DNA from: a virus
Taxonomy: Duplodnaviria; Caudoviricetes
Direction: 5' to 3' (one strand)
Length of the DNA: 64,000 nt
Virus record (IMG/VR): IMGVR_UViG_3300020151_001495
Coordinates: 32,001-96,000 of that record
How positions within the stretch are numbered: position 1 is the first letter of the stretch; the number at the start of each line of letters is the position of its first letter. The position numbers were made by a program, and so were the translations under genes. The notes under the pieces are model-generated. The model had not been told where the DNA came from. It was given only the letters and a program-made list of their open reading frames with translations, and ran no database searches. Below, piece by piece: positions 1 to 64,000 of this stretch.

Positions 1-3000
1 CTTTCTTTCTTCTTCAGAACCACTAGAACCATACTGGTTTAAATCATCAGTGGAATTGAATGATTTTCCTTGTCCCCATCTATATTGATCCCCTACATTA
101 CCATAGATATTGAAGGTTGTAGATACAGTATTAAATGTAGTAAATGAAGATCTGGTATCCCAAGAAGTTACAGGAGATACTTTTATTTGAGTGCTGGTTG
201 TAGTTGTATTCTTGACATAGCAAAGATTCAAAGCAGATGCTAATCTATGGCAAGCTTCTGCAGTAATAGAAGCTAGTGCTGGAACTTCATAGAATGGAGT
301 GCTTGAGATAGAAGAATTGTAATATTTTTTGTTTGGTACGGAAACATCTTTTGGTCTATATCCACCAAATCCAGAACCATTTCCAGAAACATATTCAACA
401 ATACATCTAGAATCTGCTTGTGGAGGATTCCATAGAGTTCTGGAATTTGTAATATTACCTTCTTCATTAGTAGAAGGATATAAGTAGTTTACGTTACTTG
501 TTACTCTATAATTATTATCATTTCTATACAACTCAGATAATGTATCTGCAGTTATAGTTTGATAGGCATCATCACGGGTAATTGCTACAGGAGTATTCTT
601 AAAGTCTCCGCTATCACCATCAACAAAATTATCTACGTCTGCTCTAAGTACGGTTAGATAATATACGCCATCTCTTACATTTCTTTCCCAAGTTTCAACT
701 TCTTGAACATCCCATACAGTAAATCTGTAATTTGCATATGGAATGCCATATGCATCATTACCTGCAGCAGTTCCTTTGATAATAAATCTCTTTTCTGGTG
801 GCTTTGGAGATAGAATTTTTCCTGTTGGATCTTGATAGTTCTTTGGAATTACATACTTAACTCTCCAAAGAAGATCATTTGGATTAGATCCTCTGTTGTC
901 TACAAATTTCGCAGAAGTAATACTTCCTGGGAATGAATCCCACCACTGAAGAACATTTACATCTTCAGTTCTAGACACAACTTGAGTACTTCCGTCTGGA
1001 AGAGGTTCAGATACTGTTACAAATTGAGTCTCTACTACACTTGAGAAGACAAAGTTTGAAACATAGTTTCTAGACTCTACATAATTTGGATTAATTTTTA
1101 AGTAAACTTTTTGACGACTTGGATCCCAGAAATATCCCTGTCTTTGAGTATTGTTAACAACGCTAGAAGTAAAATCACTTGCAGAAGAAGCTAGTTCAAT
1201 TACTGCTTCATAGTTAGAAACTCCACCTGTAGTTGTATCTACTTGGTTAGAAATTTTACAATCTGCCTGAGCTTGCACCCCAGTAGTGGTGTAATAATCT
1301 CTGAATAAATTATAGTTATTATTAGCACCAAAAGTTAAAAATCTCTTGATTGTATATGCATTAGAAGCGGTAGGATCGTTTACATTAACATTTCTAGATT
1401 CTATAACTAATTCTGGAATATCATCTTCAGACTGCACTCCAGGAATTTCAAGATACAGCTTAAAGTAGTTTCCTCCAGCAGTACTGTAATTAACTTTTGC
1501 TTGCTTCCATGAAGGTTCTGTTTTTTGTGCAGATTCTCCCAAGTTTGCTTTCCAAGTTATATCAGTTGCAATAGGATAAATTTCTGTGAACTGAGAAGTC
1601 TTAGAAATACCAGCAGGAGGAATGAAAGCGGTAATCTTACCGTATGCAGATGGAGGATCTACGGTAAACTTACTTCCAACTGCTCTGAGTGAAATGTGAC
1701 CAAAGTTAGAGTTAGAGTTGGTGATGGACATATCACCACCATTAACTGCCAAGAATTGGTCAGCATAGCCAACTGCGAAAACCGAAACTACCTGAATGAA
1801 TGCACCTTCAGAAGCTTTAATGTGGAAGTGTCTCCAATCATGCTTATATTCTGCATTTGAATCTGCATAGATTGGTCCTAGATTTTCTGCAGATTCTGGT
1901 TCTGGAGTTGGAGCACCTGCTGTACTGTATGCAATATTTCTTACTGAATCTCCTGTTGCAAATGTAGTGTTTCTGTCTTCATCTGCATATACTTTACCAG
2001 TTTTGTTTCTTGGTTGCCAGTATGCGTTTGGATCTTTCTGTAGAGAAATTCCAGTGAACTGAGCAACAACCATGGACTTGAAGCTACTCTCTTTAACTTT
2101 ACTGCCATCGGTGTGCATACCGCAGAGACCTAAGACAGAACGTAGAGAACAGTTAAAGATATATGGAGAAGCAGAATTTACTGTATCAATAGTTTGCTTA
2201 GTAGATGCATCTCCAACGATAGTATATTCTTCTGGTCTGGCAATTCTACGCTCAGCTCCAACTCCAATATCATTAGCCCATGCATCAATTCTTCTGTAAT
2301 ATCTATCTAATTCACCATCAGTAGTTCTTTGATCAGCATATGTAAATGAAACTACTCTATGGTGAGAATATTGTGTTGTAGATGCCTGAGTAAATGTTGG
2401 AATGCCACTTCCAGTGAATGCAACAGAATTTAGTGGATTTGTCTTGGCATCCTTGAAAGTCATCTGCCAGAAATAACAACCACCAGTAACCTTGAAGATT
2501 GATGTCTGGAATCCAACTCCAAGTACTTTCTTGTAAGTTTCAGTATATGTATCTGGATTGCTAATAATTCCAGTAATAATTGCCATTAAATTAATAATAG
2601 CAGATTCTGCAGTTGCACAAGAAGAATCGTATGTATTACCAACAGAATAATCAGTTCCTGCAGTAAAGGTGGGTTTTAATCCTGCAGTATAATTTATACC
2701 ACCGACTGAAGTAAGCTCACTGAAGTTATATCCTGCAGGAACATTAGCAGATACCCATGCATTAATTGCATGTAGCATGATATCTCTTGCTTTATTAAAT
2801 GCAACAATAGTAGCATCTCTTTCAGATCCTGCGGAAATAAATCTTAGTGAAGTTCCATCAGTATAGAATTCACCAGCTACATATGAATTTGAGTTTCCAC
2901 CTTCTCTAAGGTCAGAAATTACTGCGTCAACAATATATCCAATGTCTCTTTTGCAAGTTTCATTTATATCAACTACAGAAGGATATTGTTGCTTTGCATA

Positions 3001-3792
3001 TAACCAAGATTGCTCGATGATATAACCACGAGTCTTCTGAATCATATTAGCAGCATCATACATGACGCCACTAATCTTATAATTATCAGATGCAATGCTT
3101 CCATCATCTAATAGTGGATTAGGAACATACTTAGGACGAATAACTGTCTTTCTTAAGTCATATCCAACAATTGATGTACCTCTAGGTACAATAACTCCAC
3201 CATTTCTTGGGTTGAATCTCCATGAAGATCCAGTAGATAAATCTCCAGTTGTTGCAGATATTCCAGGAGATTCTGCAACAGAAGCTGCAAGTGGGTTTGT
3301 AGTAACATCAACACCAGGACGGTTATCAATTGTATAATCTCCAGGTAACACCATGATGGTGTATGCTTCAAATCTATCTTGACCTTCTGCAATATAACTC
3401 TTCTTTGCTGATTCTAGTAGTGCTCTCTCGATTGTCTTAAATGGTCTGTTGATATTACCACCGTCGTTCGTCTCTACATCAGTTGCGTTCTTATCTGACT
3501 GATTAACATACATTACAATGTTAGTTGCATTCACGAAGTCTGGGTTAGTTCCTCCAAGGGAAGTTCCATTTCCAGTAACAATCTGACCATCAGACTTGAA
3601 GATTAGTCTGGCAGTTCCGCCAGTAGTAATTGCAAGTTCATTTGGATTTGGATTATATACCCCTGTATCTGCATCGTTCTCAAAAGTAATAGCAGGTGAT
3701 CCTGGCACACGGTATTCTGGAGTGCCATTTCCACTAAACCTAATAACTACGCCTTCTGCAATACCACCAGAAGTTACTCTTGTTAGAGCCAT
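1..3792 (-). CDS. Giant virion structural / tail-fibre-like protein (N-terminal part, runs off window start)
   Basis: Missing from the ORF track because it is truncated. Starts ATG at 3792 (MALTRVTSGGIAEG...). Both ends that I translated are open and in the same frame. Contains NRPFKTIERALLE and VLPGDYTIDNRPG, typical of large cyanomyovirus virion proteins. Late promoter TATAAATA lies upstream. Confidence 0.8.
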   Translation of the reverse strand, partial: MALTRVTSGGIAEGVVIRFSGNGTPEYRVPGSPAITFENDADTGVYNPNPNELAITTGGTARLIFKSDGQIVTGNGTSLGGTNPDFVNATNIVMYVNQSDKNATDVETNDGGNINRPFKTIERALLESAKKSYIAEGQDRFEAYTIMVLPGDYTIDNRPGVDVTTNPLAASVAESPGISATTGDLSTGSSWRFNPRNGGVIVPRGTSIVGYDLRKTVIRPKYVPNPLLDDGSIASDNYKISGVMYDAANMIQKTRGYIIEQSWLYAKQQYPSVVDINETCKRDIGYIVDAVISDLREGGNSNSYVAGEFYTDGTSLRFISAGSERDATIVAFNKARDIMLHAINAWVSANVPAGYNFSELTSVGGINYTAGLKPTFTAGTDYSVGNTYDSSCATAESAIINLMAIITGIISNPDTYTETYKKVLGVGFQTSIFKVTGGCYFWQMTFKDAKTNPLNSVAFTGSGIPTFTQASTTQYSHHRVVSFTYADQRTTDGELDRYYRRIDAWANDIGVGAERRIARPEEYTIVGDASTKQTIDTVNSASPYIFNCSLRSVLGLCGMHTDGSKVKESSFKSMVVAQFTGISLQKDPNAYWQPRNKTGKVYADEDRNTTFATGDSVRNIAYSTAGAPTPEPESAENLGPIYADSNAEYKHDWRHFHIKASEGAFIQVVSVFAVGYADQFLAVNGGDMSITNSNSNFGHISLRAVGSKFTVDPPSAYGKITAFIPPAGISKTSQFTEIYPIATDITWKANLGESAQKTEPSWKQAKVNYSTAGGNYFKLYLEIPGVQSEDDIPELVIESRNVNVNDPTASNAYTIKRFLTFGANNNYNLFRDYYTTTGVQAQADCKISNQVDTTTGGVSNYEAVIELASSASDFTSSVVNNTQRQGYFWDPSRQKVYLKINPNYVESRNYVSNFVFSSVVETQFVTVSEPLPDGSTQVVSRTEDVNVLQWWDSFPGSITSAKFVDNRGSNPNDLLWRVKYVIPKNYQDPTGKILSPKPPEKRFIIKGTAAGNDAYGIPYANYRFTVWDVQEVETWERNVRDGVYYLTVLRADVDNFVDGDSGDFKNTPVAITRDDAYQTITADTLSELYRNDNNYRVTSNVNYLYPSTNEEGNITNSRTLWNPPQADSRCIVEYVSGNGSGFGGYRPKDVSVPNKKYYNSSISSTPFYEVPALASITAEACHRLASALNLCYVKNTTTTSTQIKVSPVTSWDTRSSFTTFNTVSTTFNIYGNVGDQYRWGQGKSFNSTDDLNQYGSSGSEEERK

Positions 3793-3826
3793 ATGTTTAT
3801 ATCCGTAGAGAGCTTAAATCTAAGTT

Positions 3827-3834
3827 TATTTATA
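3827..3834 (-). promoter_or_regulatory. T4-type late promoter TATAAATA
   Basis: Exact consensus about 35 nt upstream of the structural gene start. Confidence 0.75.
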
Positions 3835-3839
3835 CAGAA

Positions 3840-4175
3840 TTATCTATCAAAGCATTTCATGTTATAATTTGTTGGTTTCAATACTTCAACACAATGAAGC
3901 AAAGCTAATTCTGGCTGACTAATACCACAGGTAAATACATCCAGAGCAGCACTTCCTAACTCTGGCCATGTGTGTATACTTATGTGACTTTCTGATAATA
4001 AAGCAACAATAGTTACTCCTTGTGGATCAAATTTATGGGATGCAATATTTAACAACGTAGCACCAGAAAGTTCAATAGCTTCTTTGAACATAGTTACAAG
4101 AAGCTCTTCGTCATTTAAAATATGTTCAGCGCAGCCATACACTTCAGCAACGCAATGCTTACCTAATTTTTCCAA
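3840..4175 (-). CDS. speD: S-adenosylmethionine decarboxylase proenzyme
   Basis: GKH..AEVYGC, HKFDPQGVT, LLSESHISIHTWPE, DVFTCG motifs. Probable TTG start at 4175; the ORF-track start runs through the tRNA. Confidence 0.93.
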   Translation of the reverse strand: MEKLGKHCVAEVYGCAEHILNDEELLVTMFKEAIELSGATLLNIASHKFDPQGVTIVALLSESHISIHTWPELGSAALDVFTCGISQPELALLHCVEVLKPTNYNMKCFDR

Positions 4176-4213
4176 TAACCCAACAAAAATTAATACAGGT
4201 TTATTTATACGAA

Positions 4214-4297
4214 TAGGAGTAGGGAGACTTGAACTCCCACGGGCATAAGCCCAACAGATTTTAAGTCTGGTGTGTCTACCGATTCCACCATACTCCC
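4214..4297 (-). tRNA. tRNA-Leu(TAA)
   Basis: Cloverleaf GGGAGTA/TACTCCT, anticodon loop CT-TAA-AA, long variable arm, T-loop TTCAAGT. Confidence 0.95.
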
Positions 4298-4417
4298 GCA
4301 AAAAAAATCCTAAAACACTCTAAGTAAAAATCATATTTTATAATTTTATATGAGATCTTAGGATTTCTGATATTAAATCATCAGTTAAAATTGATATGTT
4401 TTTGTGAACTCAATGCT

Positions 4418-4446
4418 ATCCTAACATAGGTTCCATGTTTTGTCAA
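4418..4446 (-). promoter_or_regulatory. Sigma70-like early promoter upstream of tRNA-Leu/speD
   Basis: TTGACA-N17-TAGGAT. Confidence 0.7.
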
Positions 4447-4628
4447 TAGGTGTACTCTATCATTTCTGGTGGTAGAGTAGAGTTTACAAAGGAGCACATC
4501 TTAGTAAAGTCTTCTGGGTCAGTTTCCTCTACCTTTAGATATTCTCCATCATCACCATGTAAGTGAAATGTCCTGGACAACATATCAACTTCAACTCGAT
4601 GTAAAACTGAGTGATCTGTAATGTTCAT
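4443..4628 (-). CDS. Conserved cyanophage hypothetical protein
   Basis: MNITDHSVLHRVEVD...; starts just downstream of an early promoter. Confidence 0.7.
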   Translation of the reverse strand: MNITDHSVLHRVEVDMLSRTFHLHGDDGEYLKVEETDPEDFTKMCSFVNSTLPPEMIEYTY

Positions 4629-4650
4629 ATGGCGAGTTGAATTCCTATGT

Positions 4651-4679
4651 ATCATAGCACACCCTCCTCGCCTTGTCAA
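4651..4679 (-). promoter_or_regulatory. Sigma70-like early promoter
   Basis: TTGACA-N17-TATGAT with extended TG. Confidence 0.8.
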
Positions 4680-4687
4680 CCCCCTTG

Positions 4688-7171
4688 TTATGCGTTGAGA
4701 ATTGCTGGGGCTTGAGTAAATGATAGTGCGTCGGATAGATTAAAATCAATACCTTCTGCTAGATCAAAGCTTAATCCTGTCATAGTTTTAAAATCAGTTC
4801 CTATTACATTCTTTAATTTAGTTGAGAATAAATTCTCATTCGTAGTACCAACTGTAGTTTTATTATCAACAGACATTTTAGTTTGGTTTGATGCTCCTAT
4901 AATAGTTTCATTATACAAGCCACCCTTCCATACAGATTCTGCGGTTGCCTGATACTTTTGAGATACTCCAGTACCAATATCAGAATTAAGACCTGCTCTA
5001 AGTAAAGTTCTATTTCCTCCAATTAGACAGAATTTATTTGCTCCAATATAATCATTCTTATATAATGCATATAAATTCCATGAACCAGTACATAAGTGAT
5101 TCTGTTCGGTACAGAAAGTACTAAGCGTTGGAGTAAATATATCTAGCTGTCCAGAGGCACTAAGTCCCAGTTTAGATGCTGCAAGTGCAAATCCATTAGA
5201 TGCACTTAGTTTGGAATCATTCTTAAATATTGTTTCATGTTCTCCGCCATATGTAACTTTACTTTCTCTGTTTGCAAATACATTATATTGACCATCTACT
5301 TCTAGGTGATAGTTTCCTCCAACCTTTAGATGATAATCTCCTTTAACTGCAATATAAGCATCACCTTTTACAGTTATTTTTTGTTTGCCGAAAGTAACTT
5401 CAGTTTTATTATTACTATTCGTAACTTCTATATCACCATTATCTAGAATGTGAAATCCTGTTTTACTTCCGCCAGCTTCAATGACAAGTCTATTGTTGTG
5501 TGGAGTGTCATCCATAACAATAGTATGTCCAGCTTCAGAAGTCTGTACAAATAGTTTAGAATATTCTGGATTCCATCTACCTTGAATACCTCCAAGTACA
5601 ACAAAATTTAATGGATTACAATTATTTTCAGTTAGTTGACAATCATCCCATGTAATTTGTAATGGAGATTCTGTACTTCTATTACAGCCAATTCCTAGCA
5701 GATTTAAAATAAATCCAACAATATTACCAATATTTGATAGTGCATCTGCATTAACCAATCCATTTTCATCAAAGAAATCCACACCTCCAATATCTGATAT
5801 AGTTGAAAACAAACTAATTATATCTTCTACTGCGGTAGCAATTTGTACTGCAACTGAAGTTAATTGGAAAATAGATCCAAATATATCATTAATACATTGC
5901 TCTGCAAAATCAATATATGCTTGTGCTTGTTGAATTAATTGATCTGCAAGTTGAGTAACAAACTGTTCTATAAATCCTTCGATGCCAAGCATTATTGCAT
6001 CAACTAATGCTTGATCTAGAGTACAACCAATAGTTCTTAGTACTTGAACAACAACTTCAGTTACAGTCTTGACAAAATATGGAATTGGACTTGAAGATGC
6101 TAAACCAATTTCGTTCAAATATTCTGTGACTTTTTTCATCAACTGAGATTTTACTTCGTTGACAATAAACCAAACTAAGTTTCTTATGATAGAAATACAA
6201 CGATCTACTGCAGCTTTAACATCTACAACTTTATCTGTAAACTTACCAACAATTTCTACTGGGCTATCTGTTTTTGGTATATAAGTAACCTTTGCTCCTT
6301 TTGTATATGCAGATGGTTTTGTTGAATTCATTCCTCTAACAACATTTGTCAGAGAAGTTTCATTCTTTCCATTATATCCAATCTCTTCATTTCCTATTTT
6401 TATTTTTCCAAAATCAGGAAAATCTTTAACATTAGATACTGGAATATATTGTTGTTCTTTAGAAACATCCGAAGTTAATACTGGATTGCCTTTATTTGGT
6501 TGATATACTTTACCAGTCTTAAAAATATTACCAAGTTCCTCAATACACATCTTGATTTGTTCACTAATTACTTTTAGTGGACCATCCTTTCCATCTGCAA
6601 TTGGAACAGAACCCATTCTTCCTGATGGGTTTGATGGAGATGCAGGAGAAGACTTAGCAGCAATACTATCAGAAACTGGAATTCCTCCACTATTTTCTGC
6701 CTTTGTAGCACTAGCTTGCTCTGCAGTTGGAACTACATTCTCAGATTCTTGTGGCTGTCCAGTCTCAGTGGAACCTCTAGACTTTCTAATATTTGCTCCG
6801 CCTGGAGTATCTCTAGCTTGTTGAGTATCTGGTTCGATTACTTTCTTTATCTGACTATAAAACGTACCCATCACTACAGGTTGTTGGCAATCAGGATAGT
6901 CCAGAAAAAATCCCATAACAAAACTTCCAGGCTTCAGAGAATTGGCAGCATTTCCAATTCCACCCACTGCTGGGTTTGTAGTTGGTTGCATTACCAGTGC
7001 CCATGGAAGATTATCTGGCTTTTCATCTGAACGATGAAATCCAAGAATATTTACCTTCACTCTTCCTAATTTTGCATCTCTATCATCAGAGTTTTCTACA
7101 GTTCCTAGCCACCAAGTGAAATCATTATTTCCAAGAAATGCAGAATTTTGTAATGTTGGATTAATTGACAT
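4688..7171 (-). CDS. gp5: Baseplate hub / cell-puncturing protein gp5
   Basis: N-terminal OB-fold WWLGTVEN..D..LGRVKVNILGFH..LPWA; SEAGHTIVMDDTP motif; C-terminal beta-helix repeats. Confidence 0.9.
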   Translation of the reverse strand: MSINPTLQNSAFLGNNDFTWWLGTVENSDDRDAKLGRVKVNILGFHRSDEKPDNLPWALVMQPTTNPAVGGIGNAANSLKPGSFVMGFFLDYPDCQQPVVMGTFYSQIKKVIEPDTQQARDTPGGANIRKSRGSTETGQPQESENVVPTAEQASATKAENSGGIPVSDSIAAKSSPASPSNPSGRMGSVPIADGKDGPLKVISEQIKMCIEELGNIFKTGKVYQPNKGNPVLTSDVSKEQQYIPVSNVKDFPDFGKIKIGNEEIGYNGKNETSLTNVVRGMNSTKPSAYTKGAKVTYIPKTDSPVEIVGKFTDKVVDVKAAVDRCISIIRNLVWFIVNEVKSQLMKKVTEYLNEIGLASSSPIPYFVKTVTEVVVQVLRTIGCTLDQALVDAIMLGIEGFIEQFVTQLADQLIQQAQAYIDFAEQCINDIFGSIFQLTSVAVQIATAVEDIISLFSTISDIGGVDFFDENGLVNADALSNIGNIVGFILNLLGIGCNRSTESPLQITWDDCQLTENNCNPLNFVVLGGIQGRWNPEYSKLFVQTSEAGHTIVMDDTPHNNRLVIEAGGSKTGFHILDNGDIEVTNSNNKTEVTFGKQKITVKGDAYIAVKGDYHLKVGGNYHLEVDGQYNVFANRESKVTYGGEHETIFKNDSKLSASNGFALAASKLGLSASGQLDIFTPTLSTFCTEQNHLCTGSWNLYALYKNDYIGANKFCLIGGNRTLLRAGLNSDIGTGVSQKYQATAESVWKGGLYNETIIGASNQTKMSVDNKTTVGTTNENLFSTKLKNVIGTDFKTMTGLSFDLAEGIDFNLSDALSFTQAPAILNA

Positions 7172-7174
7172 GAA

Positions 7175-7393
7175 TTACACTTCGTATATTAAACATTCGG
7201 GAGCTTCTGGATTATCATTGCAATATAGTTCAAGACTTGTTGGATCTTTAGTTTTATTTGGATGTTTTTGTTGATATCTTTCTAATTGGTCTAACTCAGA
7301 TTCTAAATGGCGTCTACGCTGACCACTTGTGGTTAGGCTATCTATTTCATTAATATCATCATTAATGTGTTGTTGCAAAGTTCTTTTTTCCAT
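7175..7393 (-). CDS. cp12: Calvin cycle inhibitor CP12
   Basis: C-terminal DPTSLELYCNDNPEAPECLIYE matches the CP12 C-x8-C signature. Confidence 0.9.
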   Translation of the reverse strand: MEKRTLQQHINDDINEIDSLTTSGQRRRHLESELDQLERYQQKHPNKTKDPTSLELYCNDNPEAPECLIYEV

Positions 7394-7398
7394 ATAAG

Positions 7399-8751
7399 TT
7401 AGTTTCCTAAATTAGATTGACCTGACGAAGGAACTACGTCTGGAATATTATTACCACCAAAAGAATCCCTAGTCAATGTAACAGTAGTTCTAAGTTCAGT
7501 TCTATTTAGGATAGTATGTCGTATTGAATGTACTAAATATCTACCGCTCATTCTTTCATCTTCTTCAACTGATCCATCAGTTTTTCTTTTTGGAGATGGA
7601 ATAGAAATATTAATAACATTTCCTGCACGAATATTTAAGTCCCCTGGAATACTAATTTCCAATTTATTATACTCTAAGAAATAATATCTATAGATAGATT
7701 TTTCATAAGTTTGATTTACCTGATCTATATTTTTATTTTCTGCATCATCAACTTCCTTCCATCCAAATGTAGTTAATGTAGTTGGTCTGTAAACTATTCT
7801 GGTAGGAAACTGTAAAGATTTATCTTCACTATCCATTCTAAATGGCTTCAACTTACCTAGGTGTTCCATGTCATTCCAATACTTTGAAGCATTTGTATTA
7901 AATACTTTGTATACTCTATTGTTTATATCTACATAAACTGATCGGTGACAGAAGGCTCCATTTCTCAGATCTTCAAAAATATCAAATGCTTTAGGAGAAG
8001 AATAATTTAAAATTCTATAATTGTTTTGAGTGGTTCCTTTTGCTGTAGTATTTGCTTGAACAAATGTATACTTTGTATTATTATTTGGATATGCTGGTTG
8101 ACGGAATAATGTATCTATAGACTTAAATTTATATCCCTCTATAGTTTCATAAAATAAATATCCCACTGAGTTCTTATATGCAGTAGCAACACTTCTTCTT
8201 GACATCCAAATAGCTGTATCAAACAATCTCCAATTTGGAACATACATGTTAAATGGATATAAACTTTCGTCAGCTTCGAAAGTCTTTCTGGTAAATACAG
8301 ATCCATTGGATGAAGTTGCAGTCAATTTTTGTTTTAGAAAATCATGTGATTTTATTCCATCTACTCGTTCCATTATTCTATTTGATTCATTATATAAAGC
8401 TTCGAGACTAACAAAATGCATAACATATGCTTGGTTCTTTTCTTGCATCACTCTACCATCAATTTTATATAGATAAAAATTTAATTCATATTCTTCGGTA
8501 AATGTAGATATTTCAAGTTGTACTTTTTCCTGACCCATCAAAGGTAAAGAACTAATAATATTTTCTCCAATGTCAGTAACAACTATTTGACAGTATAAAC
8601 TAGCAGAAATTACACTTTCATAAATTGATACTTCTTTAACAAGTTCTTTTATATCAATATACTTTGTATCTTTTGCCGTAGTTCCTTCAAGAACTACAGG
8701 AAATAACTTTACTGTCTTTAGAGAAAAATCTCCAGAAAATTTTGCTTGCAT
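7399..8751 (-). CDS. Baseplate hub protein (gp27-like)
   Basis: SIYESVISASL, LPLMGQEKV, YLFYETIEGYKFKSIDTL, IPGDLNIRAG, SGRYLVHSIRH; lies between the tape-measure-like genes and gp5. Confidence 0.7.
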   Translation of the reverse strand: MQAKFSGDFSLKTVKLFPVVLEGTTAKDTKYIDIKELVKEVSIYESVISASLYCQIVVTDIGENIISSLPLMGQEKVQLEISTFTEEYELNFYLYKIDGRVMQEKNQAYVMHFVSLEALYNESNRIMERVDGIKSHDFLKQKLTATSSNGSVFTRKTFEADESLYPFNMYVPNWRLFDTAIWMSRRSVATAYKNSVGYLFYETIEGYKFKSIDTLFRQPAYPNNNTKYTFVQANTTAKGTTQNNYRILNYSSPKAFDIFEDLRNGAFCHRSVYVDINNRVYKVFNTNASKYWNDMEHLGKLKPFRMDSEDKSLQFPTRIVYRPTTLTTFGWKEVDDAENKNIDQVNQTYEKSIYRYYFLEYNKLEISIPGDLNIRAGNVINISIPSPKRKTDGSVEEDERMSGRYLVHSIRHTILNRTELRTTVTLTRDSFGGNNIPDVVPSSGQSNLGN

Positions 8752-11717
8752 TATAGTCTACGTTGTAAGTAACTTGTTGAACTATCAAGATTTGCATATG
8801 AAGTGTACATAGTATAATCAACAGCTGGCAATGGTGATAAAAGATTTACACTATTTGCTACTGTATTAGGTGGAGCTATAATATATGTATCTGACATAAA
8901 GGCAGTAGAAGTTATATTTTGTGCTTGAATCATATCCATACTGCTTCTTTCTAGTTGAGTCCCATTTAGTTTTGGCTTTCCAGTAAGACCTCTATACAAT
9001 TTATTTAAATCTTTTGCAATCTGAGAAAATGAAACTTCTGGTGGTGTCTCCTCTTCTGGAGTTGTTGAAGGAACATCACCGCCAGTAACTGATGGTTGTT
9101 GTCCTGGAGTAGGTGGCTGAGTTCCTGTGGAAGTTATTCCTCCTTTTCTTAGCAATGAAAATAATCCATTCTGTAATGGATCAACTTTTCCATTCAAAGT
9201 TTCTTCTAATCCTTTTACTGCAGTATGTTGCTCTAAATGTAAATGAGGTCCTCCAGAACGACCAGATCCAGGAGCACCTTTTGCTCCACCAGACATTGCA
9301 ATAACTGTATTTTCATTGAACTTACCTCCAGGCTTTACCCAAGATGGAATAGAACTTAAGTGTGCAAGTCTGGCAATTTTTCTATCAACTAATTTAATAT
9401 CAATATAAGATCCATATCCACCATTAGCTTCTCGTTCAGTACTAGAAGTTTTGGAAACTTTTGTAAATTCTCCCTTTGATGCAAATGATAATGGAGTTCC
9501 TACAGGAAACCCAATATCAATACCTTCATGTTTATGTTTTCTAAATGATTCTTTATTTGCAAAGTGACTTGTAATATCTCCTCTAGAAACTGCCCCTCCA
9601 ACTTGATATCTATCTCTAAAGAAGTTTCCTCCATCTGGTCTTCTTCTATCATTTCTGGTAACTCTATATCCCATGAAATATTGAGAACCTCCAACAAATT
9701 TCTTTGCAGATTGTGATAAAGGTCCATTCTTGTCAAAGTCAGCTAATACTTGTGCTGCAACTTTAGGATTGCCAGCCTGAAATCTATTTGTTAATTGTTG
9801 AATTCCATCAGATTTTCCTGCCAAATCAAATAATTCTTTTTTAGTTAGCCCTAATCCTCCATATTTTTTTGCTGCCGCACCATCAGCACTACCACCATAT
9901 ATTGCAGCAGAATAAGGAGAAAATTGTTCTTTTGCAGTAATGACTGCAGGAATTCCTCCGCTCTGTCCAGCAGCTCTATTTAAAATAACTTGATATACAT
10001 CTGCAACATGCTGTGGTGCAGATGCTTCAAGTGTAGCAAGGTGTGCAGCAGCTCTTTTATCTGCAGATGAAGCTTTAATTGCATCTAACTCAGCAGCAGT
10101 TAAAGCTTCATTTGAGCCTCCAGGACCACCTGAACCACCACCTCCACCCCCAGGAGTAGAAGTATCTAAATTCAGTATATTATTAAATATATCTGCTAAT
10201 AATTCTCTTACACTATTTCCAGTATTATATCTAGTTTTTTTGGTAGAAGATTTAGATGAAATTAAAGTTAGTGGTTTATTACTTCCTACAATTTTTTCTA
10301 ATTGTTTATCACTAGGTTGTTTAGTTTTCTTATCAATTGAACTAGAATCTATAGATGTATTTCCTAGATTTGAAGCAAATGTAAATCTAGAAACTCCAAA
10401 TTCTTTTGTAAATGGTGCAAATAATTGTTGAGCAAATGGACGAATTATATTTCCAATAGTTCCCATGGAGAATAGAACTGCATTTACTCCTCCAATTATG
10501 GAAGACCCAAGCATTCCAAGTGGACCAGACAGTATTGCACCTGAATATAATTGACCTAAAGGTATTACTGCTTCGGGACCAGCTTCACCAATAATAGCTT
10601 TGGTTGGCTGAGTTACAATACCTCCTACTGCTAACTGTGGAACATCATCAGACTTCTTAGAAAATAGTCCCTTTACCCAGCCATATAATTTATCGGCTGC
10701 CCAATCTCCAAGCAATCCGCCCAGGGCACCACCAACTATAGTTCCTGGTCCTGGGAAAGCAGATCCTACCAATCCACCCAGTCCCATTCCAAGTGCAGAA
10801 CCTGCAGCTTTTACAATAGCTTTATCTATTGGATCGCCAAGAATTAAATTAATTCCAAGATCAAGTAATGGTCCTACAATTGGTATTCCTTTTACTGTAG
10901 TTTTGGCAACTGCTTTGATTGGACCGAGAACAATATTTCTAACTGCTTTGAATGCAGGACCAAGCAATTTAGAAAGTATTCTAACTCCTCCCTTTCCAAA
11001 TACTTTTAATAGTCCTCTTCCTAATCCTCTAGCTAATCCATGCTTAAAAATTTGAGCAGTCTTTGGCAGTGTTTGTAGGAGTGCCTCTGAACCTTCTTTT
11101 AATCCAGCTTTTCTAAAAGTGTTGAATACTTCTAATATCTTACCACCATTTTTTATAACAAAAGATAAATCTTTAAATATTTTTCCAGGGTTTAATAGAT
11201 ATCTAAATCCAAGTAAACCTACTAATAATCTAAAAAATCCTAAGAATCTTTCTAATAAATTTTCTCCAAATATAACACTATGCAATCCACTAAAAGTATT
11301 ATCTATAGTTCCAGTTACAAACCAACTAACAAAATCAAAAATTCCTTTTAATGCTTTTACTATAGATAAAACTTTTTTTGAATTCTCTGGTTTACTTATC
11401 CATTCAACTGCTTTATATGTAATAAAAAATTGTAAAAATCCAAATAAAGCTGATCCTAATCCAACTCCTTGTTTGTATAAAAATTTACCAGCGGATTTCT
11501 TGGCAGATACTTTAGAAGATTCTTGTCCAGATTCTTTTTCTGCAAATTGAGATTTTTCTGCAGATCGTTTCTCTAGTGCATATAAACGTTTTTCTAACTT
11601 ATATCTAGTTTTCTTTTCTTCATATAATTTTTTACTCAATACATTGATAGCCTTCAGTTCCTTTAGTCTGGAAGGAACAATAAATGTAGATGGTTTAATA
11701 GGAGAAGAAATTGCCAT
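8751..11717 (-). CDS. Tape-measure/baseplate-hub-like protein with SleB-like cell wall hydrolase and M23 peptidase domains
   Basis: Gly-rich hydrophobic repeats; GEAGPEAVIPL; E..VYQVILNR..QFSPY (Hydrolase_2-like); HEGIDIG..AHLS..GPHLHLE (M23). Confidence 0.75.
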   Translation of the reverse strand: MAISSPIKPSTFIVPSRLKELKAINVLSKKLYEEKKTRYKLEKRLYALEKRSAEKSQFAEKESGQESSKVSAKKSAGKFLYKQGVGLGSALFGFLQFFITYKAVEWISKPENSKKVLSIVKALKGIFDFVSWFVTGTIDNTFSGLHSVIFGENLLERFLGFFRLLVGLLGFRYLLNPGKIFKDLSFVIKNGGKILEVFNTFRKAGLKEGSEALLQTLPKTAQIFKHGLARGLGRGLLKVFGKGGVRILSKLLGPAFKAVRNIVLGPIKAVAKTTVKGIPIVGPLLDLGINLILGDPIDKAIVKAAGSALGMGLGGLVGSAFPGPGTIVGGALGGLLGDWAADKLYGWVKGLFSKKSDDVPQLAVGGIVTQPTKAIIGEAGPEAVIPLGQLYSGAILSGPLGMLGSSIIGGVNAVLFSMGTIGNIIRPFAQQLFAPFTKEFGVSRFTFASNLGNTSIDSSSIDKKTKQPSDKQLEKIVGSNKPLTLISSKSSTKKTRYNTGNSVRELLADIFNNILNLDTSTPGGGGGGSGGPGGSNEALTAAELDAIKASSADKRAAAHLATLEASAPQHVADVYQVILNRAAGQSGGIPAVITAKEQFSPYSAAIYGGSADGAAAKKYGGLGLTKKELFDLAGKSDGIQQLTNRFQAGNPKVAAQVLADFDKNGPLSQSAKKFVGGSQYFMGYRVTRNDRRRPDGGNFFRDRYQVGGAVSRGDITSHFANKESFRKHKHEGIDIGFPVGTPLSFASKGEFTKVSKTSSTEREANGGYGSYIDIKLVDRKIARLAHLSSIPSWVKPGGKFNENTVIAMSGGAKGAPGSGRSGGPHLHLEQHTAVKGLEETLNGKVDPLQNGLFSLLRKGGITSTGTQPPTPGQQPSVTGGDVPSTTPEEETPPEVSFSQIAKDLNKLYRGLTGKPKLNGTQLERSSMDMIQAQNITSTAFMSDTYIIAPPNTVANSVNLLSPLPAVDYTMYTSYANLDSSTSYLQRRL

Positions 11718-11718
11718 C

Positions 11719-14700
11719 TTATACAGTTACTGGAAAAAGTGTTAGTGGAACAGGGGCAACAGTATTACCAAGTGTAGGAGCTAATGATTGAGTTGTAGAT
11801 TGATTAACTACGTTAGTTCCTTGACCAAGAGAAACTATATTGCCTCCAGGGGTTGACATAGAAGCTCTCTGAGTTGCCCTATAATTATTTGAATCAGTTT
11901 GTGCTTGTTGTAATCTAGAAGATGATGCTGGAACTGATGGTCTAGTGGCAGCTGGAGGAGGTAGTGGTGTAGCAGATGGTACTGCTTGAGTAGGAGTTCC
12001 TGTTAATCCTTTATACAATTTATTTAAATCTTTTGCAATCTGAGAAAATGAAACTGGTGGTGGTGCTGATTCTCCTGATGGTGTAGTTCCATCATCTCCT
12101 GAAGTTGAACCATCATATGGAATTTGCTTTCCTCCTGGGGTTAGTGCAAAAATATTTTGAGAAGCAGATCCATACACTGCTGCAACACCATCATGTCCAC
12201 CACGTTGCCAATGACCACTCCATAATTTCCTTCCTCCCTGTTTAGCAATTGCAGCATCATGTCCACTAGATTGATTCTTTTTCCAATCTGAAAATTCTGT
12301 AGTAAATATAATGGATCCGCTTGGAATTTTATTCGATTTTACTGCAGTCGCCCATTCAGAAACTGTCATCGCATTTACAGCTGCATTTCCATATGCACTT
12401 TGAAGATTAATTCGTTTACTTCCCAATCCAGAAATAGGTCCCCACCCATAACTCTTCATTAATTGAACTGCAAGCCCTCTAGGATTATTAGGATCATTTC
12501 CAGTTCCTGGTGGATTAGGAACATCATTTGCAGCCATTGTATCAAGAACTCCAGTGACACAATAACCTGGATCTGCATTAGCTAATTTTGTTCCATCCTT
12601 TAATTTATCTAAAACAGATCCACCAGTTTGGAATCTTGGAAACATTCCAAAATTTATTCTATCCAATATTCCAGAGCCACCCATTCCACGAACTGCATTT
12701 CTGTTTAAAACATATTCTTGTGGTTCTAATAGTGCAGGTACTTTATCTCCACCCCCAAATCCTCTAATCTTTCCTCCACGATTAAATTTTGCAGGTCTTC
12801 CATAAACTCCTTCAGTAGGAGCTTCCCAAACATCTGAACCCGATAATCCTTTAGGTCCTTTATTAGCTCTAGATTTTAATATTTTACCCATCTGATAATT
12901 ATACATTCCTTCGGCAGTTTGATCTCCACCAAACAATCCTTGTAGAATTTTAACTTCTCCTGTGCTAGGAATTCTTACTAATGGACCTCCTAAAGTTTTA
13001 GAATCAAATAATCTAGTAGATGTAATATCAGTTAAAGGATCTCCAGGCTTTTCCCATCGGAATACATTTCCTGTAGCATCATACCAATATTTTCTATTTC
13101 CATTAATTACAGGCTTTAATCCACCGCCAGGAGAATATTCTTTTCCTGATCTACCCATATCTCTAACAGTTCCTTTGACTCCCTTCAGGGTTCCGTCTTC
13201 TCGCAATCCGCCCGCTTTTTTTATGGATTCTTTTGCACTGTCTGCTACGGTCGCTGCCCCTGCGCCAGGAGGAGGACTTCCACCTGCAGGAGCGGCAGGG
13301 GTTTCGGGAGAAGATGGCCCAGGAGATGGGGGGGTTGTTGGAGTAGTTGACTCTGAGTTCTTACTAGATAATACTCCTAAAATATTTGCAAGTAAACCTC
13401 TTACTGAAGTATCTCTAGATGGTGTAAATTTATTTCCTTGTTGTTTTGTAACTTTGGGATCCTTGTCTCCAAATAATTTAGATATATTTCCAGCTCCTTC
13501 AGATAATGCTTTTGCAGGATTCTTTACAAACTTAGAAACTCCTTTTACTATAGAAGTTGGTATTCCAAATGTAGATGCAATGCTACCAATTAATGGCATC
13601 ATCAATGGTCCAATACCAGGAATCATTGATAATGAAGATGTCATCAATGCTATAATTCCAGCACCAACTAAGGTGAATGGAATTGTCAATAGCTTCATAA
13701 ATTTTGGAATAATTTTTCCAATATCAGATTCAATACCTTTTCCTGCAAATGATGAAAGTTTATCTAATGGAAGTATTGCTTCAGGTCCAGCCTCTCCAAC
13801 AATAGCTTTAGTTGGCTTTGTTACAATGCCCCCCTTTGCTAATTTTGGAAGTTTTTCATTTTCTTTATCTTTCTCTTTTGCTATATCTCTGGCAACTAGT
13901 GCGGCATCAATTCCAATAGAAGCTGCGGTTCCCCATCCAGGTAATAATGAAGCTGCACCAGATGCAACTTCCATCCCTGCTCCGAGCCAATCTCCTTTGG
14001 ATGCTCTATCTACAGCAAAAACTCCACCAGCAACTGCACCAATAACTGGAAGTTTTTTCAGTAAAGATTTCCCTGCTCCTTTAGCTGCTCCTTTAGCTGC
14101 TGCTTGACCAGCACCCTTTGCAGCCGCACCAGCACCCTTTGCAGCCGCACCAGCACCCTTGGCAGCCGCATCAGCTCCCTTTGCAGCCGCACCAGCACCC
14201 TTTGTTGCTGCGCCAGCTCCTTCTTTTGCTGCCTGCTTACCTGCTTCAGTAGCTCCTTTTATACCTTCATTGATTGCAGTGTCTGCCGCCTGAGTAGCTA
14301 CACTTGGTATTAAATTAGTAAAGAAATTTAATATCCCATTTATAGTATTTGGAATTACCTTAGTAAATATATTTCCAATAAATTTAATATCGGAAATTAT
14401 TTTAGTAGGATTTAATAACCATTTAAGGGTAAAAAATCCAACAATCATTTCAAGAGCACCAAAGACTCTTGTTATTCCACCACCATCTACTAAGTGACTC
14501 AAGCCACTCATCAATTTGTCTATACCAAATCCTACAACATTACTAATAAATCCAAATATACCTAAAAATAATTTGGCAAAGTCTTTAACTTTTTTAGTAT
14601 TTTCTGGCTTACTTACCCATTCAACAATTTTATATCCAATAAACCATTTAAATAAATTACCAAAAAAATCAAAAAGTCCTCCCAGACCTTTCATTGCACC

Positions 14701-15015
14701 TTTGACAATAGGATTTTCTTTTTCTTTTTTATCCTTGTTGCCTTTGGTTTCTTGAGATGTTTCTTTCTTTTTTAATTTTGATTTTTCTTCAGTCCTAGCA
14801 AACCTAAGAATTTTATCCCCAAGAAGATCAGTATATTTTTTTTCAATTGCAAGTAGTGAATTTAAATTCTTCTTAATTGAAGACAACTCTGCTACTTCAA
14901 CAGCAGAAAATGCTCCTGGAGAACTCATTCCAGGAGAAGTAAATGCTGATTGATTAATTTTCTGACCAAGTAATGACTGGCCAAATGATCTCATTGTCGG
15001 TTTAGGTTGTGCCAT
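11719..15015 (-). CDS. Tape-measure/baseplate-hub-like protein with C-terminal Cys/His amidase-like domain
   Basis: Paralogue of the adjacent gene (EWVSKPENTKKV, GGIVTKPTKAIVGEAGPEA). GYCVTGV...SGSIIF...GHDAAI suggests an NlpC/P60- or CHAP-like domain. Confidence 0.7.
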   Translation of the reverse strand: MAQPKPTMRSFGQSLLGQKINQSAFTSPGMSSPGAFSAVEVAELSSIKKNLNSLLAIEKKYTDLLGDKILRFARTEEKSKLKKKETSQETKGNKDKKEKENPIVKGAMKGLGGLFDFFGNLFKWFIGYKIVEWVSKPENTKKVKDFAKLFLGIFGFISNVVGFGIDKLMSGLSHLVDGGGITRVFGALEMIVGFFTLKWLLNPTKIISDIKFIGNIFTKVIPNTINGILNFFTNLIPSVATQAADTAINEGIKGATEAGKQAAKEGAGAATKGAGAAAKGADAAAKGAGAAAKGAGAAAKGAGQAAAKGAAKGAGKSLLKKLPVIGAVAGGVFAVDRASKGDWLGAGMEVASGAASLLPGWGTAASIGIDAALVARDIAKEKDKENEKLPKLAKGGIVTKPTKAIVGEAGPEAILPLDKLSSFAGKGIESDIGKIIPKFMKLLTIPFTLVGAGIIALMTSSLSMIPGIGPLMMPLIGSIASTFGIPTSIVKGVSKFVKNPAKALSEGAGNISKLFGDKDPKVTKQQGNKFTPSRDTSVRGLLANILGVLSSKNSESTTPTTPPSPGPSSPETPAAPAGGSPPPGAGAATVADSAKESIKKAGGLREDGTLKGVKGTVRDMGRSGKEYSPGGGLKPVINGNRKYWYDATGNVFRWEKPGDPLTDITSTRLFDSKTLGGPLVRIPSTGEVKILQGLFGGDQTAEGMYNYQMGKILKSRANKGPKGLSGSDVWEAPTEGVYGRPAKFNRGGKIRGFGGGDKVPALLEPQEYVLNRNAVRGMGGSGILDRINFGMFPRFQTGGSVLDKLKDGTKLANADPGYCVTGVLDTMAANDVPNPPGTGNDPNNPRGLAVQLMKSYGWGPISGLGSKRINLQSAYGNAAVNAMTVSEWATAVKSNKIPSGSIIFTTEFSDWKKNQSSGHDAAIAKQGGRKLWSGHWQRGGHDGVAAVYGSASQNIFALTPGGKQIPYDGSTSGDDGTTPSGESAPPPVSFSQIAKDLNKLYKGLTGTPTQAVPSATPLPPPAATRPSVPASSSRLQQAQTDSNNYRATQRASMSTPGGNIVSLGQGTNVVNQSTTQSLAPTLGNTVAPVPLTLFPVTV
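14073..14220 (-). repeat. Coding tandem repeat (AAKGAGA)n, about 21-nt units
   Basis: Repeated gcaccagcaccctttgcagcc units on the + strand. Confidence 0.85.
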
Positions 15016-15018
15016 TTA

Positions 15019-15207
15019 TTATAATGACTGCGTTGTTTTATTTTTATTATTTTCTTCCTCAACATAATCAATTAACATTTGCACATAAACCTCTCTTTCC
15101 CACGGAATCATCATTTCTAACTCACTTAAATTCCACTTATGATGTTGTATCAATATGAAATTTATTCGATAGAAGTTTTCAAGGGTTTCGTGAGCTAGAG
15201 CTAGGCG
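15019..15207 (-). CDS. gp51: Baseplate hub assembly chaperone gp51-like reading frame (no start codon ahead of the conserved N-terminus; probable -1 frameshift product with gp26)
   Basis: Translates RLALAHETLENFYRINFILIQHHKWNLSELEMMIPWEREVYVQMLIDYVEEEN; the HH..LSELE.M.PWERE motif is typical of cyanophage gp51. Confidence 0.85.
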   Translation of the reverse strand, partial: RLALAHETLENFYRINFILIQHHKWNLSELEMMIPWEREVYVQMLIDYVEEENNKNKTTQSL

Positions 15208-15911
15208 AAAAAACTTGCTAGACCTTCAATAACAACATCACTAGTAACATTTGTATTTGGATTTGTTACCGTTATTGTATGAGACAATTTAGGCATAGAC
15301 TCAAAGAACTGTTGTAGTTTGAGAAACTGTGATGTATCCATACTGTCCATAAAATCAGAAATTTCTTTTTTAGAGAAACTCTTAACTTCATATACTTCTT
15401 CATTATCAATAACTTGATCTATACAGGAAGAAGCAATATCAAAAACATCTTCTGCATTTGCATTAGAAGAAAGATTTGTTTTCACAAAAGTTTCCATGCT
15501 AGGATATTTCATTACAATAGATACAGTATCATTCAGTTGAATTATTCTATTGTGAGAATCAGATTTCTGAACTTTAATGTCCTCAACATTAATTTTAACA
15601 GGAACTGTTGTTTCATCATCATCTGGACAAGTAAGGTTCAGTTCGATTTCTTCTCCAACAGACTTAGCACGAATATTTAAAAACAAATATTCAATATCAA
15701 AGGTAGCTAAATCATCAATTTTTATCTTAGACAAAATGCAATTTTTTAAAATTGTTTTAACTGCATTTGTCATCTGTTTTTCATCTTCAGATTCCATAGC
15801 TAATAGAAGAATTTTTTCTTCCTTTACTAGAAATGGTCTGTATTTAATTGTTTCTTCAGTTGATGGAAGTGCCAACTCATATGTTGGGGCAACTAATTTT
15901 GGTAAAGGCAT
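15201..15911 (-). CDS. gp26: Baseplate hub subunit/chaperone gp26
   Basis: MPLPKL..PTYEL, YRPFLVKEEKILL, DIEYLFLNIRAKSVGE, C-terminal EGLASFF. Confidence 0.92.
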   Translation of the reverse strand: MPLPKLVAPTYELALPSTEETIKYRPFLVKEEKILLLAMESEDEKQMTNAVKTILKNCILSKIKIDDLATFDIEYLFLNIRAKSVGEEIELNLTCPDDDETTVPVKINVEDIKVQKSDSHNRIIQLNDTVSIVMKYPSMETFVKTNLSSNANAEDVFDIASSCIDQVIDNEEVYEVKSFSKKEISDFMDSMDTSQFLKLQQFFESMPKLSHTITVTNPNTNVTSDVVIEGLASFFA

Positions 15912-15954
15912 AGTATAAAACTATAACATAATTTGAAATTATTTAGGCACAAAG

Positions 15955-16773
15955 TTAAACAATTGTTTGAATTTGTCCTCTAACACTTCCGTTGTTGTGT
16001 GCGCTTGTTATAGCAGTTTCGTATTCAAATGTAACCTGTACTTTAACTAAATCCGATGCCCCACTTGATAATGGAATTGATGAAATGTTTGTAGGAAATG
16101 CATTCATCAAACGAACAGAATATAGTGGAACTGCTTCCGCAAATCCACTTGGAGTTTCTATTTGAGATTCTGGTTTAGGATAATCTGGAATAATTTCATT
16201 AGCTGGAATGAATTTTTTTCTTGACATATTAGTAACATCAAACATTCCAGTTTTTTCATATTTAACTATTATGATATCACTTACATACTCATCTCTATAT
16301 CTAGTTCTTCCTAAAAATTGTTTAGTGTTTATATTTAAACTTCCTACAGTTGGATCTATTCTAGCAGGAATATTATGTGCATATATGTAACTCTGCCATG
16401 CGTCAAAAGTTTTTCTAATATCTGCGTTAGCATCTCCAATAAAAGAAAAATTTATTTCATTATTTACAATGCCATATGCATATTTTAACTGAGGAGTATT
16501 GGTTATTCTATACTCACCTGTGGAAATTTGGAATCCTGGAATTGAACACTCTTCTGCATAGAATCTCATCAGATCCCTTATATTTGATGAGTCGGCAGTA
16601 TTTAATTTAGTTCCGCCAGGAATTCGTTTAAAAATATTATTTAAGTTCCGTTGAGAATTAGTTAACTCAAAATTAACATCATAAAAATTAGTAATACTAT
16701 ATCCAAACTTAGAAACATAACTTTTAAATTGCTTAAAAGTTCCTATCTTAGTATCAAAAGCTGGTGTACTCAT
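15955..16773 (-). CDS. Tail tube-like protein (gp19/gp54 family)
   Basis: SIPGFQI, F..WQ.YI, LMNAFPTNISSIPLS..VQVTFEYE tube-fold motifs. Confidence 0.7.
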   Translation of the reverse strand: MSTPAFDTKIGTFKQFKSYVSKFGYSITNFYDVNFELTNSQRNLNNIFKRIPGGTKLNTADSSNIRDLMRFYAEECSIPGFQISTGEYRITNTPQLKYAYGIVNNEINFSFIGDANADIRKTFDAWQSYIYAHNIPARIDPTVGSLNINTKQFLGRTRYRDEYVSDIIIVKYEKTGMFDVTNMSRKKFIPANEIIPDYPKPESQIETPSGFAEAVPLYSVRLMNAFPTNISSIPLSSGASDLVKVQVTFEYETAITSAHNNGSVRGQIQTIV

Positions 16774-17396
16774 TGATTACTGTCTCCCCAAACAAAAGAT
16801 TTACTTACTCGTTGATACAATCCTCTTCTTCTTGTAACAAAACTCTCATTTGGTATGAAGATTGCTGTTTTCCAGTCATCTGTATTTATTTCGAATAATG
16901 GTGTGTCAAGACCTTCATAAACATAATTATGAAAGCACTGTTTAGGAATAGTGGGTGTTCCATTTAAAATACTTTCTATTACTTGAACTCGTTTTAAATA
17001 CGGAAGATAATGTAAATTAGCTCCAAAGAATTTACGTCCTCCCTGAAGCATGTATACTAAAGGAAACTCATCATAGTATTTTAACTTTTTTGCCCATGTA
17101 GCATTATATTCGAAGAAATATAATTTTCCTCCAGAAGGCATTAATGTATCACTACAAGTAGAAAGAGTTTTATAAATGTCACTTGTTTTAGATACCATTC
17201 TTACAGTATCTCTATACCAGCTGTAACTTCTTTCCCTTCCTCTAGCTAATTGGTTGACTTCTTTAAATATATTTCCTTTTATATTTGTTAAAGAAGGTGC
17301 TGTATATGATTCAAACCCAAGTCCAGATGTTATATTATCTCCTCCTCTTATATTAGAAGGAGATCTGGGAACCATATTTCTAAAAGAAGATGTCAT
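16770..17396 (-). CDS. gp2: DNA end protector protein gp2
   Basis: GKLYFFEY, KYYDEFPLV, GANLHYLP, WKTAIFIP. Confidence 0.85.
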   Translation of the reverse strand: MTSSFRNMVPRSPSNIRGGDNITSGLGFESYTAPSLTNIKGNIFKEVNQLARGRERSYSWYRDTVRMVSKTSDIYKTLSTCSDTLMPSGGKLYFFEYNATWAKKLKYYDEFPLVYMLQGGRKFFGANLHYLPYLKRVQVIESILNGTPTIPKQCFHNYVYEGLDTPLFEINTDDWKTAIFIPNESFVTRRRGLYQRVSKSFVWGDSNQ

Positions 17397-17830
17397 ACGT
17401 TTAGATTATCCTCGGTTAATACCATGAATTGCCAATCTCTATCTAAACAAAAATTTTTAGCAGCTGACCACTTAGCTTGATTTTTCACATATTCAGTAAC
17501 TTCATATACATAACTTTTTGTCTTTCTCTTGGGAATTTTTGGTTCCACTGTCTGCTTCTTTGGTTTAATCTCTATCAGATACTTCTTAATAGTATTGTTA
17601 GAATCTTTAACCTTCACATAAAAGTCAACAAAATATCTATGCACTCTATTATCAAGTGGAGATCTATAAGGTATAACAATTTCTTCACTTCCCCACTCTA
17701 AAATATTAGATCTTTCATCACAATATTTCATGAATTTAAGTTCCCAAGATGATCTATAAATTATATTTTTATAATCACCTTTGTACTTATGAATATTCTT
17801 AGGGAAGAATCTTCCTTTTAAAGTACTCAT
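17393..17830 (-). CDS. gp4: Head completion nuclease gp4
   Basis: YRSSWELKFMKYCD, WGSEEIVIPY, RYFVDF, LIEIKP, NQAKW. Confidence 0.95.
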   Translation of the reverse strand: MSTLKGRFFPKNIHKYKGDYKNIIYRSSWELKFMKYCDERSNILEWGSEEIVIPYRSPLDNRVHRYFVDFYVKVKDSNNTIKKYLIEIKPKKQTVEPKIPKRKTKSYVYEVTEYVKNQAKWSAAKNFCLDRDWQFMVLTEDNLNV

Positions 17831-17869
17831 AAATAGTTTATAAATGTCAAACTATACCTACTATTTATG
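17828..17869. promoter_or_regulatory. Opposed late promoters (CATAAATA on both strands) for gp48 and gp4
   Basis: CATAAATAG at 17828-17836 (+) and its reverse complement at 17861-17869 (-). Confidence 0.7.
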
Positions 17870-18874
17870 ACATCTGTATCAAAAAGCTACGCTCCTCCAA
17901 CTGATACTAATGGGAATATTTTCCAACAGCAAGGATTGTATTGGCCAGATAATATTACAACGTATGATATATTAAAAATTGAAATTGTAGATTTTACTCC
18001 AATAGCAGAAGCTGGATTAGGAGGTATTGCAGTAGATGCAGGTAGTACAGCAAGTCCAGGAACTTCTACTCAATATAAAGGAAGTTTGAGTAATGTTCAA
18101 TTATCATCAGTTGCAAGAACAAAAGCAAAAAAACCTCTTGCTACAGTACTGTTGCCAGTTCCAGATGCATTAAATTATACAGATAACATGCAATGGGATG
18201 AAGAATCCATAGGAGCAATCGGAAAAATACTTCCATCAATTGCAAAGGGATTTGTTGGATCAGACTCTGAACAAATGGGAGGAAATTTGACTAAATTGGC
18301 ACAGAATGGTTTGGCAGGAATGATATTATCAAATCTATCTAATCTGAATATTGGAATAAGTGGTGAAGGTCTTACTCAAGGTATTGCAGGAAAAGTATTA
18401 AATCCTTACAAAGAACAAATATTTAAGGGAGTTGGAATGAGAAACTTCAGCTTTAGCTGGAAGTTAGTGCCAAGAAATAAATCTGAGCAAAAGAGAATTG
18501 ATAATATTATTAAAGCATTAAGATTCCATGCACTTCCAAATTATAGTGGAGTATCTGCATTTGAAGGAGAAGAAGGAGGTGAGACTAGTTTCAATGAACT
18601 TAGTGACAGATGGTTGTCTGTTCCAAGAATATTCAATTTATCTTGGATGTATAATGAACAAAATAGTGAGATTAAAACTTTACCAAAAATTAAACCAGCG
18701 GTACTCACAAATATTGCTGTCAATTACACTCCAGATGGAGTTTGGGCAACTCACTACTCAAGTGATCTAGGACCATCTCCAGTAGCATACAATCTTCAAC
18801 TAGACTTCAAAGAAACAGAAATTATTACTGGATCAGAAGTAGTACCATTCGGAACAGGAGAGGGAGGATACTAA
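17867..18874 (+). CDS. gp48: Baseplate tail tube cap gp48
   Basis: LNPYKEQIFKGVGMRNFSFSWKLVPRN, VNYTPDG, LDFKETEIIT. Confidence 0.9.
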   Translation: MTSVSKSYAPPTDTNGNIFQQQGLYWPDNITTYDILKIEIVDFTPIAEAGLGGIAVDAGSTASPGTSTQYKGSLSNVQLSSVARTKAKKPLATVLLPVPDALNYTDNMQWDEESIGAIGKILPSIAKGFVGSDSEQMGGNLTKLAQNGLAGMILSNLSNLNIGISGEGLTQGIAGKVLNPYKEQIFKGVGMRNFSFSWKLVPRNKSEQKRIDNIIKALRFHALPNYSGVSAFEGEEGGETSFNELSDRWLSVPRIFNLSWMYNEQNSEIKTLPKIKPAVLTNIAVNYTPDGVWATHYSSDLGPSPVAYNLQLDFKETEIITGSEVVPFGTGEGGY

Positions 18875-18875
18875 G

Positions 18876-19544
18876 ATGTTTTTTAATTCTCAGCCTAATG
18901 TATATTATCCTCAATCTTCTGGGGGAGCAAAGTTATCCAAGAACTTATTTCGTAGAGTAAGATTTAGAGATAACTTAAATTCATTGTATATTAATTCCAC
19001 CAAGTATACAATTCAAGAAGGAGAAACTCCAGAAATCATCTCATATAATAAGTATCAATCTACAGAGTGGTATTGGACTATTCTACTTTTAAATAATATT
19101 ATCGATTTGAATAATGATTGGCCTGTAGATTCAGAAGAACTTGATAACTCTATAAATCAAAAATATGAAGATAATCAATTCAAAGTTCGTCACTGGGAAA
19201 CGTATCAGATAAAGAATTCAGCAGGAACTATTGTATTGCCTGGAGGAATTATAGTAGAACTATCTGCAGATACTACAGCTCAAAACTCTCCAACATACTA
19301 TCCAACATATTCATTTAAATATAATGATGCTGGAGTTACTAAAACTTTAACAGGTTCACAGGTATTGAAGCGAGTGACTCATAGAGACTACGAATACGAT
19401 AAGAACGAAAGCAAAAAAGAAATCTACCTGATTAAAAAACAATACCTAAGTAAAATGAAAATTGAAATTTCTAAATTATTTGCATACGATACAGAATATA
19501 ATATAGACGAACGAGGAGTCAGACTACCAGACATTAAGTATTAA
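18876..19544 (+). CDS. gp53: Baseplate wedge subunit gp53
   Basis: YTIQEGETPEIISY..Y....WYWTILLLNNIID...WP; YEYDKNESKKEI. Confidence 0.9.
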   Translation: MFFNSQPNVYYPQSSGGAKLSKNLFRRVRFRDNLNSLYINSTKYTIQEGETPEIISYNKYQSTEWYWTILLLNNIIDLNNDWPVDSEELDNSINQKYEDNQFKVRHWETYQIKNSAGTIVLPGGIIVELSADTTAQNSPTYYPTYSFKYNDAGVTKTLTGSQVLKRVTHRDYEYDKNESKKEIYLIKKQYLSKMKIEISKLFAYDTEYNIDERGVRLPDIKY

Positions 19545-19573
19545 AAAAGGGGGCATAAGCCCCCAATTTTTTT
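19543..19573. terminator. Bidirectional intrinsic terminator
   Basis: AAAAAA-GGGGGC-ATAA-GCCCCC-AATTTTTTT between converging gp53 and gp32. Confidence 0.85.
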
Positions 19574-19581
19574 AGTTAAAT

Positions 19582-20475
19582 TCAGTCTTCTTCTGCTAGA
19601 CGAGCGAAGTAACTTAGAGTATCATCTTCGTCATCATCAGATGAAGCCATGCGAGAAGAGATAGTTGGTCGAGTTACTTCTTCCTGAACAGTCTCTTCGT
19701 CTTCAAGAGTTTCAGTATCAACACGAGGCTTGGGTGCAGAACGAACATTTAGAACATTGTTCAACCGAGTCTCAAGTTCTTGATAACTCTTAAAGTTAGA
19801 TAGTGCAGTGAACTCATCTAGATTGTGAATCTTATTATAGATCTTTTCTAGTTGATCATCATCAAAGTCACCTAGAGTTCCAGAAGTAGAGAACTCAGAC
19901 TTATCGTAGTTCCAGTAACCTTCAACCTTACGAATCTTTAGCTTGAAGTCTGCTCCAGTCCAAAGATCAAATGGATTTACTGGAGTCTCGTCTGCAAATG
20001 CTGGTTGCATTGCTTCCATAATCTTGTCAAAGATTTTCTTACCGTACTTGTAGAGGAATACTTTACCTTCGTTTTCTGGATGTGCAGGATCTTTAACTAC
20101 ATAGATGTTGCTGTAATATGATAGCTTACGCTTTTGCTTACGAGCAGTTTCTTTATCTTTCTCATTACCACTATTCCATAGCTGACGATTCAGTTCACCA
20201 ACTGGATCTTTTTGATTGATAGTAGTAAGAGAGTTTTCGATATACCAACCACCAGGACCTTGGAATGCATGAGAATAAATCTTAGCCCAGGGAGTAGCAC
20301 TTTCTCCAGCAGCAGGAAGAAAGCGAATAATAGCGTAACCATTTCCAGCCTTGTCTACTTCTGGCTTCCATAGCCTTTCGTCAGAACTAGATTCAGTACT
20401 GGATTGCTTTTCCATCTCCTGAGTTAGCTTCTCAAATACAGAAGATGAGTTACGCTTGAGTGTTGCAAATGACAT
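19582..20475 (-). CDS. gp32: Single-stranded DNA-binding protein gp32
   Basis: DERLWKP..DKAGNGYAIIRFLPA, WYIENSLTT, YWNYDKSEF, acidic tail. Confidence 0.97.
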   Translation of the reverse strand: MSFATLKRNSSSVFEKLTQEMEKQSSTESSSDERLWKPEVDKAGNGYAIIRFLPAAGESATPWAKIYSHAFQGPGGWYIENSLTTINQKDPVGELNRQLWNSGNEKDKETARKQKRKLSYYSNIYVVKDPAHPENEGKVFLYKYGKKIFDKIMEAMQPAFADETPVNPFDLWTGADFKLKIRKVEGYWNYDKSEFSTSGTLGDFDDDQLEKIYNKIHNLDEFTALSNFKSYQELETRLNNVLNVRSAPKPRVDTETLEDEETVQEEVTRPTISSRMASSDDDEDDTLSYFARLAEED

Positions 20476-20543
20476 TTAGATTCTCCGTATTAATTGGATT
20501 AGTTGGATTAGTTGGATTCAGCTTGTCCACCGAATACATGACT

Positions 20544-20572
20544 ATCATAGCAGGTTCAGGCTGGGTTGTCAA
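20544..20572 (-). promoter_or_regulatory. Early promoter of gene 32
   Basis: TTGACA-N17-TATGAT. Confidence 0.8.
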
Positions 20573-20891
20573 GCTTTTTCTTGGCCTCTGCAATTCCCTC
20601 TTTCATCTCTGAAAAGATTTGTGTCAGATCCATTCCTGGAGAAATTCCAAGAAAAATAGCAGACTGTTTTAACATTTCAGTAAATTCTTTGGCTTCTTTA
20701 TCTTCAGAATACTTAGCTCTAAAATAAAGAAACTCTTGTAATTCAACCAGCCGTTCAAGTTTGTTTAAACATTCTATTTTAGATTCAATTGTTCTGTCCA
20801 AAGAATTTTTCAATGCTTCACGTATGTCTTCATACAGAGACATCATTTCTACGAGTTCATCACGAATTATTTCTTGTTCAAAAAATTTCAT
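20556..20891 (-). CDS. Conserved cyanophage hypothetical protein (DUF1825-like)
   Basis: FFEQEIIRDEL..LVELQEFLYFRAKYSEDKEA; usual position between gp59 and gp32. Confidence 0.65.
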   Translation of the reverse strand: MKFFEQEIIRDELVEMMSLYEDIREALKNSLDRTIESKIECLNKLERLVELQEFLYFRAKYSEDKEAKEFTEMLKQSAIFLGISPGMDLTQIFSEMKEGIAEAKKKLDNPA

Positions 20892-21475
20892 AATTGAATT
20901 TGATCTAATAGAATATGTTTATATTTAGGTTTGTCTACAGAAATGAAAGGTTCGTATTTTACTACCTTTCGTTTTAGATCTGGCCAGATAACTGGCTCTG
21001 TAATAGTAGCATCAAAATCTTTGACATAGTTTAATAATACGTTTAGTATAACTAGTGTTTCTAGAGATATAGATTTTGATAGGTACTTTACAATGATGGG
21101 TGGATGGGTATGAGAGACTTTAAATATATCTTCAAAACAATTATCATTCAACAATACCAGAACATCACGTTTGAATGTATCTGGCATTAATTTAATTTTT
21201 TGTTTCCATCTAGGATATACTGTAGAATTTTCAATGCGAGATATATTTCCAATCCAGGTACTTTCATCGCCAACAAAATTAGCAATGAAATATTCAATGA
21301 GTTCTTCTCTAGAATATTTCATTGCTAATTTTTTAAAAAAGTATACATCTTTTCTTTTTTCAAAAGCTTTCATAGAAGCTTTTGTTTTTCCACAACATTT
21401 AAAATAATCAAATCTATCTGTAGTAAAATGTAATTTTATTGCAAGATATAATTTATATACTTCAAATGGATTCAT
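20888..21475 (-). CDS. gp59: Helicase loader gp59
   Basis: VYKLYLAIKLHFT...DYFK, FEKRKDVYFFKKL, ISLETLVIL. Confidence 0.88.
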   Translation of the reverse strand: MNPFEVYKLYLAIKLHFTTDRFDYFKCCGKTKASMKAFEKRKDVYFFKKLAMKYSREELIEYFIANFVGDESTWIGNISRIENSTVYPRWKQKIKLMPDTFKRDVLVLLNDNCFEDIFKVSHTHPPIIVKYLSKSISLETLVILNVLLNYVKDFDATITEPVIWPDLKRKVVKYEPFISVDKPKYKHILLDQIQL

Positions 21476-21756
21476 AGGGGCAATCTTGCTCTAGAAGATC
21501 TTTTCATAAAATTCATACGTTGAGCATCAAATTTCAGTTTTTCCTTAAGAGGTTTGGAAATAAGTTTAGATACATTTTCTAATTCAATATTATGTGATTC
21601 GCAATAAACAAGAATAGCTTCAATATAGTTGAGACCACCTTGATTAGAACGAACGATTTCTTCAACTTCCATAGAGAATTTTGTAGCAGTCATAAATTTG
21701 TCTTCAATAAATTGTTCAAAAGTTTCGCCATTTTTAGTGGATTTACGTTGTTCCAT
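21472..21756 (-). CDS. gp33: Late transcription coactivator gp33
   Basis: NYIEAILVYCE..IELENVSKLISKPLKEKLKFDA. Confidence 0.92.
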   Translation of the reverse strand: MEQRKSTKNGETFEQFIEDKFMTATKFSMEVEEIVRSNQGGLNYIEAILVYCESHNIELENVSKLISKPLKEKLKFDAQRMNFMKRSSRARLPL

Positions 21757-22427
21757 TAGAACTTAAGCATTTGGTTATTCCATTCTTTAATATAATCTAG
21801 AAGTACATTCATATAATGTTTGATATCGTATTCCTGAAAGACTTGAATTTCTCCATCCTCACATGCAATTAGAGTTACGAGTTTCTTTACTTTAACCCCA
21901 GTACGTTCATAATACATCATTGCATATGCACATTCCTGAGCTATGTAATTGTCAATCCATTCTCTCTTCTTTGGTTCAGTAGATGTTTTGAAATCTATAA
22001 TTGCAAGCTCATTCTCGTATTCTGCAATGCAATCGACTCTTCCTGCAAGCTTTAATTTATCGCTATACAGCGCCCCCTCTAGAGTATGGATATTATTAAT
22101 TTTATCTAGAAAAGGTTTTATACATTTAAACATGTATAAAGGGAGTACTTTATCCTTGTACTTCTCTTCATTGAATATATTATTTAGGTAATCTTCATTC
22201 ATTAGATGAAAATTAGTTCCCCTAAGTGCAGCTCTGGAAGAAATACGATTAGCTTCTTTTTCTCCTACTCTTTTTCTCCATTCAAGAATAGACTTCTTTT
22301 TCATGGCTCCTATAACAGTAGTAACGGAGGGATATTTGTTACCTTCTGGAGTAACATACATCCTTCCGTTATTTGTGGTTATAGATTGTAGATCAATTAA
22401 AGGAGCATTATTTAAATGTACAAACAT
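21756..22427 (-). CDS. PD-(D/E)XK exonuclease
   Basis: YPSVTTV, RGTNFH, AGRVDCIAEY, IIDFKTS, AYAMM. Confidence 0.9.
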   Translation of the reverse strand: MFVHLNNAPLIDLQSITTNNGRMYVTPEGNKYPSVTTVIGAMKKKSILEWRKRVGEKEANRISSRAALRGTNFHLMNEDYLNNIFNEEKYKDKVLPLYMFKCIKPFLDKINNIHTLEGALYSDKLKLAGRVDCIAEYENELAIIDFKTSTEPKKREWIDNYIAQECAYAMMYYERTGVKVKKLVTLIACEDGEIQVFQEYDIKHYMNVLLDYIKEWNNQMLKF

Positions 22428-23182
22428 TACAATCCTAAATTCATTTTACTAATTAGATAACTCTTGATTAGTCCAGAACGAACGATATCTGGAATTCCAA
22501 ATTCTACCATAGAAAACTCTTCCATGGTCTGAAGAATACTCATAAAGTTAAGAATACCATTCCTTTCATTGGTCTTAACTAAGTCTGTCTGATTTACATC
22601 GCCGCAGAAAATAATTTTAGTATCTTGACCAACACGAGTGATGATAGAATCTAATTCATGGAAATTAAGATTCTGACTTTCATCCACAATAATGATACAA
22701 TTATCAAGTGTAGTTCCTCTAATAAAAGAAGTAGACCAAAAACTAATAGTTCCTTGATTTTTCAGATTGCCATATAGCATCTCAAAGGATGCTTCGTCTG
22801 GCATCTCAAACATATATTTTACCATATTCTTATATGGAATCTGGTAAAGACTTGATTTATCTTCATGATCACCAGGAAGAAAACCAATTTCTCTTGTAGA
22901 AACTAAAGAACGAACCATATAAACTTTGTCATATGGTGTCTTTTCATTGAGTACATCCTTTAGTGCAAGATACAAACTAATGAAAGTTTTTCCAGTTCCT
23001 GCAGCACCATAAAGAAATAGATTCTTATCATTCAAGTATTCTTCAAATACCTTTTCTTGAGCTGGAGTAAGAGCAGAGATATCTCTCATGTGCTCACTAT
23101 CAATTGGCTTTTTCCTTCTCATTTTTTTAGCTGGCATATCAGCGAAGGTTTGGTCATTTTTTCTTCTGCGTGAACTTGTCAT
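22427..23182 (-). CDS. phoH: PhoH family ATPase
   Basis: GAAGTGKT, EIGFLPG, FIRGTT, VDESQN, GDVNQTDL, DIVRSG. Confidence 0.97.
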   Translation of the reverse strand: MTSSRRRKNDQTFADMPAKKMRRKKPIDSEHMRDISALTPAQEKVFEEYLNDKNLFLYGAAGTGKTFISLYLALKDVLNEKTPYDKVYMVRSLVSTREIGFLPGDHEDKSSLYQIPYKNMVKYMFEMPDEASFEMLYGNLKNQGTISFWSTSFIRGTTLDNCIIIVDESQNLNFHELDSIITRVGQDTKIIFCGDVNQTDLVKTNERNGILNFMSILQTMEEFSMVEFGIPDIVRSGLIKSYLISKMNLGL

Positions 23183-23409
23183 ACGTCAATAGTCGAATGT
23201 GCATGGTTTGTTTTGATGCGACGAAGAACGTCTTTAAAGGTATCAGGAGCTTTGTTTTTTAACTCTCCAACTCCTCCCACTACGTTTATTCCCGTAGGAA
23301 CTTGCGTAAGGTGTGGATTTTCTGCCAGGTACGTTTCTCGTTCAGCCATGTACATCCATTTATCAAAATGTTCACCTGTGTTATTATCTCTAAATCTATA
23401 AGTTGGCAA
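23179..23409 (-). CDS. Conserved hypothetical protein (MPTY.F family)
   Basis: TTG start with GGAGG RBS; PTYRFRDNNTGE..FKDVLRRIK. Confidence 0.75.
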   Translation of the reverse strand: MPTYRFRDNNTGEHFDKWMYMAERETYLAENPHLTQVPTGINVVGGVGELKNKAPDTFKDVLRRIKTNHAHSTIDV

Positions 23410-23410
23410 G

Positions 23411-23956
23411 TTATACCTCCATTGTGTTAAACCATTCAGGAATTGTGGCGGGAGATTTCCATTTCGCAAAAGAAACTTTTTCTCCAATATAATAATTGCG
23501 ATAAGACTGAATTGTGTCAGTTTCCTTATATTTATCGGGCATTGCAGGTGGAGGATCCGACCAACCCAAATTAGGAAGATTAGTGGGAGGATACTTTAGA
23601 TATGCCTTCAAAGACTCAGTAGCATGAAACTTGCCATATCTCCTGGTGTACTCGATGCAACACTGCTCAAAGAGTTCGTAGAGCCACTTATAATGTGATC
23701 TAGAACTCCTAGCCCAGACAGCAGAAGGGTGGTTAATATGACAAGCTTTATAGAGATTTGATTCTCTTGGCTCATCAAGTTTGAATCGTTTGACTTTACG
23801 ATTCTTTTCAGTAAGTTCAACATAACCAATACCGTCAAGAACTCGATGAGCAGTTGATAGAAGTTGTGCATACTCAACAATCATTTTAACTACATGTTTG
23901 TCACAATGCTCTTGGGCACAAATTGTAGGATTGTAATCTAGATAAAAAATGTTCAT
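23411..23956 (-). CDS. Pyrimidine-dimer DNA glycosylase (DenV-like)
   Basis: MNIFYLD..CAQEHCDKHVVKMIVEYAQLLSTAH, HINHPSAVW, EYTRRYGKFH, YRNYY. Confidence 0.85.
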   Translation of the reverse strand: MNIFYLDYNPTICAQEHCDKHVVKMIVEYAQLLSTAHRVLDGIGYVELTEKNRKVKRFKLDEPRESNLYKACHINHPSAVWARSSRSHYKWLYELFEQCCIEYTRRYGKFHATESLKAYLKYPPTNLPNLGWSDPPPAMPDKYKETDTIQSYRNYYIGEKVSFAKWKSPATIPEWFNTMEV

Positions 23957-23974
23957 AATAAAGGGAGATTCACA

Positions 23975-24637
23975 TTACCATTCTAGTGCTTCTGCAACGT
24001 CAGGGAAGCAGGTTTTAAAGACATCTTTACATTCGTTTGCAATGTCCATATGTTCTTTCTGGGTTCCGTTTGAAGATCGTAGATTGATATAATGAATCCA
24101 TGACCTGGCTGAGCCCTTCATATAAATTCTTGTTGGTGTTGCTAAAGGAAGCACAAACCTTGCACATTCCTTTGCCACGCCCTTCTCAAGCAGACGGTTA
24201 TAAAGATTCTGACCTTGCTGGAAGTACTCAGAAATCTCACCCTGCAGTCCTAGTTTCACATACTCACCAAGATCATCAGTAGAGTTTTGACGATTTTTGG
24301 TATCTTGACGACGAAGATCTGGGACAGATGGCCTATCAGTAAGAAGTTTGGTATCTGCATACCGTTGTGAAAATTCTTGAAATGTAAATGAACGGTGACG
24401 AAGCACCTGGGCCGCTATACCTCTAGTGGTATTAATCTCTAGAGTCATATCAGCTTGTTCAAAGATGCTCCAGTGATTCTCTCGAATACAATAACGAAGA
24501 AGTCCTGCAGCAGTATCAAACTTTTCTTGGTTTGCTGGATTACTTACACGAGCAGTATAAGTAATCACTTCTTGGGCTGTCTTACCTTCTAGTTTACCAG
24601 CACCTTGACTTAACGAAATCAAAAAAACATTGCTCAT
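23975..24637 (-). CDS. thyX: FAD-dependent thymidylate synthase
   Basis: ARVSNP, HWSIFE, QVLRHRSFTFQEFSQRY, GVAKECARFVLP. Confidence 0.97.
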   Translation of the reverse strand: MSNVFLISLSQGAGKLEGKTAQEVITYTARVSNPANQEKFDTAAGLLRYCIRENHWSIFEQADMTLEINTTRGIAAQVLRHRSFTFQEFSQRYADTKLLTDRPSVPDLRRQDTKNRQNSTDDLGEYVKLGLQGEISEYFQQGQNLYNRLLEKGVAKECARFVLPLATPTRIYMKGSARSWIHYINLRSSNGTQKEHMDIANECKDVFKTCFPDVAEALEW

Positions 24638-24639
24638 AG

Positions 24640-24897
24640 TTACTTTTTCTTTTTGGGTTCCTTTGGTTCTATTCCCCATAGTTTGGGATTGACCTTGCCA
24701 TCGGTCCAGCGGATGTCTTTCAGACCTTCACGGTACTTGTCCCAGTACATGTCGAAGATCTGAGCCCGCTTGTTACATACTATTATATCATACTTGGTTT
24801 GGTTGTCAACCTCATAGGTGACGATATAAGAGTTTAGTGGTAACGTCTTATCCTTGGCTAAACTTTTATCGCAATCTAAGTGTACAATTTTACACAT
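24640..24897 (-). CDS. Conserved cyanophage hypothetical protein
   Basis: LPLNSY, IFDMYWD, GKVNPKLWG. Confidence 0.75.
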   Translation of the reverse strand: MCKIVHLDCDKSLAKDKTLPLNSYIVTYEVDNQTKYDIIVCNKRAQIFDMYWDKYREGLKDIRWTDGKVNPKLWGIEPKEPKKKK

Positions 24898-24898
24898 G

Positions 24899-25351
24899 TC
24901 ACGACCTATTCCCCCACTGGATTTCTGGGTATGCTTCTTCTATAGCATTCTTGGTGATCTTATATCTCTTGCCAAGTTTCTTGTCTTTGACCAGGCAAAG
25001 AACAGAAGCTTCATCCTTGTGTAAAGCTTCTAAAAGTTGAATGAACATTAGTTCTCGCTTTGAACTAGGAAGACCATCGTTTCCTCCTTGTACAAAGTTA
25101 TACAGAATACGATACTCATGTAGTAGTCTTGTATGTTCTGTATCAATCGGAACATCATTCGCTGTATATGGAACTTCTCCCACTGGGAGCATTGACTTAA
25201 TGCTTTCGTCAAAATTCCAGATTAAAAGTGATTGAAGTGCTGGGGTCTTGTACTTTTTTAGTAGTGCTACCTTTTCAGCTTTGGTTTTTGCATTTGATAT
25301 TTTTTGAAGAACTTCAGATAGCAGAAGTCTTTCTACAGGCAATTCAGACAT
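24899..25351 (-). CDS. Conserved T4-like hypothetical protein
   Basis: LIWNFD..LPVGEVPY, KRELMFIQLLEALH..EA..L..VKDKKL. Confidence 0.8.
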   Translation of the reverse strand: MSELPVERLLLSEVLQKISNAKTKAEKVALLKKYKTPALQSLLIWNFDESIKSMLPVGEVPYTANDVPIDTEHTRLLHEYRILYNFVQGGNDGLPSSKRELMFIQLLEALHKDEASVLCLVKDKKLGKRYKITKNAIEEAYPEIQWGNRS

Positions 25352-25353
25352 GG

Positions 25354-26232
25354 TTAAAATTCCTCCATTTCATTTAATAAAAATACTAGTTTATGATCAA
25401 TAAAATAGTTAATTGATACATGTGGTAACTTATTACTATTTAACTGTTCAAATTCTTCTATAATTTTAGATTCAATCTCTCCAGGTATCATACTAAAATC
25501 AATTAGTTTAAGATTTCTATGATAGTTAGAAAGTTGTTCTGTATTGCAATAACTTTCTGGTTCAGAATTTATCCATTTTTCAATATTCTTTTTACTGATT
25601 GGTTTCTGTCTTTTTCCAGTTACAAACGTATCAGATGCAGATAAAAAATTTGGAATTCCATCTGACCTATCACCTTTTATTACATGTTCTTTTATGTAAT
25701 TCTTTGCGTTTATTTCGGTGATGTACTTCTTTTGTACTGGATTATATTGAGAAGCACATGGATACTTCTTTAATTGAATAAAATCTTTATCACCAGAAAG
25801 TATTAAAACTTTTTCTTTTGGTAGATTTTGTTTTTCTCTTTTTATATTTTGTAGAGTGACATATTTTGTCATAGTGGCAATAATGTCATCAGCCTCTGCT
25901 CCATATACTTCTAATACAATATATGGAAAGTTGTCTCGAATCTCATCTCGAATTTTATTTAATATATCGAAAATTTGAGACCAATTATGGGTTGACTTCT
26001 CTCTATCTTTTTTTCTATTCTGTTTATAATATGGAAAAAATTCTTTTCTCCAATAGTGTTTACTATCGTAACAAAGAACTAGATCACCATATTCTGCATG
26101 GAACTTTTTTTTGTAGGATTTGATAGCAACCAAAACCATATGACGAACCATATTTTCATCTAGTTCATCAGCATTTTTTATTTGCATCATTAAATTACTA
26201 ATCATGCACTGATTCATATCGACAAGAATCAT
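25354..26232 (-). CDS. rnh: T4-type RNase H (5'-3' exonuclease)
   Basis: MILVDMNQ, YWRK..PYYKQNRK, EADDII, SGDKDFIQL, GDRSDGIPN. Confidence 0.95.
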   Translation of the reverse strand: MILVDMNQCMISNLMMQIKNADELDENMVRHMVLVAIKSYKKKFHAEYGDLVLCYDSKHYWRKEFFPYYKQNRKKDREKSTHNWSQIFDILNKIRDEIRDNFPYIVLEVYGAEADDIIATMTKYVTLQNIKREKQNLPKEKVLILSGDKDFIQLKKYPCASQYNPVQKKYITEINAKNYIKEHVIKGDRSDGIPNFLSASDTFVTGKRQKPISKKNIEKWINSEPESYCNTEQLSNYHRNLKLIDFSMIPGEIESKIIEEFEQLNSNKLPHVSINYFIDHKLVFLLNEMEEF

Positions 26233-26235
26233 AAG

Positions 26236-26469
26236 TTAATCCTCTTCTTCATCATCCTCTTCTTCTTCGAAACGAACTGCAATTAATTCTTCTGTTATAT
26301 AGTTACCATTTTCATCATACATTTCTGGATGGGAATTTGGTGATGCAGAAGAAATAGGATTGAAGTATTCATTAGCAAACCATCCGAATACCATTCCTAT
26401 CATAAAACTCAATACAATTAAAACTAATCCAATAGTCAAAACAGATACTAGAACTAGTAAACTTGACAT
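26236..26469 (-). CDS. Membrane-anchored hypothetical protein
   Basis: Hydrophobic N-terminus, HPEMYDENG motif, acidic tail. Confidence 0.75.
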   Translation of the reverse strand: MSSLLVLVSVLTIGLVLIVLSFMIGMVFGWFANEYFNPISSASPNSHPEMYDENGNYITEELIAVRFEEEEDDEEED

Positions 26470-26491
26470 GGCTCTACTCCTTTATCTACTG

Positions 26492-26623
26492 TTAAGTATT
26501 AACGTCGTTGATGAAGATTTTAACCTCAACTCGGTAGATTTTTCGGAGAAATGAAACTACCCTGAGAAAGTGAAAGTTAGGCTTTTCTTGAAAAGTCTGT
26601 TTCCTCCCACTTAGCATTGCCAT
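26492..26623 (-). CDS. Small hypothetical protein (43 aa)
   Basis: MAMLSGRKQTFQEKPNFHFLRVVSFLRKIYRVEVKIF; fills the gap after a CTAAATA late-like promoter. Confidence 0.5.
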   Translation of the reverse strand: MAMLSGRKQTFQEKPNFHFLRVVSFLRKIYRVEVKIFINDVNT

Positions 26624-26658
26624 TACATTTTTATTTAGGTACTTTTCTGGAATTGAAT

Positions 26659-27369
26659 TCATTTAATTGTTTTCATAAAAATTTGTTTTATATTAGTTCT
26701 TCCAGTAGGAACCTTTGGTTTTGTAGTTAGATGAGATACAATATTTTCAATATTGTATTTTGAGCAAGAACTAATCTCAGGAAGAAACTCTTCAGGATTT
26801 CTAATCTTTCGAACCCAAGACTTGTCAGGATCAAATCCAGTGATTAAAGTTCTTCGAACACCAAGAGATCTACCAGTATAATAAGTAAGCTCCCTAGTTT
26901 CTACATTGTATAGAAAAATATGCTTTGAATTTAAAAGCTCAGTTGTAGGTAGTGACTTGTATGTAGTTGAACCAAGAGTAAGATCATCAGAATAAAAACT
27001 AATGTACTTAAGTAGTTTATCTGGTGAAGTACTTTTCCGTTTACGAATAATCTTTTTATTATCTTTGTACTTATAAAGATCATCAACAATTTGTTCTAAA
27101 AATTCTTTAAAATCTCTGAGTTCAGATTTTCTAAAATTTCCATAACCTTCTTTTACTTGAGGGTCTTCACCACTCATTGCAATCTCAAGTTCTTTAATTT
27201 GATATTCAATTCCATTAGCTTTAGTATCAACAAAATTATTGATAGTTCGTCTATCAATATTTTCAGATTGTAGGAATTTAATAAAATTAGCTTTTGGCTT
27301 CTTTCGTTGAATTACAAAATCATCGATAAGAATATCAATGAATGAAGAAATCTCACAAACTTTGTTCAT
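26659..27369 (-). CDS. Conserved T4-like hypothetical protein
   Basis: KEGYGNF, FLYNVETRELTYY, KIRNPEEFL, PTGRTN. Confidence 0.75.
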   Translation of the reverse strand: MNKVCEISSFIDILIDDFVIQRKKPKANFIKFLQSENIDRRTINNFVDTKANGIEYQIKELEIAMSGEDPQVKEGYGNFRKSELRDFKEFLEQIVDDLYKYKDNKKIIRKRKSTSPDKLLKYISFYSDDLTLGSTTYKSLPTTELLNSKHIFLYNVETRELTYYTGRSLGVRRTLITGFDPDKSWVRKIRNPEEFLPEISSCSKYNIENIVSHLTTKPKVPTGRTNIKQIFMKTIK

Positions 27370-27602
27370 ACAATACCATTCTCCATAAGATACTTTACAG
27401 TTTCAGATGCACCACCAATTAGGTTTCCATCAATCAATACTCGGGGAAAAGTAGAACCTTCTCCAAATTCCGAAATAAAATTATCTCGATCAAAATGATC
27501 TCCTAGTTTATACTCTACATAGGCAACATTTTGAATATTAAAAACAGTTTTAATTTTTTCGCAATAAGGACAGTCATCCTTAGTGTACAGTACTACATCC
27601 AT
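27366..27602 (-). CDS. nrdC: Glutaredoxin
   Basis: CPYC active site, STFPRV, IGG. Confidence 0.93.
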   Translation of the reverse strand: MDVVLYTKDDCPYCEKIKTVFNIQNVAYVEYKLGDHFDRDNFISEFGEGSTFPRVLIDGNLIGGASETVKYLMENGIV

Positions 27603-27661
27603 AGGTCGCTGGAATTCTATTCCTATGTATTATAGCACACTGGCTGGGAAAAATCAAGGGA

Positions 27662-27743
27662 TGGGCAGGGAGGGATTTGAACCCCCGTAGGCAGAGCCAG
27701 CGGATTTACAGTCCGCCTCCATTAACCACTCGGACACCTACCC
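27662..27743 (-). tRNA. tRNA-Tyr(GTA)
   Basis: GCGGA-CT-GTA-AA-TCCGC anticodon arm, long variable arm. Confidence 0.95.
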
Positions 27744-27904
27744 TAGAAACGTTTAAACTTCCACTTTAATTTTATATATTGAAGTTGAAGATAAACAAAA
27801 AAGTGATTTACTTTAATAGCAATCCAGTCTAATACGTTTGAATCTGTTATACAAACGTATGAAAATACGGAAAGTAGTAAAATAAAATAAAAGTAATAAT
27901 CCAT
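27743..27904 (-). CDS. Small membrane protein (53 aa)
   Basis: MDYYFYFILLLSVFSYVCITDSNV...; tightly packed ORF. Confidence 0.55.
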   Translation of the reverse strand: MDYYFYFILLLSVFSYVCITDSNVLDWIAIKVNHFFVYLQLQYIKLKWKFKRF

Positions 27905-28074
27905 TATTCCACAATATCGTTGAAATAACCTTCTTCGATTGCGTCGGATAATACTTGAGTTATCAATTGTTCTACTGTAACTCCTCTAGCTTCTGCTAGA
28001 GCATGAGCAATTTTAGCAGTCTCATCATCTAGTTCAATTTCAAGTTCTTCAGTTTTTTCAGAATTAGTTGTCAT
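27904..28074 (-). CDS. Small hypothetical protein, ribbon-helix-helix-like (56 aa)
   Basis: LEIELDDETAKIAHALAEARGVTVEQLITQVL pattern. Confidence 0.55.
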   Translation of the reverse strand: MTTNSEKTEELEIELDDETAKIAHALAEARGVTVEQLITQVLSDAIEEGYFNDIVE

Positions 28075-28095
28075 AAAAAATTAATTTATAAACAA

Positions 28096-28182
28096 TGGAA
28101 AGAGAGGGATTCGAACCCTCGATAGAGTTGCCCCTATACAGACTTTCCAGGTCTGCTCCTTAAACCACTCGGACATCTTTCC
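28096..28182 (-). tRNA. tRNA-Ser(GGA)
   Basis: CAGAC-CT-GGA-AA-GTCTG anticodon arm, long variable arm. Confidence 0.93.
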
Positions 28183-28373
28183 TAGAAAGGAGAATCTTCG
28201 TATCCAGGAGGATACTCATTCTCCGAATCGTAACATGGATTTATGCATGGAGCATCTACTTTACGATATTGGCAAACTCGTTGGGCAAGAAATTCTAAAG
28301 TTCCTGGCTTTCCATGAGAAAACTTTGCCATACCATCTTCAATACATACCTCACATGCAGGACATTTTTCCAT
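28182..28373 (-). CDS. Small Cys-rich hypothetical protein
   Basis: CPAC..FSHGKPG..LAQRVCQY..CIN. Confidence 0.7.
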   Translation of the reverse strand: MEKCPACEVCIEDGMAKFSHGKPGTLEFLAQRVCQYRKVDAPCINPCYDSENEYPPGYEDSPF

Positions 28374-28396
28374 GTTACTTCTGGTATAGAATGATA

Positions 28397-28552
28397 TTAT
28401 TTAGTCTCATTCTGATACTTTCGTTTTAATTCATTGACAATGATTAATGATTTTTTTAATCCTAATGCATAATCATTATGTCCATATTTTATAGAAATTT
28501 GAACACTGTGTTGAACTCTTTCTACAAATTCTTTATAAAAATTTTCATTCAT
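28397..28552 (-). CDS. Small hypothetical protein (51 aa)
   Basis: MNENFYKEFVERVQHSV...; fills the gap in the operon. Confidence 0.5.
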   Translation of the reverse strand: MNENFYKEFVERVQHSVQISIKYGHNDYALGLKKSLIIVNELKRKYQNETK

Positions 28553-28775
28553 TTTGAATTGATCTTGCGTCTAGTTGTCGAATTTTATAAAGAGGACTCC
28601 TCATGTATTTTTTAATTCGTTTGAGTTCTTTGTGTAGTTGTTTTAAATTTTCTAGATCTTGTCTAATCTCAGCAGGAGATTTAATTTTATCCTCATTTAA
28701 ACTAAGTTCTGGAGTAAGAACAGTTTCCTCATCTAAAACTTCAGTAGATTCTACATCAATAATTTGTTCTTCCAT
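28545..28775 (-). CDS. Hypothetical protein
   Basis: ORF downstream of an early promoter (TTGACA-N17-TACTAT). Confidence 0.6.
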   Translation of the reverse strand: MEEQIIDVESTEVLDEETVLTPELSLNEDKIKSPAEIRQDLENLKQLHKELKRIKKYMRSPLYKIRQLDARSIQNE

Positions 28776-28824
28776 ATACTATGAATTAATGTAAACTATA
28801 TAGTAGCACATAATCATTCGGTTG

Positions 28825-29232
28825 TCAAGTCAAGTACCGAATATCATCAATAAATCCTGCATCCAGTGCATTTTGTAACATCAAATCGGAAGAACTTCCT
28901 GGCTTTGGTTGTGCAGAAAAATAGATTACAAAATAAGCATCTGGATTCATAGATTTCAATAAAGCCCCATTTGCGATAGCTTTTTTAACACTGTCGGTAC
29001 GTTGGGCTCCTGGTCGTTTTTTATCGCCAGAAAGTCCACCTTTTACTTCGATGTATTCAGTGATTAGACCATCCGTTGCTACGAAGTCAACGTCAATACC
29101 AATAGAGTCAAATTTAAAATTTTTATGTAGAATTGATTTTCTAGAATCACGTAGATGTTCCTCTACTAGATTCTCAAATTGAATTCCAGTTTTTCTACTT
29201 TCTGATTGAAAATTAATTTGCATTGTATTCAT
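28825..29232 (-). CDS. PD-(D/E)XK restriction-like endonuclease
   Basis: G.QFE, IDVDFVA, YIEVKGG, RTDSVKKAIANG motifs. Confidence 0.75.
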   Translation of the reverse strand: MNTMQINFQSESRKTGIQFENLVEEHLRDSRKSILHKNFKFDSIGIDVDFVATDGLITEYIEVKGGLSGDKKRPGAQRTDSVKKAIANGALLKSMNPDAYFVIYFSAQPKPGSSSDLMLQNALDAGFIDDIRYLT

Positions 29233-29243
29233 TCATAGATAAT

Positions 29244-29288
29244 AAAAAACCACCTACTTATTATAGGTGGTTTGAAGGGATTTGTCAA
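29244..29288 (-). terminator. psbA terminator overlapping an early promoter
   Basis: Hairpin AAACCACCTA/TAGGTGGTTT plus U-tract; TTGACA(29288-83)-N17-TATAAT(29265-60). Confidence 0.7.
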
Positions 29289-29293
29289 GTACC

Positions 29294-30373
29294 TCAGCCG
29301 ATGGCTGGTGCTTTGAGAGCAACAGGAGTTGCTTCAGCAGTAGCAAGGTCCAGAGGGAAGTTGTGAGCGTTGCGCTCGTGCATCACTTCAAAACCGAGGT
29401 TAGCACGGTTGAGGATGTCTGCCCAGGTGTTGACCACACGACCACTGCTATCGAGCAGGGACTGGTTAAAGTTAAAGCCGTTGAGGTTGAATGCCATGGT
29501 GCTAACACCAAGTGCAGCAAACCAAATGCCAACTACAGGCCAAGCAGCAAGGAAGAAGTGTAGTGAACGTGAGTTATTAAAGGAAGCATATTGGAAGATA
29601 AGGCGACCAAAATAACCGTGTGCAGCTACGATGTTGTATGTTTCTTCTTCTTGTCCAAACTTGTATCCATAGTTTTGGGATTCGTTTTCAGTAGTCTCAC
29701 GAACGAGTGAAGACGTAACCAGACTTCCGTGCATAGCACTAAAGAGGCTGCCACCAAATACCCCAGCCACACCGAGCATATGGAAAGGATGCATGAGAAT
29801 GTTGTGTTCTGCTTGGAAGACGAGCATGTAGTTGAACGTGCCTGAGATTCCGAGAGGCATTGCATCACTGAAGGAACCTTGACCGAAAGGATAAACAAGG
29901 AACACTGCAGAAGCAGCGGCAACAGGAGCACTATAAGCAACGCAGATCCAAGGACGCATACCCAGACGGTAGGAGAGTTCCCACTCACGACCCATGTAAG
30001 CATAGATACCAATTAGAAAATGGAATACGACCAATTGGAATGGTCCACCATTATATAGCCACTCATCAAGTGAGTTTGCTTCCCAGATGGGATAAAAGTG
30101 AAGTCCAATAGCATTGGAACTAGGGACAACAGCACCAGAGATGATGTTGTTTCCATACATAAGTGAACCAGCTACAGGTTCACGAATCCCGTCGATATCA
30201 ACTGGGGGTGCAGCTACGAAAGCAACAATGAAACAGATAGTAGCAGCGAGAAGGGTAGGAATCATTAGAGTTCCAAACCAACCGACATAAAGACGGTTAT
30301 CGGTAGAAGTTACCCACTCACAGAATTGTTCCCAAGTGTTACTCCCACGCTGTTGAGCGATGGATGCGGTCAT
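29294..30373 (-). CDS. psbA: Photosystem II D1 protein (no intron; Glu130 high-light type)
   Basis: [46 protein letters not shown]. Confidence 0.99.
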
Positions 30374-30441
30374 AGTTTTAAAAGAACGTAAAGGTTTATG
30401 CATGTTTATTAAGAAATGTTTCATTCCTTAATAACCTATTT

Positions 30442-30470
30442 ATGGTAACACAAGATACGAAGTCTGTCAA
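30442..30470 (-). promoter_or_regulatory. psbA early promoter with overlapping late promoter
   Basis: TTGACA-N17-TACCAT running directly into CATAAATA. Confidence 0.75.
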
Positions 30471-30510
30471 GGGGGGTTTGCCTAAATATAATTGAGTTGA
30501 AAAATTGTGC

Positions 30511-30675
30511 ATGTATAGGTTTAACTCAGACGACATAAATTATTTAATTTTAGCATGTAATGCTTATCAAGAAAAAACTGGTTCTGATGAAATGTGGGAT
30601 GTTTTTAGTGATATGAAAGAAAAATTATATATCTACATGGAGCAGAATCTATATGGACGAGAGAAGGACATTTAA
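30511..30675 (+). CDS. Small cyanophage hypothetical protein (54 aa)
   Basis: MYRFNSDDINYLILACNAYQEKTGSDEMWD. Confidence 0.65.
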   Translation: MYRFNSDDINYLILACNAYQEKTGSDEMWDVFSDMKEKLYIYMEQNLYGREKDI

Positions 30676-30847
30676 TACTCCTATCAGAGAACCTTGGAAT
30701 GCTCCGATCCATCAGATATTAAAAGCTATAGATAATCATACAAGAGAATATCTAAAGACTGAAGATCCTTGGCATGAAGAAAAGGCTAATATGTTGAGAG
30801 CATATTTGCACGAATTAAAAACTTGGATTCATAAAAATGAAACTTAA
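30653..30847 (+). CDS. Conserved cyanophage hypothetical protein
   Basis: FNTPIREPWNAPIHQILKAIDNH..WHEEKA..LR.YL.ELK.WI. Confidence 0.75.
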   Translation: MDERRTFNTPIREPWNAPIHQILKAIDNHTREYLKTEDPWHEEKANMLRAYLHELKTWIHKNET

Positions 30848-31121
30848 ATTTCCAACACTAGATAATATAGTTCCTGTTATGGTTGCATTTGTAGCAACAG
30901 CAATTGTTGGAATGACATTTACCAACTATGTCATTTGTAATTTTAAAGTAATGACTAGTTTACATTATTTGTATCTCGTAAAAGCATTTGATAAAAGTGG
31001 AGCCAAGCCACCAAGTAAATGTGACGACAATACATCAGAATCTATTCAAACACTGATGTCTTTATTAGCAACTATCATTGCACTCAAAGCAGATTTAAAG
31101 AATAAAAAAGAAAATGAATGA
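30837..31121 (+). CDS. Membrane protein with two hydrophobic segments (possibly lysis-related)
   Basis: Two hydrophobic segments and two Cys; late operon converging on the lysozyme gene. Confidence 0.55.
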   Translation: MKLKFPTLDNIVPVMVAFVATAIVGMTFTNYVICNFKVMTSLHYLYLVKAFDKSGAKPPSKCDDNTSESIQTLMSLLATIIALKADLKNKKENE

Positions 31122-31239
31122 ATTTCCATGGGGAGTCGCAATAGGACTCGGAATAGTTTTAGTAGGAACTTTAGCTTGTATAATTTACATAATAATGTTA
31201 GACTACCTAGAAAGTAAAGATGAAAACCCTAAGCATTGA
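31114..31239 (+). CDS. Small membrane protein (41 aa)
   Basis: MNEFPWGVAIGLGIVLVGTLACIIYIIMLDY. Confidence 0.6.
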   Translation: MNEFPWGVAIGLGIVLVGTLACIIYIIMLDYLESKDENPKH

Positions 31240-31384
31240 ATTATTAATTATAATAAGATTAATAACTAATGATGGAATATTTTTAGAAAATAGAAGACCT
31301 CTGCCGAAAAGACAATCGACAGAGGTTTCTCGTTTTATAAAAAGACCCGCAAAAAAAGGAAGGAAATTATTTTATCTTATATAA
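31220..31384 (+). CDS. Small basic hypothetical protein (54 aa)
   Basis: MKTLSIELLIIIRLITNDGIFLENRRPLPKRQ. Confidence 0.5.
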   Translation: MKTLSIELLIIIRLITNDGIFLENRRPLPKRQSTEVSRFIKRPAKKGRKLFYLI

Positions 31385-31999
31385 TCCAGAATCCCACAAT
31401 GCACCCTCCGCTCTACGTCTTCTAGCAAGTCCTTTCTCTACACTGGATCCTGGATTACGATATCGATAAAGTGCCTCAGGAATCATATGCCAAGACTTTT
31501 CCTTTAGTGTTTTTGTTATGGTAGCAAATCTATCTGAACCATAAAAATTAGCCCCAAGATTATATGCAAATGAAAGTAATGCTCCACGCATCTCATCATT
31601 CATTTCATTCCAGTATGGAATCTTAGTGAGTGGTGGCATAAACTGATTTCTCAATTGATACTCAAGCAATTCATCTGCTTGTTGTTGAGTAATTTTATCT
31701 GTAATTTTGAATGGTTTACCATTTAAATCTTTTGTACTTCCCCATCCGATTGTAATAGGAAGTCCACCAGTAAGAGAATCATAATATCCACTTAAATGAC
31801 ATCCTTCAAACTCTTTAATCAATTTAATTCCAACCTGAGGAACTACACTGGAATCTACAGATTTATATTCATTTCTAAATTTTTTAGCAAATTCTTCTAA
31901 TACTTTAGGTGAAGTATTTTGCTGGAGATATTCCCATGCATCCATTTGATGCATATATCCTTCAGTGTGTTTCGCAGCATCAGTTAATTTTATAGACAT
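31367..31999 (-). CDS. GH24 lysozyme (endolysin)
   Basis: LIKEFEGC...D.....TIGWGST, ALLSFAYNLG, GLARRRRAEG. Confidence 0.92.
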   Translation of the reverse strand: MSIKLTDAAKHTEGYMHQMDAWEYLQQNTSPKVLEEFAKKFRNEYKSVDSSVVPQVGIKLIKEFEGCHLSGYYDSLTGGLPITIGWGSTKDLNGKPFKITDKITQQQADELLEYQLRNQFMPPLTKIPYWNEMNDEMRGALLSFAYNLGANFYGSDRFATITKTLKEKSWHMIPEALYRYRNPGSSVEKGLARRRRAEGALWDSGLYKIK

Positions 32000-32023
32000 A
32001 AAAAAAGGAGGTATTGAACCTCC
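32000..32023 (-). terminator. Intrinsic terminator after hli
   Basis: GGAGGT-TCAAT-ACCTCC-TTTTTT. Confidence 0.75.
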
Positions 32024-32037
32024 TGTATTTATTCAGT

Positions 32038-32157
32038 TCACCAAACTCCAGGAATAATTTGTCCTGTAGTAAAATAAGTGCCGATTGCAACTACAAATCC
32101 TAACATAGCGAGGCGACCATTAAGAGTCTCAGCCTCGGGGGTAAATCCAAATTTCAT
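32038..32157 (-). CDS. hli: High-light inducible protein
   Basis: MKFGFTPEAETLNGRLAMLGFVVAIGTYFTTGQIIPGVW. Confidence 0.95.
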   Translation of the reverse strand: MKFGFTPEAETLNGRLAMLGFVVAIGTYFTTGQIIPGVW

Positions 32158-32172
32158 GATAGTTCTCCTAGA

Positions 32173-32466
32173 TTAAAGGTTTTCTTCTTGTTCAGTAAGG
32201 ATGACGCAATCACTGGTGGGATATGCAACACAAGTTAGAACCCAGCCAGCTTCCATTTGCTCATCGTCAAGGAACGATTGTTCTTCATTATCTACAGTGC
32301 CGCTAATCAGTTTACCAGCACAAGCAGAGCAAGCACCAGCACGACAAGATGAGGGAAGATCTACGCCAGCGAATTCAGCAGCGTCAAGGATGTATTGGTC
32401 ATCAGGGCACTGAATAATTTGTTCGGTGCCATCGGGGGATTGAAGTGTAACGTTAAAAGTAGTCAT
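32173..32466 (-). CDS. petF: Plant-type 2Fe-2S ferredoxin
   Basis: [30 protein letters not shown]. Confidence 0.97.
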
Positions 32467-32552
32467 TAGTAAGTTTCACAAAGTTTTTCTACGGAATATG
32501 CCAGCAGCACTAGGAAGCTGACTCCAGTAATTGTAAACAAAAGTTCAGTCAT
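32466..32552 (-). CDS. 28-aa membrane micro-protein
   Basis: [28 protein letters not shown]; its stop overlaps the petF start. Confidence 0.55.
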
Positions 32553-32565
32553 TGTCAATCAATTG

Positions 32566-32760
32566 TCAGAAGATCCCGAAGAAGAGCTTGCCAGTGCTAG
32601 CATAAGAAATGATCCCAGCAATAATACCGACCATAGCCCAGCGTCCATTATATTTCTCCTTTACTTGGTTGGGGGTGTCCATACCGTAGTTTTCATAATA
32701 CATCGTGGGTTCTTTCGCCCACATATTCTGTTGCCCACGATCATTTGTTGTTACAGTCAT
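32566..32760 (-). CDS. hli: High-light inducible protein (long form)
   Basis: MTVTTNDRGQQNMWAKEP..EKYNGRWAMVG. Confidence 0.92.
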   Translation of the reverse strand: MTVTTNDRGQQNMWAKEPTMYYENYGMDTPNQVKEKYNGRWAMVGIIAGIISYASTGKLFFGIF

Positions 32761-32787
32761 TATAGATTCATTAAGAATTATTACATT

Positions 32788-32816
32788 ATTATATATGAGA
32801 AAGGGGGATTTGTCAA
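32788..32816 (-). promoter_or_regulatory. Early promoter of the hli-petF-hli operon
   Basis: TTGACA-N17-TATAAT. Confidence 0.85.
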
Positions 32817-32845
32817 CCCCCCTATTGTTAAAATTTCCTGACCTA

Positions 32846-34321
32846 TCAGAAGGTGAACTTCGTCTGGATAACTCCACCCCACTTGGAGGCATTATCATTC
32901 AGGCGTTGGATATCACTTGCATAGAAGATTGCAGGAGTGATGCTGATATTGTCAGACACCTGATACTTGTAGAAAATTTCAAGCATCGTTGCTTTCTCAA
33001 GATCTTCACCAGTGGGTGCTTGACCTACAGCAACACCAGCGGAGTTGCCCTTGGCAAATACATCAGACCACTGAAGACCTGCCATCCAGGATTGACTGTC
33101 GGTAGCATCACTTTGAATGCCACTTACAGTGTTCCAACCGTAACCAGCAGAGATGGAAGGAACCCAACCAGACTGCTTAGGTTGCCAGTATGCGTTGATG
33201 GAGTAACCATTAGAGGTTTGACCAGGAACCAGAGTACCTGAAGCACCGTTCAGACCATTGTAGGTGCGAACACGAGTGCCTTCAGTACCATAACGGTAAC
33301 CAGCACCGATACCCCAGTTTTGACCACGATAACCGATTTGTGCCATCGTGTTCAGAGCACCAGTCTCATCAAATACACCAGTTTCACTATTGTCACCATC
33401 TTGGGCAACATAGTTTACACCAGCAACGAAACCTTGCTTACCTTTTTGCTTCCACATAGCACCGAAACCAGCACCAGTTGCCTTGTTATAGACACCAGGA
33501 GCACCAGCAACAGCGAAGAAGTCAAGAACTTCAGACTTATATGCTGAAGGAACCCATGCCATTTCGGTGTTACGAACCTTAGCACCAACAGTCAGAGTAG
33601 TGCTGTTGTTGAATGCAGGGAAGGAATAGTACAGACGGTCAAGTACTACGTTATCACCATTTTCGCTGGAGAAGTTGTCTGCCTTATCCAGTTTGAACAG
33701 GGAAGAAGAGGAACCAAAGGGATCAGAACTGAAGTTAGAAGAACGCAGACGGGTACGGAGCAAGTCCTTACCAGTGAACGAAGTATCAAAGTTCAGACGA
33801 ACATCATAGTTGAAAGCAGTGCGAGTGCTTACATCATCTTTGGTATCATAACCAGGAACACCACCAAGAACGAAGGTTGCTTCACCACGGAGTTTAGTGG
33901 TGGTGGAGAACTGAGTTGCCTCAAGTTCACCAACCTTTGCTTCCAGACCATCAACACGACCACGAAGAACAGCAAGTTCTTGTGCAAATTCTGCTTGAAG
34001 ACGCTTGAGTTCGTCGGTAACTTCGGTTACACGATCAAGACAAGCATTTAGAAGAGCAGCTGCTTCAAAACGAGTCATTGCCTGACCACCAACAAAGGTG
34101 CCATTAGGATAACCAGCAACGCAACCATAACGCTCTACAAGGTTACTGAGTGCCTGATATGCCCAATCAGTTGGCTTCACATCAGAGAACTGAGTGACAC
34201 TTGCGACCTGTTCTGCAGAAGCATATTGATTAACTCCTTCCATATTAAGGTCAGCTGCATTCACAGCAGGAGTAATCAAACCCAGTGCAACAGGTGCAAG
34301 AATTAAATGATTAATTTTCAT
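32846..34321 (-). CDS. Cyanobacterial SLH-domain outer-membrane porin (SomA/B, OprB family)
   Basis: Signal peptide; FSDVKPTDWAYQALSNLVERYGCVAGYP (SLH domain); coiled coil; QFSTTTKL; C-terminal TKFTF. Confidence 0.93.
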   Translation of the reverse strand: MKINHLILAPVALGLITPAVNAADLNMEGVNQYASAEQVASVTQFSDVKPTDWAYQALSNLVERYGCVAGYPNGTFVGGQAMTRFEAAALLNACLDRVTEVTDELKRLQAEFAQELAVLRGRVDGLEAKVGELEATQFSTTTKLRGEATFVLGGVPGYDTKDDVSTRTAFNYDVRLNFDTSFTGKDLLRTRLRSSNFSSDPFGSSSSLFKLDKADNFSSENGDNVVLDRLYYSFPAFNNSTTLTVGAKVRNTEMAWVPSAYKSEVLDFFAVAGAPGVYNKATGAGFGAMWKQKGKQGFVAGVNYVAQDGDNSETGVFDETGALNTMAQIGYRGQNWGIGAGYRYGTEGTRVRTYNGLNGASGTLVPGQTSNGYSINAYWQPKQSGWVPSISAGYGWNTVSGIQSDATDSQSWMAGLQWSDVFAKGNSAGVAVGQAPTGEDLEKATMLEIFYKYQVSDNISITPAIFYASDIQRLNDNASKWGGVIQTKFTF

Positions 34322-34396
34322 ATTGTGTAAAGAATTACAACTACAGATTTTATTTATATTGTTAGAAACCGTAATAATGTTCGGTTCCTCCCCAAT

Positions 34397-34425
34397 ATTA
34401 TAGGGTAACGGGTGGGAGTTGTCAA
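34397..34425 (-). promoter_or_regulatory. Early promoter of the porin gene
   Basis: TTGACA-N17-TATAAT. Confidence 0.8.
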
Positions 34426-34431
34426 CCCCCT

Positions 34432-34590
34432 TTGCAGGCTCGCCACCAATTTTGATTACGAGAAAATTGGAAACTCGGCGGGAGTATCCTCCACATCCGC
34501 ACCAGTCGGCATATTTTATGTCCATCCGACGAGGACTATTTGGGTCATATTGACTCCACCAGGGTATTTTTTAAGTCATTCCAAGACTTC
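34432..34590 (-). ncRNA. Multi-pseudoknot structured RNA (resembles cyanophage manA/wcaG motifs)
   Basis: Three consecutive stem/A-rich/pseudoknot modules, each followed by TGG(T/C)G. Confidence 0.6.
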
Positions 34591-34773
34591 TAAATCTTTG
34601 TATATTTGCCAAATATACTGTTTGTGTTCTTGAAGTTTCTGAATCGTTTCGTGAAGTTTAGTATAATTTTTTAAATCCATTTGGGATTGGACTTGTTTAA
34701 GTGTGGTAATCACATTTTCAATTTCAGCACAAACTTTTGATAACTTTAAAGAACAGTAAATTGAATTGTCCAT
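34576..34773 (-). CDS. Coiled-coil hypothetical protein
   Basis: ORF track; heptad pattern. Confidence 0.55.
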   Translation of the reverse strand: MDNSIYCSLKLSKVCAEIENVITTLKQVQSQMDLKNYTKLHETIQKLQEHKQYIWQIYKDLEVLE

Positions 34774-34832
34774 TTGTTTAAAAAGGGGGTTGCTCCCGAC
34801 CAGGGTTTTTAACGTCTCTCCATGACGAAATA

Positions 34833-35273
34833 TTAGGGTTCTAAAATTGTTTCGTCAACAACTTCTTCAGTTTCTTCTTCAACGGATTCTACTACTTCGG
34901 AAATAGTAGGTGCATTACTTACATTCCAATTGACAGAAACACTATCCTCTAGTTGTAATGCATCAATTCTATCTTGAATATTAGAAACAGAATACTTTAC
35001 ATAGGAGAACTCTTCAATAGAATCAACTTTTTCATTTGCTAAAAGCCACTCAACAATAGTATCTTGAGTGATCTCATCAAAAGGAATAAATGATTCTGAA
35101 TCTAATTCCGAAATATTAAATGGAATAGTTCCTCCACAAGTATAAGTAAATTGTGGATATTCTTCTGAAGCAGCACTAACACCAACTGTAACTTCGTAAA
35201 CTACATTAGTAAGATCGCCAACAGAAAGTTTCCGATTTAAATTTCCAATACTTAAATTGTAATTAATAGCCAT
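34833..35273 (-). CDS. Acidic hypothetical protein
   Basis: LTNVVYEV..FIPFDEITQDTIVEWL motif seen in phage tail-associated proteins. Confidence 0.6.
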   Translation of the reverse strand: MAINYNLSIGNLNRKLSVGDLTNVVYEVTVGVSAASEEYPQFTYTCGGTIPFNISELDSESFIPFDEITQDTIVEWLLANEKVDSIEEFSYVKYSVSNIQDRIDALQLEDSVSVNWNVSNAPTISEVVESVEEETEEVVDETILEP

Positions 35274-35376
35274 AGTAATCTTGATTATTTGCTCTATAAT
35301 ATTTAGATTCAAAATAACTAAGCATTTTTTGAATCCTATTGCTTAGCATATCACATGTGGATTGGGTTGTCAAGTA

Positions 35377-36048
35377 TCAAATGATGACCATCTTTTCATG
35401 ACCAACCCTGCAAGTGGGATCCATCCAGATGTCAAATCCTACATCCTTTGCATCATGACAGAATGATACATCTTCGGAACATACATCCTGAACATTCTCA
35501 TCAATGTACATTAGTTTTGGTGCAAACCAGGGATATTCAAGTTTCTCAAATACTCCTCGTTTAATTAGAACCCAACCAAATCCAATATAATCTACTTTAA
35601 TTGGATCTGTTTTTTCTGCCATATCTTCAGTTGTTAAAAATTGATACGTGCCATGTTTTTTGAAATATTCATCATCCATGCTCTGAACAACTGGAGTGTA
35701 CATTCCACCAGAAACAGCACCTCCAGGTTGTGCGTACCAACCAGAAGCAATTGGTTTATTCATATCAAATAATTTCTGAAACATCTCGTTATTAAATCGA
35801 ATGTCAGAATCAATCCACATCATATAATCATAATGTATTCCATCAAATGGTTTTTGATTTTTACCTTTACTTACATCTGCGCCAGCACATTTACATCGTG
35901 CATAATTTACCATGCTAGAATACTGCTGGGAAATTTTAAAAGAAGCTCCTTGTTGAGAAACATATGATAGCAGTTCGATAAAATTTATCATGAAGTTACC
36001 ACTATATGTTCTGCCTGGTAAACAAAAAATGATAGTTTTACCCTTCAT
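35377..36048 (-). CDS. Glycosyltransferase family 2-like protein
   Basis: FCLPG, YDYMMWIDSDI (DxD), GFGWVLIKRGVFE, SEDVSFC, VGHEK. Confidence 0.82.
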   Translation of the reverse strand: MKGKTIIFCLPGRTYSGNFMINFIELLSYVSQQGASFKISQQYSSMVNYARCKCAGADVSKGKNQKPFDGIHYDYMMWIDSDIRFNNEMFQKLFDMNKPIASGWYAQPGGAVSGGMYTPVVQSMDDEYFKKHGTYQFLTTEDMAEKTDPIKVDYIGFGWVLIKRGVFEKLEYPWFAPKLMYIDENVQDVCSEDVSFCHDAKDVGFDIWMDPTCRVGHEKMVII

Positions 36049-36262
36049 GCTGGGTTCGATCTTTAGGCTTGGGCTTGTTACATTCATTGCAATAAAATGA
36101 AAATCCAGATTTAAAATATTTTACCACTTGAAAGTGATCTTTGTCAAGAGGTAGTTCAGTGTCGCATCTAGAACAGGTTCTAGTCCCACCACCAACAAAG
36201 GTTTTCGAGGGTGTTGATGAACTGTTCGTGATAGACAGTGCGGCTAGGATTCGGTTTACCAT
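36038..36262 (-). CDS. Zinc-finger hypothetical protein (start uncertain)
   Basis: CSRC...YCNEC. Confidence 0.5.
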   Translation of the reverse strand: MVNRILAALSITNSSSTPSKTFVGGGTRTCSRCDTELPLDKDHFQVVKYFKSGFSFYCNECNKPKPKDRTQHEG

Positions 36263-36761
36263 CTTTCATGTCATGTAGATACTGTATTATACCACGAACC
36301 ACGGGGGTGTCCTGGAAGTATTCGTGCATTCGGTAACAATTGAATTTCTCATTGTATTCGACGAATCCATGAAGCGGTGCCATGTTGCGACGATGAGCAC
36401 GGATGAATACATCTTCATCCTTGATACCATTCTTGTTACGAATGTCAAGTGGAGTATATTTTTCACCATCATATTCTTCATCAAGTTCTTCTGATTCACC
36501 AAATACAAAGTGAAGGTCTTCGTAATACTTTTCCATCAACTCTAAGTCTGGTGCTACACGAATATCCTCATTCTCTTCCAGATAATAATCCATTCTGCGT
36601 TTTGCATCTGGGTCTGTCAGACGAAATACAATGTTACCAACGTAATAGTTTACTGGACCACCATAAAGATGGGATGATTCTCTCTTACGAAAAGAGAGGT
36701 GGATTATTTCAAATCCAGCCTCTTCGTTTTCTTCCATTACTAAACCTTGTGAAATGCTCAT
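36180..36761 (-). CDS. Conserved cyanophage hypothetical protein
   Basis: 193-aa ORF ending in LENLCWWWD. Confidence 0.7.
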   Translation of the reverse strand: MSISQGLVMEENEEAGFEIIHLSFRKRESSHLYGGPVNYYVGNIVFRLTDPDAKRRMDYYLEENEDIRVAPDLELMEKYYEDLHFVFGESEELDEEYDGEKYTPLDIRNKNGIKDEDVFIRAHRRNMAPLHGFVEYNEKFNCYRMHEYFQDTPVVRGIIQYLHDMKDGKPNPSRTVYHEQFINTLENLCWWWD

Positions 36762-36763
36762 AA

Positions 36764-36976
36764 TTAATATCGTTCAGGAATGTTATCGTAATCTAGTGGG
36801 TGGTCTTGTTTCTTTTCAGACTTACGAAGTTTTTTAAGGTGTTCAAAAAGAAGTTTAATCTCTTTGTATGCATCATTTGCATTCATTCTTCCTGACATTT
36901 CTGCAGCAAGAATATATTCTACCCTTTTACCAAATGCTAAAAGTTGTAATTCAAATTCTGTTTGGTTTTCATACAT
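36764..36976 (-). CDS. Conserved cyanophage hypothetical protein
   Basis: MYE..FE..L..FGKRVEYI.AAEM.G.....DAYKEIK. Confidence 0.7.
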   Translation of the reverse strand: MYENQTEFELQLLAFGKRVEYILAAEMSGRMNANDAYKEIKLLFEHLKKLRKSEKKQDHPLDYDNIPERY

Positions 36977-36995
36977 TGAATTTAATTTCAACTGA

Positions 36996-37069
36996 AGCCC
37001 AAGGTCGGACTTGAACCGACGACCTACGGTTTACAAAACCGTTGCTCTATCCAGCTGAGCTACTCAGGC
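36996..37069 (-). tRNA. tRNA-Thr(TGT)
   Basis: ACGGT-TT-TGT-AA-ACCGT anticodon arm. Confidence 0.95.
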
Positions 37070-37332
37070 ATATCTTCGGGATTCTCCAAGTCTACTGGAA
37101 ATAAACATGGATGGCATTCTTCATCAATTAAATAGAAGGATGTTCTGTATAATTCTTCAGGAGTATATTCAGGATTGTTTGATGCATCTATCTGAATATA
37201 TGGATCCTGTTGCATTATATGAGGAATCTCTTCAAATGTAAAAGGAACATTGTTAATGAAATACATTTCCACAATTTCATTGTTGTAGAAACAATAGTTA
37301 GATGAAATTTTGTATTTCATTATAGTATCCAC
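37060..37332 (-). CDS. Conserved cyanophage hypothetical protein
   Basis: MYFINNVPFTFEE..YLIDEECHPCLFPVDLENPEDMP. Confidence 0.75.
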   Translation of the reverse strand: MDTIMKYKISSNYCFYNNEIVEMYFINNVPFTFEEIPHIMQQDPYIQIDASNNPEYTPEELYRTSFYLIDEECHPCLFPVDLENPEDMPE

Positions 37333-37354
37333 CGATACACATATTTATCGGTAA

Positions 37355-37472
37355 CTCCCCCGATAGGACTTGAACCTATAACCCATCGGTTAAGGAAAAA
37401 ACTGGAATCGAACCAGAACTAAAGGAACCTTCTTTTCCACAGCCGATTGCTCTGCCATTGAGCTACAGGGGA
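37355..37472 (-). tRNA. tRNA-Asn(GTT) interrupted in the anticodon by a 46-nt insert (37438-37393)
   Basis: Intact acceptor (TCCCCTG/CGGGGGA, discriminator G), D-arm, anticodon stem ATCGG/CCGAT and T-arm; loop reads CT-GT[insert]T-AA. Confidence 0.88.
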
Positions 37473-37479
37473 ATAAATA
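37473..37479 (+). promoter_or_regulatory. Late-type promoter for the HNH gene
   Basis: ATAAATA abutting the 5' end of tRNA-Asn on the opposite strand, 30 nt before the HNH ATG. Confidence 0.6.
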
Positions 37480-37509
37480 GTTGGTATTAATTTAAAAAGT
37501 TATACCAAC

Positions 37510-37839
37510 ATGAATAAAAAAGAAACTAGAACTTATGCTGATAGAAAAGCAAAAAATCCTAACTGGGCTAAAAAGATGACAGAAAGAGTATCTGCAACTA
37601 GAAGAAAAAATGTATCTTTAATTAAAGAAGAAGCTGGAGGAAAATGCTGTATGTGTGGATACAACAAATGCACGGCAGCACTAGAGTTTCATCATTTAGA
37701 CCCAGATGCTAAAGAAGGAGGAATTATTGGTTCCACTGCATCTTTAGCAAAGCAAAGAGAAGAAGCAAAAAAATGCATTCTTGTATGTGCAAATTGTCAT
37801 CGTGAAATTCACTCTGACTTATCTATGTATCATAGATAA
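37510..37839 (+). CDS. Free-standing HNH endonuclease
   Basis: CCMCGY..ALEFHH.DP..KCILVCANCHREIH; antisense to the surrounding tRNA operon. Confidence 0.9.
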   Translation: MNKKETRTYADRKAKNPNWAKKMTERVSATRRKNVSLIKEEAGGKCCMCGYNKCTAALEFHHLDPDAKEGGIIGSTASLAKQREEAKKCILVCANCHREIHSDLSMYHR

Positions 37840-37845
37840 AAATTA

Positions 37846-37925
37846 TGGTAGGTGGGGATAACTTTACCTATGTTATCCCTCTTTACTTCTCCAAGCCTTG
37901 GCCTAAAGGGGTATTTGGCACCTAC
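37846..37925 (-). ncRNA. Putative structured RNA with terminal 7-bp stem and 3' ACCA
   Basis: GTAGGTG/CACCTAC closing stem; internal arms CCAAG/CTTGG and GGGATAAC/GTTATCCC. Confidence 0.5.
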
Positions 37926-38056
37926 GATTTTAAGGGCAAGGATGTCCACCTACGATAAAATCTACGATGTGGCCGAGGGGATCCTTTGTTTAATACAACG
38001 TTCCTTGTTGTACCCTTTACTACAGCATTCTGGTTTATCTTTCCAGTGCCACTAGC

Positions 38057-38128
38057 ACCTCTGTCTAGGAATCGAACCCAGTTTCCAAGTGCATTGTCTG
38101 CCTGTCCTTACCAATAGACTACCAGAGG
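38057..38128 (-). ncRNA. tRNA-like RNA with aberrant anticodon arm
   Basis: CCTCTG/CAGAGG acceptor, TAGTCTATTGGTAAGGAC D-arm, CTGGG-TTCGATT-CCTAG T-arm; only GCA-GACAA-TGC where the anticodon arm should be. Confidence 0.7.
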
Positions 38129-38133
38129 ATGAA

Positions 38134-38298
38134 CTAATTTTGTCCCAGAAGATATTCTACTGTAGTTGCAACATCATTCATTGCATCACGAAGATTTGGT
38201 CGTTGACCAGATTCTTGTTTAATAATTGGTCTGGAATTGTCAGTTAGAGTCCACCTCCACTGATTCATATCCTTACAATACCAAAGTTTAATGTTCAT
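38134..38298 (-). CDS. Conserved small cyanophage protein (54 aa)
   Basis: MNIKLWYCKDMNQWRWTLTD..QESGQRPNLRDAMNDVATTVEYL. Confidence 0.75.
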   Translation of the reverse strand: MNIKLWYCKDMNQWRWTLTDNSRPIIKQESGQRPNLRDAMNDVATTVEYLLGQN

Positions 38299-38443
38299 GT
38301 TTGGTTTTTTCTAATTTAATCCAATTAAGAAGAGCATTTACTTCTGCTCTCTTTGCTTCAGTGAAGTCATTACCTTTACTGAAGAGATAAAAATCCAATG
38401 CTTCAATAGCAAGTTTTCTATCTTGTTGAGAAATAAGTGACAT
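38288..38443 (-). CDS. Conserved small cyanophage protein (51 aa)
   Basis: MSLISQQDRKLAIEALDFY..NALLNWIKLE. Confidence 0.7.
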   Translation of the reverse strand: MSLISQQDRKLAIEALDFYLFSKGNDFTEAKRAEVNALLNWIKLEKTKHEH

Positions 38444-38465
38444 AATAACCTCAAAATATGAGGGA

Positions 38466-38536
38466 AGCGAATGACGGGGATCGAACCCGTGACACCAACT
38501 TGGAAGGATGGGATGTTACCGCTACACCACATTCGC
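38466..38536 (-). tRNA. tRNA-Gly(TCC)
   Basis: GCGAATG/CATTCGC acceptor, loop CT-TCC-AA. Confidence 0.95.
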
Positions 38537-38589
38537 AGTGACTCCTCTGTTTGAGCATCGTTGATAGGCTTGAGGAGTATTAATTGTAT

Positions 38590-38823
38590 TTATTTAAATG
38601 TAATTACATCGTCAGAAATACCAGTACCTACATATCCATTATAATATGGATTTTTTAAAGAATAGTCTTTCTGTGCTTCAGAAGCTAATAATCCTTCTAC
38701 CGTACCTAATGCAGATGCAATTTGAGAAAGAGTCCAGATATCTTCATGCATAGCACCTATTTCAAGTGCAGAACGAAGTGTTTCTCTAGCCTTTTCAATT
38801 TGATACTTAACTGAATCTCCCAT
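38590..38823 (-). CDS. Hypothetical protein
   Basis: MGDSVKYQIEKARETLR..SDDVITF; the ORF-track start lies inside tRNA-Ala. Confidence 0.65.
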   Translation of the reverse strand: MGDSVKYQIEKARETLRSALEIGAMHEDIWTLSQIASALGTVEGLLASEAQKDYSLKNPYYNGYVGTGISDDVITFK

Positions 38824-38842
38824 AGTAATAATATAGTGGGGA

Positions 38843-38915
38843 TGGAGAATAGGAGACTCGAACTCCTGACACCCGCCTTGCAAAGGCGATGCTCTACCAA
38901 CTGAGCTAATTCCCC
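38843..38915 (-). tRNA. tRNA-Ala(TGC)
   Basis: GGGGAAT acceptor with G3:U70, loop TT-TGC-AA. Confidence 0.95.
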
Positions 38916-39068
38916 AGATGGATTAGGTGTGTACCCATTCTGGTTACAGGGACCTAACCTCTATCCGTATGTTGACTTTGCAGTTCACATCGAACTAGTT
39001 ATGATACAGCATCTGCCTACTCATAACTAGGGTATTTACCGTCAGAAGGAAAGTTCTGTTAACGGTAA

Positions 39069-39142
39069 TCGGAATGATAGGATTCGAACCTACGGCCACT
39101 CGCTCCCAAAGCGAGTGCTCTACCAAACTGAGCTACATTCCG
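39069..39142 (-). tRNA. tRNA-Pro(TGG)
   Basis: CTCGC-TT-TGG-GA-GCGAG. Confidence 0.95.
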
Positions 39143-39145
39143 AGA

Positions 39146-39217
39146 TGGGAATACTGGGAGTTGAACCCAGACTAAGCCCTTATAAGGAGCCCGCTCTAAC
39201 CATTAAGCTATACTCCC
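39146..39217 (-). tRNA. tRNA-Ile(TAT)
   Basis: GGCTC-CT-TAT-AA-GGGCT; complete cloverleaf. Confidence 0.9.
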
Positions 39218-39226
39218 GAGATTAAA

Positions 39227-39484
39227 TTAACGAACTTCGTAATCTAATCTTCTTATTCGTCTCTTTGGAGTTGTCAATTGTTCCATAGTTTTTGATTGTT
39301 TTTGTTTTGGTTTGGTAAACCCAGTTACCATTTCGACTTGGCTCATGTCCTGTGCTATTATAACAGGTAATCCATTGTTGTCAAGCCTTATGTAAGTTTC
39401 GTTGGGACATTTACAAGATTGTCCCCTGTTTGGAGTTGCTACTTCAAGATTGGAATTGCAACATTTGCATCTGATTTTGTACAT
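39227..39484 (-). CDS. Zinc-ribbon hypothetical protein
   Basis: IRCKCC..SCKCPN..RRLDYEVR. Confidence 0.7.
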   Translation of the reverse strand: MYKIRCKCCNSNLEVATPNRGQSCKCPNETYIRLDNNGLPVIIAQDMSQVEMVTGFTKPKQKQSKTMEQLTTPKRRIRRLDYEVR

Positions 39485-39514
39485 TGTTTCATGCCTTAAT
39501 TTATTCAGTTGTCA

Positions 39515-39588
39515 CGACTCAGGAGGGACTTGAACCCCCGACCAACTGCTTAGAAGGCAGATGCTCTATCCAGCTGAGCTACTGAGTC
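39515..39588 (-). tRNA. tRNA-Arg(TCT)
   Basis: CTGC-CT-TCT-AA-GCAG; GACTCAG/CTGAGTC acceptor. Confidence 0.95.
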
Positions 39589-40039
39589 ATTCATTTGATT
39601 TTAACATGTTTTCGGGGCAGTTGTCAACCCATGGGGCACACAACCTGATTTCCCCGCCAAGTGCTCGACACTCATCAGTATAACACACAGAAGTGTCTAC
39701 TGGTTTTTCTGAGTACCGTGGAGCTGGTATTCTAACATATCCATAGTCTCCTGTCAAGCGTTCATAATCTGAAATTGCTTTATCAACTTCTAATTCCACC
39801 TTAGCATCAAGTTGTTTTTGATGGTCTGGTAAGTCTGGAAGATTTTGTTCCAGACCCAATCTTTGAATTAGTGCTGTGTAAATTTTCCAAAGTTGTTTTT
39901 CATCTAATTTCAATTGTCCAGCAAGACCAGCAATGATAATAGCGATGATAGAAACAACAACGAATCCTTTGATATATTTAGGACTTAATTGTGGAAGAAC
40001 TTTAAACTTACCTTCTTTAATTTCAAAGAGTTTAAACAT
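39587..40039 (-). CDS. Membrane-anchored hypothetical protein with Cys-rich C-terminus
   Basis: Transmembrane segment; CYTDECRALGGEIRLCAPWVDNC. Confidence 0.7.
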   Translation of the reverse strand: MFKLFEIKEGKFKVLPQLSPKYIKGFVVVSIIAIIIAGLAGQLKLDEKQLWKIYTALIQRLGLEQNLPDLPDHQKQLDAKVELEVDKAISDYERLTGDYGYVRIPAPRYSEKPVDTSVCYTDECRALGGEIRLCAPWVDNCPENMLKSNE

Positions 40040-40328
40040 TGTCATCCTCCCAAAAATTTTCCAAAGCTTCATCAACTACATCTTTAGGAGAAACATAGTT
40101 TGATTTATCTCTAAGCTTCTTTGTGTCAAAAGTAAGAGTTGGAGTTATAGACCCATTGGATTCTACTCTTACTTTTGCTCCAAATGGAGTTCCTTTTGGT
40201 TGAATGTTTAATGTATTCGCAGAGTCCAATGATACTTTAATTTTATCATTCTCTGCTTTTAAATATCCTGCTTTGCCAAGAATGTCAACGACATCTTTCT
40301 GATTATCTGGCAATCCATTATTTTTCAT
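40032..40328 (-). CDS. Hypothetical protein
   Basis: ORF track; operon packing. Confidence 0.6.
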   Translation of the reverse strand: MKNNGLPDNQKDVVDILGKAGYLKAENDKIKVSLDSANTLNIQPKGTPFGAKVRVESNGSITPTLTFDTKKLRDKSNYVSPKDVVDEALENFWEDDNV

Positions 40329-40365
40329 GAGGAAGGGGAGAACGAATCTCCCCATTATTTATCTG

Positions 40366-40728
40366 TTAAACTCTAGAGTAACAGATTCTCGCCACTCCCT
40401 GTCCAGGGTGAGCAATAGTAGAGAATGCCCCGTAGGACAGGTCGAGGTCTCGTCCTCCGACATATGGACCTCTATCATTCACTCGCACAATAACTGACTT
40501 ACCATTACTTTGATTTGTAACACGTAACCTAGTACCGAATGGAAGCCACTTATGTGCAACAGATTGACCATATGCATTATATCTTTCACCGTTAGCGGTG
40601 GTTTGGCCGTGATATCCATCACCTACACCATAATGTGATGCCAGGGAACATCCGCTGGCTGCCTCAGCTTTTTGGGGCGTAAATCCAAGAAGTGTTGAAG
40701 CAATTAGAAGAGTTGAAAATAGACGCAT
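40366..40728 (-). CDS. RlpA-like (DPBB) lytic transglycosylase
   Basis: ASHYG..TANGE..AHKWLPFGT..VRVNDRGPY..RDLDLS; signal peptide. Confidence 0.92.
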   Translation of the reverse strand: MRLFSTLLIASTLLGFTPQKAEAASGCSLASHYGVGDGYHGQTTANGERYNAYGQSVAHKWLPFGTRLRVTNQSNGKSVIVRVNDRGPYVGGRDLDLSYGAFSTIAHPGQGVARICYSRV

Positions 40729-40848
40729 TTAAATTAATAGAATTCTACATCCCAATAGAAGGGGGGTACACCCAACCTCTCGGAGGGCACCTTCCTGGGC
40801 ACAAGATGATAACACTCAATCGCTTATGATATAAGTTGGTGTTACCAA

Positions 40849-40919
40849 TAGGTGAAGAAGGAATCGAACCTCCGTAATTCAGTTAATCGCTGACCGCTCT
40901 GCCACTGAGCTATCCACCA
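40849..40919 (-). tRNA. Atypical tRNA with ATT anticodon (Asn-like) and G33
   Basis: 71-nt cloverleaf; loop CG-ATT-AA; U1:U72 and G27:A43 mismatches; has its own early promoter. Confidence 0.65.
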
Positions 40920-40922
40920 GAT

Positions 40923-40952
40923 AATAATACCAGGAATCTGTTCAGTTGTCAA
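40923..40952 (-). promoter_or_regulatory. Early promoter
   Basis: TTGACA-N17-TATTAT. Confidence 0.7.
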
Positions 40953-40978
40953 GGTGCTTGGGATATTTATAAAACTTA

Positions 40979-41671
40979 TCAGGGTTGGAAAACCCTACCC
41001 CATCCATCATTTCCTTTTGGACACCATCTATGTGATAGTTCTGATCTCTTATACACAGCTCCTTTTCCATTAGTTACTGCACCAGTATACCCATCATTTA
41101 AAGAACCATATGGATCATTGACTACATAATCTCCTGCTGGAGTCTTACCAATGACTACAACCATGTGCCCACCACGAGGTGCAGATAAAGGACCCCTATG
41201 TAAGATACCAATAACAACAGGTCTGCCGTTGGATAGTTCACGATCAAGATCAGCAAAAGTAAGACCGTAACTAAAGTGTGACTTAATACCATAGCTTGTA
41301 AGAACTTTGGTTTGAACCATATGATCAGTTGTATCCCCAATTGAAAATACTTTTTGAACATAGGCATCATCGCCCTTAGCTCCTTTTAACGTGCCTGGTT
41401 TAAAATATTCAAGACACATAGCACAACTAGAGCTGTTACAAGTACGGTCAGCATCTCTGTAATTATCGGTTTGTGGAAAAAATGGAACATCTAAAATATT
41501 TGATTTTGGTTTATCTGATTTAGATCTAAAAATTTTAATCCAGTTAGCCTCATCTTGAGTTAACTCCTGAGCCTTGAGAAGTAGATCTTTTTCAAATTGT
41601 TCTACCCCAGCAACATGCTTTGGATTGTTCTCATCGTAATGTTTAAAAAAGTTGTGTAAATCAATCTGCAT
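40979..41671 (-). CDS. C39-like peptidase (putative endolysin)
   Basis: VPFFPQTDN..TCNSSSCAM..GGHMVVVIG..VNDPYG. Confidence 0.85.
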   Translation of the reverse strand: MQIDLHNFFKHYDENNPKHVAGVEQFEKDLLLKAQELTQDEANWIKIFRSKSDKPKSNILDVPFFPQTDNYRDADRTCNSSSCAMCLEYFKPGTLKGAKGDDAYVQKVFSIGDTTDHMVQTKVLTSYGIKSHFSYGLTFADLDRELSNGRPVVIGILHRGPLSAPRGGHMVVVIGKTPAGDYVVNDPYGSLNDGYTGAVTNGKGAVYKRSELSHRWCPKGNDGWGRVFQP

Positions 41672-42005
41672 TTTTCTCTCCGAATAGTTTAATGAAATAC
41701 TCTGCATCAACAACGACTAAAGGTTTTTTGTGATTCTTTTTCATAACAACGATTGGTTCATAATCACCTGAGTTAGCTTTAGCTTGTTCATAAGCTTCCC
41801 ATACATTCAATTTTTCAACATTTTTACATTCAATAGAAAATGGAAACTTACTTCTAGCAGCTCTAGCCATGATTAAATCTTCACCACCAGCACCCATAGA
41901 TCTAGATTCAATATCTTCAGGATGTACATCTAGTTGTTCTATGAGTTGATCTCTAACCCACTTCTGTAGATTCCTACCTTTAGCTTTAGCACTTTGAGGT
42001 TTCAT
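41661..42005 (-). CDS. Holliday-junction-resolvase-like PD-(D/E)XK protein
   Basis: SAKAKGRNLQ, SMGAGGEDL, SIECKN, AYEQA. Confidence 0.75.
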   Translation of the reverse strand: MKPQSAKAKGRNLQKWVRDQLIEQLDVHPEDIESRSMGAGGEDLIMARAARSKFPFSIECKNVEKLNVWEAYEQAKANSGDYEPIVVMKKNHKKPLVVVDAEYFIKLFGEKNAD

Positions 42006-42160
42006 TATGTATCTTTATATATTATCTAAAATATTTATCTGAACCCTAACAGAGTCATTATACAGACTTTTACGAGGTTTGTCAAACCCCCATACGAATT
42101 TCGCATTATAGGTAAAAAACACAGCTTTTTTTCTATGGTTTTACTAGGGGTTTCGAGCAT

Positions 42161-42186
42161 AAAAAAAGAGACCCCTATGGGGTCTC
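42161..42186 (-). terminator. Intrinsic terminator
   Basis: GAGACCCC-ATA-GGGGTCTC-TTTTTTT. Confidence 0.85.
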
Positions 42187-42208
42187 CGAGTGATTTGTGA
42201 GCTGGTTA

Positions 42209-43195
42209 TCAGTCTTCTAGGATTGCAGAAATCCACTCTTCGGACATGTTAACCATGATAGCTTGTGCTGCTTCTGGAGTATCTGCATAACCTTCGGTTA
42301 GAAGGTGATCAAGAACTACATCATACACATCTACATCTTCACCTAGTTTAGATGCTAGCTTACCTGCACCAGAAGCAACCTTTCTGGCTACTTTACCAGC
42401 TCCTTTCTTAAGGAATCCTTTAATAGCAGAACCTGCAGCTTTTGCTGCGCCTGCAGTTGCAGATGCACCCTTACGTGCAGCATCAGATGCTGCAGTACCT
42501 GCTGCAGTTGCTTTATCTTTTGCCATCTTACCTGCAGCATAACCAGATACTGCAGCAGATGCTGCCTTCTGCTTAACTGCACTCTTAACCATATCTGCAC
42601 CACGTTGTAGTTTATTAGCAGCTCTGGTTGCAAGGTGCCCAACAACCTTAGCACGAATTCCTCTGCGAACAGAAGGATCCTTTGCACCCTGTCTTGCCTG
42701 AATTGCAGTTGTATTAATAGGCTTACCTTTCTTGCTTGTTTCTAGACCATGCTTGGCAGCATAGCCTGCAACACGAGTATCTACAGCCTTTCTGACTGCA
42801 CCTACTGCCTTACCAGGAGCATCCTTAACAGCCTGTGCTTGACGCTGGCGAGCAGCAGAAACTACTGCAGTACGTCTTGCTTGCTGACGCATTGCAGTAC
42901 CCTGACCAGTGGTTACTGGTGCAGATTTCTTATCAGAACTTAGTTTAGTGTACCCACCACGACCAGTAGTTACAGTAGCCTCAGAAAGAAGATCTTCGAA
43001 TGCTTCTAGAATATCATCTAGTTCATATCCCTCTTCTACCATAGCTTCGATTGTTTCATCAACAATCTCTTCTAGCTCATCATCATAAAGATAGCTAACG
43101 TCTTCAAATAGTTCTGTTTCTTCGGATAGAGTTTCTCTTAGTTCGTCGTCATATACGGCGAAGTAAGACTCATAAAGTTTTTGGGTACTTGTCAT
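42209..43195 (-). CDS. Late Ala/Lys-rich protein (putative internal head protein)
   Basis: Acidic termini and basic core; C-terminal LLTEGYADTPEAA..IMVNMSEEW motif; TATAAATA upstream. Confidence 0.65.
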   Translation of the reverse strand: MTSTQKLYESYFAVYDDELRETLSEETELFEDVSYLYDDELEEIVDETIEAMVEEGYELDDILEAFEDLLSEATVTTGRGGYTKLSSDKKSAPVTTGQGTAMRQQARRTAVVSAARQRQAQAVKDAPGKAVGAVRKAVDTRVAGYAAKHGLETSKKGKPINTTAIQARQGAKDPSVRRGIRAKVVGHLATRAANKLQRGADMVKSAVKQKAASAAVSGYAAGKMAKDKATAAGTAASDAARKGASATAGAAKAAGSAIKGFLKKGAGKVARKVASGAGKLASKLGEDVDVYDVVLDHLLTEGYADTPEAAQAIMVNMSEEWISAILED

Positions 43196-43250
43196 TGGAG
43201 TTTCTATAAATGTTACTTTATAGTATTATTTATAAAAACTCCCGTATTGA

Positions 43251-44414
43251 CTATAGTTTAAATCCAGAAAAAGTATCTTTTTTCATATCTTGTTTGATGC
43301 CACCAATTACATAAGATTCAATTTCTGTTTCTTGTGGTGCGTTTTGCATCATCTTAGAATTTAACCAATGCTCAGTCCAAGGTAATGGATTGTTTGACAT
43401 TGAAATATCAAATTCTGGCTTGAGACCAATGGCCTTCATTCTGCGATTTGCAATATATTCAACATACGAAGATAGTAGCTTTGAATTTAATCCGATCATA
43501 GAACCATCCTTGAACAGATACTCTGCCCATGCTTTCTCTTCATTTACTGCAAGAATATACATTTGACGTACATTATCTTGTTCCTCTTCAATAATCTCCA
43601 ACATTTGAGGATCATCACCATTCTTCCAGTTCTTAATGATATTCTGTGTAATGACTAGATGCTGAGATTCATCACGAGCAATCAAACCAATAATCTTAGC
43701 AGAACCTTCCATGAGTTTGAGTTCTCCAAATGCAAATGAACACGCAAAGGAAACATAAAAACGAATACCCTCAAGAATGTTCACATTCATGACAGCACGA
43801 TATAATTTTCTCTTAACTTCTTTCAGTTCAATATTTGCAGTCGTATGGTCTCCAAGTTCCCAGAGTTTACCACCACCCCACTGTTGAGCACATTCAATAA
43901 GTTCATCGTATGCTTGAGTTACACTGGTAGCACGTTCTAGAATCTTTTCATCATCTAAAATAGTATCAAATACTTCAGATACATCCGAATATACATTCTT
44001 AATGATATAAGTGTATGAACGACTATGAATCATCTCCATAGTTTCCCAGATAGTCATACAAGCTTCTAGTTCTGGAAGTGAGCAGTATGGGAGAAATGCC
44101 ATACCAGGACCACGACCCTGAACAGAGTCAAGCATAATCTGATACTTTAGGTTTGAAGTAAAGATATGCTTTTGCTCTGGACGTAGAGTTTGATAGTCTG
44201 CACGATCTTTTTGAAGGGAGACCTCCTCAGGTCTCCAGAAATATCCTAACTGTTGTTGAGTCAGTTTATCGAAGATAGGATACTTATAGGTATCATATCT
44301 TTGAACTCCCAGAGGAGCACCAAAAAACATTGGTTGCTTTTTGGTGTCTACATGATTACTATTAAATACGGTCATACCCTTGATTTCACTGTTTGTATTT
44401 CTGATGAATTGCAT
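43251..44414 (-). CDS. nrdB: Ribonucleotide reductase class Ia beta subunit
   Basis: FWRPEEV, EMIHSRSY, LEGIRFYVSF, IARDESQH. Confidence 0.97.
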   Translation of the reverse strand: MQFIRNTNSEIKGMTVFNSNHVDTKKQPMFFGAPLGVQRYDTYKYPIFDKLTQQQLGYFWRPEEVSLQKDRADYQTLRPEQKHIFTSNLKYQIMLDSVQGRGPGMAFLPYCSLPELEACMTIWETMEMIHSRSYTYIIKNVYSDVSEVFDTILDDEKILERATSVTQAYDELIECAQQWGGGKLWELGDHTTANIELKEVKRKLYRAVMNVNILEGIRFYVSFACSFAFGELKLMEGSAKIIGLIARDESQHLVITQNIIKNWKNGDDPQMLEIIEEEQDNVRQMYILAVNEEKAWAEYLFKDGSMIGLNSKLLSSYVEYIANRRMKAIGLKPEFDISMSNNPLPWTEHWLNSKMMQNAPQETEIESYVIGGIKQDMKKDTFSGFKL

Positions 44415-44425
44415 GTAAATTCTCC

Positions 44426-46726
44426 TTAAATTTTGCAGCTTTCGCAGTCGTCTTCTGACTCTAGTTGAGAAAGTAGTTGTGATAGTGCTTCACTTTTTTC
44501 TTCTACATCTCCGTCTGTTTTGCTATCATATGTGTTTTGATAATAGCTTGTCTTCCAACCATACTTATATGTAGATAGAAGATCTTGAGCCATAACAGAT
44601 ACAGGTACTTCATTGTCGGCATAATTCTCTGGATTATAACTCCAGTTGCCCGAGATTGCCTGATCAAAGAATTTTTGCATTACCGCAACAATGTTAATAT
44701 AACCATTGTTGTCAGGCATATCCCAAAGAAGCGTATAGTTTTTCTTGAGGGTTTGATAGCTAGGAACAATTTGCTTAAGTGGTCCTTTCTTTGATTTCTT
44801 AACGGACAAGTAATCTCTAGGAGGTTCGATTCCATTGGTCTCGTTTGACACAACGGAACTGCTCTCTGAAGGCATCTGTGCGGACAGTGTTGAGTGCCTG
44901 AGACCGTGAGCCAGGATGGATGCTCTAAGATTTTCCCAATCATAATGGAGATGGTGTGGTGTAATTTCGTCTACATCTTTCTTGTATGTATCGATTGGAA
45001 GAACACCTTGAGAATACTTAGTACGATCAAAGTAATCACACTTACCTTTTTCGGCAGCAAGTTGATTAGATGCCTTGAGAAGATAGTATTGAAATGCTTC
45101 GGTTAGATCATGAACAAGTTTCCATGCTTGTGGATCTTCATATTTTGCTCCATTACGAGCAAGGAAGTGAGCAAGACCGATGTAACCAATACCAAGAGAA
45201 CGACGAGATTCTGTAGAAATTCTAGCAGCTGCAACTGGATAATCTTGATAGTCAATCAGTTCATCTAGAGCACGAACAGAAAGATCACATAGCTCTTCCA
45301 TTTCATTCAGATTATTGATCTTACCAACATTAATTGCAGAAAGAATGCATAGTGCAATCTCGCCTTTTGAATCATCAATATGATCAATCGGAACAGTTGG
45401 AAGTGTAATCTCTTGACAAAGATTGGACATATTTACTTTGTCCAGGAAAGAACTATGAGAGTTACAATGATCGATATTCATAATGTAGATACGACCAGTT
45501 TCTGCACGTTCTTTCAGAATGTTTAGAAATAGTTCTTGAGCGCCGATAGTTTTTCTTGGAATAGATGTATCTCGTTCATAAGATACATATAAATCGTCAA
45601 ATCGATCAGTGCCAAAAGCATCATAAAGAAGAGGAACATCGTGGGGAGAGAAGAGTGAAACTTCTCCGTTTTGGATGAATCGTTCATAGAATATTTTGCT
45701 GATTTGAATTGAATAATCTAACTTACGAACACGATTATCTTCCGTTCCCTTATTGTTTTTTAGTACTAGGATGTCTTCAATTTCTTGATGCCAAATAGGA
45801 AAATGAACTGTAGCTGAGCCACCTCGTATGCCGTTTTGAGTGCAACACCTGACCGTCGCTTCAAATTTCTTGAGAAATGGAATGACTCCTGTATGTGAGA
45901 CTTCTCCGCCACGGATCTTGCTATTGATACCCCTGATTCTGCCTGCGTTAATACCGATTCCTGCACGCTGAGCCACATAACGGCCAATAGCCATGTCAGA
46001 GCTGAAGATAGAATTAAGAGAATCGTCAGAATCAATAAGCACACAAGAAGCAAATTGACGAAGAGGTGTTCTAACACCTGCCATAATTGGAGTTGGGATG
46101 TTGATCCTGTGCTTGGAGATTGCGTTGTAGTATCGTTTGACATAATCAAGTCTTGTTTCTTTTGGATATTCTGCAAACATAACTGCAGAAATTAGCATGT
46201 ACATATATTGAGGAGTTTCATAAATTTTCTTTGAACTCCTATCCTGAACCAAATATTTGTCTACTACTTGTCGTAATCCTGCATATGTGAAAATATAATC
46301 TCTCTCATGATCAATCCATGAATTAATTTTATCCCATTCTTCCATGGAATACTTGCTGAGTAGTTCTCCATCATAAATTCCCAAGGAAACACCACCAACA
46401 AAATGATCATGGACATCTGGAAATTCTACTTTCCAATTAGGTCCAAAGACTTGTTTATATAAACCGAAAAGCAAAAGACGAGCAGCAACATACTGATAAT
46501 TTGGATTATCGAGGCTGATAAGATCACTAGCCGATCTAACCAAAATTTCTTGAATTTCATCAGTAGTAATTCCGTCGTAGAATTGAAGACCAGATTGAAT
46601 CTCCACTTGAGATGCACTTACTCCAGCAAGACCACCGCAAGCACATTCTACCATGTTATGAATTTTATCTAAATTGAGGGGCTCAAGAGTACCATTACGT
46701 TTTTTTACTTTAGTACCGTTGCTCAT
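44426..46726 (-). CDS. nrdA: Ribonucleotide reductase class Ia alpha subunit
   Basis: ATP cone, PTPIMAGVRT, QFASCVL, SNLCQEI, MPSESSS, C-terminal CESCKI. Confidence 0.98.
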   Translation of the reverse strand: MSNGTKVKKRNGTLEPLNLDKIHNMVECACGGLAGVSASQVEIQSGLQFYDGITTDEIQEILVRSASDLISLDNPNYQYVAARLLLFGLYKQVFGPNWKVEFPDVHDHFVGGVSLGIYDGELLSKYSMEEWDKINSWIDHERDYIFTYAGLRQVVDKYLVQDRSSKKIYETPQYMYMLISAVMFAEYPKETRLDYVKRYYNAISKHRINIPTPIMAGVRTPLRQFASCVLIDSDDSLNSIFSSDMAIGRYVAQRAGIGINAGRIRGINSKIRGGEVSHTGVIPFLKKFEATVRCCTQNGIRGGSATVHFPIWHQEIEDILVLKNNKGTEDNRVRKLDYSIQISKIFYERFIQNGEVSLFSPHDVPLLYDAFGTDRFDDLYVSYERDTSIPRKTIGAQELFLNILKERAETGRIYIMNIDHCNSHSSFLDKVNMSNLCQEITLPTVPIDHIDDSKGEIALCILSAINVGKINNLNEMEELCDLSVRALDELIDYQDYPVAAARISTESRRSLGIGYIGLAHFLARNGAKYEDPQAWKLVHDLTEAFQYYLLKASNQLAAEKGKCDYFDRTKYSQGVLPIDTYKKDVDEITPHHLHYDWENLRASILAHGLRHSTLSAQMPSESSSVVSNETNGIEPPRDYLSVKKSKKGPLKQIVPSYQTLKKNYTLLWDMPDNNGYINIVAVMQKFFDQAISGNWSYNPENYADNEVPVSVMAQDLLSTYKYGWKTSYYQNTYDSKTDGDVEEKSEALSQLLSQLESEDDCESCKI

Positions 46727-47709
46727 ACTTTTTTCCATTGAATAAATTTAAGGTTTGCTTCTAATCCTTGATAGATGTTGGTTTTAATAATATCTCCGAC
46801 ACAAATTCCAGAGATTACCATATCATTAATATCTTTTTGTCGTATTAAAGATGGCCAGATTACTATCTTTTCTCCTGATTGGATTAACTGTTCATACTTC
46901 TGAATGATCTGTAAATTTCGTGGTTCATTATCTAAAATATAAACCCTGTCTTTATAAATGGACTTATCTAAGTAAACATCAGATCCACACATAGCAATTG
47001 CATTAGACAGAAAAAGAGAGTCAAATGGACCCTCTGTAATGTAAATGGTTTTATTGAAATCTACAGTATTAAGTCCAAAGACCTTAACATATCGATCATC
47101 CAGGATGGTAGTAATATAACGCAATTTTGAATTTTTGTCAAGAGCCCTACCCTGGTATCCAAATAACTTTTCAGATTTAGAAAAGAGTGGAATGACAATT
47201 CTAGATTCTTTAATTGTGTTTTCTGTTTTTGACCAAGCATTAAAATCCTCAGCGTAGTAAAGAGTGGAAAAATATTTTTCTGGTATTTGACGTTTGGAAA
47301 GGTATTCCTTAGCTGGGTGTGTATTATTTAGTTCTGATATCTTTTGAAGCTCGGATAGTGGAGTTGTATTGAAAACTGGTTTTTTAAATTCAACATTTAG
47401 TTTTGGAGTTGCAGTATTTGAATTTCTACCAGTAGTTCCATTCTTAAATCTTTCCATGACATATTCATCATGGAGATTTACATCTATATCTTTTAGAAAA
47501 TTAGATAGGGTTCTTCCTACGTTACAATTATGACATTTGAAAAATACATCACTTCGTTTTATGTAAAAAAATCCTCGTGCTTTGTTTCTATTCCTGGATG
47601 AATCACCACAATATGGGCATCTAAAGTTGTAGAGATTTTGATGCTTCTTTGTAAATTTTTCTACCCTAGAAGAAACTAGATTGATGTATTTCGAATCAAT
47701 GTAATTCAT
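46723..47709 (-). CDS. gp61: DNA primase gp61
   Basis: NFRCPYCGDS..FKCHNC, GYQGRAL, ITEGPFDSLF, DNEPRN, KDINDM. Confidence 0.96.
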   Translation of the reverse strand: MNYIDSKYINLVSSRVEKFTKKHQNLYNFRCPYCGDSSRNRNKARGFFYIKRSDVFFKCHNCNVGRTLSNFLKDIDVNLHDEYVMERFKNGTTGRNSNTATPKLNVEFKKPVFNTTPLSELQKISELNNTHPAKEYLSKRQIPEKYFSTLYYAEDFNAWSKTENTIKESRIVIPLFSKSEKLFGYQGRALDKNSKLRYITTILDDRYVKVFGLNTVDFNKTIYITEGPFDSLFLSNAIAMCGSDVYLDKSIYKDRVYILDNEPRNLQIIQKYEQLIQSGEKIVIWPSLIRQKDINDMVISGICVGDIIKTNIYQGLEANLKFIQWKKV

Positions 47710-47776
47710 AGTAAAGAGTATGTGCTCCAACCAGTGTAGCACACGATCAAAGCGGTGTCAAGGAAAAATCAAAAAA

Positions 47777-48193
47777 TTACCTTGAACGAATCTGATGATG
47801 GTTTTGCATTTCTGATGGAGTCCACCATCCAGATGCAAGTGTTGAGAATGCTGTTGTGAGAACTGCTAGAAGAACGCCACATCCAACAGTCATCCATTTT
47901 ATCTTACCAACTTCTTTAACTTCAATCTCAATCTTATCAATTCTGTCAGAAACTCTTTTACAATTATCTTCATTTTCTTCTTTCATTTCATAGATCAATC
48001 TTGAAAGTGAGTTGTCTGCTCTCTCATGCTGTTCTATTTTTTCATCATGTATAGCTAACATCTTACTAATAGTCTGACTAGTTTCACTTATCTTTTCTAT
48101 AGCAGATTCAATCTTTTTCATCATCTGCTCGTATACACTAAGTCTTTCTTCCAGTAAAGCTATTTTAGTTTCTGTAGTAGTATTCTGAAACAT
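47777..48193 (-). CDS. Coiled-coil protein with C-terminal transmembrane segment
   Basis: KMLAIHDEKIEQ; hydrophobic C-terminus. Confidence 0.7.
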   Translation of the reverse strand: MFQNTTTETKIALLEERLSVYEQMMKKIESAIEKISETSQTISKMLAIHDEKIEQHERADNSLSRLIYEMKEENEDNCKRVSDRIDKIEIEVKEVGKIKWMTVGCGVLLAVLTTAFSTLASGWWTPSEMQNHHQIRSR

Positions 48194-48206
48194 TTGCCTG
48201 ATTTAG

Positions 48207-48587
48207 TTACTGTGGTGTCGCACCTCTGGACATAGCAAATGTTGAAATTCTCTCAAACCCAGAGGAAGATGAGTTAATTGTTTTAATCATTTTAACTCTA
48301 TTACTAGCATTCAAATTTCTATACAAATCAACTAATTTATTTGCAGCATCGGAAGAAACTTGAGCCTTCTCTCCATTATCAAAAACAACCATTCCCTGTT
48401 GACCACCTAAGGTAATTTGTTTCAATTGATCAATTACCTTTCCTCCACTTTCAAATAATTTAGTCTCATTTACCTTTTTCTTTTTTCGTTTGGAGGCAGG
48501 AATTCCAGGTGGTTCTACACTAGGAGGTAAAGATACTTCAGCACCAGTACCTACACTATTCGCAGCAACTTCTTCATTGTAATTCAT
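48207..48587 (-). CDS. Hypothetical protein
   Basis: EEVAANSVG motif. Confidence 0.65.
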   Translation of the reverse strand: MNYNEEVAANSVGTGAEVSLPPSVEPPGIPASKRKKKKVNETKLFESGGKVIDQLKQITLGGQQGMVVFDNGEKAQVSSDAANKLVDLYRNLNASNRVKMIKTINSSSSGFERISTFAMSRGATPQ

Positions 48588-48946
48588 ATCTTGTTTAACT
48601 CCTCCAAACAATAACTATCTGGGTCTATGGTTGAAATTGTATTCGATTCTATTCTATTCAAAAATATCATAAATGATTTTAAGTACTTCCAATAATATTG
48701 ATCTATTTTAAAAAACAATATTGGAGTAGCAGCATCACCGAAAATGTTATAGACAACAATAATATGATTCAACAAAAGATGAGTTTTGAGAACACCTGTT
48801 TTATCATAACGTTTAAGTAATCTTTTAATATACTTAAATCTTTTCAGGTCTTCAAAAAAATCATCTTTTGTCATCGCAGTTGGATTGTCATAATTTTTAA
48901 TTGCAAATAACAAAAAGTTATCTTCATTCAATTCATTAAATCTCAT
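48584..48946 (-). CDS. Conserved T4-like hypothetical protein
   Basis: LFAIKNYDNP..FFEDLKRFKYIKRLL..LLLNHII..NIFG. Confidence 0.8.
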   Translation of the reverse strand: MRFNELNEDNFLLFAIKNYDNPTAMTKDDFFEDLKRFKYIKRLLKRYDKTGVLKTHLLLNHIIVVYNIFGDAATPILFFKIDQYYWKYLKSFMIFLNRIESNTISTIDPDSYCLEELNKI

Positions 48947-48952
48947 ATATTA

Positions 48953-49558
48953 TCACGCATAGGTTAGTGAAGCAGAGTTAGAAATTACTTCTTCAGTACC
49001 ACCTGCAGAAGTAATCTTCACACGGAACTTGTAACCATTATAGGTTGCCTTAGCTGCAGCAGTAATAGCAAGAGTGCCAGTGGTTGTATCAGAAAATACA
49101 CCAGTGTTTGTAAGATTAACCCAACGTGTACCAGTTGCAGTCTGATACTGCCACTGATAAGTGAGAGTTCCAGGAGTACCAGTTGTTGAAGTGGTAACTG
49201 CAAATGTTCCAGTATAAGGAGTTGAAGCACCAGTTACGTCTGCAGGTTGTGCAGTAATTGTTACTGCAGAAGCAACGTCTGCTGCAATGGTGTCATCAGA
49301 CTGAGTTTCATTTGCATTTGTATCTGGATCGGAAAGAGCTACTAGCTTTTCTGCTTTATGACGAGTATTTCCTGCATCATCAGTGTATGAGAAATAAGAC
49401 CACCAACCAGGACCATCGATTCCACGAACACGGTTCTCATTTAATGCAGCCTCAGTTTCATCCACAAAGACAATTGTTTTCGCTTGGGATGAAGATGCAA
49501 TAGTATATTCAACCTTTGTCTTATTTGTGTTTGAATCAGTTCTTCCGTATAAAGACAT
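48953..49558 (-). CDS. Virion protein with C-terminal Ig-like domain
   Basis: TITAQP..LTYQWQ..NGYKFRVKI..SNSASLT; TATAAATA upstream. Confidence 0.8.
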   Translation of the reverse strand: MSLYGRTDSNTNKTKVEYTIASSSQAKTIVFVDETEAALNENRVRGIDGPGWWSYFSYTDDAGNTRHKAEKLVALSDPDTNANETQSDDTIAADVASAVTITAQPADVTGASTPYTGTFAVTTSTTGTPGTLTYQWQYQTATGTRWVNLTNTGVFSDTTTGTLAITAAAKATYNGYKFRVKITSAGGTEEVISNSASLTYA

Positions 49559-49625
49559 TTAAAAATCCTCTGAATTTTTTATTCTAATAATATTTATAAA
49601 AAATGGGGAGTCACCTCCCCATGAG

Positions 49626-49775
49626 TCATTTATTTAAATGTTTTAAAAATGTGTTAATTAACTGGTATATACTATTTGATTTTATCTTTGAATTAGAACC
49701 TAACCATTCAGATAAAGCTAAACAAAATGCTAACAATATAGTAAACCCAAAGTTAACTATTAAACATTCAATCAC
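49626..49775 (-). CDS. Small membrane protein (holin-like, 49 aa, GTG start)
   Basis: Transmembrane segment followed by LSEWLG..KIKSNSIYQL. Confidence 0.5.
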   Translation of the reverse strand: MIECLIVNFGFTILLAFCLALSEWLGSNSKIKSNSIYQLINTFLKHLNK

Positions 49776-49945
49776 TTACAATCTCTAAGAAGTGCAGTTC
49801 TTACAGTTGTAGCAATTATATTATCAATGTCATTATCTGTAGTGTTAACATAGCGGTCAAGTAAATCACATACTAATTTTTTTGTATGGCAGCTGTTCAT
49901 AGCTGCTATTAGTAGTGGTTTTACTAATTCTACAAGTGCTCCCAT
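49772..49945 (-). CDS. Small conserved protein (57 aa)
   Basis: KKLVCDLLDRYVNTTDNDIDN; AGGAGG RBS. Confidence 0.7.
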   Translation of the reverse strand: MGALVELVKPLLIAAMNSCHTKKLVCDLLDRYVNTTDNDIDNIIATTVRTALLRDCK

Positions 49946-49975
49946 GGTGTCCTCCTAAAGTGGATATATTTATAT

Positions 49976-52570
49976 TTATCTTAAACGTGGGTTTCTTTGT
50001 TGAGCCGATAGTGATGGATGGTCATCTCTATATCTTCTTCTTGGTGCTTCGTCATCATGGTCATCTTTTGGTCTTGTTGCACCTTTATGAAGTCCAGTAT
50101 CTCCAGGAGTTTTTTGCTTTTCTAAAGTAGCATCTTTTCTTAAAAGTTGAGCACTTCCAAGATCACTAGCCTGAACTTCTTTAGCAGTTCTTGTACGTCT
50201 AAGACCACCTTTTTGTGCTTCTCTTTTTTCAATTGCTCTTGCAGCCCATCCCAATTTTGTTTCATCTATGTTCTCAACTTCTTCCATATGACCCATTGGA
50301 AGTTTACCTTGCTTTTGCAGTTGCAATCTTTGTTGCTGTAGCATTAGTTGCTTTCTCTGCATTTGCTGTTGGGTTTTCATTCTTTGCTGACCTTGTGCTG
50401 CAGTTTTAGCTGCTTCTGGATCTGCTTGTTCCTCTTGCTGTTTCTTATATTCTTTCCATGTAGTTGCAAAAGCAATTGCTTTTTCCTGTTTGGTTAGTCC
50501 ATCTTCAGCATATCCAGCTTTGATGTGCTTAGCCATTCTTTTAAACTTATCACCTGGAGGGGAAACTTCATCAATCTGTTCAACTTCTTCAGCAGTTACA
50601 TTTGCTTTTGGATTAATAATTACTCCATCTTTTTTCTTTCCTTTCATTTCTACTTCACGATTCGAAACATTAGTAGAAGTGTTTTGAACAAACTTTTTTG
50701 TAGCTACATCACTAGAAGCTACTTCAACTAAAGATCTCCAATCTGTAAAATTAAATCTGGAAGTATTGTAAACTGCAGTTAAAGTTTCTTCAATAATTTC
50801 ACGAGCAGTTGGCTCAGTTTCTTCTACCATCATTATTGCCTTTTCCATGTAATAATTAAAGTGCTCTTGATCTAATGATTCAAAAATCTCTTGAACTTCA
50901 TCATAATTAAAAGCAATCTCAGACTCAATGAAATACCAAGCAAGAAGCTCTTTTTCTTCTTTTTTCATTTTCTTGACAAAAGTTCCAACTGCTCTTCCTG
51001 CAGCTTGAGCTACAGTTGCTCCAGACTTTCTAGCTGCTACTGCTTGTCCTGCAGCTGCTCCAGCAGCACCCGCAGCCTTGACTGCAGTTCTACCTGCTGC
51101 CTGAGCTGTTCTACCAGCTGCAACAGTCGCTTGTCTTCTTGCTCTAGTTGCTGATGCAGATTGTTCGGCTTTTTTACCCCTAGCCCTAACTGCATCATAA
51201 GTTGCCTTAACCTCTGCCGCACGTCTTGTACCTACCTGTCTTGCTGTATTTACTGATTGTCTAACCGATGCGATATCCTTTTCTGCTCTTGCTTTAAGTG
51301 CTCCAAGAATTCCACCCTTTCCTTTTTCTTTAGTTTGTGTTGGAGTTGATTTTGTTTCTGGTTGCTTTTTAGCTACCTTTTTAATAGTTCCAGAAGAACT
51401 TGGACCAGATAGTTTTCTGGTAGTTCCATATTTTTCTACTGCAGCTTTTGTAGATTTACCTGGAGCTGCCTTTAATGAAATACCTCTTGCTTTTCCAGTT
51501 GCAGCAGTTTTTTTCTTTCCGACTAAAGTTCTTGCTTCGCTGAGCATATACTCATCGGAAATTTCATTCACAAAATCACAAAAATCATCAAGTCCCATCT
51601 CCTCAATTAGAATATCAATACCATATTCATTGAGTCCTTCATTCATGAAATATGCTGTTGCAATTTCTGCAACATCTTCCATCTTCACACACTTATCTTT
51701 GCCACCTTCAGTACCTGCATACTTATAACCTTTCCAGCAAGCTTTGCCATCAGCACCTTGCTCTTTACCTTGCTTATTCTTGGCTTCTGTAGCAAACTCT
51801 TCAGGGAGTCCTTTTGAACCACCTACTTTGTTATATTCAGCTCTACGCTTAGCACCACTCTTATTATATTGATGATACTCTTTTTCAGAACTACTGAGTT
51901 TTGGAGTATTTACTGGTTTTGCACCAGGAGCAGTAGGAGCATCTGGCTTTGCACCTCTTGAACGACCCTTAGTGTAATAGTTTGGTCCAGTTTTTTCATC
52001 CCCAGAAATTCTCTTGCCTGCATCAGAACGTCCAGCCTGATATTCTTTTTCAGATTGTCCGTGTCTACCTTTCCAGAGTTCTGCAACGTAATCTACATCT
52101 TCAGTACGCTGTCTACGCTTAGCAATAGCTGCAGATACTGCGGATCTGCGTTTGCGAATATACTTATCATTCTTATCATTTGGCTTACCATCATTATCAA
52201 TATCAGAATCCTCTTTACCAACTGGATCTAATGCTTCAGTTTTTGAATTCAACTTAGATTGAATTCTTTGTTTAATTTCTGGCATAGAGCCAACATTATA
52301 AATTGCTAATGTTGGGGCACTGAATGTTCTACCGTCTGTGTACACAGCAACATTCATATAATCTCTTACTTTTTGATTCTCTAAAAGGGTAAGAGCATAT
52401 TCTAGAGTAGTATCAATTAAATTTTCTCTCAAATAATTTTCTTGGGCATCTACATTTCCAGGAAAATGCACATTAGCAGTCTCTACAAGTTTTGTAGCTC
52501 TATACATCATATCTGGTGTAAGAGACATGAAATTTGAAATAATAGATAAATCCATGTTGGGTGTATACAC
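49976..52570 (-). CDS. Large mosaic late protein (putative internal head protein)
   Basis: Modules such as DPVGKEDSDIDNDG and GKACWKGYK; alternating acidic and basic blocks. Confidence 0.7.
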   Translation of the reverse strand: MYTPNMDLSIISNFMSLTPDMMYRATKLVETANVHFPGNVDAQENYLRENLIDTTLEYALTLLENQKVRDYMNVAVYTDGRTFSAPTLAIYNVGSMPEIKQRIQSKLNSKTEALDPVGKEDSDIDNDGKPNDKNDKYIRKRRSAVSAAIAKRRQRTEDVDYVAELWKGRHGQSEKEYQAGRSDAGKRISGDEKTGPNYYTKGRSRGAKPDAPTAPGAKPVNTPKLSSSEKEYHQYNKSGAKRRAEYNKVGGSKGLPEEFATEAKNKQGKEQGADGKACWKGYKYAGTEGGKDKCVKMEDVAEIATAYFMNEGLNEYGIDILIEEMGLDDFCDFVNEISDEYMLSEARTLVGKKKTAATGKARGISLKAAPGKSTKAAVEKYGTTRKLSGPSSSGTIKKVAKKQPETKSTPTQTKEKGKGGILGALKARAEKDIASVRQSVNTARQVGTRRAAEVKATYDAVRARGKKAEQSASATRARRQATVAAGRTAQAAGRTAVKAAGAAGAAAGQAVAARKSGATVAQAAGRAVGTFVKKMKKEEKELLAWYFIESEIAFNYDEVQEIFESLDQEHFNYYMEKAIMMVEETEPTAREIIEETLTAVYNTSRFNFTDWRSLVEVASSDVATKKFVQNTSTNVSNREVEMKGKKKDGVIINPKANVTAEEVEQIDEVSPPGDKFKRMAKHIKAGYAEDGLTKQEKAIAFATTWKEYKKQQEEQADPEAAKTAAQGQQRMKTQQQMQRKQLMLQQQRLQLQKQGKLPMGHMEEVENIDETKLGWAARAIEKREAQKGGLRRTRTAKEVQASDLGSAQLLRKDATLEKQKTPGDTGLHKGATRPKDDHDDEAPRRRYRDDHPSLSAQQRNPRLR

Positions 52571-52587
52571 TAGTTGTTTATTTATTA

Positions 52588-53787
52588 TTATTTATCTTTT
52601 CGTTTAGCTGTAGTAAATGATTGAACTTTTTCTCCAGGAGTTAATCGTTGAACATATTGTCTATAATCATCAGTTCCTATTTCCAGAGCTTTTGGATGAT
52701 AACTTAAATCTTTAATCCAGGTTCTGTGAATCTTCTTTTCTTCATCAACAAAGATTACATAGTTAGATCCTCTGGTAATTATTTTTCCATCAATACCAGT
52801 AACAGAGTCTTTAATATATTCACCAATATTAAAGATATTTTTTTGATAATATTGTTCACGAAGATTTTCAACATCAAGTTCTGGAGAGATGCTCCACAAA
52901 CTTTCATTTAATTTCATGGACTTTCTAACTTGCATATAAATTGCACGACATTCCTTTTTACTTACATTTCCAGGAAGTGCTTGTTTGAATGTCTCATAAT
53001 CATTTTCTAAGACAGCTTTACGCATTACTGAACTGCTGGTTCCTTCAGATTTATCTACATCTGGATCTGGAATTCCTGCACCAACAACTTCAACTCCATA
53101 AAAATCATAAACACTACCATTATATTTTTCTGCAATCTTCTGATATTTGTTAACGTTCTCATCACCACATACAATAATCACATGATGATATCCTTCGTCA
53201 TGTAATGACTGCAAAATATCATAAATGTTGTCTCCATTCTCTGGATCATCTATAATGTTTTCTGCATAGTCAGGAAACACATGTTGCATTATATTATATT
53301 TGGTTTTAAAATCTAAAGGATTTTGTTTTTTATCAGAACTTCTACTGGGATAAATTCTATATTCTGCTTCTAATTCTTCTGCATTTTCTTGCACTGCACT
53401 CAATAAACTCTCATGTCCGATTGATGGAGGATTAAATCTTCCAAAAGTTATTACTACTGCAGGTCCTTCTCCTTCGGATGGTTGTACTTCTGGAGTAGCA
53501 GAAGCAGCCCCAGAACCCGAAGGGGGCGCTGGAGCTGGTGCAGGAGCGGAAGAAGTATTAACATCAGCTACGGATTGTGGACCAGAAATAGGAATTCCAT
53601 TTTTAAATTTGGTTTTCTCTGCTTTCGAAATGGGAACTAATCGTTGACCTCCCATTTCACTTTTAGCAACTATTTCACCTTTAGAATTTGAATAATACCC
53701 TTTTCCTAGGTGTACCAAATTCTTTTTTTCTGCTTCCTTTCCCGCTGGTGTTCTAGCTTCAATTATAAATTTTTTGAAAGTTTTCAT
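52588..53787 (-). CDS. Cytidyltransferase-like nucleotidyltransferase
   Basis: ITFGRFNPPSIGH (HIGH-like), NPL, SSSVMRKA. Confidence 0.88.
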   Translation of the reverse strand: MKTFKKFIIEARTPAGKEAEKKNLVHLGKGYYSNSKGEIVAKSEMGGQRLVPISKAEKTKFKNGIPISGPQSVADVNTSSAPAPAPAPPSGSGAASATPEVQPSEGEGPAVVITFGRFNPPSIGHESLLSAVQENAEELEAEYRIYPSRSSDKKQNPLDFKTKYNIMQHVFPDYAENIIDDPENGDNIYDILQSLHDEGYHHVIIVCGDENVNKYQKIAEKYNGSVYDFYGVEVVGAGIPDPDVDKSEGTSSSVMRKAVLENDYETFKQALPGNVSKKECRAIYMQVRKSMKLNESLWSISPELDVENLREQYYQKNIFNIGEYIKDSVTGIDGKIITRGSNYVIFVDEEKKIHRTWIKDLSYHPKALEIGTDDYRQYVQRLTPGEKVQSFTTAKRKDK

Positions 53788-53811
53788 CAAAAGCAAGTGT
53801 TTCTACATCTA

Positions 53812-54273
53812 CTATTTAGTATTTATTGTACATATTACTGAACTTGCTCTGATTAAATTAGTGTATACAACTAGAGTATTGTATATGTTATTAGTATTAG
53901 CATATAAAAATTTTACTCCATCATCCCTTTCTTTAACAAAATTTTTAACTTTTTGTTGTCGATATCGAATATAGAATTCAATAAATGCTGTAGTAATTTG
54001 TTTTGGATTTGCTAAATTTTGTTTGGATTTAGGATATTTAAACATGAACTCTTTAAATATCCTAAACATATAAAAATTTTTATTTAAATGGATTAGTTCA
54101 ATAAACTCTGAGCACAATGGAAGAAACCTTCTAATAGCACTCAAATAATTTTCATACTTTTGAGTTTCACTGTCAGGAACAAGCATCGAGAGAGTTTCCA
54201 AAAAATGAATGCAATTATTTACTCCTTGTACTCCTTCTTGAAAAGGATGTTCTCTGACGACAGTGAGATTCAT
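53812..54273 (-). CDS. Hypothetical protein
   Basis: ORF track; translationally coupled to mazG. Confidence 0.6.
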   Translation of the reverse strand: MNLTVVREHPFQEGVQGVNNCIHFLETLSMLVPDSETQKYENYLSAIRRFLPLCSEFIELIHLNKNFYMFRIFKEFMFKYPKSKQNLANPKQITTAFIEFYIRYRQQKVKNFVKERDDGVKFLYANTNNIYNTLVVYTNLIRASSVICTINTK

Positions 54274-54713
54274 CAGATGTCTCCTTGTTGACGGTTCTCT
54301 GAACGGAATACTCGGAATGCTCCTTCTGGATAACGTGCAGTTAGTTTTTCAACATTCATTTCCAGAACTTCTTCCAGATTTGTTCCTAGTGCAATACAAC
54401 CCTGAGCAATATACCACATCACATCTCCCATTTCTTTAATCATGTGAGTACGTGATTGATCATTATAAGGTTTGCCTTGGAAAGCAATCTTCTTTACAAT
54501 CTCTGCAAACTCACCACCTTCCGCAGTAAGACCAATAGCAGCAGTTAGAAGTCGGTTCAAGTCAACACCAACACCGTTTACGTTGTCTTCAGGCAACTTA
54601 CGTTCAAGTTCATTTACTTTATTTACAAACTCTTCTGGGTTGCTTGAGTAAATGCTGGTAGTATCGCCAACGAATTGTTGGTATGCATCGAGACTAATTA
54701 ACTTTTTTGTCAT
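54273..54713 (-). CDS. mazG: MazG nucleoside triphosphate pyrophosphohydrolase
   Basis: GLTAEGGEFAEIVKK..KEMGDVMWY..NVEKL..RYP. Confidence 0.95.
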   Translation of the reverse strand: MTKKLISLDAYQQFVGDTTSIYSSNPEEFVNKVNELERKLPEDNVNGVGVDLNRLLTAAIGLTAEGGEFAEIVKKIAFQGKPYNDQSRTHMIKEMGDVMWYIAQGCIALGTNLEEVLEMNVEKLTARYPEGAFRVFRSENRQQGDI

Positions 54714-56095
54714 ACTTTAAAACCTTCAAATGTTCTTTGTTTACTAGTAAATTTGTCTTCGTACTCAGAGTCATCAAACGATTGACCAGAATCTGTGATT
54801 CCTTTCTGAGCAGTCACATCAACATTATACAACTTCATCTTCGCCCTGTCAACCCCCACGATAAATCTTTTGAATACCGTTGGATCATTGTAACGATTCT
54901 TAAGTTGTTTTACCATGATATGTCCAAGTTGTTCTAACTCTTCCGTACTAATTAGAGCAAACATAAAATCTGCAGTAGCAGGAAGACCAAAAGATTCAGA
55001 AGTATCGGTAAGTTCAACATCAGAATTACCGTATCCTGATCGAGTGGTTTGAGTAGCTGTAACAATAGGAACATTACATTCTACTGCAAGACCACGTAAC
55101 TCTTCTGCAATAGCTTTTACATAGGTGTATGAATTAACTATACTTCCTTTGTATCTGGATGATGCACAGATGTTTAGGTAATCAATAAAAATAATGTCTG
55201 GTCTAAAACCTTTCTTCAATGCTAGGTCATTCAGAAGACTTTTAAAATGCCCTACGTGTGCAGATGCAGTAGGATATTCCTTGATGATTAACTTTCCTCT
55301 CGTCTTCTCATGTAATTTCATGAGTTTAGATTCATATAAAGTCTTAGGAATATCAATAATCTCTTGTATATTTACATTCAAGAGGTTCGCATCAATTCGT
55401 TCAGCAATCCTTTCCTCTGCCATTTCAAGTGTAATGTAGAGAACATTGCGCCCCTGCAGGAGGATGGAGCTAGCCATGTGGCACATGAATAAACTTTTGC
55501 CGACACCCGTACCAGCAAGAGCGACATTGAGAGTCTTGCTAGGGAGACCACCTTTTGTAATTTTGTTAAAAAATTCAAGGTCGAATGGAATTTTGTCTTC
55601 TTTTTTGTGGTAAAAATCATATCGAGATTCTGAGTCTGAAATATAGTCATGACCAATATGGTCATCAAATGATACTGATAATGCATCGGAAAGAATAGAA
55701 GGAATTGAATCCTTACTTCTGGTTTTATCCTTTCCGTCTGCAATTTTAACTGAGTCTAATAGAGCCAAATAAATGGCTCTATCTTTACACCATTTTTCTG
55801 TGGTATCCAGTAACCATTGTCCATCAACTTTATCTTCATTTAACTCATTAATGAGATTAATTGAAGACTGATACATGTCGTCCGAGATGTCCTTTCTATT
55901 TTCAACTTCGATATTCAAAATTGATTTAGTAGGAACATCATCGTACTTCATGATGAACTTATGAATTTCCTGAAAGATTACTTTTTCATATAGTAATTCA
56001 AAGTAATTTTCTTTAATAAACGGAACTACCTTTCTGGCATATTTTTCATCATAAATTAAATTCGAAAGAATTTTTGTTTCAATTCTATCCATCAA
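54710..56095 (-). CDS. gp41: Replicative helicase gp41
   Basis: [41 protein letters not shown]. Confidence 0.97.
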
Positions 56096-57132
56096 GATTC
56101 GTCTCCATCAAATGTTTCCACCGTTCCATAACTATACTCCTTTTTAGCACATTCGTCAAGTGCTTCCATCACTTCGGCAGTAAAGAATTTTTCAGGATCC
56201 GAAAGGATAGCCTTAGCATAATACTTGCCATCATTAATTTCATAACGACCACCAGATTTAGTGAAAATTCCGTACTTCTCACCCAGCTCCAGTAGTCCAT
56301 AGTACTTGTCAAGCCCACGCTCATCATAGAATAACCTCGTTTCAATTAGTGAATTTTCTTTAGTAAACCTAGACTTAAATGCTTTGCACTTGATGATGTT
56401 ACCTACTACTTCAGTTCCATCTTTCTCTTTTGATTTAGAAAGATAGATGATAGTTGAAGCTGCATACTTAAGACCAGATCCACCACCCATTTCTTTGGTT
56501 GGCATATAGGATCCAATTACATCATAGGTGTGGTTGGTCACGATCATCGGAATGCCCGCTGTACCAAGCTTCAGGGACAGGATACGGAACACAGACTTAA
56601 TGACCTGTGAACGGGTCATGTCACGGGTTTCCTTGCCATCCGTGGCATCCTGGATCTCTTTGGTGGTCGCAAGCATTCCCAGAGAGTCTAGCACAAACAT
56701 GAGGGGTGGGCGCTCATCCTTCTTAAGTTTCATGTATTCATCAACTACTTTGATTGATTGAGTACGAAATTCTTGAACAGTAGAGACTGGAACTAGACCA
56801 ACTCGTTTTGCATCAATACCACGACTGGTCATCATTTCTTTTGTAATTGCAGACTCAGTTTCAAAGTAAATTACTTGTCCAGTAGGATTTTGTTGAAGGA
56901 AGTATTTAACGATTGACAAAGCGAAGAAAGTTTTTCCAGTAGATGACTCACCAGCGAGAGCTGTAATCTTGTTGTTAGGTAGCCCCCCAAAAATACTCCC
57001 ACTAAGGAGAGCATTAAAGATATAGCTCCCAGTGTCAACAAAGCCCCCACAATCTCCTGCGGTGACTCCATCTTCGACGATTCCTGCATATTCGTTATCT
57101 AATTGTTTGATTACACTATTTAAGAAATTCAT
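56092..57132 (-). CDS. uvsX: RecA-like recombinase UvsX
   Basis: [28 protein letters not shown]. Confidence 0.97.
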
Positions 57133-57152
57133 AAGTTACTCCGTTATAATGG

Positions 57153-59642
57153 TTAAATAAATCCTTCAAGGGTTCCTCTTTTTTCAGATACCCATCCAAT
57201 CGAATTCAAAACATTTTCAAGTGGTTTCAGAAAGCTTGTTTGAAATTGCATATTGTAATCAATATACTTGTGCAATCCAAATTCCTCAGGAAGAGTCTGA
57301 AAATATGAAATGACATTTTCTCCGATAGGATTAGGTTCTTTGAGGTAAATAAATTTAATCTTTTCTCCTTCTTGAATATAAGGATACTTGTTAGTTAGCT
57401 TCAACTGCTTTACTAAATGATTGTATAGAATTGCTCCTCTTACTTGAATCGGAGTTCTCTCTGCATATAGTTTAACAGGGTTTTTATATTTGTCAAGGTT
57501 GTTTAGACCTCGTGGGAATGAAATATTTACAATATCTTGTTGCTTTGTTTCTTCCTTAATATCTTTGATAAATTTAATCACATCGTCATTATCACTCATG
57601 AGAATAATTTTAAATGCTTTCTTTAATTTATCTCGGTAGTAAGAAGGAGTAGAAGATCGTGCAGTTTCCAATCCCATGATTTTCATTTTTGGTTCAGTAT
57701 ATCGAACCCCTTCACTGTCCCATACATTCAAGATATATCTTTTCTTTGCAGTCCAGATTCCTTTGTCTGCGATATTCTCTCGTTTCATTTGCATTTTTTG
57801 ATCAAATGCATTCACGTATTTCGCCAATTCTTGGTAAGAACTTTCAATATACTTTTCAAATTCCATAGTACAGATCTTATCAAGGAACGAAACAACGCTC
57901 TCAGTAGTTTTCTCTCTTCCCTTGAATATAGCACGAACAAAAGGACCCATATTAAGATAGATGGAATCAGTATCAATTGCAATAACATAATCATCATTAG
58001 TTTTGAGTATTTTGTTCATGTATCCATTTAGATTCTTTTCAATCCAGCGAATCGAAAGCTGTCCTGAAAGAGTAATTGCTTCTGCGTTTGCAATATGAAA
58101 GTATCGAAAATGTTCATTGCCAATAGCACCATATGCAGAGTTGAGTTGAATCTTTCGTGCCATCTGAATGTTATTACAGCGAGCAATCTCCTTCTTTAAT
58201 TCATTCGTTGGAGTTTGTTCGTATTGCTGTTTAGCAGCAATCATTTTCTTCTTATAGATTGTACGATCATCATAAGTTTTCTGCATTAATTTTGGCAGAA
58301 AACCTTGCTCATTAATATCGTACATTGCACCATTTGCACAGACAGTAGCACATTCTAATTTAGAAGTGTCTACTTCCATATTCAATAATTTATCAACAGA
58401 TATTCCAGACATTCTCTCTTCTAGAAGAGTTTCTGGAGATATGTTGTATTGCATTATCAAGTGTGGATATAGTGAATTCAAGTCAAATGATACAACCCAA
58501 TCATGCTTTCCTAGGATAGGATCTTTTACATATGCACCTTCATATGCATAATCTTTCTTATTTGATTTTTTAGGAGGAACTACAATGTTCTTCTTCTTCA
58601 AATAATTGAAAATAATATTATCCCAGGTTTTTACCTGAGAATATACATCCTCATAGTTCTGCTTGGCGTCATATGCCATAGTAAGACAAAGTTCAATCAA
58701 CTTCATTTTATCATCAAGACGCTCAACTAGTTCAACGTCTCGAATGTTATAGTCAACAAACTTTTCCCAGTTTTCAGTATAAAATTGTTTGAAGTTTTCA
58801 AACTCACTATGGTCAATTTTATTTTCACCAAGTTCTACTGATGCAATATGATCTAGTCGATATGATTCTTGGTTTGTGTAAGTAAACTTTTGATATAGAT
58901 CATAATAGTCCAAACATGATATTCCAATCAAGTTATAGACAATTTGTTTTCTACCACGAACTACAATCTCTCTACTATAGAAAAGATTCCATGGAGACAT
59001 AGACTTTGCATATTTATCTGACAATACTCGATCTAAACGTTTCATGATGTATGGAATATCGTATAGATAAACATTCCATCCTGTAATTACATCTGGAGTA
59101 TTATCAACCCACCAAGAAACAAAACTTCGAAGCATTTCTTGTTCAGTCCAGAACACATTATATGTTACATCGGATCTGGTAGGTTGATACTCTCTAGTTC
59201 CCCATACACAAATTTTCTTTGTATTTAAATCCTTTACTGTAATACATAGCATTTCTTCAGATGCAGTATCAACATTAGGGAATCCATTTTCACAAGCAAC
59301 CTCAATATCTAGAGAAAATATCTTTAGTTGGGATATATCAAACTTGATTTCAGATTCTGAAAATTCATCTGCAATGTATTGAGATAAGAATCTTTCGTAT
59401 CCAAATATTTCAAAGTTGTCTACTCCTTCGTATTTTTTGATAAACTCTCTAGCTTCTTTTACTTTGTCAAATTTAATTGGGGAAACATAATTGCCATCCA
59501 ACGTTTTGTACTTAGTAGGTTTTGGAGATGGGACAAATAAAGTAGGAGAGAATTTATCCTTGTAAATTTCTGCAACTCCATTATCGTATCCTCGATAATA
59601 GATTGAATCTCCTACCAATTGAATATTTGTGTAAAACCTCAT
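57153..59642 (-). CDS. gp43: Family B DNA polymerase gp43
   Basis: DIEV (ExoI), SFDLNSLYP, KIQLNSAYGA, DTDS, KKRY; no intein. Confidence 0.98.
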   Translation of the reverse strand: MRFYTNIQLVGDSIYYRGYDNGVAEIYKDKFSPTLFVPSPKPTKYKTLDGNYVSPIKFDKVKEAREFIKKYEGVDNFEIFGYERFLSQYIADEFSESEIKFDISQLKIFSLDIEVACENGFPNVDTASEEMLCITVKDLNTKKICVWGTREYQPTRSDVTYNVFWTEQEMLRSFVSWWVDNTPDVITGWNVYLYDIPYIMKRLDRVLSDKYAKSMSPWNLFYSREIVVRGRKQIVYNLIGISCLDYYDLYQKFTYTNQESYRLDHIASVELGENKIDHSEFENFKQFYTENWEKFVDYNIRDVELVERLDDKMKLIELCLTMAYDAKQNYEDVYSQVKTWDNIIFNYLKKKNIVVPPKKSNKKDYAYEGAYVKDPILGKHDWVVSFDLNSLYPHLIMQYNISPETLLEERMSGISVDKLLNMEVDTSKLECATVCANGAMYDINEQGFLPKLMQKTYDDRTIYKKKMIAAKQQYEQTPTNELKKEIARCNNIQMARKIQLNSAYGAIGNEHFRYFHIANAEAITLSGQLSIRWIEKNLNGYMNKILKTNDDYVIAIDTDSIYLNMGPFVRAIFKGREKTTESVVSFLDKICTMEFEKYIESSYQELAKYVNAFDQKMQMKRENIADKGIWTAKKRYILNVWDSEGVRYTEPKMKIMGLETARSSTPSYYRDKLKKAFKIILMSDNDDVIKFIKDIKEETKQQDIVNISFPRGLNNLDKYKNPVKLYAERTPIQVRGAILYNHLVKQLKLTNKYPYIQEGEKIKFIYLKEPNPIGENVISYFQTLPEEFGLHKYIDYNMQFQTSFLKPLENVLNSIGWVSEKRGTLEGFI

Positions 59643-60004
59643 TTAGCAATAAGTTGAGTGTAAAGGTTAAGAATTTCTGGAGCTGGTTCTATGATAGTCA
59701 TAATTTTATCCGAATTCAGAAGAATATCTACATCTTCGGTAAACATAGGATATTTAACTAACTGAGCATAATCAGTTTGAATAGTTGTAATCTCTTCACC
59801 ATCTTTAATATTTTTTTCTTCAGTAGTTCGTAGAAATGCTGCGTTATCTGGAGGAAAATGTTTATCCTGTTCGTTATAATCCCAGTAAGTTAGCTCCAAA
59901 ACTCGATATGGATTTTTCATGTACAGAGAAGGCTCTTCATCTAGCTCTTCATATTCACAGACAATATAATCATTGTTGATGAGTTGAATCAATTTAATAT
60001 TCAT
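59639..60004 (-). CDS. Hypothetical protein
   Basis: MNIKLIQL..; follows an early promoter. Confidence 0.65.
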   Translation of the reverse strand: MNIKLIQLINNDYIVCEYEELDEEPSLYMKNPYRVLELTYWDYNEQDKHFPPDNAAFLRTTEEKNIKDGEEITTIQTDYAQLVKYPMFTEDVDILLNSDKIMTIIEPAPEILNLYTQLIAK

Positions 60005-60032
60005 GATTGGTTTCAGTAGAACATCTCTATGT

Positions 60033-60061
60033 AGTATACCACGCTTCCGTCCCCGTGTCAA
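60033..60061 (-). promoter_or_regulatory. Early promoter of the replication operon
   Basis: TTGACA-N17-TATACT. Confidence 0.8.
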
Positions 60062-60135
60062 GAAAAAAGACCCACCCCTGATAGTTGCCAGGGAGGGTCT
60101 TTTGCCAACGATATTTGGGGATTTCCCTTGATTAT

Positions 60136-60606
60136 TTAGGCATCTTCTGTTAAAAGGGTTGGTTCACTTTTAACTCCTGAAATGCTCCAGGTTGTTTTCT
60201 TTTGATGTTCTGGAATAATTCTTTCGATGTCTACTGTTAATAATCCATGCTCAAAATTCACAGAGGATACTCTATGTTCATCAGAGAGTTGAATTTTACG
60301 GGTGAAGGAACGTTTTGACAGACCTTTGTGTACATACTGTCTTGAAGTATCTCGTTCCTCAACTTTGCTGGCAATTGTGAGAATGTTTTGTTCTGTAAAG
60401 ACTTCAATCTCTTCTGGTGTAAATCCTGCAAGAGCGACTTCAACTGTGTAGTTACTATTGTCATGTTTGACGATATTGTAGGGCGGATAGTTGACGTTAA
60501 CTGAATGATGCATTGCATCTAGACGGTTAAACATTTCATCCAGACCTACAGCGAGTGGAGCGTAGTCGTTCCAAAATGAGTCTAGTGATTGAGTAGTGAA
60601 TTTCAT
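60136..60606 (-). CDS. hsp20: Small heat shock protein
   Basis: NYPPYNI, EVALAGF, YVHKGLSKRSF, FEHGLLTV. Confidence 0.96.
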   Translation of the reverse strand: MKFTTQSLDSFWNDYAPLAVGLDEMFNRLDAMHHSVNVNYPPYNIVKHDNSNYTVEVALAGFTPEEIEVFTEQNILTIASKVEERDTSRQYVHKGLSKRSFTRKIQLSDEHRVSSVNFEHGLLTVDIERIIPEHQKKTTWSISGVKSEPTLLTEDA

Positions 60607-60763
60607 TTTTAATCTCCTTGTTAAGCGAGAGTTGTTTATAGAGACCCGTTTGGCATCTCTTCACAATTATATATATAAGTATTCCTAAATATACAGTTCG
60701 GATTTCCGAAAATAAATATAGTATAACCAGTACACATATTATGCTTTTAATGGCGATGAAATA

Positions 60764-60794
60764 AAAAAAAGAAGGGGGGCTACTGCCCCCCTTT
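60764..60794 (-). terminator. Intrinsic terminator after regA
   Basis: AAGGGGGGC-AGTA-GCCCCCCTT-CTTTTTTT. Confidence 0.85.
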
Positions 60795-60795
60795 C

Positions 60796-61221
60796 TCATT
60801 CTGGTTGTTTCTTTTTACCAATGTTATATTTACTCTCTAAAGTCCACTCATGCTTATCCTTAAATGAAAGAACTTTGATTTGACTTAAAGGTGCTGCATC
60901 AGATACTTGATCTGCATTAACAATTTTAACCAATCCCCAATCTTGTAGTAACTGAGCTACTCGGTTCTTCCTTTGAATATCATTCGCAAATAGATTTGCT
61001 CGTTTGCCATCTAGAGCAAACAATTCTTTAAAGTGTACAATATAATATCTACCTTGCTTATGAAGAATATGGCAAGATTGATATAATTTTTTTTCTTTAC
61101 GTGAAGCAACTCCAATTCTAGTCAGAGTCTCACGAACTTTCAAAAAATCATCTGGTTCATTTAAAATCACTTCAACCATCTGGTCAGGTGACCAAGATAC
61201 TTCGATGTCACTAGTACTCAT
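60796..61221 (-). CDS. regA: Translational repressor RegA
   Basis: DDFLKVRETLTRIGVAS..LYQSCHILHKQGRYYIVHFKELF. Confidence 0.98.
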   Translation of the reverse strand: MSTSDIEVSWSPDQMVEVILNEPDDFLKVRETLTRIGVASRKEKKLYQSCHILHKQGRYYIVHFKELFALDGKRANLFANDIQRKNRVAQLLQDWGLVKIVNADQVSDAAPLSQIKVLSFKDKHEWTLESKYNIGKKKQPE

Positions 61222-61601
61222 CGTTTTCCTCCACGATTCATTTTAGATTTAATAAATTCAATTTGGTCTCCGTTAAGTATTTTTAATGCAGATTTTGCTT
61301 TGTCGGTATTGTAACCATAATATTGTTTAATTAGGTCAACAATATCGTCATCCTGCTTTTTTAACCAAGGAGAGAACCTTTTTTTCGGCCTGATAATATT
61401 TATATAAAAATCATATTGTAACTTCTTATCTATTTGCCAATGATAATTCATTTCATTAGCAAATAAAACAATATCAGAGAATCCAGAGAAATACCTATTA
61501 ATAACATATGAATTATATTTCTTTTCGTATCCAGGATCAGAATCCATCAGATTGATCTTAGATTGATTGATGGAATTTAGATAATCTTTTAAATCATACA
61601 T
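61218..61601 (-). CDS. gp62: Clamp loader small subunit gp62
   Basis: LKDYLNSIN, ANEMN, LQYDF..KKRFSPW, YYGYN. Confidence 0.93.
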   Translation of the reverse strand: MYDLKDYLNSINQSKINLMDSDPGYEKKYNSYVINRYFSGFSDIVLFANEMNYHWQIDKKLQYDFYINIIRPKKRFSPWLKKQDDDIVDLIKQYYGYNTDKAKSALKILNGDQIEFIKSKMNRGGKR

Positions 61602-61602
61602 A

Positions 61603-62550
61603 TTATTTAAACTGACAGTCGTGCATAATTTCAGTGAAACAAGCAAGCAAGTTGATTTCTTGATCTGCAACAAAAGGAACTTTTGATTGGTAGTTAGCAA
61701 GAATAATAACTGCCTGTGGAATATATTGAGGTTTCATTGTTTGATACATCTTGTCGTATACCAACCTAATCAATCTATTCACATCATTGTCTAGATTTTC
61801 AACAACCCATTTCCTCACATTACTAAAGTCTTTATCTCGCATGAAAGTGATTAGATTCTTTACATTAGAATCAGAAAAGGTTGCAAGAATTCCACTGTCA
61901 ATTGTTCCACCAGAAGAATAACGTTGCAGTTCGTTTAAGACTCTCCTCCAATCTGGGAAAAAATTATTGATTACTTCTGCAACAACTTTTTCATCATACT
62001 CGACATTCTCTTTCTCAAGTATAAACCTGACACGGTTGAAGAACTCTGATGCGATTCTAGCCTTTTCCTTTCCTGTGATGTTGAAATCGAAGACCGCACA
62101 TCGTGATTGAAGGGGTTCAATGATCTTGTTCTTGTAGTTACAGGTGAAGATGAATCTGCAGTTGCGATGAAACGTCTCAATGTTTGCCCGTAATAGGAGT
62201 TGTACGTCGTTGGTTGTGTTATCAGCTTCGTCAATAATGATGACTTTTGGTTTATTAGTTGTTTCCAGTGATACGGTCGATGCAAAGTTTTTGGCTTTGT
62301 TCCGAACTGTGTCGAGAAATCTACCTTCATCGGATCCATTGATGACATAAGAATCTACTCCTAATTCATTACACAATGCTTTAGCTACTGTTGTTTTCCC
62401 TATTCCTGGAGGACCAGAAAACAACATATTTGGAATTTCTCCCTTAGTTACAAAATCCTCAAAACAGGTTTTAATACTGGAAGGGAGAATACAATCATTT
62501 ACTACTGTTGGTCGGTAAGACTCAACCCACAAAAAATCATTACGAGACAT
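61603..62550 (-). CDS. gp44: Clamp loader large subunit gp44
   Basis: LWVESYRP, GPPGIGKTT, IIDEAD, PLQSRC, FPDWRR. Confidence 0.96.
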   Translation of the reverse strand: MSRNDFLWVESYRPTVVNDCILPSSIKTCFEDFVTKGEIPNMLFSGPPGIGKTTVAKALCNELGVDSYVINGSDEGRFLDTVRNKAKNFASTVSLETTNKPKVIIIDEADNTTNDVQLLLRANIETFHRNCRFIFTCNYKNKIIEPLQSRCAVFDFNITGKEKARIASEFFNRVRFILEKENVEYDEKVVAEVINNFFPDWRRVLNELQRYSSGGTIDSGILATFSDSNVKNLITFMRDKDFSNVRKWVVENLDNDVNRLIRLVYDKMYQTMKPQYIPQAVIILANYQSKVPFVADQEINLLACFTEIMHDCQFK

Positions 62551-62554
62551 GGGA

Positions 62555-63220
62555 TCATTCCTCAATTTCAGAATCTGGTTCTAGTGCAATTAGATAAGTA
62601 AGCTTATACCGAGAACTAACAAAAGTAGAAACGTTCGGAAATGAGATCTTTACATTATAACTATCTGGAACAATCTTTAGGTTTTCTACTTTGAAGTTAA
62701 CATTAAACTTACGAGTAGTTTTTCCTACGGTAACTGAGAAATTATTAGATGTGGAGTTTTCTCTATCACACACTACTAAAGTAACTTCAGTACCATTACC
62801 GATTAGAGACATATCATCTAGCTGATATACTTTGGCTGCCTTGAATAGTGAATTAAGAACTTCTTCCGATAACTCAAACTCAACATCAGTTGAAAGATCA
62901 GGAAGTTTTTTATTACTAGTTTGAATAAGCGATGGATCACAATAGTAATATTTTACCTTGGATCTACCACTTGTAATCAGTACATACTTTTCATTTGAAA
63001 AATCAAACTCTGGAGTTTTCAGAATGGTGAGTCCTCGAAGAAATTCAAGCAAATCATAAATGGCAAAGTCTGCATCGAAATGCTCTTGGCATTCATAGAT
63101 TGCTTTAATATTTTTCTGAGGAGAAACCGTTTGAATTACATTTCCTTTCTTCACTACGATTGAAGAATTAATGTTCGCAAAATTTTCAAGAATGTTTTTG
63201 GTTTCATCGGAAATGTTCAT
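62555..63220 (-). CDS. gp45: Sliding clamp gp45
   Basis: ILENFANINSSI, FAIYDL.EFL, YLIALEPDS. Confidence 0.95.
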   Translation of the reverse strand: MNISDETKNILENFANINSSIVVKKGNVIQTVSPQKNIKAIYECQEHFDADFAIYDLLEFLRGLTILKTPEFDFSNEKYVLITSGRSKVKYYYCDPSLIQTSNKKLPDLSTDVEFELSEEVLNSLFKAAKVYQLDDMSLIGNGTEVTLVVCDRENSTSNNFSVTVGKTTRKFNVNFKVENLKIVPDSYNVKISFPNVSTFVSSRYKLTYLIALEPDSEIEE

Positions 63221-63531
63221 ACTGATTTAAACTCCTGAAGACCGTTGTTAATACGTGAATAATGTTTATCAAAGTGAAGCAAAAGCATAGCATAGTGAAT
63301 GACTTTCATCAAATCACGTTTGTTGTGACCATCTTTGTCACCATAACGAGAGCCATACTTTAAAATGTTTGCTTGACAGAAATCTTGAGCTAACCCCTTA
63401 GCTGCCATAAGATCAATAGTCTGAACATCACGATAGTCTTCGTCGTGACCGCAGTAATGACTTCCATAAGTACTTACTATATACTCCTCAATATCCTTGA
63501 GGATCCTATCTTCATTGTACTTCCATTGCAT
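63217..63531 (-). CDS. Conserved cyanophage hypothetical protein (DUF3310-like)
   Basis: STYGSHY, FCQANILKYGSRYGDKDG..DLMKVIHYA. Confidence 0.75.
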   Translation of the reverse strand: MQWKYNEDRILKDIEEYIVSTYGSHYCGHDEDYRDVQTIDLMAAKGLAQDFCQANILKYGSRYGDKDGHNKRDLMKVIHYAMLLLHFDKHYSRINNGLQEFKSV

Positions 63532-63585
63532 AATTAAAATCTCCAAATAAAAAATGGGGAGAAAGACTCCCCTAGTATACATCAA

Positions 63586-64000
63586 TCAAATAGAACTGTC
63601 AAGTGCTTCTTCATTAGTTTCTACCACACCTTCCTCAGTAGTTTCTAGGGCAGAAGCATCAATATTCTTATAGAGATCTAGGAAAGAACTCTTGGTATCA
63701 TCATCAAAACGATTAATACAAACATTGATAGCTTTCTTGCGGTTTTTGAAAATTGCAAATGATTGAATGATGTGAACAAGACGGCGAGTGGTAATAATTT
63801 CATCTACCCCACCATCATAGAAGGTCTTACGAATGTTATCAGCCCAGACAATTAGCTTGTCTACAAACTCCTCATCAACAACCTCAAATGAATTCATCAG
63901 GTTCATAAGAATCTTTTTCTCAGTCGCCATAGAAGGATAAGGTTGCTCAAACGTGATGGGGAAACGCTCAAGGAAAGCTTCGTTCATCACGTTAGTGCCG
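63586..64000 (-). CDS. cobS: CobS-like AAA+ ATPase (C-terminal part)
   Basis: GTNVMNEAFLERF, WADNIRKTFYDGGVDEIITTRRLVHI. Confidence 0.92.
   Translation of the reverse strand, partial: GTNVMNEAFLERFPITFEQPYPSMATEKKILMNLMNSFEVVDEEFVDKLIVWADNIRKTFYDGGVDEIITTRRLVHIIQSFAIFKNRKKAINVCINRFDDDTKSSFLDLYKNIDASALETTEEGVVETNEEALDSSI

What the first reader, a model, noticed from the sequence alone, without database searches (positions are those of the whole stretch)
37355..37472. tRNA-Asn split in its anticodon by a 46-nt miniature tRNA: candidate intron removed by RNase P and RNase Z
Seen: the minus strand reads TCCCCTG-TA-GCTCAATGGCAGAGC-A-ATCGG-CT-GT [GGAAAAGAAGGTTCCTTTAGTTCTGGTTCGATTCCAGTTTTTTCCT] T-AA-CCGAT-GGGTT-ATAGG-TTCAAGT-CCTAT-CGGGGGA-G. 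Every arm of tRNA-Asn(GTT) is intact. The insert (37438-37393) folds as a tRNA minihelix: GGAAAAGA/TTTTTTCC (8 bp) stacked on CTGG-TTCGATT-CCAG (4 bp, canonical T-loop) gives 12 bp, plus a small AAGG/CCTT hairpin and one discriminator-like T. Established: RNase P cuts 5' of the first acceptor-stem base and recognises the 12-bp acceptor/T helix; RNase Z cuts 3' of the discriminator. Inference: these two cuts would remove exactly 46 nt and leave exons ending ..CUGU-3'OH and 5'P-UAACC.., which an ATP-dependent RNA ligase could join to restore the GUU anticodon. The insert is far too short for a group I or II intron and shows no obvious bulge-helix-bulge. It may represent a new class of tRNA-mimic intron spliced by host tRNA maturation nucleases. 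No ligase gene is visible in this window.
Basis: partly seen in the sequence, partly recalled or inferred. Interest (0 to 1): 0.92.

Follow-up and report, generated by a model that had tools for sequence, protein, structure and literature searches.

The report
tRNA-shaped mini-intron in cyanophage tRNA-Asn
A cyanophage asparagine tRNA gene is split inside its anticodon by a clean 46-base insert shaped like the top half of a tRNA, which travels with a neighbouring DNA-cutting "homing" gene. This is a small example of a barely described kind of phage tRNA intron that may be cut out by ordinary tRNA-trimming enzymes and resealed by an RNA ligase, though no one has shown that.

Summary
On the minus strand, 37472-37355 is a canonical tRNA-Asn(GUU) with 46 extra bases (37438-37393) between anticodon bases 35 and 36.

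- **Real and clean:** three other assemblies carry the same insert. Four viral contigs carry the uninterrupted gene, identical to the joined exons at 72 of 72 bases.
- **tRNA-like shape:** 7-bp acceptor-like stem, T arm with a canonical T loop, one discriminator base. This arose once in 2 million shuffles.
- **Same design elsewhere:** it recurs with unrelated sequence in tRNA-Arg and tRNA-Gln of other phages.
- **Mobile cassette:** the adjacent HNH gene (37510-37839) belongs to a family tied to this tRNA-Asn site. The family sits inside group I introns in bacteria, inside larger tRNA-shaped inserts in phages, and free-standing here.
- **Ligases:** a complete relative encodes Rnl1 plus a kinase, and an Rnl5-like ligase. 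A relative with an uninterrupted tRNA-Asn also has Rnl1.

Best reading: a mobile, minimal form of the "enigmatic" tRNA-like introns noted in Lak megaphages. Excision by RNase P and RNase Z followed by ligation fits the exact ends but is untested. No expression data could be obtained. This scan has found the same class before on other DNA, mostly in jumbo phages.

The parts
37439..37472 (-). Exon 1 of tRNA-Asn(GUU): tRNA positions 1-35 (acceptor 5' strand, D arm, anticodon stem 5' strand, loop bases 32-35)
   Evidence: Joined to exon 2 it is 72/72 identical to uninterrupted tRNA-Asn genes in L007, L008, L017 and L023.
37393..37438 (-). 46-nt tRNA-shaped insert (mini-intron candidate). Acceptor-like 5' strand 37438-37432, linker 37431-37418, T stem 5' strand 37417-37413, T loop 37412-37406, T stem 3' strand 37405-37401, acceptor-like 3' strand 37400-37394, discriminator-like base 37393.
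   Evidence: Identical in L002, L003 and L004.
37355..37392 (-). Exon 2 of tRNA-Asn(GUU): positions 36-73. No encoded CCA.
   Evidence: None of the phage's other tRNA genes encodes CCA (0 of 10).
37473..37509 (+). Spacer between the tRNA 5' end and the HNH start. It holds a T4-type late-promoter-like AATAAATA at 37473-37480 and a hairpin at 37480-37509 whose 3' arm abuts the ATG.
   Evidence: Sequence. Hairpin -10 kcal/mol, z = -3.7. The promoter reading is inference from the known late-promoter consensus of T4-like cyanophages.
37510..37839 (+). Free-standing HNH endonuclease gene (109 aa), divergent from the tRNA. It belongs to a family tied to the anticodon loop of tRNA-Asn genes.
   Evidence: PHROG HNH families at E 4e-23. 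CxxC, HH and CANCHxxxH motifs are visible. Context of homologs.
37355..37845 (.). The mobile cassette as a whole: interrupted tRNA-Asn, spacer and HNH gene. In HNH-less relatives a different, uninterrupted tRNA-Asn occupies this place.
   Evidence: Alignment with 'empty' relatives L129, L132-L135, L144 and L147. Identity to G001 is 96-100% inside the cassette and 86-88% outside.

Best explanation
The 46 bases are a mobile, tRNA-shaped mini-intron. They are the minimal form of the 'enigmatic' tRNA-like introns of phage tRNAs, and they sit between anticodon bases 35 and 36 of an otherwise intact tRNA-Asn(GUU) in a T4-like cyanophage.

**At the DNA level.** The insert occupies the homing site of the neighbouring HNH endonuclease family. 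It is inherited with that gene as one cassette, an arrangement like the known 'collaborative homing' pairs.

**At the RNA level (inferred).** The precursor folds as a tRNA inside a tRNA. Host RNase P cuts 5' of base +1 of the inner acceptor stem. Host RNase Z cuts after the inner discriminator. The two exons, still held together by the outer tRNA body, end in 3'-OH and 5'-phosphate. An ATP-dependent RNA ligase (the phage Rnl1-type or Rnl5-type enzyme) then seals them and restores the GUU anticodon.

**Shown:** the clean insertion, the shape, its recurrence, the link to the HNH gene, and ligase genes in the lineage.

**Inferred:** both cuts, the ligation, and the DNA target of the HNH.
For: 1. 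**Clean insertion.** The joined exons are 72/72 identical to uninterrupted genes. For the tRNA-Arg case, the L146 exons are 76/76 identical to the intact genes in L145 and L147. There is no target-site duplication.
2. **Shape conserved, sequence not.** In 12 nested elements from 10 phage genomes, 139 of 144 stem positions pair. Each element's own acceptor strands pair at 6.67 of 7 positions, against 3.26 when partners are swapped. The 5' strands share only 2.2 of 7 bases, G53-C61 is invariant, and the T loops fit TTCRANY.
3. **The ends track tRNA ends.** All 12 inserts end right after the inner discriminator or NCCA. In the 7 flush elements the insert starts at inner base +1.
4. **CCA rule.** The inner 3' tail is NCCA only in genomes whose ordinary tRNA genes encode CCA (3 of 3), and a single N in CCA-less genomes (7 of 7), including this one. 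A 3' splice site made by the same 3'-end machinery that trims the phage's own tRNAs would give this pattern.
5. **Cleavage context.** The bases at -2 and -1 are G and U, and U(-1) cannot pair with the U discriminator. Both are compatible with the RNase P determinants reviewed in PMC10731613. RNase Z of a cyanobacterium has been characterised (cited in PMC7479834).
6. **Ligation capacity.** The complete relative G001 has an Rnl1-type ligase with the T4 Rnl1 C-terminal domain next to a P-loop kinase, and a ligase like Naegleria gruberi Rnl (PDB 5cot, E 6e-97). T4 Rnl1 is known to reseal tRNAs broken in the anticodon loop (PMC3400036).
7. **HNH link.**
   - 52 of the 54 closest phage homologs (the other two loci are cut short by a contig end) lie within about 45 nt of a tRNA-Asn gene.
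   - In L217, L218, L219 and L223 the HNH gene lies inside 616-747-nt tRNA-shaped inserts at the same 35/36 site.
   - In bacteria, 54 of 80 homolog loci have the gene inside a split tRNA. 29 are called Asn outright, and the sampled Thr(tgt) calls read as Asn at 35/36. Five of seven checked are Rfam group I introns.
8. **Conversion-tract signature.** Identity to G001 is 100% over the tRNA, insert and spacer. It falls from 99% to 96% across the HNH gene and is 86-88% in the flanks.
Against:
- The perfect conservation of the insert can be explained by recent cassette transfer rather than by selection.
- Only four near-identical copies of this particular insert exist. Scans of the viral and metagenome collections found no diverged copies, so there is no covariation within the family itself.
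- The T stem has a U-U mismatch at 49-65, the acceptor stem is almost all A-U or G-U after two G-C pairs, and there is no D-loop partner for the T loop. It would be a weak RNase P substrate.
- Longer relatives (type B: L121, L277/Lak-B6, three in G006) carry a hairpin of about 28 nt 5' of the mini-tRNA. RNase P would leave this on exon 1, so at least that subclass needs another activity.
- CCA-ending relatives need a cut after CCA, which most RNase Z enzymes avoid.
- The ligase gene is not specific to intron carriers. G005, a close relative with an uninterrupted tRNA-Asn, also has Rnl1.
- The phage could do without this tRNA, since the host supplies tRNA-Asn.
Confidence: 0.45

Rival explanations
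1. The insert is not spliced. It simply disrupts the HNH recognition site, giving immunity to the endonuclease. The tRNA-Asn gene is then dead, or yields two halves plus a small tRNA-like RNA. The tRNA-like shape reflects origin (a tRNA gene fragment captured during break repair) or a role of the released minihelix, not splicing.
For: - The high conservation is explained by recent cassette transfer.
- Host tRNA-Asn makes the gene dispensable.
- The same cluster shows decaying tRNAs: a tRNA-His(ATG)-like gene degraded in this window but intact in G001, and an odd tRNA-Asn-like gene at 40849-40919.
- Most HNH-linked tRNA-Asn genes are uninterrupted, so the endonuclease does not need an intron.
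Against: - Random disruption does not explain why unrelated sequences in Asn, Arg, Gln, Thr and Pro tRNAs all keep an acceptor/T-arm minihelix whose 3' end coincides with the exon junction.
- It does not explain why the tail follows the genome's CCA habit.
- It does not explain why the exons stay fully canonical and identical to working alleles.
- In bacteria the same site holds self-splicing introns, which suggests that occupants of this site are normally removed from the RNA.
Confidence: 0.3
2. The insert is spliced, but not by RNase P and RNase Z. A dedicated, probably phage-encoded, endonuclease recognises the tRNA-like fold and leaves 5'-OH and 2',3'-cyclic phosphate ends. The kinase next to Rnl1 heals those ends and Rnl1 seals them, as in T4 tRNA repair.
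For: - In G001 the Rnl1 gene overlaps a 166-aa P-loop kinase gene (AAA_33, E 5e-21), which is needed only if 5'-OH ends arise.
- Type B relatives have a conserved 5' hairpin that calls for an activity other than RNase P.
- T4 Pnkp plus Rnl1 is an established heal-and-seal route (PMC3400036).
Against: - No candidate nuclease was identified.
- No splicing-endonuclease (EndA) homolog is present in G000 or G001.
- No phosphatase partner was looked for.
- The flush ends and the CCA rule are explained more simply by the tRNA-end enzymes.
- The kinase-ligase pair may serve only in repair against host anticodon nucleases.
Confidence: 0.15
3. It is a tRNA-His(GUG) with an intron at the canonical 37/38 position (ARAGORN's call), removed by an archaeal or eukaryal-type bulge-helix-bulge endonuclease.
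For: ARAGORN in intron mode gives this reading.
Against: - The exons are 72/72 identical to tRNA-Asn(GTT) genes.
- The discriminator is G, and there is no G-1:C73 pair.
- The fold shows a near-continuous helix with no pair of 3-nt bulges.
- No EndA homolog is present in the phage, and bacteria lack this enzyme.
Confidence: 0.01

Closest known systems
'Enigmatic' tRNA introns of Lak megaphages (Devoto et al. 2019, PMC6784885), also noted in jumbo phages in 2026 (PMC13037316)
   Same: - An insert in the anticodon loop of a phage tRNA that itself looks like a tRNA.
- Identical copies across samples, with intron-less alleles also present.
- No self-splicing signature.
- The Lak-B6 record holds a homolog of this HNH (53% identity) about 120 nt from its interrupted tRNA, which I read as tRNA-Asn split at 35/36.
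   Different: - The Lak-type inserts seen here are 81-141 nt, with a 5' hairpin of about 28 nt before the mini-tRNA. This one is 46 nt and flush at both ends.
- The host phage is a roughly 170-kb T4-like cyanophage using the standard genetic code, not a megaphage with a recoded stop codon.
- The papers give no mechanism and, in the passages I read, do not mention the HNH link.
[quoted passage not shown]
   Same: The same tRNA, the same insertion site and the same HNH family (41-56% identity). Rfam group I hits of 72-92 bits surround the homologs.
   Different: - The 46-nt insert has no ribozyme core and no terminal G, and it is about ten times too short to self-splice.
- The preprint's table is held only as an image, so I could not confirm that it lists the Asn site.
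Collaborative (trans) homing pairs: F-CphI with the psbA intron of cyanophage S-PM2 (PMC6083498), and T4 MobE with the nrdB intron (PMC2790892)
   Same: - A free-standing endonuclease gene next to a gene whose ORF-less intron sits at a site that the endonuclease family targets elsewhere.
- The cassette is far more conserved than its flanks.
- S-PM2 is among the nearest cultured relatives of this phage.
   Different: - The partners in those pairs are self-splicing group I introns in protein-coding genes.
- Here the partner is a 46-nt tRNA-shaped insert in a tRNA.
- Cleavage by this HNH is untested.
T4 tRNA repair (Pnkp plus Rnl1) after anticodon-nuclease attack (PMC3400036)
   Same: An Rnl1-type ligase that joins tRNA halves broken in the anticodon loop. 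The lineage has Rnl1 next to a kinase.
   Different: That system is repair of damage, not removal of an insert. The ligase also occurs in a relative without the insert.
Archaeal and eukaryal protein-spliced tRNA introns (BHB motif, EndA, ligase; PMC4090602)
   Same: A short intron without an ORF in the anticodon loop, presumed to be removed by proteins and a ligase.
   Different: No BHB motif, a non-canonical position, no EndA gene, and a bacterial virus as host.

Membership tests
tRNA-shaped ('enigmatic', Lak-type) introns of phage tRNAs | Insert lies in the anticodon loop of an otherwise intact phage tRNA gene, and an uninterrupted allele exists | tested here: met
   (72/72 identity to uninterrupted genes).
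tRNA-shaped ('enigmatic', Lak-type) introns of phage tRNAs | Insert itself folds like a tRNA or its acceptor/T-arm half, with its 3' end at the exon junction | tested here: met
   All 12 nested elements compared, including the Lak-B6 one, share this.
tRNA-shaped ('enigmatic', Lak-type) introns of phage tRNAs | Removed from the RNA to give a working tRNA | not testable with these tools
Also not shown in the literature read.
Group I intron | Conserved catalytic core (Rfam RF00028) | tested here: not met
   No hit at gathering score or at E up to 1 over 37000-38600. The same search finds true group I introns in relatives.
Group I intron | U before the 5' splice site and G as the last intron base | tested here: not met
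   U precedes the insert, but its last base is U.
BHB (archaeal/eukaryal) tRNA intron | Two 3-nt bulges separated by a 4-bp helix at the splice sites, and an EndA-type endonuclease | tested here: not met
   The fold shows a near-continuous helix. PF01974 is absent from G000 and from the complete G001, while the archaeal controls are positive.
tRNA-Asn-site HNH homing endonuclease family | HNH catalytic motif and homology to members carried inside introns at tRNA-Asn 35/36 | tested here: met
tRNA-Asn-site HNH homing endonuclease family | Cuts intron-less tRNA-Asn DNA at or near the insertion site | not testable with these tools
   Inferred only, from context and from the conversion-tract pattern.
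Collaborative homing pair | Free-standing endonuclease gene adjacent to a gene with an ORF-less insert at the family's target site; the two are present or absent together | tested here: met
   Interrupted tRNA and HNH occur together in the window, L002, L003 and L004. Syntenic relatives L129, L132-L135, L144 and L147 lack both.
RNase P / RNase Z substrate (tRNA or minihelix) | Coaxial acceptor plus T stem of about 12 bp, T loop, and unpaired -1 and 73 positions | tested here: inconclusive
   7 + 5 positions, 11 of them paired; T loop TTCGATT; U(-1) opposite U73. The stem is weak and there is no D loop, so cleavage must be assayed.

The most novel reading that the evidence does not exclude
Bacterial viruses have a protein-dependent tRNA splicing pathway. 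The intron is a miniature tRNA, so the host's own tRNA-end enzymes (RNase P and RNase Z) excise it exactly, and a phage RNA ligase reseals the anticodon loop. These introns spread by the same HNH homing endonucleases that mobilise group I introns at the identical tRNA-Asn site. That would make the tRNA shape a second, independent solution to the problem of being a harmless occupant of a homing site. It would also give phage Rnl1 and Rnl5-type ligases a routine job beyond repair.
Probability: 0.4. Interest if true: 0.9.

Novelty: new variant of a known kind. Interest (0 to 1): 0.74.

Why it matters
Bacteria and their viruses are thought to remove tRNA introns only by self-splicing. A 46-base insert cannot splice itself, yet it sits cleanly in a canonical tRNA, and its ends coincide with the cut sites of the two universal tRNA-end nucleases.

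If it is spliced, this is a third route of tRNA splicing and the first enzyme-dependent one in the bacterial world. It would also give phage RNA ligases a routine substrate.

This instance is the smallest and cleanest form, which makes it a good test substrate:
- both ends are flush with the mini-tRNA;
- there is no ORF and no extra hairpin;
- the phage uses the standard genetic code and belongs to a well-studied group;
- an exact intron-less allele is known.

The HNH family links three states of one homing site: group I intron, ORF-bearing tRNA-shaped intron, and free-standing gene plus mini-intron. That makes the origin of mobile introns directly comparable across these states.

Tried and rejected
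- **Diverged copies of this insert:**
  - A 21-mer scan of viral contigs returned only the three known relatives.
  - A gapped junction pattern in metagenome contigs gave two chance hits that are not tRNAs.
  - The phage collection gave only a 33-nt match to exon 2.
- **Ligase co-occurrence as a test:** not informative. The records are fragments, and an insert-free relative has Rnl1. RtcB is absent from G000 and G001.
- **Known RNA families:** nothing in or around the insert. The ORF-bearing phage inserts also gave no group I hit. The 617-nt insert at the same site in L224 ends like a group I intron but gave no Rfam hit, so I leave it unclassified.
- **tRNA-His reading:** rejected.
- **Assembly artefact:** rejected.
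sterically implausible and not predicted.
- **Fold stability of the insert alone:** not significant. Significance comes from the motif-and-register test.
- **One script rejected:** It was redone from coordinates.
- **ARAGORN labels:** its intron calls are often mislabelled (Asn called His, Ser, Arg or Thr). I re-read each junction from the anticodon loop.
- **ARAGORN tRNA-Pyl with a 1089-nt intron in G001:** not examined, probably false.

Full report
**What is there.**
- On the minus strand, 37472-37355 is a complete tRNA cloverleaf with 46 extra bases in the anticodon loop.
- ARAGORN sees it only in intron mode and calls it tRNA-His(GTG) with an intron at 37/38. Rfam's tRNA model misses it.
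- Deleting 37438-37393 gives a sequence that ARAGORN calls tRNA-Asn(GTT). That sequence is identical at 72 of 72 positions to uninterrupted genes on four other viral contigs: L007, L008, L017 and L023. These contigs have no HNH gene nearby.
- So the gene is tRNA-Asn(GUU), the insertion is clean, and it has no target duplication.
- One T leaves 34/35 and 35/36 both formally possible.
- The record is a 116-kb fragment of a T4-like cyanophage. It carries psbA and psbD, is about 70% identical to Synechococcus phages S-PM2 and S-CAM1, and is 63% complete.

**Real, and more than chance.**
- The same insert lies in three other assemblies. One of them, G001, is a complete 172-kb genome with terminal repeats. 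It is only about 80-86% identical to this phage over most aligned stretches (range 76-91%).
- The insert has 7 of 7 acceptor-like pairs between its first seven bases and the seven before its last base.
- A T hairpin with loop TTCGATT and a G-C closing pair lies directly 5' of that 3' strand. One base follows as a tail.
- This whole arrangement arose once in two million shuffles.
- Folding energy by itself is unremarkable.

**The same design elsewhere.**
- In L146, a relative's tRNA-Arg(UCU) carries a 44-nt insert of unrelated sequence. Its exons are identical to the intact genes in L145 and L147, and it lies unambiguously between bases 35 and 36. It has a 7-position acceptor stem, a 5-bp T stem, a canonical T loop and one tail base.
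- L247 has a 45-nt version in tRNA-Gln that ends in GCCA.
- Longer forms, here called type B, consist of a 5' hairpin of about 28 nt plus a mini-tRNA that is flush with the 3' junction. They occur in L121, in L277 (the same locus as in Prevotella phage Lak-B6) and three times in G006.
- Over 12 such elements, 139 of 144 stem positions pair. Own acceptor strands pair at 6.67 of 7 positions, against 3.26 with swapped partners. The strands share barely two of seven bases.
- Every insert ends right after the inner discriminator or after NCCA.
- The NCCA tail occurs only in the three genomes whose ordinary tRNA genes encode CCA. The single-base tail occurs in the seven genomes that do not, including this one with 0 of 10.
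- By genomes this split has a chance of about 1 in 120.

**The neighbour explains the place.**
- ORF 37510-37839, divergent from the tRNA and 37 nt away, is a complete small HNH endonuclease.
- Its closest phage homologs lie within about 45 nt of a tRNA-Asn(GTT) gene in 52 of 54 loci. The other two loci are cut short by a contig end. The cultured cyanophages S-WAM2 and S-H38 have this arrangement.
- In L217, L218, L219 and L223 the homolog lies inside a 616-747-nt insert at the same site. That insert begins with an acceptor-like 5' strand and a D-arm-like hairpin, and ends with a T arm, an acceptor 3' strand and N or NCCA. Compensatory changes between copies keep the stems. Rfam sees no group I core in these inserts.
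- In bacterial genomes, 54 of 80 homolog loci have the gene inside a split tRNA. ARAGORN of these Asn. The sampled Thr(tgt) calls also read as Asn at 35/36.
- There the surrounding intron is a true group I intron in five of seven loci checked.
- So one endonuclease family serves one site with three kinds of occupant.

**The cassette behaves as a unit.**
- Syntenic relatives without the HNH gene have a different, uninterrupted tRNA-Asn in the same place.
- Against G001, the tRNA, insert and spacer are 100% identical. The HNH gene falls from 99% to 96% identity, and both flanks are 86-88% identical.
- This is the pattern expected of gene conversion started at the tRNA.
- It also means the perfect conservation of the insert is not evidence of selection on it.
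- The spacer has a late-promoter-like octamer and a hairpin that ends at the HNH start codon. T4 endonuclease genes are known for this arrangement; that comparison is from my own knowledge.

**How it may be removed.**
- RNase P measures the acceptor plus T-stem stack and contacts the T loop. U at -1 is favourable, and pairing between -1 and 73 is unfavourable (PMC10731613). Here -1 is U opposite a U discriminator.
- RNase Z cuts after the discriminator of CCA-less precursors. Some RNase Z enzymes cut after CCA (PMC7479834).
- The two cuts would release exactly 46 nt and leave ends that Rnl1-type or nick-sealing ligases join directly.
- T4 Rnl1 reseals tRNAs broken in the anticodon loop (PMC3400036).
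- G001 encodes an Rnl1-type ligase next to a P-loop kinase, and a close homolog of the Naegleria gruberi ligase. It has no RtcB and no EndA.
- The window's own record lacks these genes but is incomplete.
- This is permissive evidence only, because an insert-free relative has Rnl1 too.
- The 5' hairpin of type B relatives cannot be removed by RNase P, so the model is at best complete only for the flush forms such as this one.

**Standing.**
- Phage tRNA introns that 'may encode a tRNA' were reported as enigmatic in Lak phages and mentioned again in 2026. No mechanism or nuclease link is given in what I read.
- Earlier notes of this scan describe the same class on other DNA, mostly in jumbo phages, and also the tRNA-Asn HNH family. 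I treated these as leads and re-derived each point used here.
- New in this instance:
  - the minimal flush form in an ordinary-sized cyanophage;
  - the exact intron-less allele;
  - the conversion-tract profile;
  - the CCA rule.
- I could obtain no expression data.

Noticed in passing
L154:2696-2967, L156:2692-2974, L180:2688-2968, L201:2172-2454 (also L157-L160, L165, L184, L197): In related cyanophage contigs the tRNA just upstream of the same small gene (homolog of window 37060-37332) is a tRNA-Leu(UAA) split by an intron of about 200 nt. Rfam scores it as a true group I intron (58-68 bits). I do not know of a report of the cyanobacterial tRNA-Leu intron in cyanophages.
   Followed up: partly
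window 38040-38130 (-): Degraded copy of a tRNA that ARAGORN calls tRNA-His(ATG) in G001 (99237-99308) and in many relatives. Substitutions in this window break the acceptor and T stems. The A34 anticodon, in a tRNA of the queuosine family, recurs in many phage clusters.
   Followed up: partly
window 40849-40919 (-): ARAGORN's tRNA-Asn(ATT) (Rfam 45.8 bits) has G in place of the universal U33, and A34. Its loop differs at two bases from the tRNA-Asn loop that the HNH family is tied to, and the stem change is compensated. It could be an endonuclease-escape variant or a pseudogene.
   Followed up: no
window 38541-38577 (-); L146:2319-2355: An abiF RNA motif (Rfam RF03085, 47-50 bits) sits directly upstream of tRNA-Gly(UCC), both in this phage and in a relative.
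   Followed up: no
window 37846-38056: Non-coding stretch between the HNH cassette and the tRNA-His-like gene. It is well conserved among relatives, with repeated short motifs (alignment). Possibly a structured RNA; another first-reader note flags it.
   Followed up: no
L132:3270-3730: A different HNH-type gene is inserted next to tRNA-Thr in one relative, together with a replaced tRNA-Thr. The tRNA cluster is a hotspot for homing-endonuclease cassettes.
   Followed up: no
L217:2983-3590 (same record as L117): The intron-borne HNH frame continues through two in-frame TAG codons into a zinc-ribbon and helix-turn-helix domain. This suggests a phage that reads TAG as an amino acid. The window's HNH lacks this DNA-binding tail.
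   Followed up: no
L264:1089-1234 (-): A tRNA-Asn(GTT) with a 71-nt insert at the same 35/36 site that has three hairpins and no T-loop motif. This is a different, unclassified kind of small insert.
   Followed up: no
L224:165-858 and L224:993-1276; L223:248-359: L224 holds a tRNA-Asn with a 617-nt insert at 35/36 that ends like a group I intron but has no Rfam hit, followed by a phage-borne tmRNA (61.5 bits). L223 holds a RAGATH-33 RNA (135 bits).
   Followed up: no
window 34432-34538 (-); L146:1325-1530: wcaG RNA motif in the window and manA RNA motif in a relative. Both are known cyanophage-associated motifs.
   Followed up: no

Follow-up and report, generated by a model that had tools for sequence, protein, structure and literature searches.

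Does an endonuclease gene that abuts an interrupted tRNA gene owe its spread to that interruption, or do two separate elements share one gene as their home? The question is raised by a locus in a 64,000-nt stretch of viral DNA, positions 32,001 to 96,000 of IMG/VR record IMGVR_UViG_3300020151_001495, which we refer to as the window. A preliminary description of the locus proposed that a small HNH endonuclease cuts the anticodon DNA of intact tRNA-Asn genes in co-infecting phages, that an insert in the neighboring tRNA-Asn gene gives immunity, and that the two spread together; the insert, it suggested, might also shield the anticodon from host anticodon nucleases before splicing. The record to which the window belongs is a 116-kb, 63% complete viral sequence of the T4-like cyanophage type. 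Synechococcus myoviruses are the closest cultured relatives of this phage, and most of the window aligns with the complete genome G001 at 80–86% identity. Its ordinary tRNA genes, ten in number and all minus-strand, are accompanied by the wcaG and abiF RNA motifs.

An HNH gene and an interrupted tRNA-Asn gene lie head-to-head in a phage tRNA cluster

The HNH gene occupies positions 37510–37839 of the plus strand, stop codon included, and encodes 109 amino acids. As the preliminary description had it, the gene runs antisense within a cluster of minus-strand tRNA genes, where it is the sole plus-strand gene, and it stands head-to-head with an interrupted gene for tRNA-Asn(GUU) at 37355–37472 on the minus strand. 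Its assignment draws on the open reading frame, on matches to PHROG 2255 (E 4e-23) and PHROG 3106 (E 5e-21), both of them HNH families, and on a set of residues that is invariant across 13 homologues (C46, C49, H61, H62, C93, N95, C96, and H97), comprising two CxxC pairs together with H-H, N, and H residues. The Pfam HNH model matched the protein weakly, at 16 bits and under its cut-off, and a weak match was also obtained to the En (endonuclease) domain of group II intron proteins. Judged by these putative catalytic residues and zinc ligand pairs, the 109-aa protein belongs to the HNH (ββα-metal) endonuclease superfamily. At 109 residues it is small for a site-specific enzyme, which counts against reading it as a homing nuclease.

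Upstream of the gene, a T4-type late-promoter-like box, AATAAATA, lies at 37472–37479 on the plus strand, and the ATAAATA at 37473–37479 does abut nucleotide 1 (base 37472) of the interrupted tRNA, as first reported. Because TATAAATA occurs 8 times in the AT-rich window against 7.4 expected, a single motif of this type is no more than chance would supply, and the assignment draws in addition on conservation of the box in homologues. In about 38 of 40 distinct upstream regions of cyanophage-type homologues the box, mostly as TATAAATA, precedes the start codon by 18–37 nt and is followed by a hairpin that extends to that codon. The window equivalent of this hairpin is inverted repeat I5 (37480–37509, plus strand), whose 14-nt arms (37480–37493 and 37496–37509) are 86% complementary and which ends at the HNH ATG. 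An inverted copy of the tRNA 3′ end at the end of the nuclease gene was looked for between 37250 and 38250 and was not found. The late transcripts of T4 I-TevI and lysozyme start inside an inhibitory hairpin, and translation is thereby limited to late infection; by analogy, it is reasonable to suppose that translation of the HNH gene is under T4-like late-promoter and hairpin control. The eight exact TATAAATA boxes of the window are all on the minus strand, which is the predominant direction of transcription.

Read along the minus strand, the interrupted gene consists of a 5′ exon (37439–37472) that ends with CUGU of the anticodon loop, a 46-nt insert (37393–37438) that resembles the top half of a tRNA, with an acceptor-like stem, a T-arm hairpin, and one tail base, and a 3′ exon (37355–37392) that starts with UAA and carries the discriminator G73 expected for Asn. 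The anticodon loop is thus CUGU, then 46 nt, then UAA. Neither ARAGORN without its intron mode nor Rfam detected the gene; ARAGORN in intron mode found it and labeled it His because the intron is forced to position 37/38. We ruled out a tRNA-His with a canonical 37/38 intron on the strength of G73 and of the joined exons, which ARAGORN calls as tRNA-Asn(gtt) after splicing in silico and which equal, base for base, intact tRNA-Asn(GTT) genes on four other viral contigs (L362, L366, L378, and L392). Standard tRNA finders miss interrupted genes such as this one, and phage tRNA repertoires are therefore under-counted. In the complete genome G001, the interrupted gene is the sole tRNA-Asn gene. The window also contains a 71-nt tRNA-like gene at 40849–40919 on the minus strand, whose anticodon loop, CG-ATT-AA, has G at position 33 and the anticodon ATT; G001 lacks this gene.

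The HNH unit and the interrupted tRNA moved as one block

Taking the tRNA-neighboring ORF at 37060–37332 as an anchor, we obtained 20 contigs with the same tRNA cluster order. On this backbone, HNH and insert occur together in four sequences (the window, L412, L414, and L415, which is G001), both are missing from 17, and none is mixed. The 17 HNH-free contigs carry an intact tRNA-Asn at the site. G001 and L413 provide a filled and an empty allele with near-isogenic flanks, 99.3% identical over 298 nt upstream and 98.9% identical over 285 nt downstream. In L413 these flanks enclose nothing but an intact 72-nt tRNA-Asn, which belongs to a different sequence type, and no HNH is present; in G001 they enclose a 488-nt block made up of a 370-nt HNH unit and the 118-nt interrupted tRNA. 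The edges of the block, at 37355–37842 in the window, coincide exactly with the HNH unit and the tRNA. Comparison of the window with G001 gives about 86% identity in the flanks, 97.9% in the HNH unit, and 100% in the interrupted tRNA. Together, the filled and empty alleles and the higher identity of the block than of its flanks show that the block was transferred in one piece and took the place of the entire resident tRNA gene. Presence/absence polymorphism and a block more similar than its surroundings, both observed here, are traits of free-standing homing endonucleases.

The neighboring region at 37846–38128 holds a tRNA-like element without a proper anticodon arm (38057–38128) and after it a structured, roughly 210-nt RNA terminating in CCACCUACCA, both on the minus strand. 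These elements are kept in all backbone relatives, with or without the HNH block, and the block is inserted exactly after the last bases of the structured RNA. Part of the region matches a stretch of phage S-CREM1 annotated as manA RNA next to a tRNA-Asn; Rfam gave no match at 37846–38128.

Across the wider family, the partnership of nuclease and insert is facultative

A search of IMG/VR with the window HNH protein returned 271 relatives, of which we examined the best 80. Within this set, tRNA-Asn(gtt) adjoins the HNH gene in 57 of 57 cyanophage-type loci (55–99% identity), at a spacing of about 10–40 bp from either end of the tRNA. In the 57 loci the tRNA is head-to-head with the HNH gene, upstream of it on its own strand, or directly downstream of it; a fourth layout, head-to-head with an interrupted tRNA, is confined to the clade closest to the window HNH. 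The association recurs in 238 loci gathered for an unrelated purpose (2 Mb, 520 tRNAs), where the HNH family appears in one phage, 8 nt from tRNA-Asn. HNH plus tRNA-Asn is the sole well-conserved block between HNH loci with otherwise different neighbors, as between L030 and L031 (92.8% identity over 404 nt). The adjoining tRNA-Asn genes differ widely in every stem, and apart from universal tRNA elements the anticodon loop is their only constant. Homologues of the window HNH at 53% identity are also present in Lak phages.

Related inserts were sought independently of the HNH gene, with a pattern built from four elements: the start of the loop, a T-loop inside the insert, the end of the loop, and the T-loop of the tRNA itself. 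Earlier patterns had returned mostly chance matches or ordinary tRNA-His, and the stricter pattern requiring the second T-loop proved specific. It identified inserts in tRNA-Asn genes of 13 lineages with different tRNA-Asn backbones. An HNH gene of the same family lies within 500 nt of the insert in four of these, namely the window type, class 2 (L094, L155, L175, and L305), L297, and L335. In a fifth lineage, L340, the interrupted tRNA-Asn is of the subtype with three extra bases, and 160 nt downstream of it lies a different gene (L340:1825-2508), whose 228-aa HNH-plus-HTH product belongs to another subfamily. Eight of the 13 have no HNH within reach, including L309, for which 3 kb of sequence is available on each side. 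Conversely, about 50 homologous HNH genes among the best 80 of the 271 relatives adjoin an intact tRNA-Asn, among them the closest ones outside the clade (79–81% identity), which have the same head-to-head layout. The insert is thus not needed to live with the nuclease. Of the 13 insert lineages, 4 have a same-family HNH next to the tRNA, whereas for intact tRNA-Asn sequences the figure is 1 of 48, an enrichment (p = 0.006, Fisher test) obtained with lineages that lack phylogenetic independence and with some contigs of limited length.

Co-occurrence, which the preliminary description named as one check, is therefore perfect within the backbone, but HNH and insert separate family-wide. Its further claim that the two spread together describes the shared 488-nt block correctly and fails as a general rule, with so many HNH genes beside intact tRNA-Asn and a majority of insert lineages HNH-free.

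The reading that we favor, to which we give about an even chance, is a homing cassette specific for tRNA-Asn that carries a separate mobile mini-intron as a passenger. On this model, 37355–37842 would be one mobile block of two selfish elements, both living on tRNA-Asn genes. The first would be the free-standing HNH unit, composed of the late-promoter box, the hairpin that runs to the start codon, and the 109-aa ORF, from a family that docks near the ends of tRNA-Asn(GUU) genes in cyanomyovirus-like phages. The nuclease would cut HNH-free tRNA-Asn loci of co-infecting phages, and donor-templated repair would then copy the nuclease gene along with the donor's whole tRNA-Asn gene. The second element would be the 46-nt tRNA-shaped mini-intron, a member of a wider family with its own presence/absence polymorphism; since it sits in the nuclease-linked tRNA allele, it would be carried as a passenger by co-conversion. 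The mini-intron may also break up the nuclease target, so that immunity through the insert is possible, and the model does not require it.

A closer partnership, with the HNH cutting intact anticodon-loop DNA and the insert splitting that site so that the donor is immune and the two are co-adapted partners, strikes us as a serious but doubtful possibility. It accords with the perfect co-occurrence within the backbone and with the enrichment of HNH adjacency among insert-bearing genes. The near-isogenic resident allele and the donor exons also have a 16-bp anticodon arm in common, so that within this arm the insert is the sole difference between donor and recipient. Moreover, the tRNA-Asn bodies next to HNH genes vary widely and have the anticodon loop as their only Asn-specific constant, so that specificity for Asn genes would require the nuclease to read that loop. 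Against this partnership stand the roughly 50 homologues beside intact tRNA-Asn in the examined best 80 of 271, the nearest ones outside the clade among them, the insert lineages without a nearby HNH, and the replacement of the whole tRNA gene by the block rather than of the loop alone. If the target were the anticodon loop, the self-immunity of HNH phages with intact tRNA-Asn would be unexplained, which weighs against homing. We consider unlikely the more far-reaching account that the insert follows a third route of tRNA splicing, in which the cell's own RNase P and RNase Z excise it and a phage Rnl1-type ligase reseals the anticodon loop, and at the same time shields the DNA from the HNH, the co-adapted pair spreading through the tRNA-Asn genes of marine and freshwater phages.

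Linkage by chance, whereby two unrelated parasites of one gene were moved in a segment by ordinary phage recombination with no role for the HNH, appears improbable. Each element is alone in most lineages and mosaic exchange is common in these phages, both as expected under chance linkage. However, the block boundaries match the HNH unit and the tRNA exactly, an interrupted tRNA-Asn has an HNH gene beside it in no fewer than four or five separate lineages, among which inserts and HNH subfamilies differ, and the enrichment given above (p = 0.006) points the same way.

The insert is a small tRNA-shaped element that looks functional

The insert folds into a 7-bp acceptor-like stem stacked on a 4–5-bp stem with a canonical T-loop, so that it amounts to the 12-bp top half of a tRNA in which a 12–26-nt bulge replaces the D and anticodon arms. 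This 7 + 5 base-pair register, with its T-loop, is kept in the 13 lineages with compensatory changes. In this register 113 of 130 pairs form across the lineages, against 48–80 when the strands are slid, and at least three pair types are seen in seven of the ten variable pairs. When the insert was removed in silico from 14 insert-bearing genes, ARAGORN called a canonical tRNA-Asn(gtt) in all 14, although their stems differ. We conclude that exons and insert are under selection, because the spliced genes are canonical despite differing stems and the insert fold covaries.

Comparison with empty alleles places the insert at position 34/35 or 35/36, and always at these two equivalent positions. Three tRNA backbones are represented both with and without it (the window type against L362, L333 against L413 and L417, and L309 against L420), giving exact empty alleles in which the short anticodon-loop insert is absent from an otherwise identical tRNA gene. 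No HNH lies beside the insert-free copies. For cultured phages, a blastn search of 50,697 phage records with the interrupted gene yielded exon-level matches to ordinary tRNAs and no insert.

Self-splicing tRNA introns of group I have a ribozyme core of about 200 nt or more. At 46 nt, the insert is far too small for any known self-splicing intron and so cannot self-splice, and a permissive Rfam scan of 36800–41200 (E up to 1) placed no intron or ribozyme family over it; we therefore ruled out a group I intron. The protein-spliced tRNA introns of archaea and eukaryotes have a bulge-helix-bulge at their splice sites, usually at position 37/38. The window insert has no such motif, forming instead a continuous rod with 1 × 1 mismatches and no 3-nt bulges, and its site is not 37/38, which led us to reject this class as well.

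That the tRNA-Asn no longer works, the insert being a repair scar or junk left after nuclease damage, is in our judgment very improbable. A dead gene would be compatible with finding neither a self-splicing ribozyme nor a bulge-helix-bulge motif and with the second, odd Asn-like tRNA at 40849–40919, and phage tRNAs are often dispensable. Selection on exons and insert argues against it: the exons equal the intact allele base for base, those of all 13 lineages still fold as canonical tRNA-Asn with differing sequences, compensatory changes preserve the insert fold, and the insertion site does not vary beyond the two equivalent positions. The interrupted gene is thus probably still a working tRNA gene, and the mini-intron looks functional, judging from its conserved exons, its covarying fold, and the Rnl1 and Pnkp encoded by relatives.

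A possible route of excision and the RNA ligases of related phages

In seven of the 13 lineages, including that of the window, CUGU is joined directly to the mini-helix, and one base (U) separates the mini-helix from UAA. With this geometry, the mini-helix would be released by RNase P cleavage before its G1 and by RNase Z cleavage after base 73, and the resulting halves, CUGU-3′OH and 5′P-UAA, would be a substrate for a T4-type RNA ligase 1. The sealing enzyme would be Rnl1, which close relatives of the window phage encode. The remaining six lineages have a mismatched 1:72 pair and three more bases (mostly GAU) before UAA, and there, owing to the extra bases, cleavage by RNase P and RNase Z would fail to recreate a loop of 7 nt. 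As a general rule this geometry was therefore rejected, since it fits the seven lineages with a 1-nt tail and fails in the six with three extra bases. It is scarcely credible that the HNH protein itself acts on RNA and excises the mini-intron as an endonuclease or cofactor instead of being a DNA homing enzyme: HNH cuts leave 3′-OH and 5′-phosphate ends, which would suit Rnl1, and the gene adjoins interrupted tRNAs in several lineages, but most family members lie beside intact tRNA-Asn that needs no splicing, the protein is absent from most insert lineages, and its gene behaves as a presence/absence insertion.

G001 encodes a P-loop kinase and a PNKP-type phosphatase as separate genes, an Rnl1 (L349:1869-3095) with a C-terminal tRNA domain, and an Rnl2-type ligase; RtcB was not found in this genome. 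The RNA repair genes of G001 map to L349:1869-4411 and L357:4534-5595; the set also has a dCMP-deaminase-like gene, and the Rnl2-type ligase lies elsewhere. Class-2 insert contigs carry Rnl1 as well, at a distance of 6.5 kb from the tRNA. Cultured Synechococcus phages gave an Rnl1 match in two cases only, B3 and B23, and Rnl1 is absent from five control contigs with intact tRNA-Asn, two of them complete genomes. The strong form of the idea that Rnl1 marks the insert was ruled out, because the sibling contigs G013 and G014, on the same backbone, have Rnl1 together with an intact tRNA-Asn and no HNH, and because Rnl1 was not found on the 30%-complete contig of insert lineage L254. Its presence in siblings with an intact tRNA indicates that Rnl1 is a permissive lineage trait and not an insert marker. 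The incomplete record to which the window belongs does not extend to the Rnl1 region.

T4 Pnkp and Rnl1 repair an anticodon-loop nick made in tRNA-Lys by a host defense nuclease. The relatives of the window phage resemble T4 in having an Rnl1 with a tRNA-specific C-terminal domain, a kinase, and a PNKP phosphatase, and in the proposed sealing of an anticodon-loop nick. The two would differ in the origin of the nicks, which here would come from removal of an encoded insert and not from a host nuclease.

Phage B23 has a 110-nt gene annotated as tRNA-Undet (L411:609-718; MN695335.1 220408-220517) with an insert of about 50 nt in the anticodon arm. The insert is of a different kind, without a T-arm, and B23 has no HNH of the window family.

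Comparison with known homing systems and phage tRNA introns

The tRNA cluster of T4 contains SegB, a free-standing homing endonuclease of the GIY-YIG type, which drives the inheritance of the tRNA genes around it and whose recognition site includes a conserved tRNA motif (PMC2330249). Like SegB, the window HNH gene lies free between tRNA genes, is absent from close relatives, and is co-inherited with surrounding tRNA genes. Unlike SegB, it has an HNH fold rather than a GIY-YIG fold, is much smaller, is associated with one tRNA species (Asn), and is linked to an interrupted tRNA.

A second parallel is the psbA gene of S-PM2, where a group I intron without a nuclease of its own and the neighboring free-standing F-CphI engage in collaborative homing (PMC6083498). 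The two systems share a nuclease-less intron beside a free-standing endonuclease, a cyanomyovirus setting, and co-inheritance. The window intron differs in being 46 nt long, in being unable to self-splice, and in lying in a tRNA gene rather than a protein gene, and the window nuclease family differs in standing mostly beside uninterrupted genes.

For the insert itself, the published precedent is the short "enigmatic" tRNA introns of Lak megaphages, which are highly conserved and absent from otherwise identical tRNAs; for one of them the authors predicted that the intron encodes a tRNA of its own (Devoto et al. 2019, PMC6784885). Neither a mechanism nor a link to a nuclease or ligase is offered in that paper. 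Both kinds of element are short and absent from otherwise identical tRNA genes; the Lak introns lie in Thr and Tyr tRNAs of another phage group, whereas the window insert lies in tRNA-Asn.

Homing endonucleases of tRNA clusters and collaborative homing are known, but only with self-splicing introns or with none. The passenger in the window is instead a 46-nt tRNA-shaped insert that is unable to self-splice, yet it resides in tRNA genes under selection. If the insert is removed, viruses that infect bacteria would have an undescribed protein-dependent route of tRNA splicing; our full-text literature searches returned no description of tRNA-shaped introns in tRNA-Asn, of an HNH link, or of such a splicing route. 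The near-isogenic filled and empty alleles are ready substrates for work on the nuclease target, on immunity, and on the splicing pathway.

Interrupted tRNA genes of other specificities also occur near homologues of the window HNH. Two tRNA-Arg genes beside such homologues (L058:2141-2309 and L077:1819-2013) carry inserts of 96 and 120 nt between positions 33 and 34, both of which open with a pseudoknot-like motif (GGUGUGGUUCACCG ... AACCA) and have a T-arm-like hairpin close to the 3′ end. On a 372-kb phage contig (L083:76-520), Gly and Lys tRNAs near an HNH homologue have inserts of 43 and 53 nt, both of which begin with ATGGCTTCTGT and are spanned by Rfam's tRNA model.
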